NCBI GenBank assembly: GCA_013239625.1
Contig: MU053810.1
Location: 3,566,071-3,630,070 of the forward strand
DNA: 64,000 bases
Direction of reading: 5' to 3'
Origin: Lama guanicoe
Taxonomy: Eukaryota
In this document: in pieces, positions 1-64,000 of the stretch
Layout: every line of letters starts with the position of its first letter
How positions within the stretch are numbered: position 1 is the first letter of the stretch
Position numbers and translations under genes: made by a program
The notes under the pieces: model-generated
Seen by the model: the letters and a program-made list of their open reading frames with translations, nothing else
What the model was told of the DNA's origin: nothing
The model's database searches: none

Positions 1-787
1 TATCTGCTGCCAAGCATGGCCCAGGAAGCCCATCCCTTGTGGGTGGGGCATCTTCAAGGGCTTTGTCCTCCCCCTGGTTAATGCCTGGGCCTTCTCCGCA
101 CCTCACCTCAGGGCTGATCACATACACCTTATGCGGGCCGGTAGGGTCTGCTGAGTTGTCTTGCAACATCACGAGTGCTTTGCAAGGCGTAGGGGAAGTT
201 GGTTTTCCAGGAGGCTCGGAGCGCACCCTCGTTGGTTGGCCGGGCACCACTGCTGCAGGGCGGCCAGCTGCCGCAGGCCACGGCCCAGGCCTTAAAGATG
301 CGAGAATTCGCCTCACCCAGGTCCTTTTGCACAAAGTGCCTCCAGGGAACGCGGAAGTGTGTTCAGGCCGCATCCAGCCACCGCAGCTCCTCACAGCGGT
401 CACTGATGACCTCGGCCAGAAGCCGGTTTCCGAGGAGCACACATGGGGCCCCACTGTCCTGAGCCATGGCCATGCTCCCTCTGCAGGGGCTGGGCGGGGA
501 GGGGCGAGGGTTGTGGTCACGGGCGCAGAGTCAGGAATTACCGCAGGTGAGAAGGTTGCGAGGGTGGCCAGATGTCACCGGTGTTGAGGGCTACAGACGG
601 GAATTGAGGGCTGATGGCCACGACGTTGTCCAGGTGTGAGTCCTGGCCAAGGCGGTGATAGGTGTGACTACAGATGCTGCGAGCGCACGCACAAGGGGCG
701 ACAGGTGCAGAGCCGGCCTCTGGGCAGGCCTTGCGGGGCCACTACGGAGCTGGTGCAGGAACAGATGGAGCAGGAAATCTCGTCCCC
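1..787 (-). pseudogene. IRF7: IRF7 processed pseudogene: 5'UTR plus N-terminal DNA-binding domain, continuing beyond the left edge
   Basis: From ATG at 473 the minus strand reads MAMAQDSGAPCVLLGNRLLAEVISDRCEELRWLDAA*THFRVPWRHFVQKDLGEANSRIFKAWAVA...WKTNF, then after a frameshift (~172) VMLQDNSADPTGPHKVY, matching IRF7 (FRVPWKHF, RIFKAWAVA, WKTNF, DPHKVY). No introns; TGA at 363-365 (codon 37); 5'UTR ends GCCCCTGCAGAGGGAGCATGG as in IRF7 mRNA; abuts L1 sequence at ~788. Confidence 0.93.
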
Positions 788-3330
788 TTCTTTTTCTTTT
801 TTGCTTATGAAAATCCAGTTATTTTCCAGAACCATTTGCTGAAGAGATCTTTTCTGATTTGATTTCAACCATTTGTTACAAAGATCATCTTTTCCTTGTT
901 GATATCTTGGCACTTTTATTGAAAACCAATTGACCATTTATCTGTGAGCCTATTTCTTGATTGAGTTTCATGGACCAATATGTCTATTCTTACAGACATC
1001 ATACTGTCTCGATTATTTTAACTTTATAGTAAGTCTTGAATTCAAATAGTGATTGTTCTTCTTTTCCAAAGTTGTTTTGGCTATTCTAGTTTTTTTGCAT
1101 TTCTGTATAAATTTCTGCAAAAAAAAATCCTGCTGGAACTTGGATTGACATTGCATTAATAGATCAATTTAGGGAGAATTGACATCTTAATGATATTTGT
1201 ACTAGGAACAAAATATATCTCACTATTTATTTAGATCTTCTTTAATTTATGTCAGGAAAGTCTTGGAGATTTTAATATACAACACATATGTTGTTAAATT
1301 TATCCCTGATTCATGCTTTGTGATGCCATTGTAAATAATGTATTTTTAAAATGTCAATTTCCAATTGTTTGTTGCCACTGTGTAGAAATACAGTTACTTT
1401 CATATGTTGACCTTATATCCTGTGACCTTGTTAAATTTAGTTCTAAGTTGTAGTTACTTTTTGGTAGATTCTTTAGAATTTTCTATACATACAACCACAG
1501 AGCCAGTGGATAATGACACTTTCATTTCTTCCTTTCCAAACAGCACGGCTTTTATTTTGGCTTCTTGCCTTATAACATGGACTAGGAACTCCTGTTGAAT
1601 AGAAATGGCAAGAGAGGACCTCTCCTTGCCTTCTTTCCAATCTTAGGGGGAAATAATTCAGTTTTAAATAATTAAGTATGGTTTTAGCTGTAGGTTTTGG
1701 CAGATTTCCTCTACCAGACTGAGAAAATTTCCTTCTATTTCTAGCTTGCTGAGACTTTTAAATCATGATTGGGTGTTAAAAGTTGTCATATGTTATTCTG
1801 CATCTACTGAGCTGATCAAAAAAGCTTCTTTTTAGTCTGTTAATATGGCAAATTACATTTATTAATTTTTGGGGTGTTGAATCAATATCGCATTCCTGAG
1901 ATAAATCCCACTTGGTCATGATGTGTTCCTTTTTTTATATATAAATACTCTATGTATATTTAGAAGTTTGCTGCTTAATTTCCAAACAGAGGAGTGTTTC
2001 CAGATGTCTTTCTATTACTGATTTCTAATTAACCCCATTGTTGTCAGAGAATATGGTATGAATGATTTCAGCCCTTTAAAATTCATTGAGCCTTGTTCTA
2101 TGGCCACAGCTATGGTCTATCTTGATAAATGTTCCATGTACACTTGAAAACAATGTTTATTCTGCTGTTGTTAGATGGAATGTTTTGTAAATGCCAGTTA
2201 ATTTAACTTGGTTGATATGTTATTCAAGTTGTTTGTATCCTTACTGATTTTTTGCCCACATATTTTAATAATTTTTGAGAGTGGAGTGTTGAAATCTACA
2301 ATTATATTTTGTCTGTTTCTTCTTTGACATCTATCGGTTTTGCTTCATGTATTTGAAGCTCTGCCAGCACTGCTGCCTTCCTGATGAATCAATCCATTTA
2401 TTTTTATGATCCCTTGACTTAAAATCTACTTTGTCTAATGCTAATATAGTCAGTCCCTTTCTTTTGCATAGAACTTGTGCAGATATCTTTATCATTTTAC
2501 TCTATGTTGTAAGCTTTTTGGTTAATTTTAAAATTATACCCTTGTTTTTAACCTGCTCATGTCTTTAAAGTCAGTTTCTTGTAGACAGCATAGAGTTGGG
2601 TCTTGATTTTTCTTATCCAATCTGACAATCTCTGTCTTTTCATGGAGTGCTTTAAAAAAATGCATTATACTTGATAGATAACATTGTATGAGTTTCAGGT
2701 GTACAACATAATGATTTGGTTGATGTAATAATGGAGTATTTAGACCATATATTTACCATTTTGGTACTTGTTTTCCATTGGTCCCCAATCTATTCTTTGT
2801 TCTCTTTTTCCTTTGTTTCTTTATTCATTTGTAGTCATCTCATCTTTTTATGATTCCATTTTATCTCCACTATTGGCTTACCAGCTATACCGCTTTTAAA
2901 CTTTTTTTTTAGTATTTTTCTGTAGGGTTATTTAATCATAACCAATTATACCCTACCTTTAAATAATACTTTATCATTTCATGTGACGTGTAAGAAGCTT
3001 ACAACAGCATACTTCTAGTTTCCTCCTCTCGTCCCTTGTGCATTTATCACACATTTCCCTTCTACATATGTTACACACCCCACACACCTCAATTATGTTT
3101 ACTTTAAATAGTCAAACATCTTTTAAAGAGATTAAGTAGGTGAAAGGACGTTTTTGTATTTACTTACATATTTACCATTTCTGGCATTTTTATTCCACTA
3201 TGTCGATTAAAATTTCTGTCTGTTATCATTTTTGTTCTGCCTGAAGAGTTCCTTTAACATTCCTGCAGCTCTGCTGGCCACAAATGTTTTGTTTTTGTTT
3301 TGCCAGGAAAGCCTGTCTTTCACCTTCCTT
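788..3330 (-). mobile_element. Old, degenerate L1 (L1M-type) ORF2-region fragments
   Basis: Antisense L1 motifs (CCAGAACCATTTGCTGAAGAG, TTGACCTTATATCCTGTGACCTTG, CCCACTTGGTCATGATG, TCTTGTAGACAGCATAGAGTTGGGTCTTG-like); T-rich; no intact ORF. Confidence 0.85.
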
Positions 3331-3398
3331 TTTTTCTTTTTTTGTACAGTCTGATTACACTTATAATGCTGGAACATGCACGTTTAGAGATGCATAGC

Positions 3399-3565
3399 GT
3401 GCTTGCTTTGGCAGCACATGGACTGCCCAGAGGAGACTGGCATGGCCCCTGTGCAAGGCCATACAAGTCCAGAAGCACTCCACTTTTTTGTACTTAATGC
3501 ACTGAACTATACACTTAAAAATGGTTAATATAGTAAATTTTATGTTATGTGTATAAAATAAAAAA
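3399..3565 (+). pseudogene. RNU6: U6 snRNA-L1 chimeric retropseudogene
   Basis: 3399-3489 matches U6 (GTGCTTGCTTTGGCAGCACAT...AGAGGAGACTGGCATGGCCCCTGTGCAAGG...CCACTTTTTT) and is fused at the T tract to an L1MB/MC-type 3' end (TGTACTTAATGCACTGAACTATACACTTAAAAATGGTTAA...) with an A tail. Direct repeat ATGCATAG at 3390-3397 and 3565-3572. Confidence 0.88.
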
Positions 3566-5239
3566 TGCATAGAAATGGATCTAGAAATATACATACAGAA
3601 CTGTTAACACTGACCTACTCCTGGGAAGAAGAGCTTGAGGTGAGGCTAGAAAATCTTTCCCTTAATAATGTCGTCTATATCTTCCCATTCCCTATTAAGG
3701 GGAACAATTTTTCTGGGTCTCTTTTTTTTTTCTTTCTTTCTTTTTTCTTTTCTTTCTTTATGTATTTATTATAGATATGGGCTCATGAAAACCTATTTTT
3801 TTCAATGATTTATAATTCATGGCTGTAATTGTAATCATGCTCAAATTGCCCCTGCTTTGGCCAGTGGAGCCCTTCAAGCTGGCTCCGGCGCTCCTGTGAT
3901 AGGTGATACCTCTCTCCCTACCATGTTGAGCTTCCTTAATATGTTGCAATGACTCAGCAGTACTAGATAGAACTGTAGCCTCTTGAGAACCAAAGCACGT
4001 TTTATGGCAGACCCCAGATAGGATGTCACCCACGTGGCACCTGGGGATACTGCAGGCTTCGAGTTACACCCCAGGAAAATCCACATCAGTTAACAGATTA
4101 CTTAGTTAATTTTTAAATGAACTTCAGCTACATTTTAAAATAATCAAAGGATGCCTTAAAAACAATCTCTTCCCATCTCTTTTCAAAGATTTTCTCTCTG
4201 CTTCTGATACCCCTCATCTTTCTTGCTCTACTCCAAGTACCTAGGCATACATCATTTTGTTGGGCTTCCAGTTAGCCCAACCCTTACTCATAAAGTTTTA
4301 CTTAAAATTATTAAACAAGTATCCTGTGTTCCAGGGAAGTGAGGGAGTCTTTGGGCAGTGAAGAGGGTTTCCTGGTCCCCTTCATAATACATCATATAGC
4401 AGGTGGTGTCCTTCTCATAGCTCCATATATACATGAGCTATTGGGTCCAGTGTTTTTAAGTGTTTAGTTTTTAAGAAAGGGGAAAATATTCCTTGAGAAC
4501 TTAAGAATCTCTTGGGATAAACTGAGTACAAAATGTTATATTCCAGGAGAATATCTATCTACCTACCTAAATATAATCAATCTAGCTATATCATCTATCT
4601 ATCAATCCAATCAACTGTAGCTTTACAGAGATATGCTTAAGGGCTGAGTAATAAAGAAAGGAGAAACACTGAAAAATAGGATAGTGTGTGTCGAGAAGAA
4701 ATGGCTGATATGTGTAATTGGCAAAATGTGCCTAATTATCTTGTAGTATCTATTTTAAACTAGCATTCTATGTGGTTTCTTTAATATCAGAATCCATCTA
4801 TTTCTAAAACACACACACATACATAAACACCATATTGATTTTTATGGTTGATTTCCTTTTTAAAGTTCACAGCTGTTATCATTGCACAGATGGAGGATAC
4901 TGGATAAGTTCTATGGAGGAAACATCAAGATGTTAGTTAGCACTTCTGGTTTGGTTGGTCAGTGGGTTGATATCAGGAATGGTTCCAAGGTGCTCACATC
5001 TAACCCGTGTTCACTCTGGGCTTGGCAGCAATGTGACTCACTTTGACCAGTGGCTCAGTGGCCAACACGATGCAGCAGTCACAGCAAAAGCTATTAACGC
5101 AGACCTGGGACATTGCTAACTCTCATCTTTTCCTTTCCTTTTTGTTCCTTATTTTCTATCTTCACACAAAATAGCAACTTTTACATTTGTGGTAGAACAA
5201 ATGAAACTGATTTATACTCATAACTTAGTAGTTGTTTTA

Positions 5240-5456
5240 ATACAGAATACACAGTATATTGTATACCAGTATATAGTATACATAATATATACAGTATACT
5301 ATAGTATATATTATAATGTATGTATTATATACAATATAGTATATACTATACTATAGTATACATGCTATGTATTATATGACACATATAGTATACAGTAAAT
5401 TTTATATAGTATACTATATACTGGGACATTGTATAGTGTGTGTGTGTGTGTGTGTG
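5240..5456. repeat. Degenerate TATAG/TATAC low-complexity tract ending in (TG)n
   Basis: Visible TA-rich reiterations followed by a GT dinucleotide run. Confidence 0.8.
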
Positions 5457-5568
5457 CATATAGTTGTTTTTATATAATAGTTGTTGACCATTCCAGTACA
5501 TTTCAGTAGTTCCAGAATTTTAGGTTTCTCTGGGAAGTCTGGCAATGGCATTTGACTCTGCCTTCCAT

Positions 5569-5960
5569 CCAGCGGTGTGTTGGTAAACGTTCAGTGACTA
5601 GTTCTCTGAAAAACACAAAGCCCTGATGTGCAGCATTTGCTGCTTTCTGGGGTGTGAATACTCGCACGTTGCTGAGTTCAAGCTACCAACATGATGCGCT
5701 AAGTGTGCAACTGGGAAGAGAAGTGCACACCGTGACTGTACTGCCACCACACAGGTACAGCAAAGACCTGACCACGCGAGCAGAGGCAAAAGTAAATGGT
5801 AGGAAAATCACTGGGAAATGATGAGTTTTGAGTATTTATATCTATTGATTTTCATATAATTTACTTCTTGTGCATTTGTATCATTTAATTTTTAATAATG
5901 GTTGTGTTCATCAATCAGTTGGCACAATTCCTGCAACTTTAATAATTGGTTCTCCCAAGT
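5569..5960 (-). mobile_element. MER63-like hAT-Blackjack DNA transposon fossil
   Basis: Terminal CAGCGGTGTGTTGGTAAACGTT and internal TTCAAGCTACCAAC, GGGAAGAGAAGTGCA, GATGAGTTTTGAGTATTTA resemble the MER63 consensus as I recall it. Confidence 0.7.
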
Positions 5961-6829
5961 CAATAGAAATAGAAAAAGGAAAAGGACTCTTTCTATGCTT
6001 CTTCTGTCTCTGGGTCTTTTAATTAGTCTATAATATAGAATCAATGTATACATTTTAATTGTTTGTTGTTATTATGAATAAAATACTTTATTCTCTTCCT
6101 AATTCAAACACTATGTGAATAGCATGTGCTCCCTTTCAAATAAAAAAATAACATAAATTTTCTTTATGAGTCCCTTGATAGATTTTTTTTTTTGGCAACT
6201 GTCAATTGCCTTTGAGAAGGAAAAATAATTTTCCTACATCATCCTAAACACTATTAGTTCAGCCTGTGAGAACACTACCCAATGATAAACTAATAGAAGT
6301 AACAAATCAAATTTTAAGAATAAGGTTCAGGAAGCTGGAACAGGGTAGTACCACAGTGTGCTATCAACATAACTTTGAGCCAGTTTTACCAAAAACTGAA
6401 AGACAAAATCTGGGGACACGGTAATGACCAAACTTCTCTACAGCACTAAGGTTTGAACTGGCCAATGACATTTAATTTAACTTCTTGGGTAATTTGGCTC
6501 CCTGACCTGGGTGCTGTTCTTGAACTACACACCAAGAGAGAATGGCTGAGTGCAAAAATGCGTGCGGCACATGTGTGAATTTTTTAGAGCTGCTCCCAGC
6601 TGGATTACACTAGAAGTGTGAGCCTGGCAGAAAGCACAACACATTCACAGATGCTCCATGAACAGCCAGAGTGGTGCCCCTTGTTTAGACAAGGATGCTA
6701 TTTTTAATGCTTAACACAAATGCAAAGCTTTGACTCTGCGAGATCAGAAAGTAGTTTTTCATTTTGATGGGACCTCAATAGCATACTCTGTGCCTTCTCA
6801 GGAAATCACAGTTTAGAAACTAGGAATGT

Positions 6830-6935
6830 AACATGAAAACAAATACATGTATGTATATACATGACTGGGGCATTGTGCTGTACACCAGAAATTGACGCAC
6901 TGTAACTGACTGCGCTTCAATTAAAAAAAAAAAAA
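6830..6935 (+). mobile_element. Heavily 5'-truncated young L1 3' end
   Basis: GCTGTACACCAGAAATTGAC...CTTCAATT(A)n terminus; imperfect TSD AGAAACTAGGAATGT / AGAACCTAGAAATGT. Confidence 0.85.
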
Positions 6936-7176
6936 GAACCTAGAAATGTCCAGAAGAGAAACTATATAATTTTTAATATCTTATAAAATAAGACCTACAG
7001 GAAATGGGAGGAATCCTGGAATCATTCAGCCAACAGACTCAAATATGAAAACTTCTTGAGAATGGAGATCAGGGCATGTTCCTTTCTGATCACTCCAAGG
7101 ACTTGTTTTGCATTTGACACAATTATAAGAACAATAATCTCTACAGAGAATACACGGATATTAGGTGTTGGGGCCT

Positions 7177-7549
7177 GTCTTACTCCATTCAGGATGTTAA
7201 AACAAAAATACCACCTACTAGGTGGCTTATAAACAACAGAAATTTATTTCTCATGGTTCTGGAGGCTGGAAGTCTGAGATCAGGGTGCCAGCAAGATTGG
7301 GTGAGGGTCCTCTTTTAGGTTGCAAGTTTCTTGCTGTGTCCTCACATAATAAAATGGGAAGGCGTGGTTTTGAATCTAGATCAAAGAGAGTCTGGAGCCT
7401 CTTTTGTAAGAACACTAATGCCATTCATGAGGGCTCCACCCTCCTGACTTAGCACCTTCCAAAGACCCCACCTTGTAACAGCACCACATTGGGCATGAAG
7501 ATTTCAACATCCAAAGTTTGGCAGGGACACAAACACTCAGACCATAGCA
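7177..7549 (-). mobile_element. MLT1A-like MaLR solo LTR
   Basis: TG...CA termini; GGCTTATAAACAACAGAAATTTATTTCTCA, GGTTCTGGAGGCTGGAAGTC and ACAAACACTCAGACCATAGCA motifs; near 5-bp TSD GGGCC/TGGCC. Confidence 0.85.
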
Positions 7550-8421
7550 TGGCCTAGGACCGCTGTCTCCTCCAGGCTCTGGCAGATGCCCTTAATTAAG
7601 ACCTATTTTATGGGGACCAATAGATACATTTTTTAAAAACGGTCAGATCAAAGATCCTCCTCTCCCGTACTTCCCCACCACCTCAGCACAGGAAAGCTAT
7701 GTGACAGAATGGGATTACAATCTGGGGCTAAAGTAGAAATCCTGACTCCTTTCCTTGAAGATTTTCAGGCCCTAGAGTACCTTTGGGGAGAAGGGCAGAG
7801 GGTGGGCTTCAGCACACATTGGGACCCTCGGGGGACCGGAAGCAGAGGAGAGCACTGGTCCTTCTCTTCCACCCAGGAAGGGAGGATTCAGGCCAGAAAG
7901 GACACAGGGACCCTTCATATGAGTGCAGCGTGGCTGATGGATGCCAAGCTCTCCAGGGTTCCCCCCAATACCCCTTTAAGGATGCAAGTAGATGTCCTTT
8001 CCTCCATGGGCCAAATTGGAATTATGAGTGGGGATAATAAATATTTCTCCCCATAATAAAATGGGCAGGCATGGTTTTAATTTAGATCAAGGAGAGTCAA
8101 GTGAGATCAAGAAAGACTCTCCTCTCAGTGAGAATTACTCACAATGAAAACAGTTCTCGCAAAAATACTCAAGATGTGGCTTTTAAGCAGATGCCTAATT
8201 AAAGTCAGGCTTCCATATTGTCCATGCGTGTGCTGGAAGGAATTAGAAGGGGCACATGCAGTGGAAAAATAGGAGGTTCAAGACAGAAAACATAGGAAAG
8301 TGTAGCACAGTACTCCAGCGAGATTGACAGTCATGATTCCATAACTGGTCATGAATGATTTATTTTCAGAACAAGTGAATGAGAGATTGAGTTGAAATTT
8401 ATGTTTCTAAAAGGAACCAGA

Positions 8422-8661
8422 GGGGGGAAGAGGGTGAGGAGGGATAAATTGGGATTTGGGGATTTGCAGATACTAACTACCATATATAAAACAGATAATG
8501 TCATATGGCACAGCACAGGGAACTATATTCAATATCTTATAATAACTTATATTGAAAAAGAATATGAAAAGGAATATATAGAGAGATATAACTGAATCAT
8601 CATACTGTACACCAGAAACTAACACAACATTGTAAATCGACTATACTTCAATTAAAAAAAA
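8422..8661 (+). mobile_element. 5'-truncated young L1 3'UTR
   Basis: GGGATAAATTGGGATTTGGG...CTATACTTCAATTAAAAAAAA; TSD AAAGGAACCAGA on both sides. Confidence 0.88.
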
Positions 8662-11600
8662 TTTTTTTAAAGGAACCAGAAATGAATGGGAAGATTAAAC
8701 TTCCATGTGTCCCACGGGAGGGGGTGTGTATTTGGTTTCTGGGCTTTATTTGATAACAATGAACTTTCACACGTCTTTGTCAGAGTGCTCAGGTGTGGGA
8801 CCAAAAATCTATCCGTAGAGCCACTCAACTCAAAACATGGATTATCCTCTCCCCATATCTCCCAGCGAGCCTTAAGTCCCCATTCTCCAGCTATCCATTT
8901 CTCCTTCTCAGATGAAAAATTTTTCAAACCTCACCTGTTACAGGAAGTTGCTTTTCCTTTTGCCAAATGATTCAAATAATGTGTGGTTCAAGGTGACTGT
9001 TCCTCCAATCCTCCAGGTGCCTAAGCTTACAAGGCATACAACCTTATTCCACGGGGCTTTATTCGGAGGAAGATTATTCTGCGAGTCATGATACGGCTGG
9101 TATCACTTGAGAAAGTGTGATGAGACTAATTGGGTGAACTGGAAATCAATTACTTTTGCGTGAAGGAGGAAGCAGCCAGGGAAGATGGATACAGTGAGCT
9201 CGCAGGGGTGTGTCTGCCGCTGCCTGACTGATCTGTGACCCCCAGGTTGCTACTTAACCACAATTCAGAAGGTACCCTGAAAAATTCAAAGAAACATCTT
9301 TTTTTAGCTAATGTTCATGTTAGCTTAGCAGCTCCCAAATAATATCAGAAAGGTGGGTAATGTAAACCTAGAGGGTCAACAAAATCTTAGAAAATGTAGT
9401 ATTCATAGCACTGTGCCTGGAAAACATCACTCCTGTAGGCCTGTGGGTAAGTAAGGAAATTGCTATGCCTCATTTAGCTCCCTGTCGATTTGGAAGACAA
9501 AGTATGTTTCAGAGGAAATGTACAAATGCAGGCAAGTCTTGATTTGGATTCTCCGTGAGTAGCAGGAGGTTTACACCATCTTTATCACTGAGAAGCACAC
9601 ACTGCAGACATAGACTTTCAAACAGGAAATAACAGACCTGGGAAATTGCGTTTTCTTGAAAAACATCTTCAATAGCTTGAGAGACACATATTTTGTGATC
9701 ACCGTCTGCTAAGGCAGATTCCCAGGACTTTATTTTTTTTTCCTTCTCAGAATCACTCCCTGTTTTCCTTTGTGTCACGTGATCACTGGCAGAGCATCTG
9801 CCTGGGTATTCTATTAGCATTTACTGTAACCAGTGTGTAGAAAGCCCAGATGACTAAAGTCATTGCTTTTAAAGCCCTTTTCACAATTGAATTTCCTGTG
9901 GTGAAGCAATATCCCAGGGGCATAATAGATTTTCTTCCCCCTCTCCTTCCATTTACACAAACGCTTTCACAGCTAACTAATCAGTTGCAATTCTAATCTA
10001 TATTTCTGATTTGTTTACATGCATCGTGCGGGCTGGCAATCTTTTGAATTTAAATGTGACTTAAAGTAAAATAAAATAACCACAAGTAAACGACACAGAA
10101 TTGCTAACAGTGGGAACCTTGTTTACATTCCACATTCTGAAAATATTTTGTTCAGCTGGCTGGGGAAACCACATGGTTGAGACAGACTGGGTGATGATTG
10201 GGTTTATTCCTTGGCTGGAACTGGGATGGAAAAAGGGATGGTGTGTGATGTGGCTGTCTGTCACCTCAAACCCAGAGAAAGAACACATTTTCAGCACACA
10301 TGTGCTCCACGCTTTAACAGAAAAGCACTGATAATCCTTGCCAGAGCATCGTGTGTGCTTGGCACTGGGCCAGAACAAGATGCCAGTCTTTCTGAGTCTT
10401 CAGATAATAACCACCTCTTCCTTTCTGCAGCCATCCATGGATGCCGCTGTTCTCATAAGACTCTCTCAGAGCCTATCTGTTCTTCAAGTCCTTTGCTCCC
10501 TCCTGCTTTCTGGAATTATCCTCTAATACATTCCTTTTTCTCCCTTCCCACCTCCAACTGAAGGTCTACTGAGAAGCTTCTGCATCTCCAACACCCCACT
10601 GCCTCTTCCCAAACGGTATGAATTCCAGCTCAATTAAATGTAATTGAACAACAGTGCCGCAGCAATCACTAAGGGCAAGGCAGTCCTAAAGACCACTGGA
10701 AACACAAACCTGCGCTTTAATGCGGTCCCCGTTCTGCAGCGGGGACATCTCAGTGGACAGACCCGTAGTGGGGTGCAGGCATGCGGCTGTTTGGTGTAAG
10801 AAAAGAGAAAGGAGGAAGGGGGTGGAGGGAGGACGAGGATGGAATTTAGAAGAGAAGAACTGGATTTTAACAAGCCTTTTCTAAAAGCAGTTGCTCCGAA
10901 GGTGCAACTCGGAAAATAAAACATTTCATTGTCTGTTAAGAATACATAACTCAATAAAAAAAAGTAAAAAAAAAAAAATACATAGCGCACCTGGAGAGAA
11001 CCAGAGGCACATTACCTTTGGAGACCTAAGGAAGCTTTTACATTTTCTTTCCTTTGGAAGAATATATATGTTCCTGAAGCCCGTGGGCATCTTGAGAGCT
11101 CAGGAGGAACCAGTGCGACTTCGGGAGTCAGGGGCCACCACGGGGAGTACCTGGAGGCCTTGGAGGAGGGGGGTGAGGCATAGGAGCTCTGAGCCTCTTC
11201 TCCCATCCTCCCGTCTGCCCATCTGCCCATCTGTAAAGGAGAGAATTTCCAGGAGCCACTGTGAGAATCAGAGTTGGAGCTGTGCCAAATTCTGTAGGTA
11301 TTTCTCCAATTTTTCGCCCTTAGGGGAAGACAAGAGGCAGCTCCACCCACCTAGCCTCTGGGCTGGCCTTCTCCTGTGACCCCAGATCTCCTCAGCTGTA
11401 TGCCTGCGCTGTATGCCTGATGATCAGGACCTGGACATAACTGTCCCACTTCCCTGTTCTTGGGCCACAGAGTTCTGCCCTCCACATGCAGGGAGTGGTG
11501 GGCAAGCCCCAGCCCTCTCCAGCTTTCTGCTTGGAGATCCAAGTCCCACAGACCCTCTTCTCCACCCATCCTGAGCCTTCCCATCCAGTCTGCCAGGCTT

Positions 11601-11954
11601 CCCAGCATATCCATCAAAGACCAACAAATCACTCTGAAATAAGGCAGCCAAAAATAAATGGAACTGTGAACAAGTTCACCAGCAAATTCATAATTTATAT
11701 ATGCTATTTATAAATATAATTTATAAATGCTATGAGAAGAATCTCCCCCCACACCCCCATGACATAGACTTGCTCATGCAACAGATGACTAATATTTCCT
11801 TAGTTCTCAATAAAAAAGGATATTTGGAATAAACACATACACACAAACTGGAATAAAACTTTAATTGAAAGCAATAAAAAGTGTAGTTCTAGCTAACACT
11901 GTAGAAAATTGAACCCCGTGTAGGTGACTAGCTTAAGGATGTGAAGAAAAAAAA

Positions 11955-13070
11955 ATTTTTTTACAGCATCACTGAGATATAATTTACACACAATAAAATT
12001 GCCTGCCCATGATAGGCATGCAGTTTGATGGCTGTTGTAAATGGACACAGTTGTGCAATGACAATCAGGTTGTAGAACATTTTTATCACCCCAAGACCTT
12101 CTTTGTGCCCCTCTGTACTCAATCTCCATGCCCGCCTCAGCCCCTAGTCCCAGGGAACCACAGATCAGCTTTCTGTCATCCTAGTTTTTGCCTTTCATAG
12201 AAATGTTTATGAATGGAATCTTATAGTATATACTGTTTTGTGTCTGGCTTCTTTCACTTAGCATGATGTTTTTCATTCATTCATGCTATTGTGTATTTCA
12301 ATCATTCATTTCTTTGATGGCTGGATCCCTTGTATGGACATTCCACATTGTGTTTATCCATAGATAAACATTTCTGTGGTTTCCATTTTGGGGGTTATTA
12401 TGAATAATGTTACTATGAGCATTCACATAGAATTCAAGTAACAGTGAAACATGGACACGGGTTTTCATTTTTCTTAGGCACCTAGAAATGAAAATGTTGG
12501 TACATACATTGGTAAGTTGGTACATATATATGGTAATTGTATACCTAACTTTTAAAGAAACTGTCAAACTGTTTTCAAAAGGGCTGCACTATGTTACATC
12601 CTCACCAACAACACGAGGATTCCAGCTGGTACCATATCCTCACTGACACTTGGTATTATCAGTCATTTAAATTTTAGCCATACTAGTGGATAGGTAGTGG
12701 CATCTCATTTTAATTTGTATTTCCCTACTGACCAATGATGCTAAACATCTTTCCATCTGCCTGTTGGCCATTCAAGTATTCTCCTTTTGCCAATGTCTAG
12801 TCAAACTTCTGTGTCCATTTTTCAGTCAGACTGTGTGTCTTCTTCTTATTGAATTTTAAGAGTTCTTTAATATCCCAGCTACAAGTCCTTTGTGGATAAA
12901 TGTTGTATCCTTTCCTTTTTTAATGGTTATTTTCCAAGAAACAAACATTATTTTGATGGAGTTCAATTTATCAAATTTTTCTTTTATAGTTTGTGCTTTT
13001 TATACCTCATCTAAGAAATCTTTGCCTAACTCTAAGTCACAAAGTTATTCTTCTGTGTTTTCTTCTGAAG
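11955..13070 (-). mobile_element. L1MB-like 3' end fragment
   Basis: TTTTACAGCATCACTGAGATATAATTTACA terminus; TGTCTGGCTTCTTTCACTTAGCATGATGTTTT; continues into antisense ORF2 C-terminal sequence. Confidence 0.8.
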
Positions 13071-13150
13071 CAAAAAAAATTGAATAAAGAGGCAGTTATG
13101 GAAACCTGCCAATTTATAAACTATTGTTATGAAAAAAACTAAGTAGAGGA

Positions 13151-13857
13151 AATGGTGGGAATGTAGTTTGGTGCAGGCATTATGGAAGACAGTATGAAGC
13201 ATCCTTAGAAAACTAAAAATAGAATTACCATATGAACCAGCAATCCGACTCCTGGGCATATATCTGGAGGAAATTCTAATTCAAAAAGATACACCCCAAT
13301 GTTCACAGCAGCACTATATACAATAACCAAGACATGGAAACAACCTAAATGTCCATTAATGGATAATTGGATAAAGAAGCTGTGGTATGTGTACACAATG
13401 GAATACTACTCAGCCATAAAAAAGAATGAAATAATGCCATTTGCAGAAACATGGATGGACTTCGAGATTGTCATACTAAGTGAAGTAAGCCAGAAGGGCA
13501 TGATATCACTTATCGGTGGAATCTAAAAAATGACACAAATGAACTTATTTACAAAACAGAAAGACTCACAGACATAGAAAACAAACTTATGGTTACCAGA
13601 GTGGGAAAGGGGGTAGGGAGGGATAAATTGGGAGTTCGGGATTTGCAAATACAAACCACCATATATAAAAAATAGACAAACAACAAGGTCCTACTGTATA
13701 GGACAGGTGATCATACTCAATATCTTGTAATAGCCTATAATAAAAAAGAATATGAAAAAGAATGTATGTATATATACAATTGAATCACTTTGCCATACAC
13801 TAGAAATTAACACAACGTTGTAAATCGCCTATCCTTCAATTAAAAAAATTAAAATAA
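13151..13857 (+). mobile_element. 5'-truncated young L1 (ORF2 C-terminus plus 3'UTR)
   Basis: ORF 13299-13526 MFTAALYTITKTWKQPKCPLMDNWIKKLWY is the L1 ORF2p C-terminus; 3'UTR and A tail follow. Confidence 0.92.
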
Positions 13858-14382
13858 GGGGTCACCATTGCTTGTGAGGACTCTACAGTTTACATTGCCT
13901 CAGATGAAGAGGCAGCAAAAATGTTAATTCAGATTTCAGATAATATATGGAATTGATGATTCAGGCTGAACGAAGTTGAATAAAGAACCAGAGGTGCAGG
14001 GTATTAACTAATTCTCGTAAAAAGAAAAAGTTGCTAAGGACTTTTAGAACATCCTTGGTCACTAAATATGCAGAGACAACATCAGGAAATAATAGTAAAG
14101 GTCATGAAATGAGAGAGTAGGGACCATTTGTTGCAATTTTTACCTACTTTGGCCTTTTATTCTAACCTTGGAGAGATGACACTTCAAAGAAAAATGTGGG
14201 GAATGAGCAGAAAGAAATCACATGAACTGTACATTAATAGCTGCTTTGACTGATTTATTTAGGTTTCATTTATGAGGATGAGTGAGAAAAATTAATCTCC
14301 TTGAATTATAATATATCAGAGAATTCCATGGAGGCCAGGCTGTAATATGCAGGTAAGACCTGTATCTATAAGCTTGGCCTCA

Positions 14383-16421
14383 CTTTTTAGTCAGGTTACA
14401 GTGTTGTGTTCATTTCCGTGTGCAGCACAGTTATTCAGTTATACATACATGTATATATATTGTTTTCCATATTCTTTTTTACTATAGGCTATTACAAGGT
14501 ATTTAATGTAATTCCCTGTGCTATACAGTAGGACCTTGTTGTTTATCTATTTTATATTTAGTGGTTAATATCTGCAAATCCCAAACTCCCAATTTATCCC
14601 TCCATTCCCCTCTTCCCCCCAGTAACCATAAGTTTGTTTTCTATGTCTGTGAGTCTGTTTCTGTTTTTTAAATAAGTTCATTTGTGTCTTTTTCTTTTTT
14701 TTTAGATTCCACATATAAGTGCTATCGTAGGGTTGGTTTGTTTTTTTGTTTTTTTTTGGCTGGCCCAGGCCTCAGAAAGAGGCTGCTTTATTGGAAGCTA
14801 TTCTGACATCATTTTTCAGACTGCCTTGCAGTTTTGGGACCAGGGATGGGAGTTGTCTTGTAACTATGGGGTCGGGGTAACGGTCTCCCACACCCTGGGC
14901 TCAGTTGAGGGTGCTCCTGCCAGTGGCAGATGTGGTCCTAATGGAGTAGGCCTCGAGGGCCCCGGGCCCTCCGGCACTGGAGAATCTCAGGGCATTGCTG
15001 CCCATGGTTCCCCGAAAGGTCAGCCGACTGCCAGCACCGCCGGTGGAATTCACCACAGGGATGTTCACGGTTTCCACTCCATCTCCGGTCAACCTGCTCT
15101 CCTCGCCCTCCAGCAGCTTGCGGTAGGTGGCGATCTCGATGTCCAGGGCCAGCTTGATATTCATCAACTCCTGGTACTCCTGGAGCTGCCGGGCCATGGC
15201 CTGCTTGGCTTGTTGCAGGGCAGCCTCCAGCTCTTCCTGCTTGGCGCGTGCCTCTTGAGTGCCAGCTCCCCACGCTCCTCAGCCTCAGCGATGGCAGCCT
15301 CCAAATTGGCACGCTGGTTCTCGATGCTGTCGATCTCCGCCTGCAGCCCCTGGACGGCCGGGTTCATCTCCGCAATCTCATTTCCGGTATTCCGGAGTTC
15401 ATCCCCCTGCTTCCCAGCCTGGGCCTGGAGGGTCTTAAACTTGGTCTTGTACATGGTCTCGGCCTCGGCCCGGCTGCGGTTGGCGATCTCCTCGTACTGG
15501 GCCTTGACCTCAGCGATGATGCCATCCAGGTCCAGGGAGCGGCTGTTGTCCACGGACGTGTCTGAGACCTCGGACTGCAGCTCTTTCAACTCCTCCTGGT
15601 AGAGAGCCCTGAGGAAGTTGATCTCGTCATTCAAGGCATCCACCTTGGCCTCCAATTCCACCTTATTCATGTAGGCAACATCTGCATCCTTCTTCAACAC
15701 CGCGATCTGATTCTCGGCAGCCGTGCGACGGTTACTTTCATCTTCGTACTTACTCTTGAAGTCGTCCACGACTTCCTGCATGTTCCGAAGCTCCACCTCC
15801 AGGCGGCCCCCATCCAGCTGTATTGTCTCAAGCTGCTTCCGCAGGCCGGCAATGCGGGCCTCAAAGATGCCCGGGAGGCGGCAGCTCTCGGTCGACTTCT
15901 GCTCCTGCCGCAGCGCCCACGTGGCCTCCAGCAGCTTGTTCTGCTGCGCCAGGAACCGGACCTTGTTGATGAAGGAGGCGAGCTTGTTGATGAGAGTCTT
16001 CATCTGCTCGCGCTCCTCCTGGCGCACCTGCTGGATGGAGACGTCGACGTCCACCTGCAGCCGAGTCAGCAGGCTCTGATTGATGGCGACCTCGCGGATG
16101 CCAGCGCCCACGGGGCCCCGGTAGGATGAGCACATGGCCACGCGTGGCTGCGAGGTGCCCAGGCCGTAGAGGCGGCGGCTGCTGCTGCTACCGAAGCCGC
16201 TGGGGCTCATGGAGCTCAGGGGCACCTGGGTGCCACGCCCTGGCAAGGCGGCGGAGTAGGAGCTGAAGTGGAAGGACATGCTGGCTGGGCTGGGCTGGGC
16301 TGGGCTGAACGGCGGGCGACAGTGGGCTGAACTCCATATGGTATTTATCTTTATCTTTCTGGCTTACTTCGCTTACTGTGACAATTTCCAGGTCCATCCA
16401 TGGTGCTGCAGATGGCATTAT
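14383..16421 (-). mobile_element. Young L1 3' end split into ~14383-14730 and ~16335-16421 by the KRT7 retrocopy
   Basis: TTTAGATTCCACATATAAGTG... stops at ~14730 and resumes as CATATGGTATTTATCTTTATCTTTCTGGCTTACTTC at ~16336, colinear with the uninterrupted L1 at 62335-62400. Confidence 0.85.
14733..16335 (-). pseudogene. KRT7: Keratin 7 processed pseudogene (ATG 16279 to stop 14901, one frameshift)
   Basis: KRT7-type head (MSFHFSS...RGTQVPLSS...[17 protein letters not shown]), rod, and KRT7-type tail ([21 protein letters not shown]...AYSIRT). Intronless; 1-nt deletion at ~15253; 12-nt deletion in linker L12 ([11 protein letters not shown]); AATAAA at 14787-14792 (minus); A-rich tail ~14734-14758. 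Confidence 0.95.
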
Positions 16422-16424
16422 GGA

Positions 16425-16540
16425 CTCTGCCTGGATCTCATACTGAGATTCTGATTTAACTGGTCAGGGTTGCTGCCTGGAAACTTGGATTTTTAAAAGT
16501 TTCCCAGGTGACTGTAAAGTGCAAGTTTGAGAACCACTGA
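16425..16540. mobile_element. MER5A-like hAT-Charlie fragment
   Basis: GAGATTCTGATTTAACTGGTC...TTTTAAAAGTTTCCCAGGTGA...AAGTTTGAGAACCACTG terminus. Confidence 0.7.
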
Positions 16541-17444
16541 GCTTGAGTCAGATCTCCAATATGAAGCACTGCCATTCAGAGGGAAGGCCAGCCACATGGG
16601 GAGTCTTTCTGGGAAGCCAAATGTGGCCTTTTCTGGGAGAAGTAACACATTCTTAAAGGACTGAATTAAAATCTAAATTGCAATAGGCATCCATTAACTG
16701 GTCCTCCCTCACCAAATGCTTCATGAGGAAGTGAGCTACTGATCCTGCCAGAAATCTCTTCCTTTTTGTCCAATGAAGCTCTGAATCCCAGACCCTGACA
16801 CTAGGTGGGGTTCCCTAGGGTTCCCATTAACATGAGTCATTTAGCTTTAGTGCATCAATTTCACTTTTAAAACGATGAATTAAAATCAGAAAATGTTTGA
16901 TGTTCATGAGATGGAAAGTGATACATTTATAAGGGTCAGAACAAGTATTTCAAAGTATACACGAACGTCTCTAACTGAAAAGGTCATAATTTTTGTTTTA
17001 AACATGATAGGGACCATACTGTAGTAATTTATAGACACTTAATATCATTTTAATCAATAGATCAAAATGAGGAATATCTTGGAGCCTCTTGGCTTCATTT
17101 AATTCTAATAATTGTTTATAATAAAACATCTCACGTTTTACCCCCTGAGAGTTAAATCTCATTAGGTTTGAGGACAAATAGATCCTGTCATTGAATTTTA
17201 TGTTTAGAGAGGTTACTGATTGTTTCATCTTTTTTAGCTGAATGATGATTTTTTTTTAAATTTTTTTACCATAGGGAGCCTAACCGCCCTCTAGTTTAGA
17301 AGATAATTTCAGTCTAACACTTGAAAAGAAAGATTGAAATTCCCGGCTGATTTGGAGAAACAGAAAATACTTAGATAAACTTGGGGGCAGAAGAGGAATT
17401 TGTTAGTTGTTTGCCACAAAGTATAATGTTTAAACAGATGGTGA

Positions 17445-17870
17445 TGTAGAGGAGCAAAATTTGCCACCCCAGAATGTCTCTTTGGCATGCAGCTTATTTT
17501 GAGCTGAAAACAATAAAGGCCTAAAAGATTCAAGAATAAATTTGGATGTTCCTACTAAATTCCTAAAAGGATGTAGACAAAGCACCTGTTCCAGGAAGGG
17601 ACCTACCACCACAGATAACTATAGTATGAACTAGGTGTGCAGATGGGGAGGAACCAGCAAAGTACGTTTGTTAAAATTCCTCTCTGCGTCCCATTGTCTT
17701 TACACGCCCGGCAAACGTTTGTGTACCAAACACCTGCTTTTCTATCCTCACGTGAATTGCCCTCCTCCACTTTGAGGTCCCAGACCACCACCCCAGTATC
17801 ATCTTTTGTCTTTAGCTGAAGATGATACTTACAAGGTGAGGGTTTCAATCATTTTGGTTGAGTTAGTCAG
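17445..17870 (+). mobile_element. 3'-truncated ERV1-class (MER34-like) LTR
   Basis: Begins TGTAGAGGAGCAAAATTTGCCACCCCAGAATGTCTCTTTGGCATG; contains CTTTAGCTGAAGATGATA...AAGGTGAGGG; ends abruptly at a poly-T. Confidence 0.65.
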
Positions 17871-18187
17871 TTTTTTTTTTTTTACAGGCTAAACATTATT
17901 TTTTCTACTTTTTAAAATTGAAGTATAGGCAGTTCACAATATTGTGTCAATTTTGAAATAAATTGGGAGTTCAAGACTTGCAGATACTAACTACCATATA
18001 TAAAATAAACAACTTTCTACTGTGTAGCATAGGGAACACATAGCATGTTCAATACTTATACTAACCTATAATGAAGAAGAATATGAAACAAATCTATGTA
18101 TGTATATGTATGACTGAAACATTAAGCTGTACACCAGAGATTGACACAACATTGTAAACTGATTATACTTCAGTTAAAAGAAAAAAA
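17871..18187. mobile_element. Two young L1 3' ends joined head-to-head (minus ~17871-17955, plus ~17956-18187)
   Basis: Poly-T...TTGAAGTATAGGCAGTTCACAATATTGTGTCAATTT (antisense terminus) joined directly to sense ATAAATTGGGAGTTCAAG...TATACTTCAGTTAAAAGAAAAAAA. Confidence 0.75.
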
Positions 18188-19734
18188 GTAGCCCAACTTG
18201 TAAGGAGAAAAACTGGTCATGGAGTTGATCGATGTTGCTAACTTCTAATCTGAAATGGGATTCATGGGTCCTGCCGTTCTCTTGGAGGCAGAGTTTCTGT
18301 TAGATCTGAGATGTTTTTGCTACACAATTTGCTAACTTGAAGTCTTTGGACATCTAAGAGCTTTTACATATTTTACATATTATTTAAAAATGGTCCTTTA
18401 AGGTGTTTCCACTGCTGATGATTTTTTTGTTAGAAGGTAGAAACACAAAGTGAGGGATGGCAGCTAAGAGGAACTAAGTGAAACTGAACAATGAGCAATG
18501 TTTGATTTCCTTACCAAGTAAAGGAGAAAGGTGACCTCAGTTACAGTGTTCACAAGTCCACCCCAGGTCACCTCTGTGCCACTGGCCTTTTCTCTCCCCA
18601 TATCCCCACTTCACCTCCTTCATAAGGCCCAGTCTCTCTGGCCACAGATGTGGGCAAGAGACCATAGGTGGACAAGAGACCACAGGTGATCAATTCAAAG
18701 CACCTTACCCTACCTGGGACCCAGGCAGGTTAAGACTGTGTCTACTTAAGGACCATGGCAATCAGCCTGTATTGTTTGGATCACTTTTAAAGCCTCTATT
18801 TTAATTAAACAACATTTTTTTAAAGTCAAAGAATCTGCCCAATAAGGTGAACATTTCTGTTAACTGGTCTGACCAATCCAGGCACTAAAATCCTGACTGA
18901 AACATTCAGTCGTGGTACCCAGGCCAGACTGTTATCAATGACAATGCCTAGAAGGATTTCATTTTACCTGAGACATTGAAAGGCAACAAAAGAATTAAAT
19001 GAAATGGACAGAACTCAAACACTCAGTGCCACTGAACACTGGAACTATACAACTAATTTCTCTTGTTCCGACTCAAGGCTTACAAAACTAAGTTCTCACA
19101 AATTGGTGTTGCACAGAGCTTACCGATGGCAGGTGGAGGGTGGACTGGGGAGGGGGTGAGGGTGGAAAGCCCATGTCTGCTTTACCCAAACAGCATCTCT
19201 CATTATAAATGAACCCACAGGCCTGCTGGTTTACTGACTTCACCTCTTATGATGTTGGCGGACTGAGTCAGTCCCCTGAGTCCAGCCAACCCCACACAGG
19301 GACAGGAATGAGAAAGCTGGTGGGCTGTGTGCTGGATAATGGGGAATTGGAGCCGATGGCACTTGGGTGGTCAATCTGCCGTCCTTTCCCCAGGAGACAC
19401 CAGATGCAACAGCTCACCTCTGCTTAGAACTTTTACACCAATGTCTTAAATCTCAAGATGAGAATTGTGTGTCTTCACCGCTTCACTGCAGCAAGAGTGC
19501 GTGACTTAATCAGCTATTTGGATAAAAAGATAATCTCTTGTCTCTCATGCAAATTCTCTGTAAAATTCTATATTAAAAGGAAAAGGGGAAAAATGTTTTG
19601 GCCCAGAGTATACTGCATGCTAGGCATGGTTGTCTCAAGTAGATATAGCTCTAATGATGGAGTCTGAATATTGTCCCACTTCTCAAATGAGGAAGATAAT
19701 AATTACCTAATATACTCATTATATCTAATAATCT

Positions 19735-20690
19735 ACCTCAACACATTTAAGAGGATAGAAATTATTTCAAGCATCTTTTCTGACCACAATGGCATGAAAC
19801 TAGAAATCAACCACAGAAAAAGAAGTGAGAAAAAAACAATTGTGATGGAGACTAAATATCATGTTACTAAAAAGCCAGTGGGTCAATCAATGATGAAATT
19901 AAAGAGGAAATTAAAAAAATACTTTGAGAAAAATGACAGTGAAAACACAACCACACAAAATCTATGGGATGCAGCAAAAGCAGTCCTAAGAGGGAAGTTC
20001 ATAGTGATACAGTCCTTCCTCAAAAAACAAGAACAATCTCAAACAAACAACCTAACCTATCCCCTCAAAGAATTAGAAAAAGAAGAACAAAATGTAAAGT
20101 CAGCAGAAGGAAAGAAATAATAAACAACAGAGAGGAAATAAATAAAATAGAGATTAAAAAATAGAAAAATTTAATAAAACCAAGAGCTGGTTTTTCGGAA
20201 GAGTGATCAAAATTGACAAACCTCTAGCCAGGCTCACCAAAAAGAAAAGAGAGAGGATACAGATAAACAAAATAAGCACGGAAAGAGGAGAAATTACAAC
20301 TAATACTACAGAAATACAAAAAACCATAAGAGAATACTATGAACAATTATATGCCAACAAATCAGACAACCTTGAAAAAAATGGGCAAGTTTCTAGAAAC
20401 ATATAGTCCACCAAAACTGAATCAAGAAAAAATAGATAATTTGAACGGACTAATTATTAGAAGTAAAATAGAATCTATAATAATAATAATAATAAACTCC
20501 CTGCAAACAAAAGGCCAGGACGAGATGGCTTCACTGGGGAATTCTACCAAACATTAAAGAAAAACTTACGCCTAACCTTCTCAAACTCTTCCAAGAGACT
20601 GAAGAGGAGGGAACACTCGCAAACTCATTCTATGAAGCCACCATCACCCTGATACCAAAACCAGACAACGGCACGTCCAGAAAAGAAAAT
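19735..20690 (+). mobile_element. Frameshifted internal L1 ORF2 fragment (end of endonuclease to Z region)
   Basis: Peptides [50 protein letters not shown] and [12 protein letters not shown] lie in different frames. Confidence 0.93.
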
Positions 20691-21885
20691 TCAAAATGTA
20701 AAATCATTTTTCCTCACACAGAGTACCAATAAATAAGTAAGTAAATAAATAAAATGATTATTTGGTGGAAGAAAAGCACCACCTAAAAGTAAGGTAAGAG
20801 GCTTAAACAAAATGCCTTATTCCTTGTGTAAGGAATAAGTAAACACTGGGTTTTCTCTGTTAATATTTTATCTGCATTTACCTCTTTGTGCACGAGGGAA
20901 ATTTTATTTAATGCCATTTTCAGATTTGGGTTAGGCTCATGCAGTTGTCCTAAAATAAGTGCGAAAGTTTTTTTCTGTCTTTGTGCTCTCTGCACATGCA
21001 TGTTAACTTTATTGTTTCTTCATAAAATACGTGGAAGAATTCACCATTGTACCTATTGTGTTTGGAATTTCTTTTGTGGAAGTTTTAAAAACAGTGAATA
21101 CTTTGAAAGTCTGTAGGGGTCATTGAGTTTCTATTCCTCAGTTGTTAATTTTTGCAATTTGTAAAATGAATTTGTCTGTGATGTCTAAATTTTTAAAGAA
21201 ATTAGCATAAACTTGAAAGGAAAATAAGGTGAGAGAGCGTATTCCTTCGGATTCAACCAACAGTTTTTGACCACCTACCACATAAGCAGGCTTTCTGCCA
21301 GGTGCTTTTTGCCTTTTATCTCATTTAATCCTAAAAATAACTCAGTGAAGAGATCATTATCTGCACTTCACCAGGTGAAGAAACTGAAAGTGTTTTCTTA
21401 ATTTTGGATGGTTTAGTAACCTGATTAAATTTGGAGTAAGAAAATGTCAAAACCAAATTTTAAATCCATATCCTCCACCTTCAGAGCTGGATTTCTCCAT
21501 CATATACCTTGCTGCCTTTTGATTTTTTTCCCCAGAGTTATGAACAAGGTTTAAAAATAAGATATTTGTATTAACAGTGGGAAATACTCTAATTAGAAAC
21601 TGTTAAATACTGATTATTTTGTGGCTTCTTATTTTCTGTTTCTCTTTCTGGACATTTATGAAATGTCAGAATCATCAGAGACAGAGAATTCCATCCAGAT
21701 TATTAAAGTAAGACAGTAGACATTTTATACTGAAAGAAAAATACATGTATTCCTTGGCAGATAAAACTTGACTTGCTGTTGGCTACAACTGTGAACCCAA
21801 ACTAAACTTTTGATTCTGGGCCAGAAATTCACTGCTGGATAATTGCATTGATTTGTTTTACTTCAGTGAAGAAATGTTTATTGTC

Positions 21886-23235
21886 CTACATATATATGGA
21901 CAATTAACTTATGACAAAGGAGAAAAGAACATACGATGGAGAAAGGATAGTTTCTTCAATAAATTGTGTTGAGAAAACTGGACAGTCACGCACACAAAAA
22001 TGAAACTAGAGCACTATTTCACACCACACACGAAAACCAACTCAAAATGGACTAAAGACTTGAATGTAAGACCTGAAACCATAAAACTTCTACAAGACAG
22101 TGCAGGCAGTACATTTTTTGACACAGGTCTTAGCCATATCTTTTTGGATAAGTTTCCTCAGGCAAGGGAAACAAAAGTGAAAATAAACAAGTGGACTATA
22201 TCAAACTAAAAACTTCTGCACAGCAAAGAAAACCATCAACACAATGCAAAGATAACCTACAAAATGGGAGAAGATATTTGCAAATCATCTATCTGATAAG
22301 GGGTTAATATCCAAAATATATAAAGAACTCCTGCAACTCAACAACAAAAAATAAACAACCCCATTTAAACATGTGCAGAATTGCTGAAATGGACATTTTT
22401 TCCAAAGAAGACATACAGATGGCCAATGGACATATGAAAAGATGTTCAGCACCACTAATCATTAGGGAAATGCACGGGAAAACCACAGTGAGGTATCACC
22501 TCACACCTGTTAGGATGGCTATTATCAAACAGGCAAGAAATGGCAAGCACTGGCAAGAATGGAGAGCAAGGGGAACCCTTGTGCACTGTTGGTGGGAATG
22601 TAAATTTGTGCAGCCACTATGGAAAAGAATACAGAGATTTCTCCAAAAAAATTAAGAATAGCATTTTCATATGATCTGGCAATTCCATTTCTGGGTATTT
22701 ATCCAAAAAATATGAAAACACTAATTTGAAAAGATGCATGCACCCCTATGTTCATCACAGCATTGTTTACAATTGCCAAGATATGGAAACAACCTGCCCA
22801 TCAATAGATGAAAGGATAAAGAAGATGTGTACACACACACAATGGAATACTACTAAGTCATAAAAAGATCAATTCTTGCCATCTGCAACAACATGGATGG
22901 ACCTTGAAAGTATTATGCTAAGTAAAATGTCACAAATACCAGGTGATTTCACTCATATGTGGAATATAAAAAGCAAGCAAACAACAAATGGACAATCCAA
23001 ACCAAATGAAAACCAACATGTATATACAGAGAGCAGAGTAGTGGTTACCAGAGGGGAAGGTGTGGGGATGTAGGGGGAAGGGTGAAATGGGTAAAGGGCA
23101 TCAACTGGTGATGGATGGAAACTCAGCTTTGGGAGGTGAGCACACTATGGTGTACACAGAAGCAGAAATATAATATTGTGCACATGAAACTTACATAACG
23201 TTATAAACCAACATTACCCCAATTTTTAAAAAAAT
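21886..23235 (+). mobile_element. 5'-truncated L1 (ORF2 3' part plus 3'UTR)
   Basis: MKLEHYFTPHTKTNSKWTKDLNVRPETIKLL and HMKRCSAPLIIREM...RYHLTPVRMAII peptides; 3'UTR ending in an A-rich tail. Confidence 0.92.
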
Positions 23236-26200
23236 GTTTATTGACCAACTACAATGTGATAGACACTCCCTTAAGGATGGGCATGAACAAACAAATAAAT
23301 AGGCAGCTACAATGAAGTGTGAGAAACATCACTACATTCCAGAGTTGTTGAGGAGAAAGCCGAGAACCAATAGCAAGGCTTTGGCGAGACTTACTGGCCA
23401 GTCCCATTGTTGATAAACCCTTGAACCAGGAAAAACCATTCGAGTAGGTAAATCTATTAATAGGTTTATCTCCAGCTGACAGCAATATTTTGTTCCTTTA
23501 TAATTGTCTATACTTTTTGGATTTTCTAAGGTGAGCACATATTGCTCTGACAGTCTGAAAAGACGATGAAGGAACTGGAAAACAAAACAAAACAAAACAA
23601 AACAAACAAAAGTTCTTGCCGTTGCCACAAAATCATTATTGAAATCAGCCAGCCAAGTTCTGTGGGTGGATGGGAGCCGGGCAGCTGTCACCACAGGTTA
23701 GGACCCTGCAGGTAAAGAATGAGGTGCCCAAACTCAACCTGTGATTCTTGTTTTTCCTTTTTTCTTTTTTCTTTTTTGGAGAGGGGAAGATGAGTATAAA
23801 GGACTGAAGCCTAAATGTGATTGCACCTACAGAAAGGTAACAACCTTAGCAACTGAATTAACATGGATTCTGTGCTCTAATGAAGACCTGGGAGGTAATC
23901 TCCTCTCAGCCGGCCAGGTCAGACTGGGTTGATTCTGTGGCTATGACTGTAAATGGATGCAAAGTCTGTGTATGATCTTTTTTTTTTCCTCAGAGCATCT
24001 CTTCTTCCCACATTCATCCAATCAGGTGCATCACTGAAGGAGAAAAGAGGTCAAACCCCACTTCCATCATCTTGATGAAGGGGTAGGAGACAGGATGAGG
24101 AGAATTAGAAAGCAGTGTGAAGCAAAGTGCTGTCTGAACCGCTATCAAGCCACAGAGGGTTTCAGAACAGGGCACTTTGTCTCTCCTCGGGGACTGAGGA
24201 CTCTTGGCGTTCCTGGATGTGACCAAAGGCGAACTACACATGGGCAGTTTAGAGCGAGACTAAATAAATACAGGGTTTGGCGGCATAGATGTTAGGCTCT
24301 TGAGCAAAAGGATCTATTTTATTTGATTCTAATTTTCTGGAAAGTGCCACCTGCCTCTCAAGCATGGCCAGAATAGCTTGGAATAATGGGTCACATCATG
24401 CCTCTGTTACCCAGTTCTGCATTTCCCCACGAGAAGCTATAAAGGATGTGTTCACACTGGTGTAGCTGCTGCTCTGCCCACGGCTATTACTGTTGGATGA
24501 ATCCCCTTGACTCTGTGGAAACAATCGAAAAGTGCTATAGTGTATTATTGCTGAAAGGACAATGTGATGATTGTTCCGAAAAGGCTCTGTGCCTTTAGGA
24601 TGCAGATGAATTGTGATAGTCTTGGCTGAAAGAGCCCTTATTTCTGTGTTTGCTGCCTGGAAAAATGACACGCTAAGAAACAGAATAAATACATTCTGAT
24701 AGTTCTCGTGTCTTCTGTGCTTTGTTGATTCTTTAAATGAAAAACTAAAATGCATTGCACAGTATATTTGGTGGCACTCTATTAATATTTTCTGCTTATT
24801 ATTTTTTTATATACACACATGCCACTTAGTCTATACCCAAAGTAAATAAGACAGTTCAGGCTGTGAAATAAAGTATTTTTTAAAGGAAGTTGAGCCAATG
24901 TTTGTGTGTGTGCCACAAACTTATCTCGATCTTGTTCTTAATTTGTCCTGAACTTTGGTTCAAATGATGTATTGAAAAGGTCATAGTGTTTGGGGGTTTT
25001 TTTTCTTTTTAGCTCTGCTGGAAGAACTTATTAGAAAAAGACAAAAGGGACAACATGGACATTCTATCGACTGCCCTTGTGAAGCAGAATGCAAGTTTCC
25101 GGACAGTGGGGTTGACACATCATTAAACACGTGGATGAAAAGAAAGGCTTGAGCGTGTGCTCTGGCAGGAAGGAAAGATAACACACTCATGTGCCTGATG
25201 AATTCGCTAAGACTGGATATTTAATAAAGATAGATTTATTACAATACAAGTCTGGTTTCCTGTCTGTAAAAATGTATGAATTTCCTAAGAGGCGTGAGAC
25301 AAGAGAATCTGAAAGCTGTGTTGGGGACAGATCCTAGCCACTCGGCCAGTAGAAAAAAGGCACAGATGTGAAAGGCCAGGATGACAGCAGGGGACTGAAT
25401 ACTCTGGTGTCTATTAGACAGCAGACTGAATCTGCTGTCACAAAGTGGTGCATATTCTGGGATGAAAATAATACTTGTGTGCTGATATGATGGTTTCTTC
25501 ATATGAATGCCTGGCAGGGGCTAAGTCTATAGACCTGTAGTTCCTTAAGCCTAGAATAACAGAATAACAGAGGGTTCAGTCCCCTTGACACAGAGTCACA
25601 AACCTTCCACACCTGCATTCAAAACCAGGATACGGCATTGTCCAAGTGAGACCACTTGGAAGCGTTCTGAAAAAAGCATCAAGGACCCAGGGTCTCATGT
25701 GATTTGCCTTGAACTGTCTGTGATTCAAGCTTAATGGAATGAAGGAACAGAAGAAACCAGAGCATGCCTGCTTTCAGATACAAATCAAGACTTTTTATGC
25801 TAAATTCTCCAAACATGTTATAGACCCTATGCTATCCATTTTTGGACTGAAAGAGAGTAAAGTTTAAATGCCTTCATTTATTAAAATGTGTTATAATATT
25901 TAAAAAATAGGCCTTTCCAAACATATATTGAAATGATCTAGAATAAACCCTCTCCACAGGCCAAATAAGACTTACTACTGTTAAGTATTACTTACTAATT
26001 ATTGGCATTACTAATTATTTTATCTTAACCACTTTTTTTTTAAAAATACCTTATGATCTTTCACTATACAATGCAATCCAAAAGAAAAATAAAACACCTT
26101 TCTATAGAAATTTGATGTGGGTCTTTATGTAATTTTGGTCTTTCTCCTTAGTCAAAGACGTTTTATTGCTTTAGCAAAAATTGAAACCTTTCTTTCCCAC

Positions 26201-26972
26201 AGGATCTCCATCAATGGAATGGAAAAGTTTTATGGAAATTACCAAATAATAACACCTTTCAAATTTAATTCAGTCAACATTTATCAAATTTCTAATGTCA
26301 GGCACTTTGCCAGGTATTAGGGATACAAAAGCCAAGGGGGACAGAGATTACAGTCCAGTCAGTTAAACAAGTCTTTCTTCAAAAATAACATTTGATAAAG
26401 GCAGTAAGAATAGAACGTTTCTATAATGGGAACACATTTGAAGAGTCGGTCATTTAGGGCAATATCTAAAATATACTGGACATACTTCCCATCTGAATGT
26501 TCAACTAGTTTGCTGTCAGGAAGCTTTCCCTCACATGTAACATAAATCCCTTAGTAACTGGAGAGAATGTAGCAGCCACTTAACCACAAACATCCAGGCT
26601 GAGCATCCTCTGCGGCGGGGGCTGCTACCATTAGAGAAACAGGAATAAGACATCTGGTCATCATCGTTGCCTAGGGCTTAATATCGACCAGCTTCCTATT
26701 TCTCAGGTACATGTGGATTCTCTTAGGGGGTTACATCTCCTGAGGGTCTTTACTGGTCACTGCTCCTGACATAAAGCCTCAAAGTTGAGTCTCCACCTGC
26801 ACAAGCAGGGGTCAGGTATCATTTGTAAAAATTAAAGAGGTTTCTTTCATCTGTAGCTGTATGCTGCTAGATCACTTTCTTGCTCTGAAAATTCTTTTTT
26901 TTTGGTTAATATTTTTGTTGATACTGACATTTCCAGGTGTCTTGCACAACTTTACACATCTAAGAAATTTGT

Positions 26973-27110
26973 GGGAAGGGAATGTAACTCAGTGGTAGAG
27001 TGCATGCTTAGCATGCACGAGGTCCTGGGTTCAATCTTCGATAAATCTGTTTAAATAAATAAATAAATACATACATACATAAAGCTAGTTACCTCTGCCT
27101 CCCCAAAAAA
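26973..27110 (+). mobile_element. tRNA-Ala(AGC)-derived SINE (camelid vic-1 type)
   Basis: A box TAACTCAGTGG, CTTAGCAT anticodon loop, B box GGTTCAATC, (TAAA)n, TTACCTC...CCCC(A)n; imperfect TSD AAGAAATTT/AAGAAGTTT. Confidence 0.88.
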
Positions 27111-28598
27111 GAAGTTTTGCTGGTTCAGCCATTTTTTTTCCTATTCTATAAAAACTTTCAGAGTCACTCTTCATTAACTGAATACAGATCAACAACCACA
27201 TTTTATAAATCCACAGGAGGTAAGGAAAGTTACTTTCAAATAAGAAAAATTAGAACATAAACTTCTGGGCGGTAGGTTTCCTCCTGTAAATTGTTTTAAG
27301 AAAAAATTTTAAGAAGTTAACAGATCAGCTCCATATATGTTGTAAATCAAACATGTTAGTAACAACACGGGTTTTCCCAGCACCTGTCATGCACCTCACT
27401 CAGTGTTTAATGGAATGACAAGAATGGAAAAAACAAGCAATATAAGTTTTTATTTTTGTTTTCTTTTGAGAGGATAGTGAGATAAGTTTCTGTTTGACAA
27501 TCTGAAAGCCAGGAGCAGTTCTAATCTCTTCTTGTGTATCTAAAACTATTTCATGATTCGAGTGATGACCACATGCTATTAAGAAAGAACACATCACAAG
27601 TAGTTTAAAAACTGCACATTATTAGAGAATTAATAAGAGAAGTGACTTTGGGGAAAAAATGGCTAAAGGAGGGGTTGAGTAACAGAGAAGGAAAGCAAAA
27701 GTTTTCTCTCTCAAATGGAAAAGAGTAGGTAGTTGAAAATTTAGGGGAAGTTAGTTGTATAGAAACCTTCTGATTTGAAAAGGTTTAACCAAAAAAGTTC
27801 TGCCTTTTCTACTCAGTAAAAATACATGGTTAGTTAGTTTGTTTTCTCTAGGTTGCATGAGGGGAGGCAAGGCGAGAGACTCAGAATGGGATATTACTAA
27901 AAAGATAATATAGACTTGATTAGTTAGCACCAATACCCTCAATAGCCTGATTATTGGCTGTAAAAGTAGAAAGACACTGACAACTGTAAGAAACTACAAT
28001 TTTTTTTTTGCCAAACTGGTCTGAATTCCCAGAAACTTGGCCAAAACTAGGAGAAATTTTAGAGAAGTAAGTTTTCTAATCAAGATTAGGGATGCAGTCA
28101 AAGATGGACCCAATTGTGATGAGCTGTAGTGACCGACAGTGAAAATGAAAGCCAAGGTTTATCAAGTTCTGCTCTATTTTATTTGTAGAGACTGAGTTTT
28201 CTATTGTTTTAGGAGAGAGTTACTTTTATTTTATTTATTTATTCTTTTTATTTTAAAAAGAACAGCGAATGAGGAATCATTATCACCTCCCACTAGAGAG
28301 CCCCTCTCGGTAAAGCCTGGTAGTTAAGCGGCTGCAAACACAACTTCTTTCTATCACTCGGGAGGTCACCACTCTTACTGGCAGATATAACTTTGAGGAG
28401 TCAATAAAATTCTTAAACCCTGAATTTATAATGTAAAAATGATGATGTTATAAATTAATGAACACACTGAAAGACTCATTGAGAACGTATTAGCGTAATG
28501 AAATAAATTCAGTCAGAAACCCAATTTCAAATTATTGGGATATCTAATGCAAAATGTTATTAGACATTACTTATTGTCACCCCATTCCCTCTGCTTTA

Positions 28599-28696
28599 AC
28601 TTTATGTTTTGTACTGAGTTATGGTCACTTTACAAGGTTGTGTCAATTTCTGGTGTATAGCACAATTTTTCAGTCATACATGAATATACATATATT
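28599..28696 (-). mobile_element. ~100-bp L1 3' end with a perfect 16-bp TSD
   Basis: TTGTGTCAATTTCTGGTGTATAGCACAATT terminus; CATTCCCTCTGCTTTA at 28583-28598 and 28697-28712. Confidence 0.88.
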
Positions 28697-29569
28697 CATT
28701 CCCTCTGCTTTAGACTCAAGTTCTTTAAAGATAATGATCCCCTGAGCCTAAAACATTAGAAAGCACCCTATAAATATGTATTTGATCAATAATGAATGGT
28801 TCAGTCACAGCCTCTCTCTCTCTCTCTCTCTTTCATTTGTCTGTCGCAATGTCTACTCACCCCAAAGGACTTTACAACCTAATTTTGAGAGGCTTACTAA
28901 TAACTGTTATGTAAGTCCCTACATAGTAAGGGCTGGAATAGTACTAGGAAGAAAGGACTTCGGAGCACACAAGAGAAAGTCACTAATCCCAGCTGAGCAT
29001 CCTGAAAGCTTTATGATGGAAATCACATTTGATCTGCAGTGAAGAGACCGGGAGACTAGGGAGAAATGCATTCCAGATATGAACAGAAGTAGAATGGAGG
29101 GGAAAGGGAAGGGTGGGTGGGGGATAAAAGAACATATGACAACGCTAAAATACAAATTGCACGGGCCCAAAACTGGGAGGCCAGGCTGAAAGGGAAGGTT
29201 GAGTTGAGACAGTGGGGGGCTTTGAGTGCCTACTTCTGGGGCCCCATCTGGCCTTCTTCAAGCATCTCTCTCCTCTAACATGGTGATCCTAACACTCTTT
29301 GATGATGCAAGCCATACGTAACAATTTCTAGTACGAGCCCCAATATACAAATACTAATTTTTAAATCACATACTAATATACGCTACTGTATATATCATGT
29401 CCCTTGTCTAGGAAAGCACGGTGAAGCTTTTCTATGATGAATAATATTTTTATGAATATAAACTCAAAATCTATTAACAATAAAACTCACACTTTTTGGT
29501 TCAAAATTTCCAATATGTTTTCTGTAGGCAAACTTATCCTACAGAAACCACTTCTGAAATGGACAAGGA

Positions 29570-29880
29570 GGTTTGTTAGCACATTTGGAAAACATTTATC
29601 ATGAGCCCATAATTTACCAGACACCATGCTGGGCACAGGGGATGCATGGGGAGCACAAACAGATATACCCCTGGACACATGAAGCTCAGAATCTGGTAGA
29701 GGCCTCAGACTTTCATCAAATATTACACACAAGTGTGTGTAAAATTTGAGTTGGATCTGGCAATGGTGGAGAGGTCTGTGGAGCTATGAAAGCATGTATT
29801 AGGACAGCAAAAGTAACTCAGGGGTCAGGGAAGACATCCTGAAAGAGGGACACATGGGCAGAAATCTGAAGACTATGAAC
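29570..29880 (-). mobile_element. L2 fragment
   Basis: AAACATTTATCATGAGCCC...CCAGACACCATGCTGGGCACAGGGGAT...GGGGTCAGGGAAGACATCCTG, typical of antisense L2. Confidence 0.6.
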
Positions 29881-30689
29881 GAGCACGTTCCTTATAGCAC
29901 TATTTATAATAAAACCATTGAACAAGCTGATTACATGCAAGAATAATTAAATAAACCATCATACAGCCACTTAGTGAAATGCTATCCAACTACTAAAGGA
30001 GGTAAGTCCTACCATGGAAACAAGTCTAATATATTGCCAAAGTGTATGAGACTATATTTTATAAAATTTCATTTATGTTAAGAATGTTCCATATATATAG
30101 AAAAAGCTGAATATATACACATACATACATACAGACACAGAGAGGTTGTTTGCTTTGGGGATTATGGTAGATTTTCACTTTTTACTTTAAGTATTTCTGT
30201 AATGTTTGAATATTGTATAACTCTGTATTATGTTTATAATAAAAAAATTTCAAAAACTGTGTTCTAGGTCTTGCAATTGGTTTGGGGGCTCAAGATACAG
30301 AAACATGCACATATAATTGTCATTCTGATACAGATTTATACAGTCCCATCAAACAATATTTTAAGTACACATTAAATGATGTGTTCTGGGAATATTTACC
30401 ATTATCACTAGTGATTCTGAACTAATGACACAGGAAGCCTAAACTCCAAGTTGGCACCAAATTTATATTCAGTCTTGCAGGAAGGAGAGAGATGAGATGA
30501 TTTCCTGAGATCTCCATCCTTCTCATCAGTTTCTTAAGGATTATAGTGCATAAAGTAAGATGTTTTGTTAAAGGGATAAAAACACTCTGTGGGTGTTTGT
30601 AAAAACAGAGGTCCTGGGAACCATGGACTTTAGGGAGTTACCCAGCCCTCACACCTTAAAACTGCCAAGGGTTTGTTAAAACGGTCACA

Positions 30690-30880
30690 CAGCACTGCCG
30701 TGCGGTTCTCAGCTGTTCGTGTGCCAGGGGATCAGTGGCGAGCTTGTAAAACACGAGGATTCCCAGGCTTGCTTTGGATGTGCTGAGTCAGAATCTCTGG
30801 GGGACGCCTGGGGTCTGCATTGTAAGATTCTGCATCGTGGTTCTGCCCTAAGTAGCTCCAAACCCCACTTTCAGAAACAC
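30690..30880. mobile_element. MER5-like DNA transposon fragment
   Basis: GGTTCTCA...GAGCTTGTAAAAC...GATTCCCAGG...GAGTCAGAATCTCTGGGG...CTGCATT motifs. Confidence 0.55.
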
Positions 30881-31665
30881 AGTCCTCTGTGGATCCAACT
30901 CCTGCCTTGACAAAGAGGGTGTTGCTGGCTTGAGATGAGGAAAATGCCAGAACAAGAAATCGTCTTCTTCCTGAGAGATTTTGAATAGTGGGTGAAAGGA
31001 AACTTTGAAGCCAATTAGGAGAAATGTTTTTCCTCCTTCCATTTCCTTAGACTTTATGAAAGGCAAGACGTCTTAATAAGAGCTGCTTTGACCCATTATC
31101 CATCTTTTGTGTCCTTAGTGAGCACTGACTTATTAATTACAAGCCAGTGCCTTTCTCAATGCCTTTCGCCATCAGTGCCTTCATGTTCCTGGGACAGTAG
31201 GCTGGTTCGTCTGAGCCCACAGAGCACGGTTATGTTACAGGGAAGCCATTTTAATGGGGGTAATTGAGGGAGGGGGTGAGGAATGGTTGCAAGGGGGGAA
31301 AATGCGTGATGTGGAAGGAAAGTCCTATCCTGTCCGTCAAGGAAGAACACTGTACTTTCTTAGTCTTATATGGACACCGATCAGGGACCTAGTTACTATT
31401 TTAGCCTTCCATAGAGGAGACCACTGCGGCACTCTGACTATACCCATTTCTGTAATTTAGAGGTCATGTTCTCTTAAAAAAGCAACATTTATGTTTTTTC
31501 AGTTTATAAAAGAACACATTATCTCTATGGTTTACCAATAGTTGACAGAGAATTTACAAAAAAAATAAATAAATAAATTAGAAAACTGCACCTGCGATAA
31601 TAGAGGTATTCTTTGTATTTAATACAAAATAATATTTAATACAATTATATTACAAATGCAGATTA

Positions 31666-31790
31666 GGGGGAAGGTGTAGCTCAAGGGGTAGAGCACATGC
31701 TTAGCATGCATGCGGTCCTGGGTTCCATCCCCAGTACCTCCTCTAAAAATAAATAAACCTAATTACCTCTCCCCACCAGGAGGAAAAAAA
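31666..31790 (+). mobile_element. tRNA-Ala-derived SINE (vic-1 type)
   Basis: GGGGGAAGGTGTAGCTCAAG...CTTAGCATG...GGTCCTGGGTTCCATCCCCAGTACCTCC, then AAATAAACCTAATTACCTC; imperfect TSD AAATGCAGATTA/AAATACAAGTTA. Confidence 0.9.
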
Positions 31791-33194
31791 ATACAAGTTA
31801 ATTATATTTAATACAAAATCCTACCATCTATGAATTTCAGAGCATAGAACCAATCCATTAATTTTTTATTACTTTCCAGGTGTAAATCAATCTCTTTCTC
31901 CCTCTAGCCCCCCTTCTCTGTCTCAACAAATACTCAGAAAAGCAAGGGGAAATGTTGCCATTCTTCTCAGAAGGCCCTGATTTCCCATCCTTATAAAAAA
32001 TTAACAGGCTTGAGGATAAAGTAATTAATAAAAATGACTGCTTTTTTCCAACCCCAAATAATTAAAGTATTTCTAAACCCCACTGTAAACCCCCAGTAAG
32101 TATTTCAAAATAGCTTTGTTTACTGGGCCTAAGAGTAGAATGCATTCATTTTTTTAAATTAAAAAATTCAGAGAAGTAGTAAAAATAGAACAAATACATC
32201 ATTAATCTACTACCTGGGAACTACAGTTAACCGTTTAGTATATTTCCTTCCAATCTTTTCTATTACTATACGTGAAATTATATACATAAGGTCACAAAAT
32301 ATATACAATTGACTATACACAATTATGTTTTAAGCTATTTTTACTTATAATACCAAGAATATTTTGAATATTATTTGAAAATAAAATATTAAAATATTTC
32401 TCCAGTTTCCCACCATAATTTAAGTAACACCTCACCTATTGTTGGACTTCTCAGTAATTTCCAAATTTCTTTGAACAAGAAACTAGGATGAAAAGTATTT
32501 TATTAGTGGATTTTAGAGGTGGAATTGTCTATATTCCGGAGACAACCATGAGAAGCTGATTCTAGCCATCAAAAAACTTTTAAGAACACGAATATCAAAT
32601 CCAGTTTTAAGTTGTCTGTATCTCTGTGGTTTAAAACAATCGCCCCTACCCCAGGCCAGTGGCACAGACTGAGCACCTCTGCTCTGTGTGCGAGGTTCCT
32701 GGGAGAATCAAGGAATGGGCTTGAGGATGGGCGGTGGGTGTGAAAAGAGAAAAACAACCGTGGTGAGTCATGAATGAGATCAAGTGTCCAGAGGTGACCA
32801 GTGTGGCGGGAAGAGTTTAAGTGCCCAGGAATTTGCAGAAGTATCAGAGAAAGGCACTGTGCTTCCTAAGGACAGAGAACGAAAGGCTTGTGCCAATTTT
32901 ATTTTAACTTTAAAAGGTCACGATGACCTCAGCTGGTATCTATGAAACAAATAACGCTGACAGAATAGGACACAGTTAGATTTTGATTTTTTTAATCCAC
33001 TGGGGGAGTCTCTGTCTTTTAACAGAGGAGATTTTAACATGTACCCGTCTTTTGTTAGCTCATTCCAAGCTTTTGGTCAAAAAAAAATACTCTTTATAAA
33101 AATTATTTGGAGTTTCATTTTTAAAATTTTGCTTTAGCTGTAAGGACTATGTTTGCTTTGTCCTCATCCCCTATAGTGATTTGGAAGTCACATA

Positions 33195-33657
33195 TTGTCA
33201 CAGGTCAGGTTCCCCAAAAAACAGGAGGAGATTTGCCTGCAGGAAGTTTGCTAGAAAGTGCACTCAGGGGCAGTGTGAGGAACACAGGACTGGGCTGAGG
33301 GAGAAGGGAACTTCAAAGCAGCTGCAACAGGGGACTCAGTCTAGTCTACGTGGAGCTCTGAGATTAGGGTGGCCCTTCTAGAAGATTCTAAATTGATGTG
33401 TGGGGGATGGGAGAGGGAGGGTTGGCAGGTGGAGAGGTCAGTCATGGATGCAGTCTGTCCCTGGATAAATGAGAGGGATCATGTGGCCACGTCCTAAGGG
33501 CAAGGAAGCTCCTCCACCTGAAGGCACATCCTGGGGAGAGACCCACCCGTGAGCCTTCAGCCAGCAGCACCCCCAGCAGCTGGGAGAAGGAAAGTCTCCC
33601 TTCTGAAGAGGGGTCTAGGGGGTACGATCTGGGGGTATCTGCAGTGCTCACTCCACA
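33195..33657 (-). mobile_element. LTR33-like ERVL LTR
   Basis: TGTCACAGGTCAGGTTCCCC...GAGATTTGCCTGCAGGAAGTTTG...GCAGCACCCCCAGCAGCTGGG...CCACA pattern. Confidence 0.6.
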
Positions 33658-35256
33658 TAGCTTCGTATTTTTCTGCTAGCATTTTCCTATAGATTATAAA
33701 TACCTGGACTTCTTTTCTCTCATTTTGTCTGGTAAACATATAAATAACCTTGCATAGATGTTGTCTTTAATTTGGTTCTTTTTTTTTTTCAGTTGTTACA
33801 CATGGGCACTATTCATATCTGTGAATATTCATTTATATTAAATGCTTAAAAGTTAGTTTTTGCTACTGTATATTTCCACTCTAATTAGATCAGAAGTAAT
33901 GAAAATTTTCATATATATATTTTTTCCTGAAGCCAATCTGCTTTATCAGTCAAGCAGTTCTTTCACTGACTAGGTGTCTGCAAACAGACATTTCTTTAGA
34001 GATCCTGACAAGCAGTATGATGGCCTTGCAGTTACTTTGGTTTTTTTCTCGTCCTTAGAATGTCCTTTCCTATTTCTATGTGAACCTCATTGCATAAGGG
34101 TTGAAGTAATTAATTAGCCAATTTGTAGGTAATTCTTTCTGACAAGCTAGCCACCGCCCTTTAGCAAACGTGTAAAATGAGCAATCTAGGAGACATGCAT
34201 TAAATTCACTAATTAAATTAAGTACCAAACCAAGGACTTCCAGGGCCCATGTTTCTTTTGTAAAGCAAACAGACGTTTTATAATTGATAACTACACTGCA
34301 GTCAATCATTTAATTGTAAATAGTGCCCAAGCATAAGGGTAAATTTATAAAACAACATTCAATATCAAATGTACACTAGAGCCTGAACATTTCTATCATT
34401 GGATTTTCAGAGGCGTTTCCCCATGGATATTACCAATGGGGACATTTCTTCTGGAGTTAGAAGAGAGAATATATGGAGTGTATCATACCTACTAATACCC
34501 TGGGCTACATTGGTGGTGTGACAAGAATGTCACTCGCCACATCTGAAAGACGTGACCACACAGGAGGGTAATTACTGCAATCTGTCCCCACTGCAGAGAA
34601 AGCATGACCCCGGTTTGGTGATACAGGCAAATAGTTCCCAGGTGATGGGAACTGGAGGCCATTGCAAGGCTCTCTGCCCCAAAGGAATAGGGCTTCCTAT
34701 GGACTTGTCACCCTTCTTATTTTGCCTGTTACACTTTTATGTTCAATGGAAACAGCGGTGAATGGCGAAATCTGTAAATAGGTGTTGAATTTATTCATCT
34801 AAACCTCAGGATGGAGGTCTGGATTGGCACTGTGTATTTCAGAGTAGAGATTCACCAAGGAGGGGAGACAAAGTGCAAAGCGGACACGCTGAGGTGGTGG
34901 CCTGAAGAATACTAGAGCTTGAGTGCTGGGGGCAGAAGATCCTGTGAGGGAAACTGCACGGAGCCTGAGAGCGCCAGAGCACGTGAGCCCGTGGTAGGGG
35001 GCGGGGACGGGGGTGATGCTGCTTCTGGCTTCCAAGTGGGAGAAGAAGAAGAAAGAAGAAGCAAGTGTGTGCTCAGCTCTGGGTCTGAGTCACCCCACAA
35101 GCAGCATCTCCTTCCTTTCCTGCAGGATGGAGCCGGAGGTCGAGCCCACACCCAGGGGGCGAGGTCTACCTCAGCTTGAAGCATCAGAGAAAACCTTCTC
35201 AGGAGATATGGACAGATACGACGTCGCATGTGAGGTTAAGACACAAATACCTCTGC

Positions 35257-35738
35257 CATAAAAAAGAGTGACATAATGCCATCTGCAGCAACATGGATGG
35301 ACCTAGACATTATCATACTAAGGGAAGTCAGAGAAAGGAAAATATTACATGACATCAATTCTATGTGGAATCTAAAAAAATGATACAAATGAATTTCTTA
35401 CCTACAGATCAGAAATAGACTCCCAGGCATAGAAAACAAACTTATGGCTACCACAGGGGAAAGCGGTGAGTAGGGGAGGGACATATTAGGAGTTTGGGAT
35501 TAACAGCTACACACTACTAAATATAAAACAGATAAACAACAGTGACCTACTATACAGCACAGGGAACTATAGTCAGTATTGTGTAATACCCTATAATGGA
35601 AAAGAATCTGAAAAACAATTATTTTATATATATGTATATATATATATATGTGTGTGTGTGTGTAGAACTGAATCACTTCGCTGTACAACTGAAACTAACA
35701 CAACACTATAAATTAACTATACTTCAATTTAAAAAAAA
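35257..35738 (+). mobile_element. 5'-truncated young L1 3' end
   Basis: GCCATAAAAAAG...GCAGCAACATGGATGGACCTAGA through ACTATACTTCAATTTAAAAAAAA, with an internal (TA)n(TG)n tract. Confidence 0.9.
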
Positions 35739-36359
35739 GATAGGCATAACTCAGACTGTAAAGCCAAGTTCAGAATGATAGGAACAACTCATCAGAGGAG
35801 CAGCAGCAAGGACAATATGTACCAGACCCGGAGCCGAGGGGCCCTGGGCTCTGACAGTAACAGGCGCCGCCCTGGACAATGCGGCCACTATGACTACCCG
35901 GCACCACCTCACCACCCTGGCGGGGCTCCAGCCCCCAGTGCAGCCCCTCCCATCCCAGAAGGCCCCTGGTAGGAAGCAAAGCCTGCTAAATAGGGAAAAG
36001 GAGAAGCTTAAATGCAAATAAATGAGTGGGGGGGAAAAAAAAGAAAAGAAAAAGAAGAGAAACCAAAAGTTTCAAACAGAAAACCAAAATATTTCCTTTA
36101 TTTCAAATTCTATGCTAAGCGGAATAATATTATATACCATTCGGGAAATGTGAAATAAAACTGTTAGACAAACAGAATATTTAATTTTTTTTTAAATCTA
36201 AGAGGAACAGGGGGGTAACAAAGGATTCATTGCGTGTTACTTCTATATTCTAAGAGCTGATTTTAAAGAAAAATAGCACTTTCCCAAGAATTAATTTTGT
36301 CTTAGATGGTAAATTTATATTCATAAAGATTCACACAAAGAATAACACTGGTCACACAT

Positions 36360-38640
36360 CCATGCATTTATTTGTTCCTTTAACAAGTATTTATTGATGG
36401 TCTCCTTGCTTCTTGATGCTGGGCTGTGCACTGGGCATGGCTGTGGTGAGCCAGGCCAGCCTGGTGCCTGTGCTCACAGAGTGCCCCTCAGTTAAGGGAG
36501 GAAGACATCAGTCACACGATCATACCAATCACTGTAAAACTGAAACCACACTAGATGATATTTGATTGTAGGGACACTTGACTTTGAGCCATAAAAGAAG
36601 TCTTAACTAAGGAAGTGACAATTCCAAACAGAGAGAACAGCATTAGCAAAGGCCCTGTGGCATGAAGTAAAATGACCTGAAAGGCCACCGTGGCATCTAT
36701 CTGAAGAAGCAGGACAAAGAGTTTTATCTTTTCTTAAAAAAAAAAAATTCAAGTACAGTTGATTATACAATATCACATTAATTTCAAGAATTTCATCTTT
36801 ATTCTTAGAGCAGTGGACGCTGTGGAAGGGTTTTAAGCAGAAGAATGGCATTCTCAGAACTACATTTCCAAAAGATCATCACCCTGGCTTCTGAGTGGAG
36901 GAGAGGGGGAAACTGTGGTTTCTGGGAGATCAGTGCAGTGAGCTAGGTAGTTTTAGGAAGAGGCGACCAAAGTCATGTAGACAGGAGGTACCGTGGCTTG
37001 GGTTAAGGTAGAGAATGGATTTGAGATATTTAGGAGATACAATCAACAGCACCAGATGTTAGAATGAATATGAGTGAGGGAGTAAACCTTCCTACATGGC
37101 TGGTGGGAATGCAGTTTGGTGCAGCCACTGTGGAAAACACTATGGAGATTTCTCGAAACACTAGGAATAGACTTACCATATGGCCCAGGAATCCCACTCC
37201 CGGGCATATATCCAGAAGGAACTGTATTTCAAAAAACACCTGCACCCCAATGTTCATAGCAACACTATTTACAATAGCCAAGACATGGAAACAGCCTAAA
37301 TGTCCATCGACAGATGACTGGATAAAGAAGATGTGGCATATTTATTCAATGGAATACTACTCAGCCATAAAAATCAACAACATAATGTCACTTGTAGCAA
37401 CATGGTTGTCCCTGGAGAATGTCATTCTAAATGAAGTGAGCCAGAAAGAGAAAGAAAAATACCATATGAGATCGCTCATATGTAGAATCTAAAAAAGAAA
37501 AAGACAAATGAACAAAAATACAAAACAGAAACAGACTCATAGATATAGAATACAAACTTGTGGTTGCCAGGGGTTGGGGAGGAACAAACTGAGAGTTCGA
37601 AATTTGTAGATACTGACAGGTTATATATAGAATAGATAAACAAGATTATACTGTATAGCACAGGGAAACATATACAAGATCTTGTGGTAGCTCACAGTGA
37701 AAAAGAATGTGACAATGAATATATGTATGTTCATGTATAACTGAAAAATTCTGCGACTAGGAAAAATCAGACACACCATTGTAAACTGACTATAACTCAA
37801 TAAAATAAAATAAAATAAATATGTGAGTGAGGGAGAGAAGGGAGGTTAAGAGAGATTCCTAGACACCTGGCTTATACAACAGGAAAGATGGAAGTGCCAT
37901 TTGCTGAGATAGGGAAGTAGATGAGGACCTTGGACTGGTGGATGAGAAGATCATGAATTTAATTCTGGACCCGTACACGTACCTTTGAGACATTCACATG
38001 GAGATGATGTGTTGGCAGGTGGATAAATGGGTCTGAGGCTATGATGAAATGTCTGGTCTAGAGATACGCATTTGTAAGTCATCTGAGAATATTTGTGATA
38101 GATCAGTTCATGCAGGAAGAGAACACAGAGTTCAAGAAGAGAGGGGGACTGGCACTGTGTGGTGAATAGTTAATGGCTGAGTATAAGAAGATGAGTGTGT
38201 GAAGGAGAGGTGGCAGCCAGAGATGAAAGAAGACAAGAAGAGTCCTGCATCACCCAAGCCCAGGAAAGACTTCATTTCAAACAATGAGACTGACGAGCAG
38301 TGTCAGATACTGCTGTGTGATGGGGTCTGAGAGCTGTGATGTGTCCTCTGGATCTAGGGACACAAAGGTCATGTTGACCCTAGCAAGACTGGTTTTGATG
38401 GAGAAGTGAGTGGACTCCAGAAGGAGGCATTGGGGAAATATGTGGAAAATGGCAGGAGTGGGGTGGGCAGTGAATACAGAAAATTCAAGTGCATTGGCTA
38501 TGACGGGACAGCTGGAGAGATGGTTGAGTGGGCATAAGAGGCTGAGTGCATGGTCCTTGGCTGTGACAATCGGATTCAGCTTAGAGAGAGATTCTGCTTG
38601 AGGGGAAAGTTACTAAAGAGTGTAATGTTCCTGAGGAGAA
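36360..38640 (-). mobile_element. L2 element interrupted by a young L1
   Basis: L2 3' signature CATTTATTTGTTCCTTTAACAAGTATTTATTGA; AGCAAAGGCCCTGTGG; GAAGGGTTTTAAGCAG; resumes after ~37833 with GATGGAAGTGCCATTTGCTGAGATAGGGAA. Confidence 0.75.
37083..37818 (+). mobile_element. 5'-truncated young L1 inserted in L2
   Basis: ORF2p C-terminus TCTPMFIATLFTIAKTWKQPKCPSTDDWIKKMW; (AAAAT)n tail; TSD TGAGTGAGGGAG on both sides. Confidence 0.92.
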
Positions 38641-38764
38641 GGGTGGGGAAGGGAGGGTTATGAATGCTGGTATCTAGACAATGACAGAGTCCTACATATA
38701 CATACATCCATAAACTTGCCAATTAAAGACGCCAATCTAGTCACCTCTTGGCTTTCTCTTCTTT

Positions 38765-39420
38765 TTATTTTTAATTTTTATTAACTTTTTATTATGGAAA
38801 ATGTCAAATATACAAAAGTAGAGAGGAACATATATAATGACCATCATTTAACCATCCCCCAGCTCCAACAACTATCAAGTCAAGGCCAGTCTTGTTTCAT
38901 CAATATCTCCAACACACTTAACATCCAGACTTATTATTTTAAAGCAAATTCCAGGCATTATTTCAACTGTAAATAGTTGAAGATGTATATCTAAAAGGAC
39001 TCTTATTTTCAACATAACCACAATACTGTTATTCCAGCTAATATCAAATATCAAGTCAATTTTCAAATTATCCAGATTGTCTCATAAACGTATTTATTTT
39101 ACAGTTCGGTCAAATCAGGATCCAAAAAAAGATCCATTTTAACAATTGGTTGATGAGTCTCTTAAGTCTCCTTTAATCAATAGGTTCATCCTCCATTTCT
39201 TGCACCATTTACTGAAGGTACTGGCTCTCTTGTCCTGTCGAGTTTCCTGCAGTCCAGATTCTGTTGATATCATCTCTTGTGATGTAGAGTAATGATTCTC
39301 TGTTCCTTATATTTTCTATAGATTAGAAATTATGTCTAGAGGCACAGTCAGATTTAGGTTCAAAATTTTGGCAAATATATTTTATAGGTGGTGTAGTGTG
39401 CTGCCACCAAGAGGCACACA
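38765..39420 (-). mobile_element. Old L1MC/ME-type 3' fragment
   Basis: TTTTTATTATGGAAAATGTCAAATATACAAAAGTAGAGAG terminus; TTATTTTAAAGCAAATTCCAG; AATCAGGATCCAAA. Confidence 0.7.
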
Positions 39421-39969
39421 ATGTCTGGGATGACATAGACATACGAGTAATATCCAATATCTCACAGCTGCCTTTAAACTCCTGAGTGACACCTGATAAA
39501 CAAAAGCCACATATAAGCTAAACAGACAGCATTTACTGTACTACTACCAGATTAGATGGTAAATGCTTTATCACTCAGTGTCATTACAAAATATTTTTTA
39601 GACAAACCTTCATTGATATCTACCATATTTCAAGTGATGTCTTGTATGCTAGATATATAAAAGGACTAAGGAAATAAGGGCCTTGCACTCAGTGTCATAG
39701 AACCTGATGGTAAATATAGACATATAATCATAAAAGCACAAAAAAAAAAGGCCATAGATGCCAAATTAGGAGTCTGTACAGATACAGTAGTATGCAACAA
39801 CCTGGAGAATAGTCATTGCAATAAACAGGGTGGAAGTGTCCGAAAGCATGGGATGAGCTGTGTCCTTGGGAGCGTAAAAGAGCTCACCTGTCTTCACAAT
39901 TCCATTCATCACTGGATTCACATACTTGATTCTTTCAAAGTAAATCTGACCAACACCTTTGCCATTCAC

Positions 39970-40232
39970 TAGGGATCGCTCTCTGGCAGGGACGGGGCCA
40001 TGGAGTTTCCATTGGTTGGGGAACCGCCCAGCTTTAGTTTTTCCAGATATTCGGCATGCATGGGCTTGTGGCACTGGAGAACCTTGATCGCAGGCCGCCT
40101 GCCGCTGCTTGGTCCCCGCCGCCGCCGCCTCCACCTGCGAGGTGCTCCGAGGTGCTTGGGGGAGAAAGGGCCACGGCGAGGGGCGGGGAGAGAGGCGCCT
40201 CAGCCCGCAAGCCCTTGGAGCTGGGTTGGCTT
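39970..40232 (-). pseudogene. Probable retrocopy fragment of an unidentified gene (may extend to ~39770)
   Basis: CpG/GGC-repeat-rich leader running without intron into a coding-like stretch AIKVLQCHKPMHAEYLEKLKLGGSPTNGNSMAPSLPESDP*; sharp compositional edges against AT-rich repeat DNA. No clear poly(A) or TSD; parent not recognised. Confidence 0.55.
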
Positions 40233-42649
40233 TCTCTTCTGAACAATCTCAGACTTACTTTTTTGCTTAGGTCTTATTTTCTAATCCTGCTTCAATTTAA
40301 GGATAGAACATTCCCCATGTCCTTGGCGTCGTTCTAACTATAGAACCCAGGAATGGACCCAGTGCTCCAGGAAAAGTTTGGCAAATATCACATGTAAATG
40401 GAGGACGGCCTCGCTGTCCCTCCAGGCTCTTGTTTTTGCAGCCTAACCCTGGGTGATGGTTTAAAAGCTGGTGTTAGGACTGACCCCAGCTTCTCTGTTT
40501 TCATTGCTGACTCCTGTTTAGACGTTCTCGCCTGTAACCAGTCACTTTTCCTCTTCTATTTGTGTAGTTCATTTCCCTCTCCTGAAGGTACCACCCTGCA
40601 CTTATCTTCAGAGAACTTAAAAAAGAATTCTGACCACTTCTCTAATTTAGTAAGGTTATTTTAAATTTTGCTCTTCATCAGCAGGCTGACAGTGGCCTTC
40701 CTGCTCCTCGGTGAGGAAGTGATTCATGTGTTCTCAGTTTCCTCCAGGCCAGTGCTGTGTTCCAGGGCATCTGTTTGCAAGCGTTTTCAGCCTGCACTGC
40801 TATCTGCTACTCCGTGGCTTCTATAGGGGGTGCCTTGATCATCTTTCTTCTGGCTTTGATCAGTGTTAAGAGAATTAATCCCTTGGTGTTTCAACGCTTA
40901 GGTAAAACTTTTGTAGATGGTAACATTGAAGAGGGCTATTTCTAAGTTAACACATGCAACAAGGACGTAATCTTTTAGACTGAAAATCTGCACTTTAGTA
41001 TTTGTTAAGTTTTTGTATATACTGTATACCTCAGCCCCCCTCCACCCCAGAAGCATAGAAGCCTGTGACATGTCTGGTTCTAAGTTTTAACCCAGCAATC
41101 GCATAGAGCAAGGGCAACATCAAGGATAGATTGAAAGAGGCAGAAATGCTGGAGAGGATACACCTCAGCGTGTACAAACCCTCCCTCAGGAACAGGTCAT
41201 CTCTTCCTTGTCTGAGCTACGATGGATGGTACTTTATTTCTTTTCCTTTTGATTCCTTTGTAAGTGCTGTTACAAACATTTGCATCTAAATCTTGTTTCA
41301 CCCATGAATCTATAGGCCTGCTGAGGAAAGGGATGGGGGCTAATTTATCTTTATTTCACTCACAGCATCTTACATAATGTCTTACAACAGCCAGTGCTCA
41401 ATAAATATTTGTTGACTGAGTGAACAATGAAAGAACACATACAATTTAGAAGAGTTCAGATCCAAGCTGGCTTTTCTTTGTGGAAAAGTAATTTGATTTT
41501 AATCAAATTCTTTCTTTTTTCCTATTAGAAATTTTAATTGATTTAAAGAAATGGTAAAAAAAAAAAAAGACTAGGAAAAATCAATCTAAAATCTAAAAAT
41601 AAAGATGCTTTTGTAGAAAACAGGAAATTCCTGTGGATTTCCTTTAAAAAGCAGTCATATCAATTTTCATAAGCAAATATAAGAGGAAGTCATGTGTTCA
41701 CCTGCCCCTTCCAAATCTGGACAAAATGGTTGGAAGAGTCCAGCTGGCCGCTCCAACAGTTCCCTATGATAGCAAATCAGAGAGACCCTGGGCCATGTTA
41801 GACAGCGCTAAACAACACGATTATGAGCAGAAAAAGCATATGCACCAAGTATTTTTGGATAAAGCACACATTAAAAATGAACAAAGCAGTTTAGGAAAAA
41901 TTAGAATGAATTAAACATGTAAATCGGATGTTTTGTTATACTGTCACTACCCATGAGGAATTATCTAGACCGGGTGAAGAAAGCTATTGTTTGCGATAAT
42001 GATTATTGTAGGTAATATGAATTCCTGTTAATAAACAGCCCTTCATGTGCCAGGAAGTCTACTGCACTGGGCCCAAAAGAGATGTAGTAGCAGCGAGGAT
42101 AATCATGTTTACAGCCTGGCATGTTCTCTACAGAATTTATAAAAAGCCTTAGCTAATGTGAGATGAATCGTCAATAGTTTGATGAGAAAAAAATGGCAAC
42201 ATGGAAGAAATACTCATCTGCTCAACTCTCTATTTGTAGAGAGTTTGCTACATTAACTAAAGGTCAGCCTCTGGGTTGGAGCTGCAAATGTTACATGAAG
42301 GCAGAGTAAGGGAAGAAGAAATAAAGATACATTGATTCACAGCCTCCTGCAGGACCTCTAGGCAGGAGGCGCTGCCTATTTTCATGTACAAGCTCAGCAG
42401 GACCCAGTCCTGAACTTCTCCAGCCAGATCCGGAGGAAAGCAACAACCTGAGCCCATTGTCCGGTGGGGTCCGGGATGATTCCTGCTATTACAGACCCTG
42501 CAGGCGGAGAGAGAAATTTGGAAACCAAGGTGCCCATGGAGGTGCAAAACACCTCCATCCCAGTGAAGAGTTGGACCAGCTCAGAGAACATCAACACTAA
42601 TAAAATATAGACCTTTCCCAATACTAAATGCTACTATTGTTAACCGAAA

Positions 42650-42880
42650 TTTCACTCTGTGTAAGGCATCATGCTAAATGCTTTACATAGAATACCTCAT
42701 TTAATTCCTCCCCACTCCCTTAGAGGCGGGCATTATCATCTCCATTTCACCGATGAAGAAATGCAAGATTGCAGAAGACTGAATAACTTGCCCCTAACCG
42801 TCCAGCTAGAAAGCGGTGGTGGTAGCCTTCCAAACCAGGTCCACCTGACTTCCACGCCCGGCCTGTCCACTCTGCTACGC
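42650..42880 (-). mobile_element. MIR SINE
   Basis: CTCATTTAATTCCTC...ATTATCATCTCCATTTCACCGATGAAGAAA...AATAACTTGCCC core. Confidence 0.75.
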
Positions 42881-43213
42881 TGCAATCCATGGAAGACTGG
42901 GCTGCACCTCGGTCCTTTGGCATTGGAGCCCTGACATAAACCCCACACTGCTTGGCAGAAAACTTGGGACCATTTTGAACCAGGCCCCTTTATCTTTTCC
43001 CAAAATGTGCTTGATGGCAGAGTCATCCTGCAAGATGACCTGCAGAGAAATGGGTTCCAGGAGCAAAAAAAGCGGGGAATGCTGCAAATGGAAATCCCCC
43101 TTGGAGAATCCCATTTTACAGCAGCTCTGGGAAGTCTTGCATTACAGAAACACCATCTAACTCAGTGTTTCTTAAACTGATTTGAATACAGAACCCTTTT
43201 TGTTCACATAAAA

Positions 43214-43691
43214 CCTATTAATAACTATGGGAATTTGTATTTCTGCAGAACGTGTCTTAGAGAATGGTGACTCAGAACAGTTCCTAAGTTCCTCTCTCAA
43301 GAACGGTCTCTTTTTGGACTCCTCTGGCCCAGCTGTTCTTGCTCTTGTGTCTTTTTGGACATCACCCTGCTTGAATAAAGTTGGATTTTGCTGCATTCTT
43401 CTGGATCTCTCTAAAGGGGTCAGTTTCCAGCCCCAAACCCATTCAGATCCCATACAGCCTATTAATAACTATGGGAATTTGTATTTCTGCAGAACGTGTC
43501 TTAAGAGAATGGTGACTCAGAACAGTTCTTAAGTTCCTCTCTCAAGAACGGTCTCTTTTTGGACTCCTTTGGCCCAGCTGTTCTTGCTCTCGTGTCTTTT
43601 TGGATATCACCCTGCTTGAATAAAGCTGGATTTTGCTGCATTCTCTCTAAAGGGGTCAGTTTCCAGCCCCAAACCCATTCAGATCCCATAC
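43214..43691. repeat. Tandem duplication, two copies, period 244 bp
   Basis: Copies start CCTATTAATAACTATGGG at 43214 and 43458. By eye they differ by 5 C/T substitutions, a 1-nt indel and a 9-nt indel. Confidence 0.97.
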
Positions 43692-44315
43692 CCTTTTCCC
43701 TTTCTATGACCTCATGTTGCTGAGGTCCCAATCACAAGAACAAAATCCATCTAAGGGAAAATAAGAGAAAGATGGTAGAGACCAAGGAAAATAGAATGAA
43801 AAATAAGGGAACATGTGACTCAATTTTTTGTTTGAAAGCTCAACACCACTTCCTTAGCAACTTATGATGATGTACAGAATGTATTTACAAACTTTCCTAT
43901 TGTTGAACAATTCCTCTAAGACTTAAACAAACTATGTTTTTGTGTACAGAACTGCAAATTCAAAATGAGAAAAGTTCTCAGCCTTCTGCAACAGGGATGT
44001 CATTCAATGAGGCAAGTTCCATCATCCAGTTAAGTAGAACACCAGCTTTCTGTACAGACCACATTTATTCATTCAACAAACATTTATTAGGAAACTCCTA
44101 AATGCCAGGCTTTTTTCCTATGTACTTAAATAGGTTGAAAATAACGTGTGTTGGAACATGGTAAGTGTTATGGAAAAACAGAATAGAAATGTTGAATGAA
44201 GGAGATCAGATGGGCAAGGGGAGTGGTCCAAATTACACTGTTAACAGCCTGGTGAGATCAGACAAGGGGAAGTGTGAGCAAAAACTTGCAGGAATTGAAA
44301 AGATGAATTAAAAAA

Positions 44316-44458
44316 TTTGTTGTTGTTTCGTTTTGTTTTGAGGGGAGGTAATTAGGTTTATTATTATTATTATTTACTTAATGTAGGTACTGGGGATTGA
44401 ACCCATGACCTTGTGCATGCTAGGCATGCACTCCAACACTGAGCTATACCCTCCCCCC
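44316..44458 (-). mobile_element. tRNA-Ala-derived SINE (vic-1 type)
   Basis: Reverse complement GGGGGGAGGGTATAGCTCAGTG...GGGTTCAATCCCCAGTACC; TSD AAAAGATGA(A/C)TT; lies beside an L2 remnant (~44065-44300). Confidence 0.9.
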
Positions 44459-47400
44459 AAAAAGATGACTTTTTATAGCCACGCTTTTTCCTCATTTCCT
44501 CTTTCATCCTCTTTCTTTCCTCCTTTTTTTTTTTTGGCCAACTCTTCCTTGATTTTTGTCGGCCTTTACTAATAGTTTAACTGTTTTTAAACATGGATAT
44601 TCAAATTATTCATAAAAGTATAAATATGAAAGCCCAAATGACCTGAAATTTTACCATGCATTACAATTTTGGTAAAAATTCCACTGTATCTCTCTATGTA
44701 TATGAACAGAGAAACTTGCAATTTCCAAATATGGAGTCATGTTGGAGGTACTACTTTATAACCTGCTTTTCCACTATATAGTATTTTTTCTGTCATTGTC
44801 ACAGACTTAAAAAAGCTATATTCTCATAGGTACTCCATCATGTTTTAAAAAATCAAAATATCATTAAAATGTATACATTACAAAATCTCACTTTTATTTT
44901 TGCTTCGATCCACCCTTTTCTCCTCCATAACAGATGCCAGGGAGCTCCCCCTGTATCCTGCCAGTGATACTTTACGTACTTACAGCAGATACACATTTAT
45001 ATCTGTATCCCCCGCCCCTCACACACATGTGTATACTACACATTACTTTACATTTCGCTTTTCATTTAACACTGGGGCGCTCTTTCCCATACTAGCACAT
45101 AGGAGTCTTTTTCAACTTTAGGCATTCGTTGTGTGGATGCATCATAATTTATTTAGTTGCTCCCAACTAACAACGGATGGTTATTTGGGCCCAGTCAGTC
45201 ATAAACATAAGGTGATGGGAACTTGAAATAGAATGTGCCTGAAACAAAATTTAAGAGGTGCTACTAATTTTTTCCCTTGAAATTATAATTGAAGTCAATG
45301 AGAAAAGATTTTTCTACAAAACTTCTGATGAAGTTACCTATTGTTGCTTTAAATATCGAGGTCCCTGGGCAAATGTCTATGAATAAAGATTTGGTTTTTT
45401 CATGTTTATTTCCCATGTTATGAGCAGCAGAAATTTGTAATAAAACATTGAAAATAATATTTCCTGGGTTTCTTATGATTTCAAATATTTTGTAAGTGTC
45501 TATCTGGTCAACATGTAATATATATCTATTTCAATACTAATGGTAAAATTAGTTAGAAATTCTAAGTCAAATATTTCCATTGCAAATTTTCCATCAATTT
45601 CATTTCCCCAAAGGATAAAAATTAATCATTATAAGCATTAGTGTAAGATTATTCTCCAAAATAGTTTGTTTTAGAAAATGTAAATAGTAGAAAGTAACAT
45701 AAAAAATTAATACTAGGTACCAGGTGCATCTGAAATTTATCTCACATGATCCTTACAAATCTGTGAGTTAGACATTATTATCCTCTTTTACAGGGAAGGA
45801 AACAGGATGAGAGAAATAAAATGTTACGTCCAAAGTTAGACTTAAATTCAGTTTAAGAGCCAGGATTCAATCCTCTGCAGTCTGTGTGCTCATCCAGTGC
45901 TTTACCCAGACTCTTGGGCAAATTGATTGTACATAGCCTCCGCTCATTTATTCTTCGACCATTCACCACAGATAAATCACTTTCCTTTAAATTAGAAAAA
46001 GAAAAATCATTTTGCCATCTTTTAAATTAAGAAAAGAAAAATCATTTAGGGTTTTGCCAGCTAGCCAGGGGCAGAGGTCAGCTGTCTCTCCCTTTTGCCC
46101 TCAGGAATAAAGCAGCTCTGAAAATAAGTGATACATACTAGATGTCTCTAAGAAGTCTTCGTTTCTAAAATTTAATAGTGCGGCAACACACTTTTGTAGA
46201 CAGACCATTGCCTCTTACAGAGATAAAGGTGGAGAGAAACAGAGAAAAAAAATCACTCTGGAGCACAGTGTCAGTTTCTTCCACAGAGAAACCAGATCTG
46301 GAGAGATAGGGTGTCACTGAATAAAAGAAAGTGAAAGAAAAATGGAGTAATTAGAATTGTACCTCCAGTTTTGTAGACCACAACCATATTATAACAGTTC
46401 CCTATTGGCAGAAATACACTATCATCTGCTGCTGGGGGTTGTGGCTTGACAGAGTATGTTTTATAGGATTATATTGGAAAAGAAGTTTCAAGGAGGGGGT
46501 AGGTCCTGTGATTCACATATTGGAAAAATCCTGAGTATAAAGTAGATCATCCTTCTGTCTAGGGTGTTGATGGGTTTTGGTGAAATGTTTGTGCACTGAG
46601 ATTTTCCGTCCCCATCATCGGTGCATCTTCCTCTTGCTCTCGGAATTGGAGATGTAATTGGATTTGAGGTTCTCCATCGTGAAGGAACTCTGGGCAGGGA
46701 GGCTGTGAATGCTCTCTGTGCCTCACAGAGTCAGGGCATTTGTTTGCAAGAAATAAAGTCAAAAGAATGTTCATGGAAAAATGCAAATGTTTCACGGGTA
46801 GGGCAGGTTCAGGAAGAAATTGATTCTCTTGAGCGGTGGGAGTAGTTTGACTTTAGAAATTGTAGGAACCTCCTGACCCAGAGTGGAGGCACTTTCCCAA
46901 ACATCAGTCCCAGGATATCCCAACTCTGCAGGCATTCAGACCTCTTCAGCCAAGAATTGCTTCAGCCTTCATGGATTCCTGTATGTATTCACTTTAGAGC
47001 AGGTCCAGGGAGGTGAGAGCTGGGGCAGCTGGGGGAGGCACAGACCTATTCACCTCAGTCAACGATGGGAAAAGGCAGCAAACCCTTTGTGGTCTGCAAG
47101 CAGTGAACCACATGTACCTGAGAAAACTGCCATAGCTGGAGAAACGAAAAAGATTTTTTCCCCAAATGTCCTCTTCTCAGAGGAGAGCTAAGGCTACATA
47201 CACCCCATGAGACCAAAAGGAGGTGTCCATCACAGGGGTTACACACAGATAAAATTATCTTTTTGATGAGAAATCATGAAAAATTTGGCATTGGAGATAT
47301 GACGCACTTGTATGTGCCATATTCTTAATATATCTTCTTGGCACATACCAATAAAAGAAATGAAAATTCAAAATAGTGATTATCCCTGGGAAAGGGAATA

Positions 47401-48165
47401 AAATCTGAAAGGAGTACAAATAAGTTGTTAAACATATCTGTTCAACTTTATGTCTTTAAGAAGAATCTGAAGCAAGTGTGACAAGTATGACAAGCGTTAA
47501 CATCCATTTAAGCTGGATGGTTTGATTATAGCTGTTAAATGAATTTCACTCGGTGTCTTTCTGATGGTTTGAAATACCGTGTGGGGCAAATATATACATT
47601 GGTTTGCTCAACATCGACAGCAGCCTCCTCCTGCTGTGCCTCCCTGAGCTCAGAGACTGGAAAGTGAAATACTAGACTTTCTTCCAGTTAGTGTCCCAGG
47701 TATGATTTTGGTTCCAACATCACAGCTTCATTGGAACTGACATAATTGAGGAGTGAAGCAGGAATGAGGCACCTATTTGTCAGGATGGCCACAGAGGTGG
47801 TGTGGTTTGGAGACTGGCAGCTGTGTTGCAGGTTCCCCAGTTTAGCAGGGATGGCATGTTTTGCAACCAGCAGCCTCTTTCAGACGATGGTGCAGGGAGG
47901 GTAAAGCCAAGCAGAGCACCAGCAGGGACAGAGCTCCAGAAATGTGTAAATCTATACACCTGCTAAGCTGAGCCATTCCCACAGACTATGCAGGGCTGGG
48001 AGATATTCAGGTTCTGACTGGGTGGAATGCAGAGACCTTGCTGAACATTCTGAGCAGTGGGCAGCGATCCCAGAAGGGTCACATGTTAGCAGCAGAATTA
48101 AAAGAGTCCTTGATTAAAGACTACTCTAGACATACCTGGAAAAAGCTTATAAACAAGCCTCAAAG

Positions 48166-48437
48166 ATAAGACTCACACACCCCAATGCTAATAGCAGCAC
48201 TATTTACAACAGCCAAGATATGGAAACAACCCAAATGTCCATGAACAGATGACTGGATAAAGAAGATGTGGTACATATATACAATGGAACACTACTCAGC
48301 CATAAAAAAGAATAAAATAATGCCATTTGCAGCAACATGGATGGTCCTGAAGATTGTCATTCTAAGTGAAGTGGGCTGGAAGGAGAAATAAAAATGTCAT
48401 ATGATATCAGTTATATGTGGAATCTAAAAAAAAAAAA
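48166..48437 (+). mobile_element. Short young L1 fragment ending at the internal A tract
   Basis: CACCCCAATG...TGGAAACAACCCAAATGTCCA...ATGTGGAATCT(A)n; outer TSD AACAAGCCTCAAAG at 48152-48165 and 49822-49835. Confidence 0.88.
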
Positions 48438-49789
48438 TTTCTTTTTGGAGGTACAGAGAGTTTACTCAAAGTCCAATACAGACTGGCCCAGCTGCCTTCT
48501 ACAATGTGCCAGGAAAAAAGGGCCTACAGAAAAGGTAGAAGTTGTTATAAAATTGCTTTAATTCAGTTCTCTCCACATTACAAGGCAGCGGCGGGCAGTG
48601 GACTCTGCCTGCTCCCCTTACAACGCTGAGCCTGTAACCACTGTTATCAAAATATACATCTGTCACCATAAAAAACCGCGTGTGCTGCCCCTTGTGACTT
48701 ACAAGAGGTATAAAAAATTATAAATATTTACACCCTTATTCCACGCGACATGGAAACTCGGGGCCCAGACCCTGAGGGAGGGCTGGCCAGCATGGGGCCT
48801 GTGCGCGGGAGCCCCTTGGACCCATGAGTGCAGGGCGAGGCAGTTAAGACCGGAGGGCGGCTGCTCCAGCTCCTGGGGTCCCAGCATTAGAGGCAGAAAA
48901 AAAAAAAGAAACAAAACTTTGGTCCAAAATTTGCAGGAAGAAAGAAACCCTGAAAGTTTAAGAGCACTCGTCCTCCCTGACCAAGGACAGTTGGGTGTGA
49001 GTAAGGCATTTGGGGGCCACCCTGAGGCTGGATCCTGCCCTGCAACTTCGTTACAAGGAATAAAATAACAGTATACAAAGGTCATACTTGCTGGAGAAAC
49101 TTTAGATTACACTCATGCCATTTTTATCTTGCTATATAAAAGGTACCTAAAACTATTTCTTTTGCATATAACTGAGAAAGTTTAGGATATTTGGTCAACT
49201 GGAAATATTGCTAGGCACAGACGCCTGCAGCTGCATCAAAGCGTAATACAAAGGTTCCGGTGAAAACAAAGCTGAAGAAGCGCCAGGGACATGCCCTGGG
49301 GTCTCGCCCTGGGACTTGGGAGGAGAATCACATACTTGATTAAAGGATCCGGGGTGTCGGCCAGGTCTGGCCACTCACCGCCTGCTGCCACACCAGGCAC
49401 ATGATCCCAGAGGAGGCTGGCCCCTTGGGCCCCAAAAGCCCTCCATGCCTGCTACCCCAAGAAGGCCCTGCCAGAGCAGCGGGTTTAAGGCACAAGAGAG
49501 CCGCATGGAGGTTTGGGAGCGTGCACCCTGCAGCTGCAGAAGGCACGGGCGAGGGGTGGGGAGCAGGGGTGCCGTCCTTGCCTGCACCCCATCTCCCCTA
49601 GGTGAGCAAGTGAATTAGATTTAATTTTTTAAAAACAGGTAAACTGATTTCTCTTAAAAAAATAAAATCTCTGGTCTTTTAAGGTCACTTCAGCTGCTTT
49701 TTAAAGTGGCTTTTTTCTGGAATGACAGAAGTTGTGGCCAGGCACCCGGCAGGCTGGTCCTGGGGGCCTAGATGGTGGACTTGGAGAAG
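48438..49789 (-). pseudogene. PTBP1: 5'-truncated PTBP1 retrocopy: last 6 codons plus whole 3'UTR
   Basis: Minus strand begins TTC TCC AAG TCC ACC ATC TAG (FSKSTI*, the PTBP1 C-terminus; stop 49768-49770). Then blocks I recognise from the PTBP1 3'UTR: AAAAGCCACTTTAAAAAGCAGCTGAAGTGACCTT, GAGAAATCAGTTTACCTGTTTTT, CTGTGCCTAGCAATATTTCCAGTTGACCAAATAT, AAGGGTGTAAATATTTATAATTTTTTATACCT. AGTAAA signal at 48461-48466 and a short A tail. Confidence 0.92.
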
Positions 49790-50803
49790 TAAAAAACTTT
49801 TTAAAAAATTTTCTTTAATACAACAAGCCTCAAAGGGTCAAACTGACTTGCGAATAAGTGTCTGTCAATCAAAACAAAGTTCAACACCCTTTACAAGAAG
49901 AAAAAAAATTCAGATACTCAACAACATGAAATTCACAATATCCAGCACCCAATAAACAAGTCAGTCAATATAGAAAAAAACAAAAAGATCCAGAAATGCG
50001 AGCAATGACAGAATCAGCACAAAAAGCCTTTAAGACAACTATTATAAATATGTTCAAGTATCTAAGGGAAAGCAGGAACACAATGAGGAGAAAAAAGGAT
50101 ATTTAAAAAGAACAAAATGGAACTTTCCAGAGATGAAAAATACAATATTCAAAATAAAAATTTTATTGGATGGGATCAGTAGCAGATTAGACGTGTGACG
50201 GGAAAAAGATCAGTGAACTTAAAAATGATGCAAAAGAAACCACCCAAACTGAAGCAAACAAAGGGAAAAAAAGGGTGAAAATAATGAACTGAGCCTTGGC
50301 ACCCTGTGGGACAATAAGTACCAAGCGGTCCAGGTTCATGTAATTGGGGTGCAGAAGGAGGGGAGAAAGGAGAAAACAGAAGTCATCTGAAGAAAAAGGT
50401 GTTTGAGGAAATAATAGCCCCCAAATTTTCAAATTAAATGAAAAACAAATCATAACCAAATTGTTGAGAAACGGAGATAAACATAATATTAAAAGCAGTG
50501 CAAAGAGAAGGGGAGGGGAGACATTACACACGGGAGGAAAAAAGAATAGTCGCTGACTTCGAAGCAATACAAGCTGGAAGACAGAGGAGCAACATTTCCA
50601 AAGTGATGAAACGGGAAAAAAGTTAACTTAGGGTTCTCTATCTAGCAAAAATATCCTTCAAAGAGACAGGCAAAAATAAATAAATCTTCAGGCAAACAGA
50701 GAAACTGGGAAAATCATGGGTAGCATAGTTGCACGATAAAAAATATGAAAGAAAGTCCATTCTTCAGGCCATTGAAAAGTGATCTCTAATAAAAACTCAG
50801 ATC

Positions 50804-53385
50804 AAGAGCAGAGCTGCACGCGCACGCGGGAAAGGGAAGGGCGCGGGGTCTAGAAAGGGGGGGGTTAAGTGCCCTGGTCCCCCCTGGTTTCCCTCGACTG
50901 GGATGGAATAAGGGGAGGAAATGATCGAGACGGCGCGGGGAAGGAGCCGCTTCTGATGCCAGCCCCGCCGCCGCCGCTCAAAGGTGAGTGGGACGGAGGC
51001 GGCGGCCCCACGGGGCAGCCGCACCGAGAGGCCGCCCCCGGGGAGCTCCGCGGCGGGACGCGGCGTGGGCCGGGCCCGCGCGCGCACTCGGCGGGGTCCC
51101 CGGCTTCTGGGACCGGCAAGGACAGCCCCGGGGCTGCATCCAGCCCTCCGGGCGGCCGGTCGCAGCAGCAACGAGCGGGCGGCCCCCAGGCGCAGTCGCA
51201 CGGGGACGCCCGCTTGTCCGATCCCCACAGGCGAGCAGCTCCCCCGGCCGTGGGGAAGGAACGACTGGGCCCCCCTGCCCCCTCCTCGACCCCGCAATGG
51301 CTATCAGCCCCACCGACCCCCTGGGGGAGGTCGGGGGAAGAGGAGAAACAGCTGTAATGTAGGGGGAGGTGGTGGAGGCTTCAAACACCCAGCCTTCAAG
51401 AGGTGCAGGCCGGTTAATTCAGACCGTGACTCTGTCTTGCCTTCCAGCTTCCTGGAGGGCAGTATCTTTGATCCGCTGAACCTGAATAGCCTCCTGGATG
51501 AGGAAGTGAGCCGCGCACTCAATGCAGAGACCCCTAAGTCATCCCCACTTCCGGCCAAGGGGCGAGATCCAGTGGAGATCCTCATCCCCAAAGATATTAC
51601 TGACCCTCTGTCTGAATACTTGCACTGATGAGGCCCAAGTAGTTCTTGCTTCACCACTCAAGACTGGTCGGAAGCGGCATAGACACTGGGGACAGCGGCA
51701 GCAGCAGAGGCAGGCAACTGGAGGGAACGATAGCCACTCTGTGCTTCCCACAGCCCCCCTCACTCCCTCACTCCCTCACTCCGTGGGGAGGGCACCACAC
51801 AGCAGCAGCGGCATAGGGACCAGGACTGGGACGTATGAACTCAACACAGCCGTCAGCTGCAGGGATGAGGTCGTGTCACCCCTTCCATCTGCCCTGCAGG
51901 GTCCCTCAGGCTCCCTTTCAGCCCCTCCAGCTGTCTCAGTTACCTGTGCACCCCCATCTTCCTCCTCACGACATCGCAAACATCGCAGGACTTCCAGCAT
52001 GTCAGAGGCAGGGGCTCAGGGTGGAGGCCAGGGTCCCAAGGTAAAGGGCCGAGGGAGTGGGGGAGGCCGCCACCAGGTCCACCCACTCCCTGCAGCAGGT
52101 TTCAAAAAGCAACAGCGCAAGTTCCAGTACGGGAATTACTGCAAGTACTGTGGGTACCGCAGTCCTTCTTGTGAGGATGGGCGCCTTCAGGTGTTGAAGC
52201 CTGAGTGGTTTCGGGGTCGGGACGTCCTAGATCTGGGCAGCAATGTGGGCCACCTGACCCTGAGCATTGCCTGTAAGTGGGGCCCATCCCGCATGGTGGG
52301 CCTGGATATTGATGCCCGGCTTATCCACTCTGCCCGCCAAAACATCCGACACTACCTGTCCAAAGAGCTGTGTCTGCCACCCCGGACTTCTGAAGGGGAC
52401 CCAGGAGCAGAGAGTGAGGAAGGGACCACAACCATCCGAAAGAGGAGCTGCTTCCCAGCCTCACTGTCAGCCAGTCGGGGTCCCATTGCTGCACCCAAGT
52501 GCCCTTGATTGGAGCTGACACATCCGTCTTCCCCAACAATGTTGTCTTCCTCACAGGTAACTATGTGCTGGATCGAGATGAGCTGGTGGAGGCCCAAACA
52601 CCCGAGTACGATGTGGTGCTCTGCCTCAACCTCACCAAGTGGGTGCATCTGAACTCGGGAGATGAGGGGCTCAAGCGTATGTTTCGCCAGATCTCCTGGC
52701 ACCTACGTCCTGAGGGCATCCTGGTCCTGGAGCCCCAGCCTTGGTCATCTTACGGCAAGAGAAAGACCCTTACGGAAACAATCTACAAGAACTACTATTG
52801 AATCCAGCTGAAGCCAGAGCAGTTCAGTTCCTACCTGACATCCCCTGAGGTGGGCTTCTCCAGCTATGAGCTTGTGGCCACACCCCACAACACCTCCAAC
52901 GGCTTCCAGCGTCCTGTGTTCCTGTTCCACAAGGCCCGTTCGCCCAGCCACTAAGTGTCCTCCTGAACAGAAAGTGTGCAGAAGCTGCCTGCTGCTCCTA
53001 AGGACCTGGGGGAAGAGGAAAGTATCCCAAGGTCTTTCCTTTCTGGCTCCAAAAATAGTTTCCTTTCTTGGATCTGCAAAGAAAGCTTTTCCCGTGTTGC
53101 TGCCCCAGCCTCTTCCCTACATCTCTGGCACCTAAGCAAGCCCAGCTGTGCTGGAGTTACCATCATCTTCGTCTCCCCTAGCCCGCTGGGCTGGATGGCA
53201 TGAACTGTTTGCTGACCTCCATTCTCCTAGGGCAAGGGAGGTGGGGGGGTATCAAGTTCTCTAGCCTTTTTCTCCTGTTCTCCCAGCTGTCCCGCACTGG
53301 GAAAGGGGGTTGGGTTTGGAATGTGAGAACAGCACAATAAACTTGATGTTGAGGGCAGTGCCCCCCCCAAAACCCCCCAAAACAA
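50804..53385 (+). pseudogene. MEPCE: Full-length MEPCE (7SK methylphosphate capping enzyme, BCDIN3) processed pseudogene
   Basis: ATG 50921 to TAA 52952-52954. Peptides [90 protein letters not shown]. Intronless; several frameshifts (first at codon ~6); TGA at 52799-52801; AATAAA 53336-53341; TSD AAAAACTCAGATC at 50791-50803 and 53386-53398. Confidence 0.97.
50810..51330. promoter_or_regulatory. CpG island carried in by the MEPCE retrocopy
   Basis: Very high GC and dense CpG (GCACGCGCACGCGGG, GGCCCGCGCGCGCACTCGGCGG) in an AT-rich L1 context. Promoter activity is not shown by sequence alone. Confidence 0.6.
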
Positions 53386-53755
53386 AAAAACTCAGATCTA
53401 CGTAAAGGAATGAAGAATACTGGAACTAGTAAATATGTGAGCAAGTTTTAGTAACTTTTATCCTCATTTTAAAAATAATTGACGATGCAAAACAAAAGTA
53501 ACGAGAATGTATTTGTGGATTTCACCACGTGGAGAAATAAAGTGGATGATGATAACAGCACAACAGACAGGAGGGGCTTCAGCAGAATTGCACTCTGTGA
53601 AGTGGCACATACCACTCTCTGAAGGTGGATGGTGACAAGGGAAAGAAGGATATTATGACCTCTTGAGCGGTGATGACACTAGGGAGCCAGGCAGAGGTCT
53701 GTGGAACTCTTGAGTACTACTTCCGCAACTTTTCTGTACGTCTAAAATTATTTCA

Positions 53756-53902
53756 GGGGGGAAGGTACAGCTCAAGTGGTAGAGTGCGTGCTTAACATGC
53801 ACCAGGTCCTGGGTTCAATCCCCAGTACCTTCTCTAAAGATAGATTAATAAATAAACTTTAACATCCCCTCCCCGCCAAAACAAACCTACGAAAAATAAA
53901 AC
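53756..53902 (+). mobile_element. tRNA-Ala-derived SINE (vic-1 type) inside an old L1 3' fragment
   Basis: GGGGGGAAGGTACAGCTCAAGTGGTAGAGTGCGTGCTTAACATGCACCAGGTCCTGGGTTCAATCCCCAGTACC; TSD AAAAT(T/A)ATTTCA. Confidence 0.9.
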
Positions 53903-54149
53903 AAAATAATTTCAAAATAAAATGTTAAAAAGAAACAATATAAACCAACATAAAAATAAACACTATAAACCAGATACATTTGATCTTATGTTAACTGTAT
54001 CTTTAAAAATTGATTTAACAAATAAAGGTGCTACCAAGGATCCGGCTATTTGTCTCCTCTCTGTGTGTCATGGAGTCAGTGTCATTTTCAAGGCGGTTTC
54101 CATAACCGTCTGAAGACCCCTGCCAGCTAGCTAGTTTCATCATGTCTAT

Positions 54150-54450
54150 CAGGGGAGAGGGTAAGCACTTTATAGGAAGTTCTCATAATTCCTTCACAGA
54201 GAGCCCCCAAACATCTCTTCTTGTGTCTCTCCGCACTGACTGGATCACATGCCTACTTCTGAACCAAGCTCTGTGGCCTGGAAAATAGGATATCTTGATT
54301 GACTCAAGCCAATCAGGGCTCACCCTGGAGCTGGGGGTGAGGTTATTAGTCACATCGGAAACTCGCTCCCGGGGAAGTTGGGGTTTTGTTAGAGCAAGAG
54401 TCGAAAGAAATGCATGCTGGGGAGGCAGCCACCAAATGCCTGTAAGAGAT
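54150..54450 (-). mobile_element. Old MLT1 (J/K-like) LTR fragment
   Basis: TGGATCACATGCCTACTTCTGAACCAA...TGATTGACTCAAGCCAATCAGGG...ATGCTGGGGAGGCAGCCAC motifs. Confidence 0.6.
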
Positions 54451-56011
54451 GGCTTCTTCTGGGCTGCTATGAGCAAAATATATTTTAAATTCCCAACCTA
54501 CGAGGCTCTAAAGACTGATTGTTAGTATTACTTAACTGTAGCTGTTTTATCATTCTGCTTGCTCCTTCCAGAGAAATTTCCGAAGAATTTGGATAGGCTT
54601 ACACTTGCTGATACTATTTAGATAAAATATTAGATAAACTCATTTATCTATTTTTCATCCAGTTTTGCATGACTCCCAGAAGATGGCCTGTTCCATTCTC
54701 TTTCCTCCTCCCTCCCCTACTTGACAGACTCCCTTACCCCCTTTTCCTCCTCCTCTTACTTTTCTCACTCTTCCTGTTCTCAATACCTTGTTTGCAATAA
54801 AACAGGTAGAGCAATCTTTGAGTCAAGTGCAGTAGTAAGTGCAATTTGTTTGACAGTCCTCTGCTTTCAAAGAACATGTTTGTCGTGCAGATGCAGTCTT
54901 TGATTTTTCCAACAGCTATTAAATGTAAAAATGGTTAGTGCTAATATAAAAACAAACAAATGTTCCAACTGTGAGCTCTTCCCAGTGGGAATAATCAGTT
55001 TAGAGTGAGGATTAGAACCTCTGCAAACAGAGGAATGCAATTACTGGACGTCTTCACTCACTCTTGTTTACTCAATTTTATCAAACCCCCATTGATACAT
55101 GTTTCCCCAGTGACTGTCATGGAAGAACACTGTAATTTTCCTAAGCCTGCTTAAGCGCTTCTAGCCTTGACTGAGTCTAACACTTTTGGGACAAATTTTG
55201 ATTTTTCTAGGAATAATAAGTAACCAGTTTCAGAGTTTGCCAATAATAGGAATACACATCAAATAATGTATTATCTGCAATTATGTTTTAGTTAGCATGC
55301 TATTACATAATTAGCAATTTTTTAGATTACTATAATAATCAAAAGAGCATATATTTTGATAATGTGCTGATTACATGGCCTACAGAATATCTTAACTCTT
55401 AAGGAGATGCTTGTCTTTTGAAATTCACACAGTGGAAAGTCAGCTCATCCAGCTTCTCAGCTGCAAACCACTTAACAAATCCAGAGTGAATTTTAAAAAT
55501 GCCAACCCTGCTATCTGAAGATCCTGCCATTGTGCCAGATTCTGCTGACGGAAGAATGTTTTTCACAGCTTGAATATCATTCCTGAAAAAATATCCAACA
55601 GAAAGCAGAAATATTAGACAAAGGGGAAGACTATAAACCCAAGAAAGAATGCATTATTTCCCTTAGCTATAGTGGTCTGGACTGGTGAGTCTCTGAATAC
55701 TGACTTTGCAGATTTATCCATTTTACAAGTGTTATTTTTGTTATTTATACCATTAAAACATTTTACACTAGTCACTGTTACTAATTCACAATTTACTTGA
55801 GTGTCAGGTTTTTAAATGACTGAGTACAATTTGTATATATTTAACCTAAGTTTATAAATCAAAGTAAAGAATTCTTTTTTTCCCTAGAACATAAAATACT
55901 CTGTGATATTTTAATGGGAATTGGAAAAATTAAGTGTGAGTGAGTGAAGCCAGGATGTCCAATAATTGACCTCATACACAGCCTAGTGAGAAAGCCAAGA
56001 GACTCAAGCAT

Positions 56012-56297
56012 CATGCTGTCCAAGAGGATACAGTGAGAGCCACACATGTAACGTCAAACTTGTTAGAAGCCAAAGAAAATAGGTGAGATTAATTTTAGTA
56101 TTATATTTTATTTAGCCTAATATACATAACACATAGTCAATATTAAATTATGAATAATAGATTTTGCCCTTTTTTTATACTATGTCTTTGAAATCCAGCA
56201 TGTATATGACACTTAGCAGCCCATCTCAACTTGGACCAACCACATTTCAAGTACTCCAAGGCCACATGTGGCTGGTGGATACCACGTTGGACAGCTG
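56012..56297. mobile_element. MER33-like hAT-Charlie element
   Basis: Inverted termini GCTGTCCAA...TTGGACAGC; GCCACATGTGGCTGGTGGATACC; CCACATTTCAAGTACTC. Confidence 0.75.
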
Positions 56298-57229
56298 AGT
56301 TCTGGGTAGATTCACCATGGGTTGGGTGTCTTCTGCTTCTGAGGCTTTTGGGAGACAAATGAAAGTAATGGGTTTTTAAAGATAAACCTCTTACTGAGGT
56401 CCAAAGCATATAGAAAAGTTCACAAATCCTAAGTGCCTCTGGATGAGCGTTCATGGAGGACATAGCTGTGTAACCAGAATCCAGATCATGAGATGGAACA
56501 CAAGGAGAACTGCAACAGCTCCCTCACAGTTCCCTTGGATTTTCTTACTGTCACAAATATGAAGACACTGTCCCCTCTCCCTGAAGTGGATCTACTTACA
56601 TAACTGGGACGAGGGTATTGCCGATGTGCTGAAAGTCAATCCTTGGGTGCTAAGGGCATTGTCATTTATGGCCATGAACTTGGATTATGGACCCTCACAC
56701 ATACGAAGAAATCCTCATGGCATCATGCCAGCAAAGCAGGCTTGGGAAAGCAGGACATCCTTGAGTACGTTAAAAAAAAAAGAAAGAAAGAAAAAAATTA
56801 AAGACCTATGGCTGTACTTGTCCAGGCTCTCATTTAGTTTCAAATAGAGGGTGATTTAGATTCAAACAGCTTTTAATCTGCTTTCTTTCTTCACATGGCC
56901 ATTAAATATGAGAGGAGAGTAATGAGGAGAAAATTATTCTCAGTTATAGCCACTTCGATGGGACTCTGTGAAGACCATGAACAGTTTTGATCAGGCAAAA
57001 TTGTCTCTTGGCATACGAAGAACTGGGTAGACAACATATGCTCTGGAAATACTTGGTGTAACTAGAAGCATGAGAGGCCAGAGCAAGCCTCCAAGCATTT
57101 TATGTATTTTTCTGAAAAAACAAACAAACAACAACACAAAAACCAAAAACTAGAAGGCTATCTCTGAGATTTACAGATGTAAAGTCTTTCTAGAGTCAGG
57201 CTGGGGGGTGAGGCACAGAAAGGGGACAG

Positions 57230-57460
57230 AGTGGGGATCAGCGTGAAAGCAGGAGGCAAACAGAGCCGAGCCAGGGAGTCAACCACACGCCCCTGCCCTC
57301 CGCCTGGGCCAGGAGCGCTGCTCAGCTGGACGGCCCTGCCCGAGCAGAGAGCAGTCTCCATCCACCGCCGCGCAAACCCAAAAGGCTCTCCCAGGAGATA
57401 GAACGCCTGCTTCCTGCTGTCAGCCTGAGGTCCTCCTCTTTCTTTCGGGCGCATCCTGCC
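57230..57460. promoter_or_regulatory. Small non-repeat GC/CpG-enriched patch, possible promoter or enhancer
   Basis: CCACACGCCC (KLF/SP-like), CAGCTG E-box, CCGCCGCGC, TTTCGGGCGC (E2F-like). Confidence 0.3.
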
Positions 57461-58589
57461 CAGTAGGGTGCCTTTCTTCGTGGGGGAAAGTGTCTAGGCT
57501 ATTTTCAAGCACCTGACAAATGAAGATGATAATGAGAGCCGGTCAACCACACTGCAATTTAAGCGGTTAGAGATAGACAGTGGTATTGGCGAAAACCCAG
57601 CCTTTCCATAGCTTAGTGACCATTTTGTCATAACCTGTTCTGAAGAGAATGAAATCATTTTATAATACTGGCGTCAAGGGAAGGAGGCTGAGGATTCCCT
57701 GTTACATCATTTGCTCTGTCTCACAGAGTATGATTTAACACCTGATGTATCTGAACGTGATGGAAATCCGTATCACCATGGGGTCTTGGCTCTTGGCCAG
57801 GAAATGGGCTGACAACACTAGATCAGCCAGGGAATTAAACCTTTCTAATTCCCCACAAGACCTTTGGTAATGTCGTTGTTGGACTGAGTACCTCTGAGAA
57901 ACTCTGCGCAGCTGAACAAGGGCATTAGAACATTCAAGAATAAAATAAATTAACATAATCTTAATACTTATGTGCAAAATAGATCCCTTCACCTCCCAGA
58001 AAAGAAAACCACAAGACAAAACAATGGGAGTTCTAAATTTACTTTCTGAAAAGATTTCAGCTTTGTAGAGGTTTAACTGACATATAAAATTTTAAGATAT
58101 TTGAAGTGTCCATCAGGGTGACTTGAGAGATGTCTACATTGTGAAAGCATCTCCCCCCTCCAATTAATTAACACACTCATCACCTCACAAAAAAGTCAGT
58201 GATAGCCACATAGTTAACTGCTTGTATTTAGCAAAAGGAGTGGAGGTCCAGCTCTGTGAAGGTAGTTTTCAATGGCAGCAGGAGTTTGATCATGTGATAA
58301 CCCCCAGACAATGCCTAAAACCCACCCATCTCCATTACAGCCTCCTTAATGTCCAGCTTAAGGATGGAGGAGGAAAGGGAGAGAAGGATGGCAGCCACGT
58401 GTAAAAGAAACCATGAAGTTCAACTTTCTCTGGCTTTCCCACCTACCTCTGTCCCAACCTAGCCTTTGCTCCCTGATAAAGCTCTCAAGGGTTGATGCAT
58501 CTGAGCAGACTACATAGCAGAAGTTGTACAAGAACTTCTCTTTGTGCACACCTAGGTAAGTGTGTCATTTTCATAAATTCAGACATCTT

Positions 58590-58925
58590 CTGTATACCAA
58601 CAACTCCCAGATCTAGACACACCTGGCACAGACCTTTCCTCTGAGCTTCAGACACATAAAGAGAGCTTCATGGTAGACACCTCCGAATGCATAGTTTATA
58701 CATATGGCAAACTCAGTATGTCCAGTTGAGCTTGGGGTGTCTCCCTGACAAACCGGGTCTCTTCCAGTGTTCTCTGACTCAGTGAATGGCACCACCATGT
58801 CCCTAGTTACCCAAGTCTAACATCTGGTAGTCATTCATGACACCTCTCACCTCAGTACACCAACTTCCAATCAATCACCAAATCCTTTTGATTCCAGCTC
58901 CTGCAAATCTTAAGTCCATCCACTT
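58590..58925 (+). mobile_element. L2 fragment
   Basis: CCTCTGAGCTTCAGAC...AAACTCAGTATGTCCA...CTCAGTGAATGGCACCACCAT...CCAATCAATCACCAAATCC. Confidence 0.75.
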
Positions 58926-58929
58926 GAGC

Positions 58930-59735
58930 TCAAGGTGAGGCACACAGTCCTTCAGACTGCCAGGTCTGCCCAAGACTTCTGACAGCCACCAGAAGTTGGA
59001 GAGCGGGGCTCCCAGAGCTACCCTCACTTCAGTCTAGCTGGCTATAGATACAGGGTTCCCCACAGACTCCCTCAGGTTCTATAATTTGGTAGAATGACTC
59101 ACAAAACTCAAGAAAGTACTTTTTATTACAGTAAAGAGTAAAAATCAGAACCAGCCAAAGGAAAAGATGCATGGGGCGGAATTTGGGACCGAGAGGGCTG
59201 CAAACTCAGGCTTCCATGTCCACGTGGAAGAGAGAAGGGTTCACTCCTATCCCAGTGTCCATGTGCGGGCATACACATGTGGAGTGTGGCCCAGCTAAGC
59301 AGCACACCTGAGCGCTGGTGTTCAGAGATCTCACTGGGGCTCTATTAAGTGGGCGTGTTGATGGAGTCTTAGCCACACAGGTAAACTCAATCTCCAGCCC
59401 GCTCCTCTTCTTGGCAGTCAGACTGGTATCACGTGGCTCAAAGTCCCAACCCTCTAATCATAGGGTTGGTCTTTCTGGTGTGGCCAGTCCTTGCATTAAG
59501 ACTTTTGGTGTAGGAAGGACCCCTCTGCTGAGTCATCCCTTCCCATAACCTATCAGAATGCCCACCATGAGTCATTTATTAGCATAAACTCTTAGGTATG
59601 GTTTGACGGGTCACCATGAATAACAACACATTCCTATTACTTGGGACATTCCAAGGGTATAAAGGTTAACTCCCAGGAGCAGGGACAAAGGCCAGACTTC
59701 TCTCTGAGTAAAGTTAATTCATCACTATACCGCAT
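58930..59735 (-). mobile_element. MER21-like LTR
   Basis: GGGTTCCCCACAGACTCCCTCAGGTTCTATAATTTGGTAGAATGACTCACAAAACTCAAGAAA; CCAACCCTCTAATCA; TATTACTTGGGACATTCCAAGGG. Confidence 0.65.
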
Positions 59736-60719
59736 CTTAGAACTGGCAGGTTGGTGCCTAGGACAGACAGGCTGAGTTCTTTCCCTAACTATATATAAAA
59801 GAGGCAGAGAAAAAGCAACGTATGACTTTGAAAAATAGTTTTAGTGTTGATTACAAGCAAAAAGTAGAGTTGTCTGAATTGAACTGCCCCTTGTTTCTTT
59901 TTAATTAGATCCATTTGTTTGAATTACAAGTGCATTTTCAAGTAACCATTTTATATAACTAAATTTACATGATTTATTGTATTATATTTATTTCTTATAA
60001 TTCATGGGGAAATGACTCTTTGGAGAGTCAATACAGGTCATTAAAAATAAGCAGTACACTCACATGTATCAAACTCTAGAAGATTCTGTGAAAAGTCCCC
60101 TCCCATATCCGTCCTCCTTCCATGCCTCTCCTCAGAGGATCCCCATGTTACTGTATATGAAAGAGAGAAACTCCTGACAAATGTTATGCACATACACAAC
60201 CATAAATACTCAAATACCAGAAGACTTAGATCCATGTCCTGGCTCTACACTAACCATGAAATTCTGGAGAAGTCATTTAAACTCTTAGTTACAGGGCACA
60301 TCTGCAAAGTGCCAAAAAGGATGATTAGGTTTCTTCCAATTCTAAAATAGCTCAGATGACAAAAGCTGACAACAGCAGTTTATCCCTCCATTTATTTTCA
60401 TCTTGAAGTTGAAACATCCTTCTTTAATCTACAATAGGCAATTTCATCATTTTCTTACATGGCACGAAGAACAGGAACTCACATGCTGTCTGTAACTTCT
60501 ATTTGCCTCCCCTTCTTGACGTCTATGAGCTGAAAGAATCAGAACTCTTGCGGACTATTCATGGACTCAAAACTATTCCTTGTCTTCAACTCATTGATGT
60601 CCTGAGGAAATGCAGGTTCACAATTGCCAGATCTTTAAATTTTTCAAGAGAAACCTTTAACCCAGGTTTTTAAAAGTCTCTTGATATAAAAATGTTGGTA
60701 AGCTTTTAATTATTTTTTC

Positions 60720-63700
60720 AGTTCAGTTTATACATATACACATCTTCTTTATCTTTATTCATCTGTTGATGGACATTTAGGTTGTTTCCATGTCTCGGCT
60801 ATTGTAATTAATGCTGCTATGAACGTAGTGGTGCAGATAGCTTTACAAATTAATGTTTTCATTTCCTTTCAGTATAGTCCCAGAAAAGTAATTGCTGGAT
60901 AATTTGGTAATTCTAGTTTTAATTTTTGGAGGATACTCCATACTGTTTTCCATAGTGGTTGTACCAATTTACAATCCACCAACAGTATGAAAGTGCTCCT
61001 TCACTCCACATTCAAGCCAGCATTTATCTATCTTTTTGTGATGGCCATTATAATAGGTATGAAATCATACCCCATAGTTTTAATTTACATTTTCCTAGTG
61101 ACTAGCAATATTGAGTATCTTTTCATGTACCTGTTGGTCCTTCCTACATTTTCTTCAGAGAAATACTTATTTAGGTCTTTTGCCTATTTTAATAGGGATA
61201 TTTGGGGGTTTTGTTATTAAGTTATATGAATTCTTTATATATTTTGGCTCTTAACCCCTTATCAGATATACAAATTGCAAATATTTTTCCCATTCCATAG
61301 GTTGTCTTTTCACCTTGCGGATGGTTTCCCTTTCTGTGCAGAAGCTTTTTAGTTTGGTATAGTCCCACTTATTTAATTTTGATTTTGTTGTTCACGTAAT
61401 ATACCAAAAAAATCATTACCAAGACCCATGTCATGGAGTTTTATTCCTGTTTCCTGTCTTCTTCTAGGACTTTCATGGTTTCAGGTCTTACATTTAAGCT
61501 TTAACCCGTTTTGAGTTAATTTTTGTGAGTGATATAAGATATGGGTCCAGTTTCATTCTTTCATATGTGAATATCCAGTTATCCCAGCACCATTCATTGA
61601 AGAGACTGTGCTTTCCCCACTGAGTATCCTTGTCTCTCTCATCAAATATTAGTTTATCATATACGCCTACATTTATTTCTGCACTCTCGATTCTGTTCAA
61701 TTGGGCTATTTGCCAATACTATACAGTTTTGATGACTGTAGCTTTACAATATAGCTGGATATCAGAAAATGTGATACCTCCTGCTTTGTTCTTCTTGCTT
61801 CAGATTTCTCTGGCTATTTGGGGTCTTTTGTGGTTAGATATACATTTTAGGACTATTTTTCCTACTTCTGCAAAAAATGCCATTGGAATCTTCATAAAGA
61901 TTGCACTGAATCTATAAATGGCTTTGGTAGTATTGAACATGTTACCAATATTCATTCTTCCAATCCAATAAATGGAACACAGGATACATTTCCATTTATT
62001 TATGTTTTCTTTAATTTCTTTCATCACTTTTTTTTAACATTTTTTACTGATTTATAATCATTTTGTAATGTTGTGTCAAATTCCATTGTAGAGCACAATT
62101 TTTCAGTTATACATGAACATGTATATATTCATTGTCACATTTTTTTCTCTGTGAGCTACCATAAAATCTTGTACATATTTCCCTGTGGTATACAGTATAA
62201 TCTTGTTTATCTATTCTACAATTTTGAAATCCCAGTCTATCTCTTCCTACCCCTCGCCCCCTTGGCAACCACAAGTTTATATTCTATGCCTGTGAGTCTA
62301 TTTCTGTTTTGTATTTATGCTTTGTTTGTTTGTTTTAGATTCCACATATGAGTGATCTCATATGGTATTTTTCTTTCTCTTTCTGGCTTACTTCACTTAG
62401 AATGACATTCTCCAGGAGCATCCATGTTGCTGCAAATGGCATTATGTTGTCAGTTTTTATGGCTGAATAGTATTCCATTGTATAAATATACCACTTCTTC
62501 TTTATCCAGTCATCTGTTGATGGACATTTAGGCTGTTTCCATGTCTTGGCTATTGTAAATAGTGCTGCTATGAACATCGGGGTGTAGGTGTCATCCTGAA
62601 GTAGGGTTCCTTCTGGATATAAGCCCAGGAGTGGGATTCCTGGGTCATATGGTAAGTCTATTCCTAGTCTTTTGCAAAATCTCCATAGTGTTTTCCACAG
62701 TGGCTGCACCAAACTGCATTCCCACCAGCAGTGGAGGAGGGTTCCCCTTTTCTCCACAGCCTCTCCAGCATTTGTCATTTGTTTCATCACTCGTTTTTAG
62801 TTTTCAGTATAGAGATCTTGCACTCCTTAGTTAAATTTATTCTAAGTATTTTGTTGTTTTTGATGATTTTGTAAATAAGATCAATTTGTTTACTTCTTTT
62901 ACAGAAATTTTGTTCTTAGTATATAGAAATGCTATTGATTTTTGTATGTTAATTTTGTATCCTGCAACTCTTCTGAATTCATTGATTAGGTCTAACAGAT
63001 TTTTTGAGTCTTTAGAATTTTTTATACATAAAATTATGTCATATGCAAATAGAGACAATTTTACTTCTTCCTTTCCAATTCTGATAACTTTTAGTTCTTT
63101 TTCTTACCTATTTGTTCTAGCTAGGACCTCCATACTATGTTGAATAGGAGTGATGAGAGTGGGACCCCTTGCCTTGATCTTAGAGAAAAAGCTCTCAACT
63201 TTCCACCACTGAGTATGTTAGCTGTAGACTTGTCATAATTTGCTTTTAAAATGTTCTTTCTATGCCTAATTTGTTAAGAGATTTTATAATAAATGGATGT
63301 TGAATTTTGTTAAATGCTTTCTCTCTGTCTATTAAAATGATCATATGCTTCTTTCACTGATTCTATTAATGTGATATATTGTATTGATTGATTAGTGTAT
63401 GTTGTACCATCCTTGCATCCTAAGGGTAGATCTCACTTGATCATAGTAAGTGATCTTTTAAATATGCTGCTGAATCTGGTTTGCTAGAAATGGATTGAGA
63501 GTTTTTGCACCTGTACCCAGCAGGGATATCGGCCTGTAGTTTTCTTATCTAGTAATGTCCTTTTCTGGTTTTGGTATCAGAATAATTCTGGCCTTGTAAA
63601 ATAAGTTTGCAAGTGTTTCCTCCTCTTCTATTTTTGAAAGATTTTGATAAGGATTCAGGTTAATTTTCCAAAATGTTTGGTAAAATTGACTAATGAAGCC

Positions 63701-64000
63701 ATCTGGTTCTGAGCTTTTCTTTGAGAGATTTTTGGTTACTGATCAAATCCCCTTATTGCAATTGGTCTAGTCACATTTTCTTTTTCTTTCTGATAAGGTC
63801 TTGGTAAGTTGTATGTTTCTAAAAAAATTTCCATTTTTTCTAGATTGATAGTTTATTCACAGATAACTGTTCATAGTGGCTTATTATGATCCCTTGAATT
63901 TCTGTGTTATCAGTTGTAATGTATCCCTTTACATTTATAATTTTGTTGATTTGAGTCCCTTCTGTTTTTTCCTGGGTGAATCTAGCTAAGGGTTTATCAG
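60720..64000 (-). mobile_element. Older L1 ORF2 (60720-62028 and 62792-64000), continuing past the right edge
   Basis: Antisense ORF2p peptides MSLFAYDIILCIKNSKDS (degenerate LFADD RT motif), VAGYKINIQKSIAFLY, KAIYRFSAIFMKIPMAFF, KHSLFNEWCWDNWI. Confidence 0.92.
62029..62781 (-). mobile_element. Young 5'-truncated L1 nested in the older L1
   Basis: Open ORF2p C-terminus [10 protein letters not shown]...TPMFIAALFTIAKTWKQPKCPSTDDWIKK; poly-T at ~62028-62045; TSD core TTTCATCACT at 62019-62028 and 62782-62791. Confidence 0.92.

Follow-up and report, generated by a model that had tools for sequence, protein, structure and literature searches.

A putative retrocopy-born CpG island and a probable bystander PTBP1 pseudogene between camelid PIP4K2A and ARMC3

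If two unrelated retrocopies insert head to head, the promoter of one might come to drive an RNA that ends in the other. This question is raised by a South American camelid locus between PIP4K2A and ARMC3, where a MEPCE copy (plus strand) and a PTBP1 copy (minus strand) lie in one old repeat, with their 5' ends head to head and 1,014 bp apart. An earlier note had proposed that a CpG island in the MEPCE copy drives a leftward RNA of about 2.4 kb which ends in the PTBP1 3'UTR. We analysed the locus within a window of 64 kb of guanaco DNA, whose positions are used throughout, and found the whole head-to-head anatomy described in that note in place. Our analysis suggests that the pair is probably not a working transcription unit, but an orphan CpG island born from one retrocopy, with a PTBP1 fragment as bystander.

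The plus-strand copy (50804..53369) joins four exons of its parent (on C8741), lacks the three introns and retains a piece of the Bin3 domain. Its coding part is broken by 10 indels, seven of which are not multiples of three (first frameshift at 50934, stop at 50954). A 13-bp target-site duplication (50791..50803, plus strand) recurs exactly at 53386-53398, and this right-hand repeat, together with a degenerate, C-rich A/C tail that follows the parent's poly(A) signal, occupies 53370..53398. That is, with intron loss, duplication and tail, and a broken frame, the copy is a processed MEPCE pseudogene. It is shared with dromedary; at position 50931, read by eye, dromedary has R, the guanaco stretch T and the parent M.

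The minus-strand copy (48447..49789) is a 5'-truncated processed PTBP1 copy, consisting of the last seven codons, the whole long 3'UTR and a short A tail. From 49789 to 48446 it aligns at 92% identity with an intron-containing parent (L023, on C2899), in which the final coding stretch encodes RRM4 of PTBP1. In a search bearing on the PTBP1 copy in camels, a junction pattern matched no metagenome contig. The copy lies wholly inside the last exon of this parent and intron loss cannot be read from it; its processed origin is seen in the mRNA 3' end with A tail, the 5' truncation and a duplication of its own. The left target-site duplication, AAAAAATTTCTTT (48432..48444, plus strand), recurs with one extra T at 49803..49816 and is followed there by AA, forming a TTTT/AA-type site of what we take to be the L1 endonuclease consensus. 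Both minus-strand poly(A) signals pointed out previously are there: a proximal ATTAAA (48557..48562), with its downstream sequence kept, and a distal AGTAAA (48461..48466), which is AATAAA in the parent. Since two other PTBP1 copies (L012 and L019) end 11-16 nt past the ATTAAA, this is a real signal used by the parent. Over 190 nt, the one further full-length match (L013) does not differ from the parent and so gives no direction for the AATAAA/AGTAAA change.

Both copies reside in an old interspersed repeat, whose left part (47964..48151, plus strand) corresponds to an ORF1 region, presumably of an L1M-like family. This repeat continues as the spacer between the copies (49836..50790; 45% A on the plus strand, 41 other matches at 68-83% identity) and resumes beyond the MEPCE copy (53399..53575, plus strand), where 5 of 29 paralog loci align. 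None of the seven open frames of the spacer matched Pfam, leaving L1 ORF1 unconfirmed there. Paralogs are collinear across both insertion points, as in L053 (2151-1957 / 1950-941 / 921-743). Next to the left part, a short fragment that we take to be the end of an L1 ORF2 (48166..48437, plus strand) terminates in the A run that hosts the PTBP1 insertion. It is similar to longer L1 ends at 37034-37492 and 62335-62796, and the outer 14-bp duplication on its left (48152..48165) is repeated exactly at 49822..49835, both on the plus strand. The earlier note had not recorded this nested L1.

Since the target-site duplications are separate (13 bp for MEPCE, 13-14 bp for PTBP1 and 14 bp for the outer one) and the host repeat is collinear in its paralogs, the insertions were separate, and the two retrocopies are indeed unrelated, as had been assumed. 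A single-event L1-PTBP1 chimera was considered and rejected, as the two tails meet mid-way and a separate duplication flanks the PTBP1 copy. We propose that the short L1 would have landed in the old A-rich repeat, as one of three separate L1-driven insertions, that the 5'-truncated PTBP1 mRNA copy would then have entered the A run of this L1, and that the near full-length MEPCE mRNA copy would have inserted independently, 1 kb away. Non-CpG changes are alike in the PTBP1 copy (19/1,066) and the far part of the MEPCE copy (27/1,248) and give no order of insertion. Intron loss, A tail, target-site duplications, 5' truncation, frameshifts and A-rich older repeats as targets are common to L1-mediated processed pseudogenes. 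The mechanism does not differ here; the locus stands out by having three insertions within a single old repeat, nested or side by side.

The window contains five processed copies. In simulations with five copies in 64 kb, two copies lay no more than 1,014 bp apart in 31% of cases, and did so head to head in 8%; given this number of copies, the pair is unremarkable. Thus the adjacency of MEPCE and PTBP1 is not beyond chance, and nothing suggests selection for the pairing. The island is not at a known gene start: PIP4K2A exon 1 is ~112 kb and ARMC3 ~50 kb away. A crude exon scan over 304 kb, in which 150 of the 179 candidates were judged by eye and which would miss non-coding hosts, recognised no host exons between these two genes.

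The CpG island brought by the MEPCE copy comprises 5'UTR and coding start (50804..51350). With 547 bp, a GC content of 0.74, a CpG observed/expected ratio of 0.82 and 11 CpG per 100 bp, it passes the usual thresholds for length and composition (500 bp, GC 55%, ratio 0.65), and the CpG-rich 5' end reported from 50804 onwards is present. The parent's island measures 2.7 kb, of which the copy carries only ~550 bp: the copy begins at L020:5056, and the parent island runs 2.2 kb further upstream. This uncopied part holds YY1, ZNF143, CRE and CCAAT-like motifs; a plus-strand YY1-like motif near 6687 and the first strong plus-strand donor of the parent, at 7555, are likewise outside the copy. Parent MEPCE has a zf-CW exon 16 kb upstream, on the other strand. 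Near it, a PWWP exon was absent from 13 matches and Pfam gave no PWWP; by its zf-CW domain, this gene is putatively ZCWPW1. In human, MEPCE and ZCWPW1 lie head to head, and the arrangement here is consistent with this. Inheritance of their bidirectional promoter is not supported, as the upstream 2.2 kb of the island, with the stretch towards the zf-CW (ZCWPW1-like) gene, was not copied.

On the branch leading to the copy, CpG transitions affected 2 of the 80 CpG bases of the island, versus 14/85 in the rest of the MEPCE copy (Fisher test: P=0.003) and 12/54 in the PTBP1 copy (P=0.0003), whose CpGs have decayed as in methylated DNA. The edge of CpG sparing coincides with the edge of the parent's own island. 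A/T-to-G/C changes are in excess in the island (10/109 versus 21/815, P=0.002), and all eight testable island changes are derived, as judged by seven outgroup proteins. Since the 600 bp adjoining the island combine a high rate of A/T-to-G/C changes (12/241) with normal CpG decay (6/27), GC bias alone fails to explain the spared CpGs. The repeat paralogs, only 60-67% identical to the spacer, are unfit for a GC-bias test beside the island.

A second MEPCE copy on another contig displays partial CpG sparing (10/85 versus 23/97, P=0.053) and an A/T-to-G/C excess in the same segment (10/109 versus 16/805), which could be an effect of sequence context. Two other copies in the window lost parental CpGs by transition (22/62 at 1-790 and 10/32 at 39780-40270). 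However, a keratin copy 35 kb away has trends like those of the island, with CpG loss at 13/138 bases (P=0.056 versus the island) and as low as 1/39 in one 520-bp part, A/T-to-G/C changes at 22/549 (P=0.03) and G/C-to-A/T changes at 15/726. By its substitutions the island looks germline-unmethylated, and the earlier idea of an island that is not fully methylated fits its CpG decay; the keratin control weakens this claim and the special status of the island.

In the reading that we favour, the MEPCE copy would have imported 550 bp from the downstream end of the CpG island of its parent. With its density of CpG and G+C, the imported piece may by itself withstand methylation and so would have become an orphan island, unmethylated in the germline. 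Judging from the general behaviour of CpG islands, its chromatin would probably be open or bivalent, with at most weak initiation. In mouse ES cells, high CpG and G+C alone were reported to keep promoterless inserts unmethylated and bivalent, without Pol II (Wachter et al. 2014, PMC4204011), and the island (11 CpG per 100 bp, 74% GC) exceeds the composition described for them. The mouse inserts were artificial and 1 kb long, whereas a natural 550-bp insert has here spent millions of years in the germline. PPP1R26P1, the source of CpG85 in RB1 (PMC3839921), is similar in that a retrocopy-borne CpG-rich stretch is described to keep its CpGs and may serve as promoter and first exon. There, however, the copy is intronic, its island derives from an internal exon that is methylated, and both imprinting and use as a promoter were shown; the MEPCE copy is intergenic and carries the tail of its parent's promoter island. 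The intergenic copies in the PPP1R26P1 paper are reported to have lost their CpGs.

The island might also be a real promoter that fires rightwards. Its plus strand contains a new near-consensus donor, AAG/GTGAGT (50981..50989), which owes its origin to a single A-to-G substitution at 50984 and is also present in dromedary, as seen from a 10-residue peptide in P0091; the earlier note had passed over this donor. A first exon of 100-180 nt would end at 50983/50984 and be spliced onward, either into a camelid-specific non-coding RNA or as an upstream first exon of the sperm/cilia gene ARMC3, which is on the plus strand like the MEPCE copy. We consider this unlikely. On a crude frequency matrix the donor reaches 8.2, where 8.7 is the maximum; the donors of the parent score lower (4.8-7.4), and no other site on either strand of the window attains 8. 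Of the 1,488 single changes possible in the island segment of the parent, just one yields such a donor, and this change happened; with ~25 changes in the island, however, its chance is roughly 2-6% by our own post hoc arithmetic. From ATG to donor the dromedary model has 21 codons, in phase 0, but it reads through the site with no splicing there, and in the guanaco stretch the TGA at 50954 ends the short frame. Island-derived residues were found in none of 15 camelid ARMC3 protein records, where a non-coding exon would escape notice, and the 21 matches to the MEPCE copy held no transcript-derived camelid protein beyond two camel gene models. A precedent is PPP1R26P1 as first exon in RB1 (PMC3839921). 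Retention of the donor in two lineages hints at its use, and any stable RNA would more likely run rightwards.

A longer chain of events is distinctly improbable. The retrocopy would have seeded a germline-unmethylated island ~25-30 million years ago, PRDM9-independent recombination would have followed, GC-biased gene conversion would have fixed the A-to-G change of the donor, and a camelid-specific rightward promoter and first exon towards ARMC3 would have arisen, with or without a divergent RNA ending in the PTBP1 3'UTR. PRDM9-independent hotspots resemble the locus in that an A/T-to-G/C excess is centred on an unmethylated island and fades over ~1 kb (Joseph et al. 2024, PMC11161765). Here, however, there is a single locus with 10 events, and the local controls also lean towards GC: the hotspot-type peak has its like in the keratin copy and in the second MEPCE copy. 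The words camel, alpaca and retro are absent from the main text of that paper. Our literature search by title and start of abstract, with subscription papers mostly outside its scope, found nothing on this locus or on GC-biased conversion in retrocopy islands.

The leftward RNA of the earlier note would cross 1 kb of old repeat to reach the PTBP1 poly(A) sites, and would be stable and unspliced, 2.3-2.4 kb long, with the PTBP1 3'UTR in it. We judge it very improbable. Predicted lengths from 50850 fit (2,310 and 2,403 nt), the island looks unmethylated, the parent-used ATTAAA and its downstream sequence are kept, and words matching presumed miR-124 and miR-133 seeds persist at 49546, 49493 and 48925. 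Bidirectional promoters are reported to drive 11 of 230 human and 12 of 243 mouse retrocopies (Carelli et al. 2016, PMC4772013). However, the first canonical signal for a leftward RNA is an AATAAA (50162..50167, minus strand) with a U-rich downstream element (52% T in 50 nt), which sits ~700 nt from the island, ahead of the PTBP1 sequence; an ATTAAA (49814-49819) also precedes the copy. No minus-strand donor scoring at least 4 occurs between island and PTBP1 copy, the first being at 49378. Moreover, the divergent part of the parent promoter is missing, the PTBP1 CpGs decayed like methylated DNA, the distal signal is the weaker AGTAAA, and the pairing bears no sign of selection. In 14 RNA or presumed-RNA runs (of 24 runs), 0.13-0.18 of sampled words were found versus 0.116 expected from both parent genes, which speaks neither for nor against expression. 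The AATAAA at 50162 is a further feature missing from the earlier note.

Promoter direction is described as set by a U1/poly(A) rule (PMC11230626). Since antisense termination need not rely on poly(A) factors, as the same eLife paper also reports, the AATAAA argument is incomplete. Antisense transcripts make up 20% of the independent processed-pseudogene transcripts reported from human long reads (PMC8108447). Carelli et al. (PMC4772013) describe retrocopy promoters as inherited from the parent (~3%), as bidirectional promoters of head-to-head neighbours or as orphan CpG islands. In their head-to-head cases the promoter belongs to a live gene, whereas the donor here would be a dead retrocopy, and the inherited class, as described, requires parental sequence upstream of the start site, so that the MEPCE copy is not assignable to it. 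Under the orphan-island reading, a leftward RNA would end early and be degraded before the PTBP1 sequence, because no strong donor protects it and the AATAAA is met ~700 nt out; the PTBP1 fragment would be a methylated bystander. Thus the sequence argues against a joint RNA of MEPCE island and PTBP1 copy.

It is also highly unlikely that the island is methylated or inert and its CpG and GC signals reflect regional GC-biased gene conversion, small counts or misassigned direction in a three-sequence comparison, a reading for which the keratin and second MEPCE copies speak and against which stand the eight derived changes, the normal decay of the PTBP1 copy 1 kb off and of the far MEPCE part, and the CpG losses at 1-790 and 39780-40270.

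As it stands, the locus is one more pair of pseudogenes. The two-part RNA, if real, would be a curiosity, and the sequence speaks against it. What makes the locus useful is a natural CpG-island transplant, whose starting sequence is given by the parent and whose fate is legible base by base. If the new donor were used, a promoter and first exon would be in the course of being born near a sperm gene, and if the whole chain from seeded island to donor were true, the locus would hold a dated, base-by-base record of the birth of a promoter and exon without selection. Two copies of the same MEPCE segment already lean towards an unmethylated state and GC gain. Should many retrocopy islands behave in this way, new orphan islands and default recombination hotspots would arise to a measurable extent by retrocopying.

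The head-to-head retrocopy pair is confirmed. Its MEPCE member (50804–53369, plus strand) begins where the earlier note had placed it, lacks introns and aligns at 91–98% identity to four exons of its parent on contig C8741, with an exact 13-bp target-site duplication on both sides. The coding part carries 10 indels, starting with one at 50934, plus a stop codon at 50954; its sequence is that of a dead processed pseudogene. The PTBP1 member (48447–49789, minus strand) matches the last 7 codons and the long 3′UTR of its parent on C2899 at 92% identity, which bears out the minus-strand 3′UTR previously described with a 5′ end near 49789, and has a load of changes similar to that of the MEPCE copy. 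It landed in a short L1 fragment, at the fragment's A run, and its own 13–14-bp duplication ends at a TTTT/AA-type site. An outer 14-bp duplication encloses L1 fragment and PTBP1 copy together, and paralogs of the surrounding old repeat are collinear through both insertion points. Thus, three separate insertions entered one old A-rich element, and the two copies, each with its own duplication, are unrelated insertions as had been claimed. Both are ordinary processed pseudogenes. Another PTBP1 copy (L024:3033–3620, contig C5730) has an internal tandem duplication of ~280 bp at the 3′UTR start. A further PTBP1 match, L013 (C3175:1–649), opens its contig with the parental 3′ end, identical over the 190 nt compared, and is likely no copy but an overlap in the assembly.

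The dromedary gene model of the MEPCE copy (XP_031300351.1, P0091) has the first frameshift and private changes in common with the guanaco copy, so the insertion is older than the camel–alpaca split, 16–17 million years ago. Among 56 changes examined against dromedary, 35 were informative; a script called 16 shared, one of them wrongly by eye, and 19 private. With that split date, the insertion would be, very roughly, 25–30 million years old. At 53285 the copy misses ~120 nt of parental 3′UTR that are kept in a second, more diverged MEPCE retrocopy on C55225, a copy-specific junction for read assignment. In the parent, the intron 1 acceptor (L020:2056–2066) reads CTCAAG/GTAAC in the assembly, and both retrocopies imply an exon 2 start of GGTAAC; splicing at that AG shifts the frame and translation breaks there, probably through an assembly error or a rare allele in an essential gene.

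An exon located 150 kb along the contig matches alpaca ARMC3 at 100% identity and camel ARMC3 at 92%, which marks the genome as that of a South American camelid. ARMC3 starts ~50 kb right of the CpG island of the MEPCE copy (50804–51350) on the plus strand, and PIP4K2A exon 1 lies ~112 kb to its left on the minus strand. Scanning 304 kb for exons with a crude method (150 of 179 candidates judged by eye) recovered ARMC3 exons and no host gene around the pair, which is intergenic with respect to coding genes. In alpaca models, ARMC3 can also begin with another coding first exon, which lies 1.7 kb upstream of its island (L030:5768–5821, L030:7501–8100); multiple starts therefore exist for this gene already.

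The window contains five processed copies whose parents are spliced or which show mRNA ends. Besides the pair, these are a type II keratin copy (14800–16335, minus strand; nine parental exon pieces, a 398-aa open frame, CpG o/e 0.6–0.9), a spliced copy of a four-exon gene on C650 (34–761, minus strand, 82–93% identity) and a spliced copy of the 5′ end of a C5099 gene whose exons lie far apart (39780–40225, minus strand). A sixth candidate lacked a second genome match. When five copies were placed at random, neighbours as close as the observed pair (1,014 bp or less) arose in 31% of trials, and such neighbours in head-to-head orientation in 8%. The window also holds a tandem duplication of ~245 bp, seen by eye (43200–43690), a short interspersed element 81% similar to one near parent MEPCE (53756–53829; presumably a tRNA-derived SINE) and a GC-rich single-copy segment that matches nowhere else in the genome (57150–57560).

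We set the direction of MEPCE-copy changes with the parent and the second copy; substitution counts were low and entered several tests. On the branch of the MEPCE copy, CpG transitions affected 2 of 80 CpG bases in the island (50830–51300); the remaining MEPCE sequence had 14 of 85 affected (Fisher p=0.003), and the PTBP1 copy 12 of 54 (p=0.0003 against the island). Counted pairwise, 3 of 46 island CpGs had changed versus 15 of 54 elsewhere, with 5 and 4 other changes excluded. The boundary used falls at the parent's own island edge and so was not picked from the copy alone. A/T-to-G/C changes fell from 10/109 in the island to 12/241 in the adjoining 600 bp and 9/574 beyond; seven outgroup proteins confirmed the derived state of all eight testable island changes. 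The adjoining 600 bp combine GC bias with normal CpG decay (6/27), so the spared CpGs are better explained by low methylation than by conversion. The island is probably unmethylated in the germline, as far as substitution patterns can tell. The second MEPCE copy has the same A/T-to-G/C excess in its island segment (10/109 versus 16/805) and partial CpG sparing (10/85 versus 23/97), and the keratin copy combines little CpG decay (13/138) with an A/T-to-G/C excess (22/549). The effect may thus apply to CpG-dense copies in general, or may in part be regional. The copies at 34–761 and 39780–40225 decayed normally (22/62 and 10/32 CpGs). Sites at codon 4 and near 51248 were hit in both dromedary and guanaco, each lineage by an A/T-to-G/C change of its own.

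The earlier note placed human MEPCE head-to-head with ZCWPW1. An opposite-strand zf-CW exon 16 kb upstream of parent MEPCE fits this neighbour; a domain search found no PWWP exon near it. An inherited bidirectional promoter finds no support: the copy starts 117 nt before the ATG and holds only the last 550 bp of a ~2.7-kb parental island. The uncopied 2.2 kb contain YY1-, ZNF143-, CRE- and CCAAT-like motifs, all absent from the copied part, which has 3 GC boxes. For the divergent gene, the plus-strand YY1-like motif is 1.6 kb, and the first strong donor 2.5 kb, beyond the copied part. Lack of methylation does not by itself make an island a promoter: in PMC4204011, promoterless inserts with lower CpG and G+C than this island stayed unmethylated and bivalent, with no polymerase. 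Most unmethylated orphan islands nevertheless have some basal activity (PMC5927659).

That no working transcription unit exists at the pair is the most likely reading, which we modestly favour, with a small further chance that the island is simply inert. A rightward spliced RNA from the island is unlikely, though a better bet than a leftward one. An A-to-G change at 50984, common to dromedary, created the plus-strand donor AAG/GTGAGT, the sole donor scoring at least 8 on either strand of the window. Out of 1,488 single changes open to the parental segment, only this one would produce such a donor; the argument is post hoc, uses a crude matrix and carries a ~2–6% probability by chance. The shifted frame of the dromedary model stays open over the 21 codons that separate the ATG from this donor (50921–50983), whereas TGA at 50954 closes the guanaco frame. 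Island residues occur in 0 of 15 camelid ARMC3 protein records, and a protein search found no transcript-derived protein of the MEPCE copy among 21 hits. In 14 RNA or presumed-RNA runs, the share of sampled sequence words (0.13–0.18) came near the 0.116 that the two parental genes would produce by themselves, and it counts neither for nor against expression.

The proposed ~2.4-kb leftward RNA, joining the island to the PTBP1 3′UTR, appears improbable. The PTBP1 ATTAAA would be a credible end site given read-through, as two other PTBP1 copies terminate just past it. However, donors scoring at least 4 are absent leftward from the island to 49378, and the first canonical poly(A) signal, AATAAA (50167–50162) followed by 52% T, lies ~700 nt out, ahead of the PTBP1 sequence. 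If U1 and poly(A) sites set promoter direction, as laid out in PMC11230626 (which refers to Almada 2013), leftward RNA should end early. PMC11230626 also stresses Integrator-dependent termination.

PMC4772013 lists retrocopy promoters for every type proposed here, antisense pseudogene RNAs are common (78/396; PMC8108447), and 10.1101/192757 excluded pseudogene start sites. The literature, supplements aside (those of PMC11161765 could list camelids), yielded nothing on the MEPCE/PTBP1 locus. In its A/T-to-G/C gradient, the island is similar to the PRDM9-independent hotspots that PMC11161765 describes for hypomethylated islands. The island behaves as an orphan CpG island and is nearest in kind to PPP1R26P1 in RB1 (PMC3839921), although promoter use by the MEPCE-copy island is putative. 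The intergenic copies of that study lost their CpGs, whereas the intergenic MEPCE copy has kept them.

Follow-up and report, generated by a model that had tools for sequence, protein, structure and literature searches.

A Probably Neutral, 5'-Truncated PTBP1 Processed Pseudogene Made Almost Entirely of 3'UTR in the Guanaco Genome

The stretch analysed here (the window) comprises 64,000 nucleotides of the Lama guanicoe contig MU053810.1. Judging from its letters, the minus strand of positions 48438-49789 is a 5'-truncated PTBP1 processed pseudogene formed by 22 coding bases and 3'UTR. The identity of the copy, its truncation point, its end in the poly(A) region, the duplications that flank it and the inheritance of its microRNA seed matches can be read directly in the alignments described below. 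We assign a probability of about 0.78, on sequence grounds, to the reading that it is a pseudogene without selected function, that is, most likely a neutral retrocopy of a very common kind. The neutrality was argued from bounds, and the parent gene is represented by a distant PTBP1-like locus (last exon and UTR), found in a metagenome contig (L001). The features are collected in Table 1.

Table 1. Features of the PTBP1 copy, its insertion site and the rest of the window (window coordinates, except for L001)
Feature	Position	Strand	Evidence or remark
PTBP1 coding end (1 base, codons FSKSTI, stop)	49768..49789	-	Published primer identity, translation
PTBP1 3'UTR copy, ~1.32 kb	48446..49767	-	4 colinear blocks with L001; siRNA-target match
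miR-1/206 site CATTCCA	49718..49724	-	UTR position 44 (human 45-51); also in L001
Further miR-124 7mer GTGCCTT	49540..49546	-	Not in L001
miR-124 8mer GTGCCTTA	49486..49493	-	Within 13-base exact run common to L001
miR-137 site AGCAATA	49206..49212	-	UTR position 556 (human 642-648); also in L001
Second miR-133 site GACCAAA (7mer-A1)	49190..49196	-	Also in L001
miR-124 7mer-A1 TGCCTTA	49002..49008	-	TGCCTTA in same order in L001
miR-133 8mer GGACCAAA	48918-48925	-	Motif scan
miR-9 7mer ACCAAAG	48917-48923	-	Motif scan
Overlapping miR-133 8mer and miR-9 7mer (GGACCAAAG)	48917..48925	-	UTR position 843; human miR-133b site 1031-1038
Terminal poly(A) signal, AGTAAA where L001 has AATAAA	48461..48466	-	L001 alignment
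Short A remnant merged with inner duplication, 3' copy	48426..48445	-	AAAGAAA then T-run, the L1 A-run read backwards
Inner duplication, 5' copy (AAAGAAAA, T6, AAAAAG, T6, A)	49790..49816	-	Imperfect; no exact word over 9 bases shared
Short L1 fragment (ORF2 end, 3'UTR start, up to internal A-run), ~270 bp	48166..48437	+	Tail-to-tail with PTBP1 copy
Outer target-site duplication, left (AACAAGCCTCAAAG)	48152..48165	+	14-base exact repeat
Outer target-site duplication, right	49822..49835	+	14-base exact repeat
MEPCE processed pseudogene (frameshifts, stops)	50804..53385	+	13-base duplication 50791-50803 / 53386-53398; not in PTBP1 insert
CpG island at MEPCE retrocopy 5' end, candidate promoter	50804..51370	+	Divergent from PTBP1 copy
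IRF-family pseudogene, in-frame stops, runs off window start	1-780	-	Pfam IRF, E 4.3e-11
Type II keratin retrocopy, 399-codon open frame, late frameshift	14760-16330	-	CpG o/e 0.62
GC-rich coding-looking stretch, L1 A-tail before, A-rich run after	35779-35990	+	By sequence
GC-rich piece, CCG run, donor-like GTGAG near 39887	39880-40210	-	GC 0.59, CpG o/e 0.63
Tandem duplication ~240 bp, near-identical copies from ~43212 and ~43458	43212-43690		By eye
tRNA-derived SINE copies, n=4	53756-53880, 44340-44458, 31666-31757, 26991-27036		Presumed camelid family
L001 PTBP1-like last exon and 2.9-kb UTR	L001 3078-3209 and downstream	-	Metagenome contig

The coding end was compared with published oligonucleotides. 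All 22 bases of window 49768-49789 are identical to the reverse (ORF-end) primer listed for PTBP1 NM_002819.4 (PMC6048363). Translated from 49788 in frame 1 of the minus strand, they give FSKSTI and then a stop codon that finishes at 49768, which bears out an earlier note on this DNA, according to which only six codons had been copied. A longer PTB primer (PMC3594294) reads on with GAG, whereas the window reads on with TAA, right at 49789, and the truncation was therefore placed at this base. Within the UTR, 23 of the 25 bases of window 49667-49691 coincide, by eye comparison, with a human PTBP1 3'UTR siRNA target (PMC5983799).

A mammalian orthologue was searched for with a conserved 26-base pattern, which returned one locus in metagenome contigs (L001) and none in genome and viral contigs. 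The vertebrate sequence in this contig is probably host DNA, and its distance from the copy suggests a non-mammal. The copy and L001 share four colinear blocks of 71-89% identity, and the colinearity stays within the insert: no block goes past the 5' side, and the last one reaches the poly(A) region. The last exon of L001 has 43 codons, 6 of which are kept in the copy, which starts inside the last exon and crosses no exon junction. The UTR of L001 is about twice as long as that of the copy, and the order of the seeds is nonetheless the same. Two open reading frames of more than 100 residues inside the copy had no Pfam match. The claim of a PTBP1 retrocopy is sustained by the primer identity, the colinearity with L001 and the siRNA-target match, and PTBP1 also appears to be the best match among its paralogues in that the primer, the siRNA target and the human site order all agree. 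As FSKSTI is the C-terminal end of both PTBP1 and PTBP2, the assignment is carried by the DNA evidence. That the parent was PTBP2 or PTBP3 instead can practically be dismissed, even though the four structure matches of L001 do not include PTBP3 and so say nothing about it for that locus, given the two oligonucleotide matches, the order and approximate offsets of the miR-1/206, miR-137 and miR-133 sites, which are those of human PTBP1, and the 79 bits of the L001 exon to PTBP1 against 64 to PTBP2.

The earlier note had listed two miR-124 matches, a miR-133 match and an overlapping ACCAAAG, which we take to be a miR-9 seed match, and all four motifs (4/4) were found on the minus strand at the positions of Table 1. 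Beyond this list we detected the miR-1/206 and miR-137 sites, a second miR-133 site and an extra miR-124 7mer, as well as the nested insertion described below. It has been published that miR-124, miR-137, miR-1/206 and miR-133b target PTBP1 (PMC8584187, PMC4951342, PMC5983799), so the background on miR-124 and miR-133 that had accompanied the list is in print, and miR-124 oligos carry the seed complement (PMC6205824). Taken singly, the four listed motifs were slightly over chance (p 0.036, 0.017, 0.027, and 0.14; 1352 bases, 5000 dinucleotide shuffles), and the full set appeared in 0 of the 5000 shuffles, the motifs having been picked after the sequence was seen. This excess exists because the copy descends from a genuine 3'UTR; it marks the stretch as non-random sequence, not as a selected copy.

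The seeds that the earlier note had listed, together with the miR-1/206, miR-137 and second miR-133 sites, are present in the same order in L001 and were therefore inherited. In eight exact runs of at least 15 bases, chosen post hoc, 158 non-seed bases are also common to L001, and the longest run, of 44 bases, is free of seeds. Non-seed sequence thus appears to be equally intact where the parent is constrained. Three rough clocks were used to estimate the decay of the copy. The first gave 24 substitutions in 346 non-seed columns (6.9%) from four hand-picked cores aligned with L001, a value that contains the parent-to-L001 distance and is biased low by the choice of alignable cores. The second is the host L1 fragment, presumably older than the copy, which is 85-87% identical to its two nearest relatives in the window (13-15% pairwise). 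The third is the neighbouring MEPCE copy: of the 461 conserved codons in its body 37 are altered, which would correspond to about 3-4% per site. Together they point to a decay of a few percent.

At such a rate the survival of the seeds is what neutrality predicts, since 24 to 38 bases often escape a change of 2-7%: the chance that all 24 seed bases survive is 0.62 at 2%, 0.29 at 5%, and 0.18 at 7% decay, and for 38 bases it is 0.46, 0.14, and 0.06, respectively. The caveat that had been attached to the decoy proposal, namely that intact sites may simply reflect limited age, is thus a better explanation than the decoy itself, with a neutral survival of 18-62%. In the blocks aligned with L001, 0 of 30 seed columns and 93 of 657 non-seed columns differ. 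As a test of selection this contrast was discarded as circular, given that the seeds were chosen as present in the copy, and it measures parental constraint; it mostly reflects that constraint and the choice of seeds, and selection is still compatible with it. It should be considered that 24 seed bases give little power to a retention test and that the reference was L001 rather than a parent of the same species. Unless the parent reads AGTAAA too, the terminal hexamer points to a key signal that has decayed. An ATTAAA at 48557-48562 is kept in the copy.

A key aspect is whether the copy is transcribed. No host gene was found for it among the 58 open reading frames of the window, part of which were searched. 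A candidate promoter is the island of the MEPCE retrocopy, which starts 1.0 kb from the 5' end of the PTBP1 copy in head-to-head orientation. The island measures 567 bp, with a GC content of 0.73 and a CpG o/e of 0.81 against 0.37 in the body. In the island a single case of detectable CpG decay stood against 50 intact opportunities, and in the body there were 10 cases against 57; the Fisher p was 0.023 with cattle, 0.074 with porpoise, and 0.044 with horse as reference, the three values being one data set in which the consensus was drawn from 14 of 96 MEPCE proteins and the island boundary was set from the CpG profile. In a stricter, earlier version of the test (16 proteins), CpG-type changes were 1 of 5 in the island and 10 of 36 in the body, no clear difference. 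Non-CpG changes were commoner in the island (13%) than in the body (6%), so that the consensus is a poorer proxy of the parent there. Several of the island changes relative to the mammalian consensus go toward G or C. If the low CpG decay is real, the island could be unmethylated in the germline and able to fire leftward.

It is therefore conceivable, though unlikely, that the island fires in both directions and that a leftward RNA covers the PTBP1 copy in sense as a mere passenger; this RNA would be low, probably testis-biased and repressed by the matching microRNAs, with no effect on other targets. Besides the composition of the island and its lower CpG decay, this possibility agrees with the finding that 51.5% of the promoters of novel human retrocopies overlap orphan CpG islands and with head-to-head promoter sharing within 2 kb being on record (PMC4772013). 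Against it stand the single data set behind the three p values, the boundary taken from the CpG profile and the outcome of the stricter version. Furthermore, the minus strand carries an AATAAA (50162-50167) and an ATTAAA (49814-49819) ahead of the copy, and no GTRAG donor was found in the spacer between the island and the copy; the two hexamers and the missing donor would favour early termination, and the RNA may stop before the seeds. Most mammalian retrocopies are somewhat transcribed, and low-level expression may be noise (PMC4772013). Transcription of the copy, taken alone, has a small but real chance.

Transcription apart, the insertion site of the copy shows a nested arrangement. On the plus strand the order is the left outer duplication, the L1 fragment with its A-run, the reversed PTBP1 copy, an A/T-rich stretch and the right outer duplication. 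The L1 fragment is 76-87% identical to six further places of the window, one of which encodes the C-terminus of L1 ORF2p (E 4.5e-33). The outer duplication would arise by chance with a probability of about 3e-5. The 3' A remnant of the copy is only AAAAAGAAA, mostly attributable to the inner duplication. On the minus strand, AAAGAAA followed by twelve T is found at both ends of the copy, the 5' one being broken by AAAAAG. The plus strand reads TTTCTTT and then AA at 49810-49818, a site of the L1 endonuclease type, as this endonuclease prefers T-rich/AA sites. The sequence flanking the insert looks like an old L1 (ORF1 region), which 0 of 6 Pfam matches and no credible structure match for either of two pieces did not confirm.

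The outer and the imperfect inner duplications fit two successive L1-driven insertions, and the simplest order, as far as the junctions indicate, would have the L1 first. The short L1 fragment would have been inserted on the plus strand, creating the 14-bp outer duplication, and its A-tail beside that duplication would have made the TTTCTTT/AA site. L1 ORF2p would then have nicked this site and reverse-transcribed a PTBP1 mRNA from the poly(A) tail, halting 1.35 kb on, once 22 coding bases had been copied, which is why the copy would be almost entirely UTR. The copy would have arrived promoterless and decayed randomly by a few percent since. That both pieces came from one event, by template switch or by priming at both cut ends, is improbable. 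One clean 14-bp duplication does surround both of them, and the inner duplication is imperfect, with no exact word longer than 9 bases. However, the pieces join tail-to-tail centrally, whereas the TPRT model expects primed A-ends at the target ends, so that priming at two ends would put them at the outer junctions; moreover, AAAGAAA with twelve T flanks both ends of the copy, as if the L1 tail had been there before.

The distribution of the insert was approached with sequencing runs. Fourteen of the 24 listed runs (7 studies, 4 organism codes; 12 guessed to be DNA and 2 untyped) contain a share of 0.69-0.80 of the words from 47600-50600, and considering that the flanks make up 44% of that region, the genomes behind them probably carry the insert. 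These are shares of words, not junctions, and one run may be the source of the window itself. Five runs recorded as RNA and one guessed to be RNA hold 0.11-0.19 of the words, which may come from parent mRNA, repeats or DNA and are uninformative on expression, and 4 of the 24 hold 0.04 or less.

Considering the above, the microRNA-decoy role that had been put forward in the earlier note finds no support: the seeds survive neutrally, non-seed blocks are equally intact and the thresholds for competition are very high. In its strongest form it would be a decoy of the PTENP1 type, in which a selected, UTR-only RNA buffers miR-124, miR-9, and miR-137 in neurons or miR-1/206 and miR-133 in muscle, or competes for the proteins that bind the PTBP1 UTR, tuning PTBP1; we find this very improbable. 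It is true that seven or eight sites of five families are intact, that the miR-133 and miR-9 sites overlap, that the MEPCE island is a candidate promoter close by and that the insert is probably common to several species, to judge from the 14 runs under 4 organism codes. However, neutral survival suffices for the seeds, the copy lacks a promoter of its own, and its terminal hexamer is non-canonical. No family has more than three sites in it, when the thresholds lie near 10^4 sites per cell: in ES cells derepression set in once 0.9-1.3 x 10^4 sites per cell had been added, in hepatocytes above 2.1 x 10^5, and a multitude of sites for different families is not expected to lower the threshold unless they are cooperative (PMC5101187). 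Pseudogene UTRs often have seeds in common with others, so that such sharing gives little information (PMC5148010). It is likewise hardly to be expected that the island, unmethylated in the germline, drives a nearly coding-free sense RNA of the PTBP1 3'UTR, with its sites for five neuronal and muscle microRNA families, that is selected and in this lineage modulates PTBP1 or the factors that regulate it.

By comparison with known systems, the presumably neutral copy resembles L1-mediated processed pseudogenes, of which there are thousands per therian genome (PMC4772013), in that it derives from an mRNA, is 5'-truncated, ends in the poly(A) region, lies between duplications and has no promoter of its own. 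It differs from the typical ones in being cut inside the last exon and nested in an L1 tail, and with its near absence of coding sequence it would escape catalogues of retrocopies based on open reading frames. Human PTBP1P has the same parent gene and is reported to differ in expression in lung adenocarcinoma and in venous disease, with no decoy role given in the passages concerned (PMC7835786, PMC7287878); given the apparent youth of the guanaco copy, orthology between the two is unlikely. The ceRNAs PTENP1, BRAFP1, and TUSC2P share 3'UTR seeds with their parents as the copy does, and such sharing is the rule for mammalian PTEN pseudogenes (PMC5148010), but in those cases transcription was shown and function tested, whereas the PTBP1 copy is known from its sequence alone. 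The quantitative basis of ceRNA competition is itself disputed (PMC5101187). As in retrocopies that use orphan CpG islands or head-to-head promoters, a divergent island lies within about 1 kb, but here it forms the 5' end of a second retrocopy, a disabled one, and is a candidate promoter only. A search of the literature at title level, with most subscription papers outside its reach, found neither a camelid PTBP1 retrocopy nor a PTBP1 pseudogene decoy.

It was also possible to see other retroposed sequences in the window. Four retrocopy-like pseudogenes (IRF family, type II keratin, PTBP1, and MEPCE) lie in the 64 kb; we take the IRF-family one at 1-780 to be IRF7 and the keratin one to be KRT8-like, and the latter has a T-run and a piece of L1 beside it at ~14692-14729. 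Retrocopies were assumed to occur once per 150-400 kb. At that density the Poisson chance of four is 1e-3 or less, for a window picked post hoc, and the cluster may mark germline-open chromatin. An Rfam scan of 48438-56000 gave a tRNA-like SINE and nothing else; the tRNA-derived SINE of the window presumably belongs to the camelid family. A family name for it was not found in the part of PMC8605555 consulted. The piece at 39880-40210, which had no Pfam match in two frames, is either an exon or another retrocopy fragment, and the stretch at 35779-35990 may be a short piece that was retroposed or transduced.

As to its meaning, the copy preserves, as presumably neutral sequence, the ancestral state of the PTBP1 3'UTR, the nested insertion is a marker usable for dating, and the whole is a reminder of the UTR-only retrocopies that catalogues based on open reading frames miss. 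If the copy were driven by the island and its sites were selected, it would serve as a natural experiment, built on UTR sequence alone, for the disputed ceRNA model at a splicing switch central to neurons and muscle, and it would be a case in which one pseudogene powers another.
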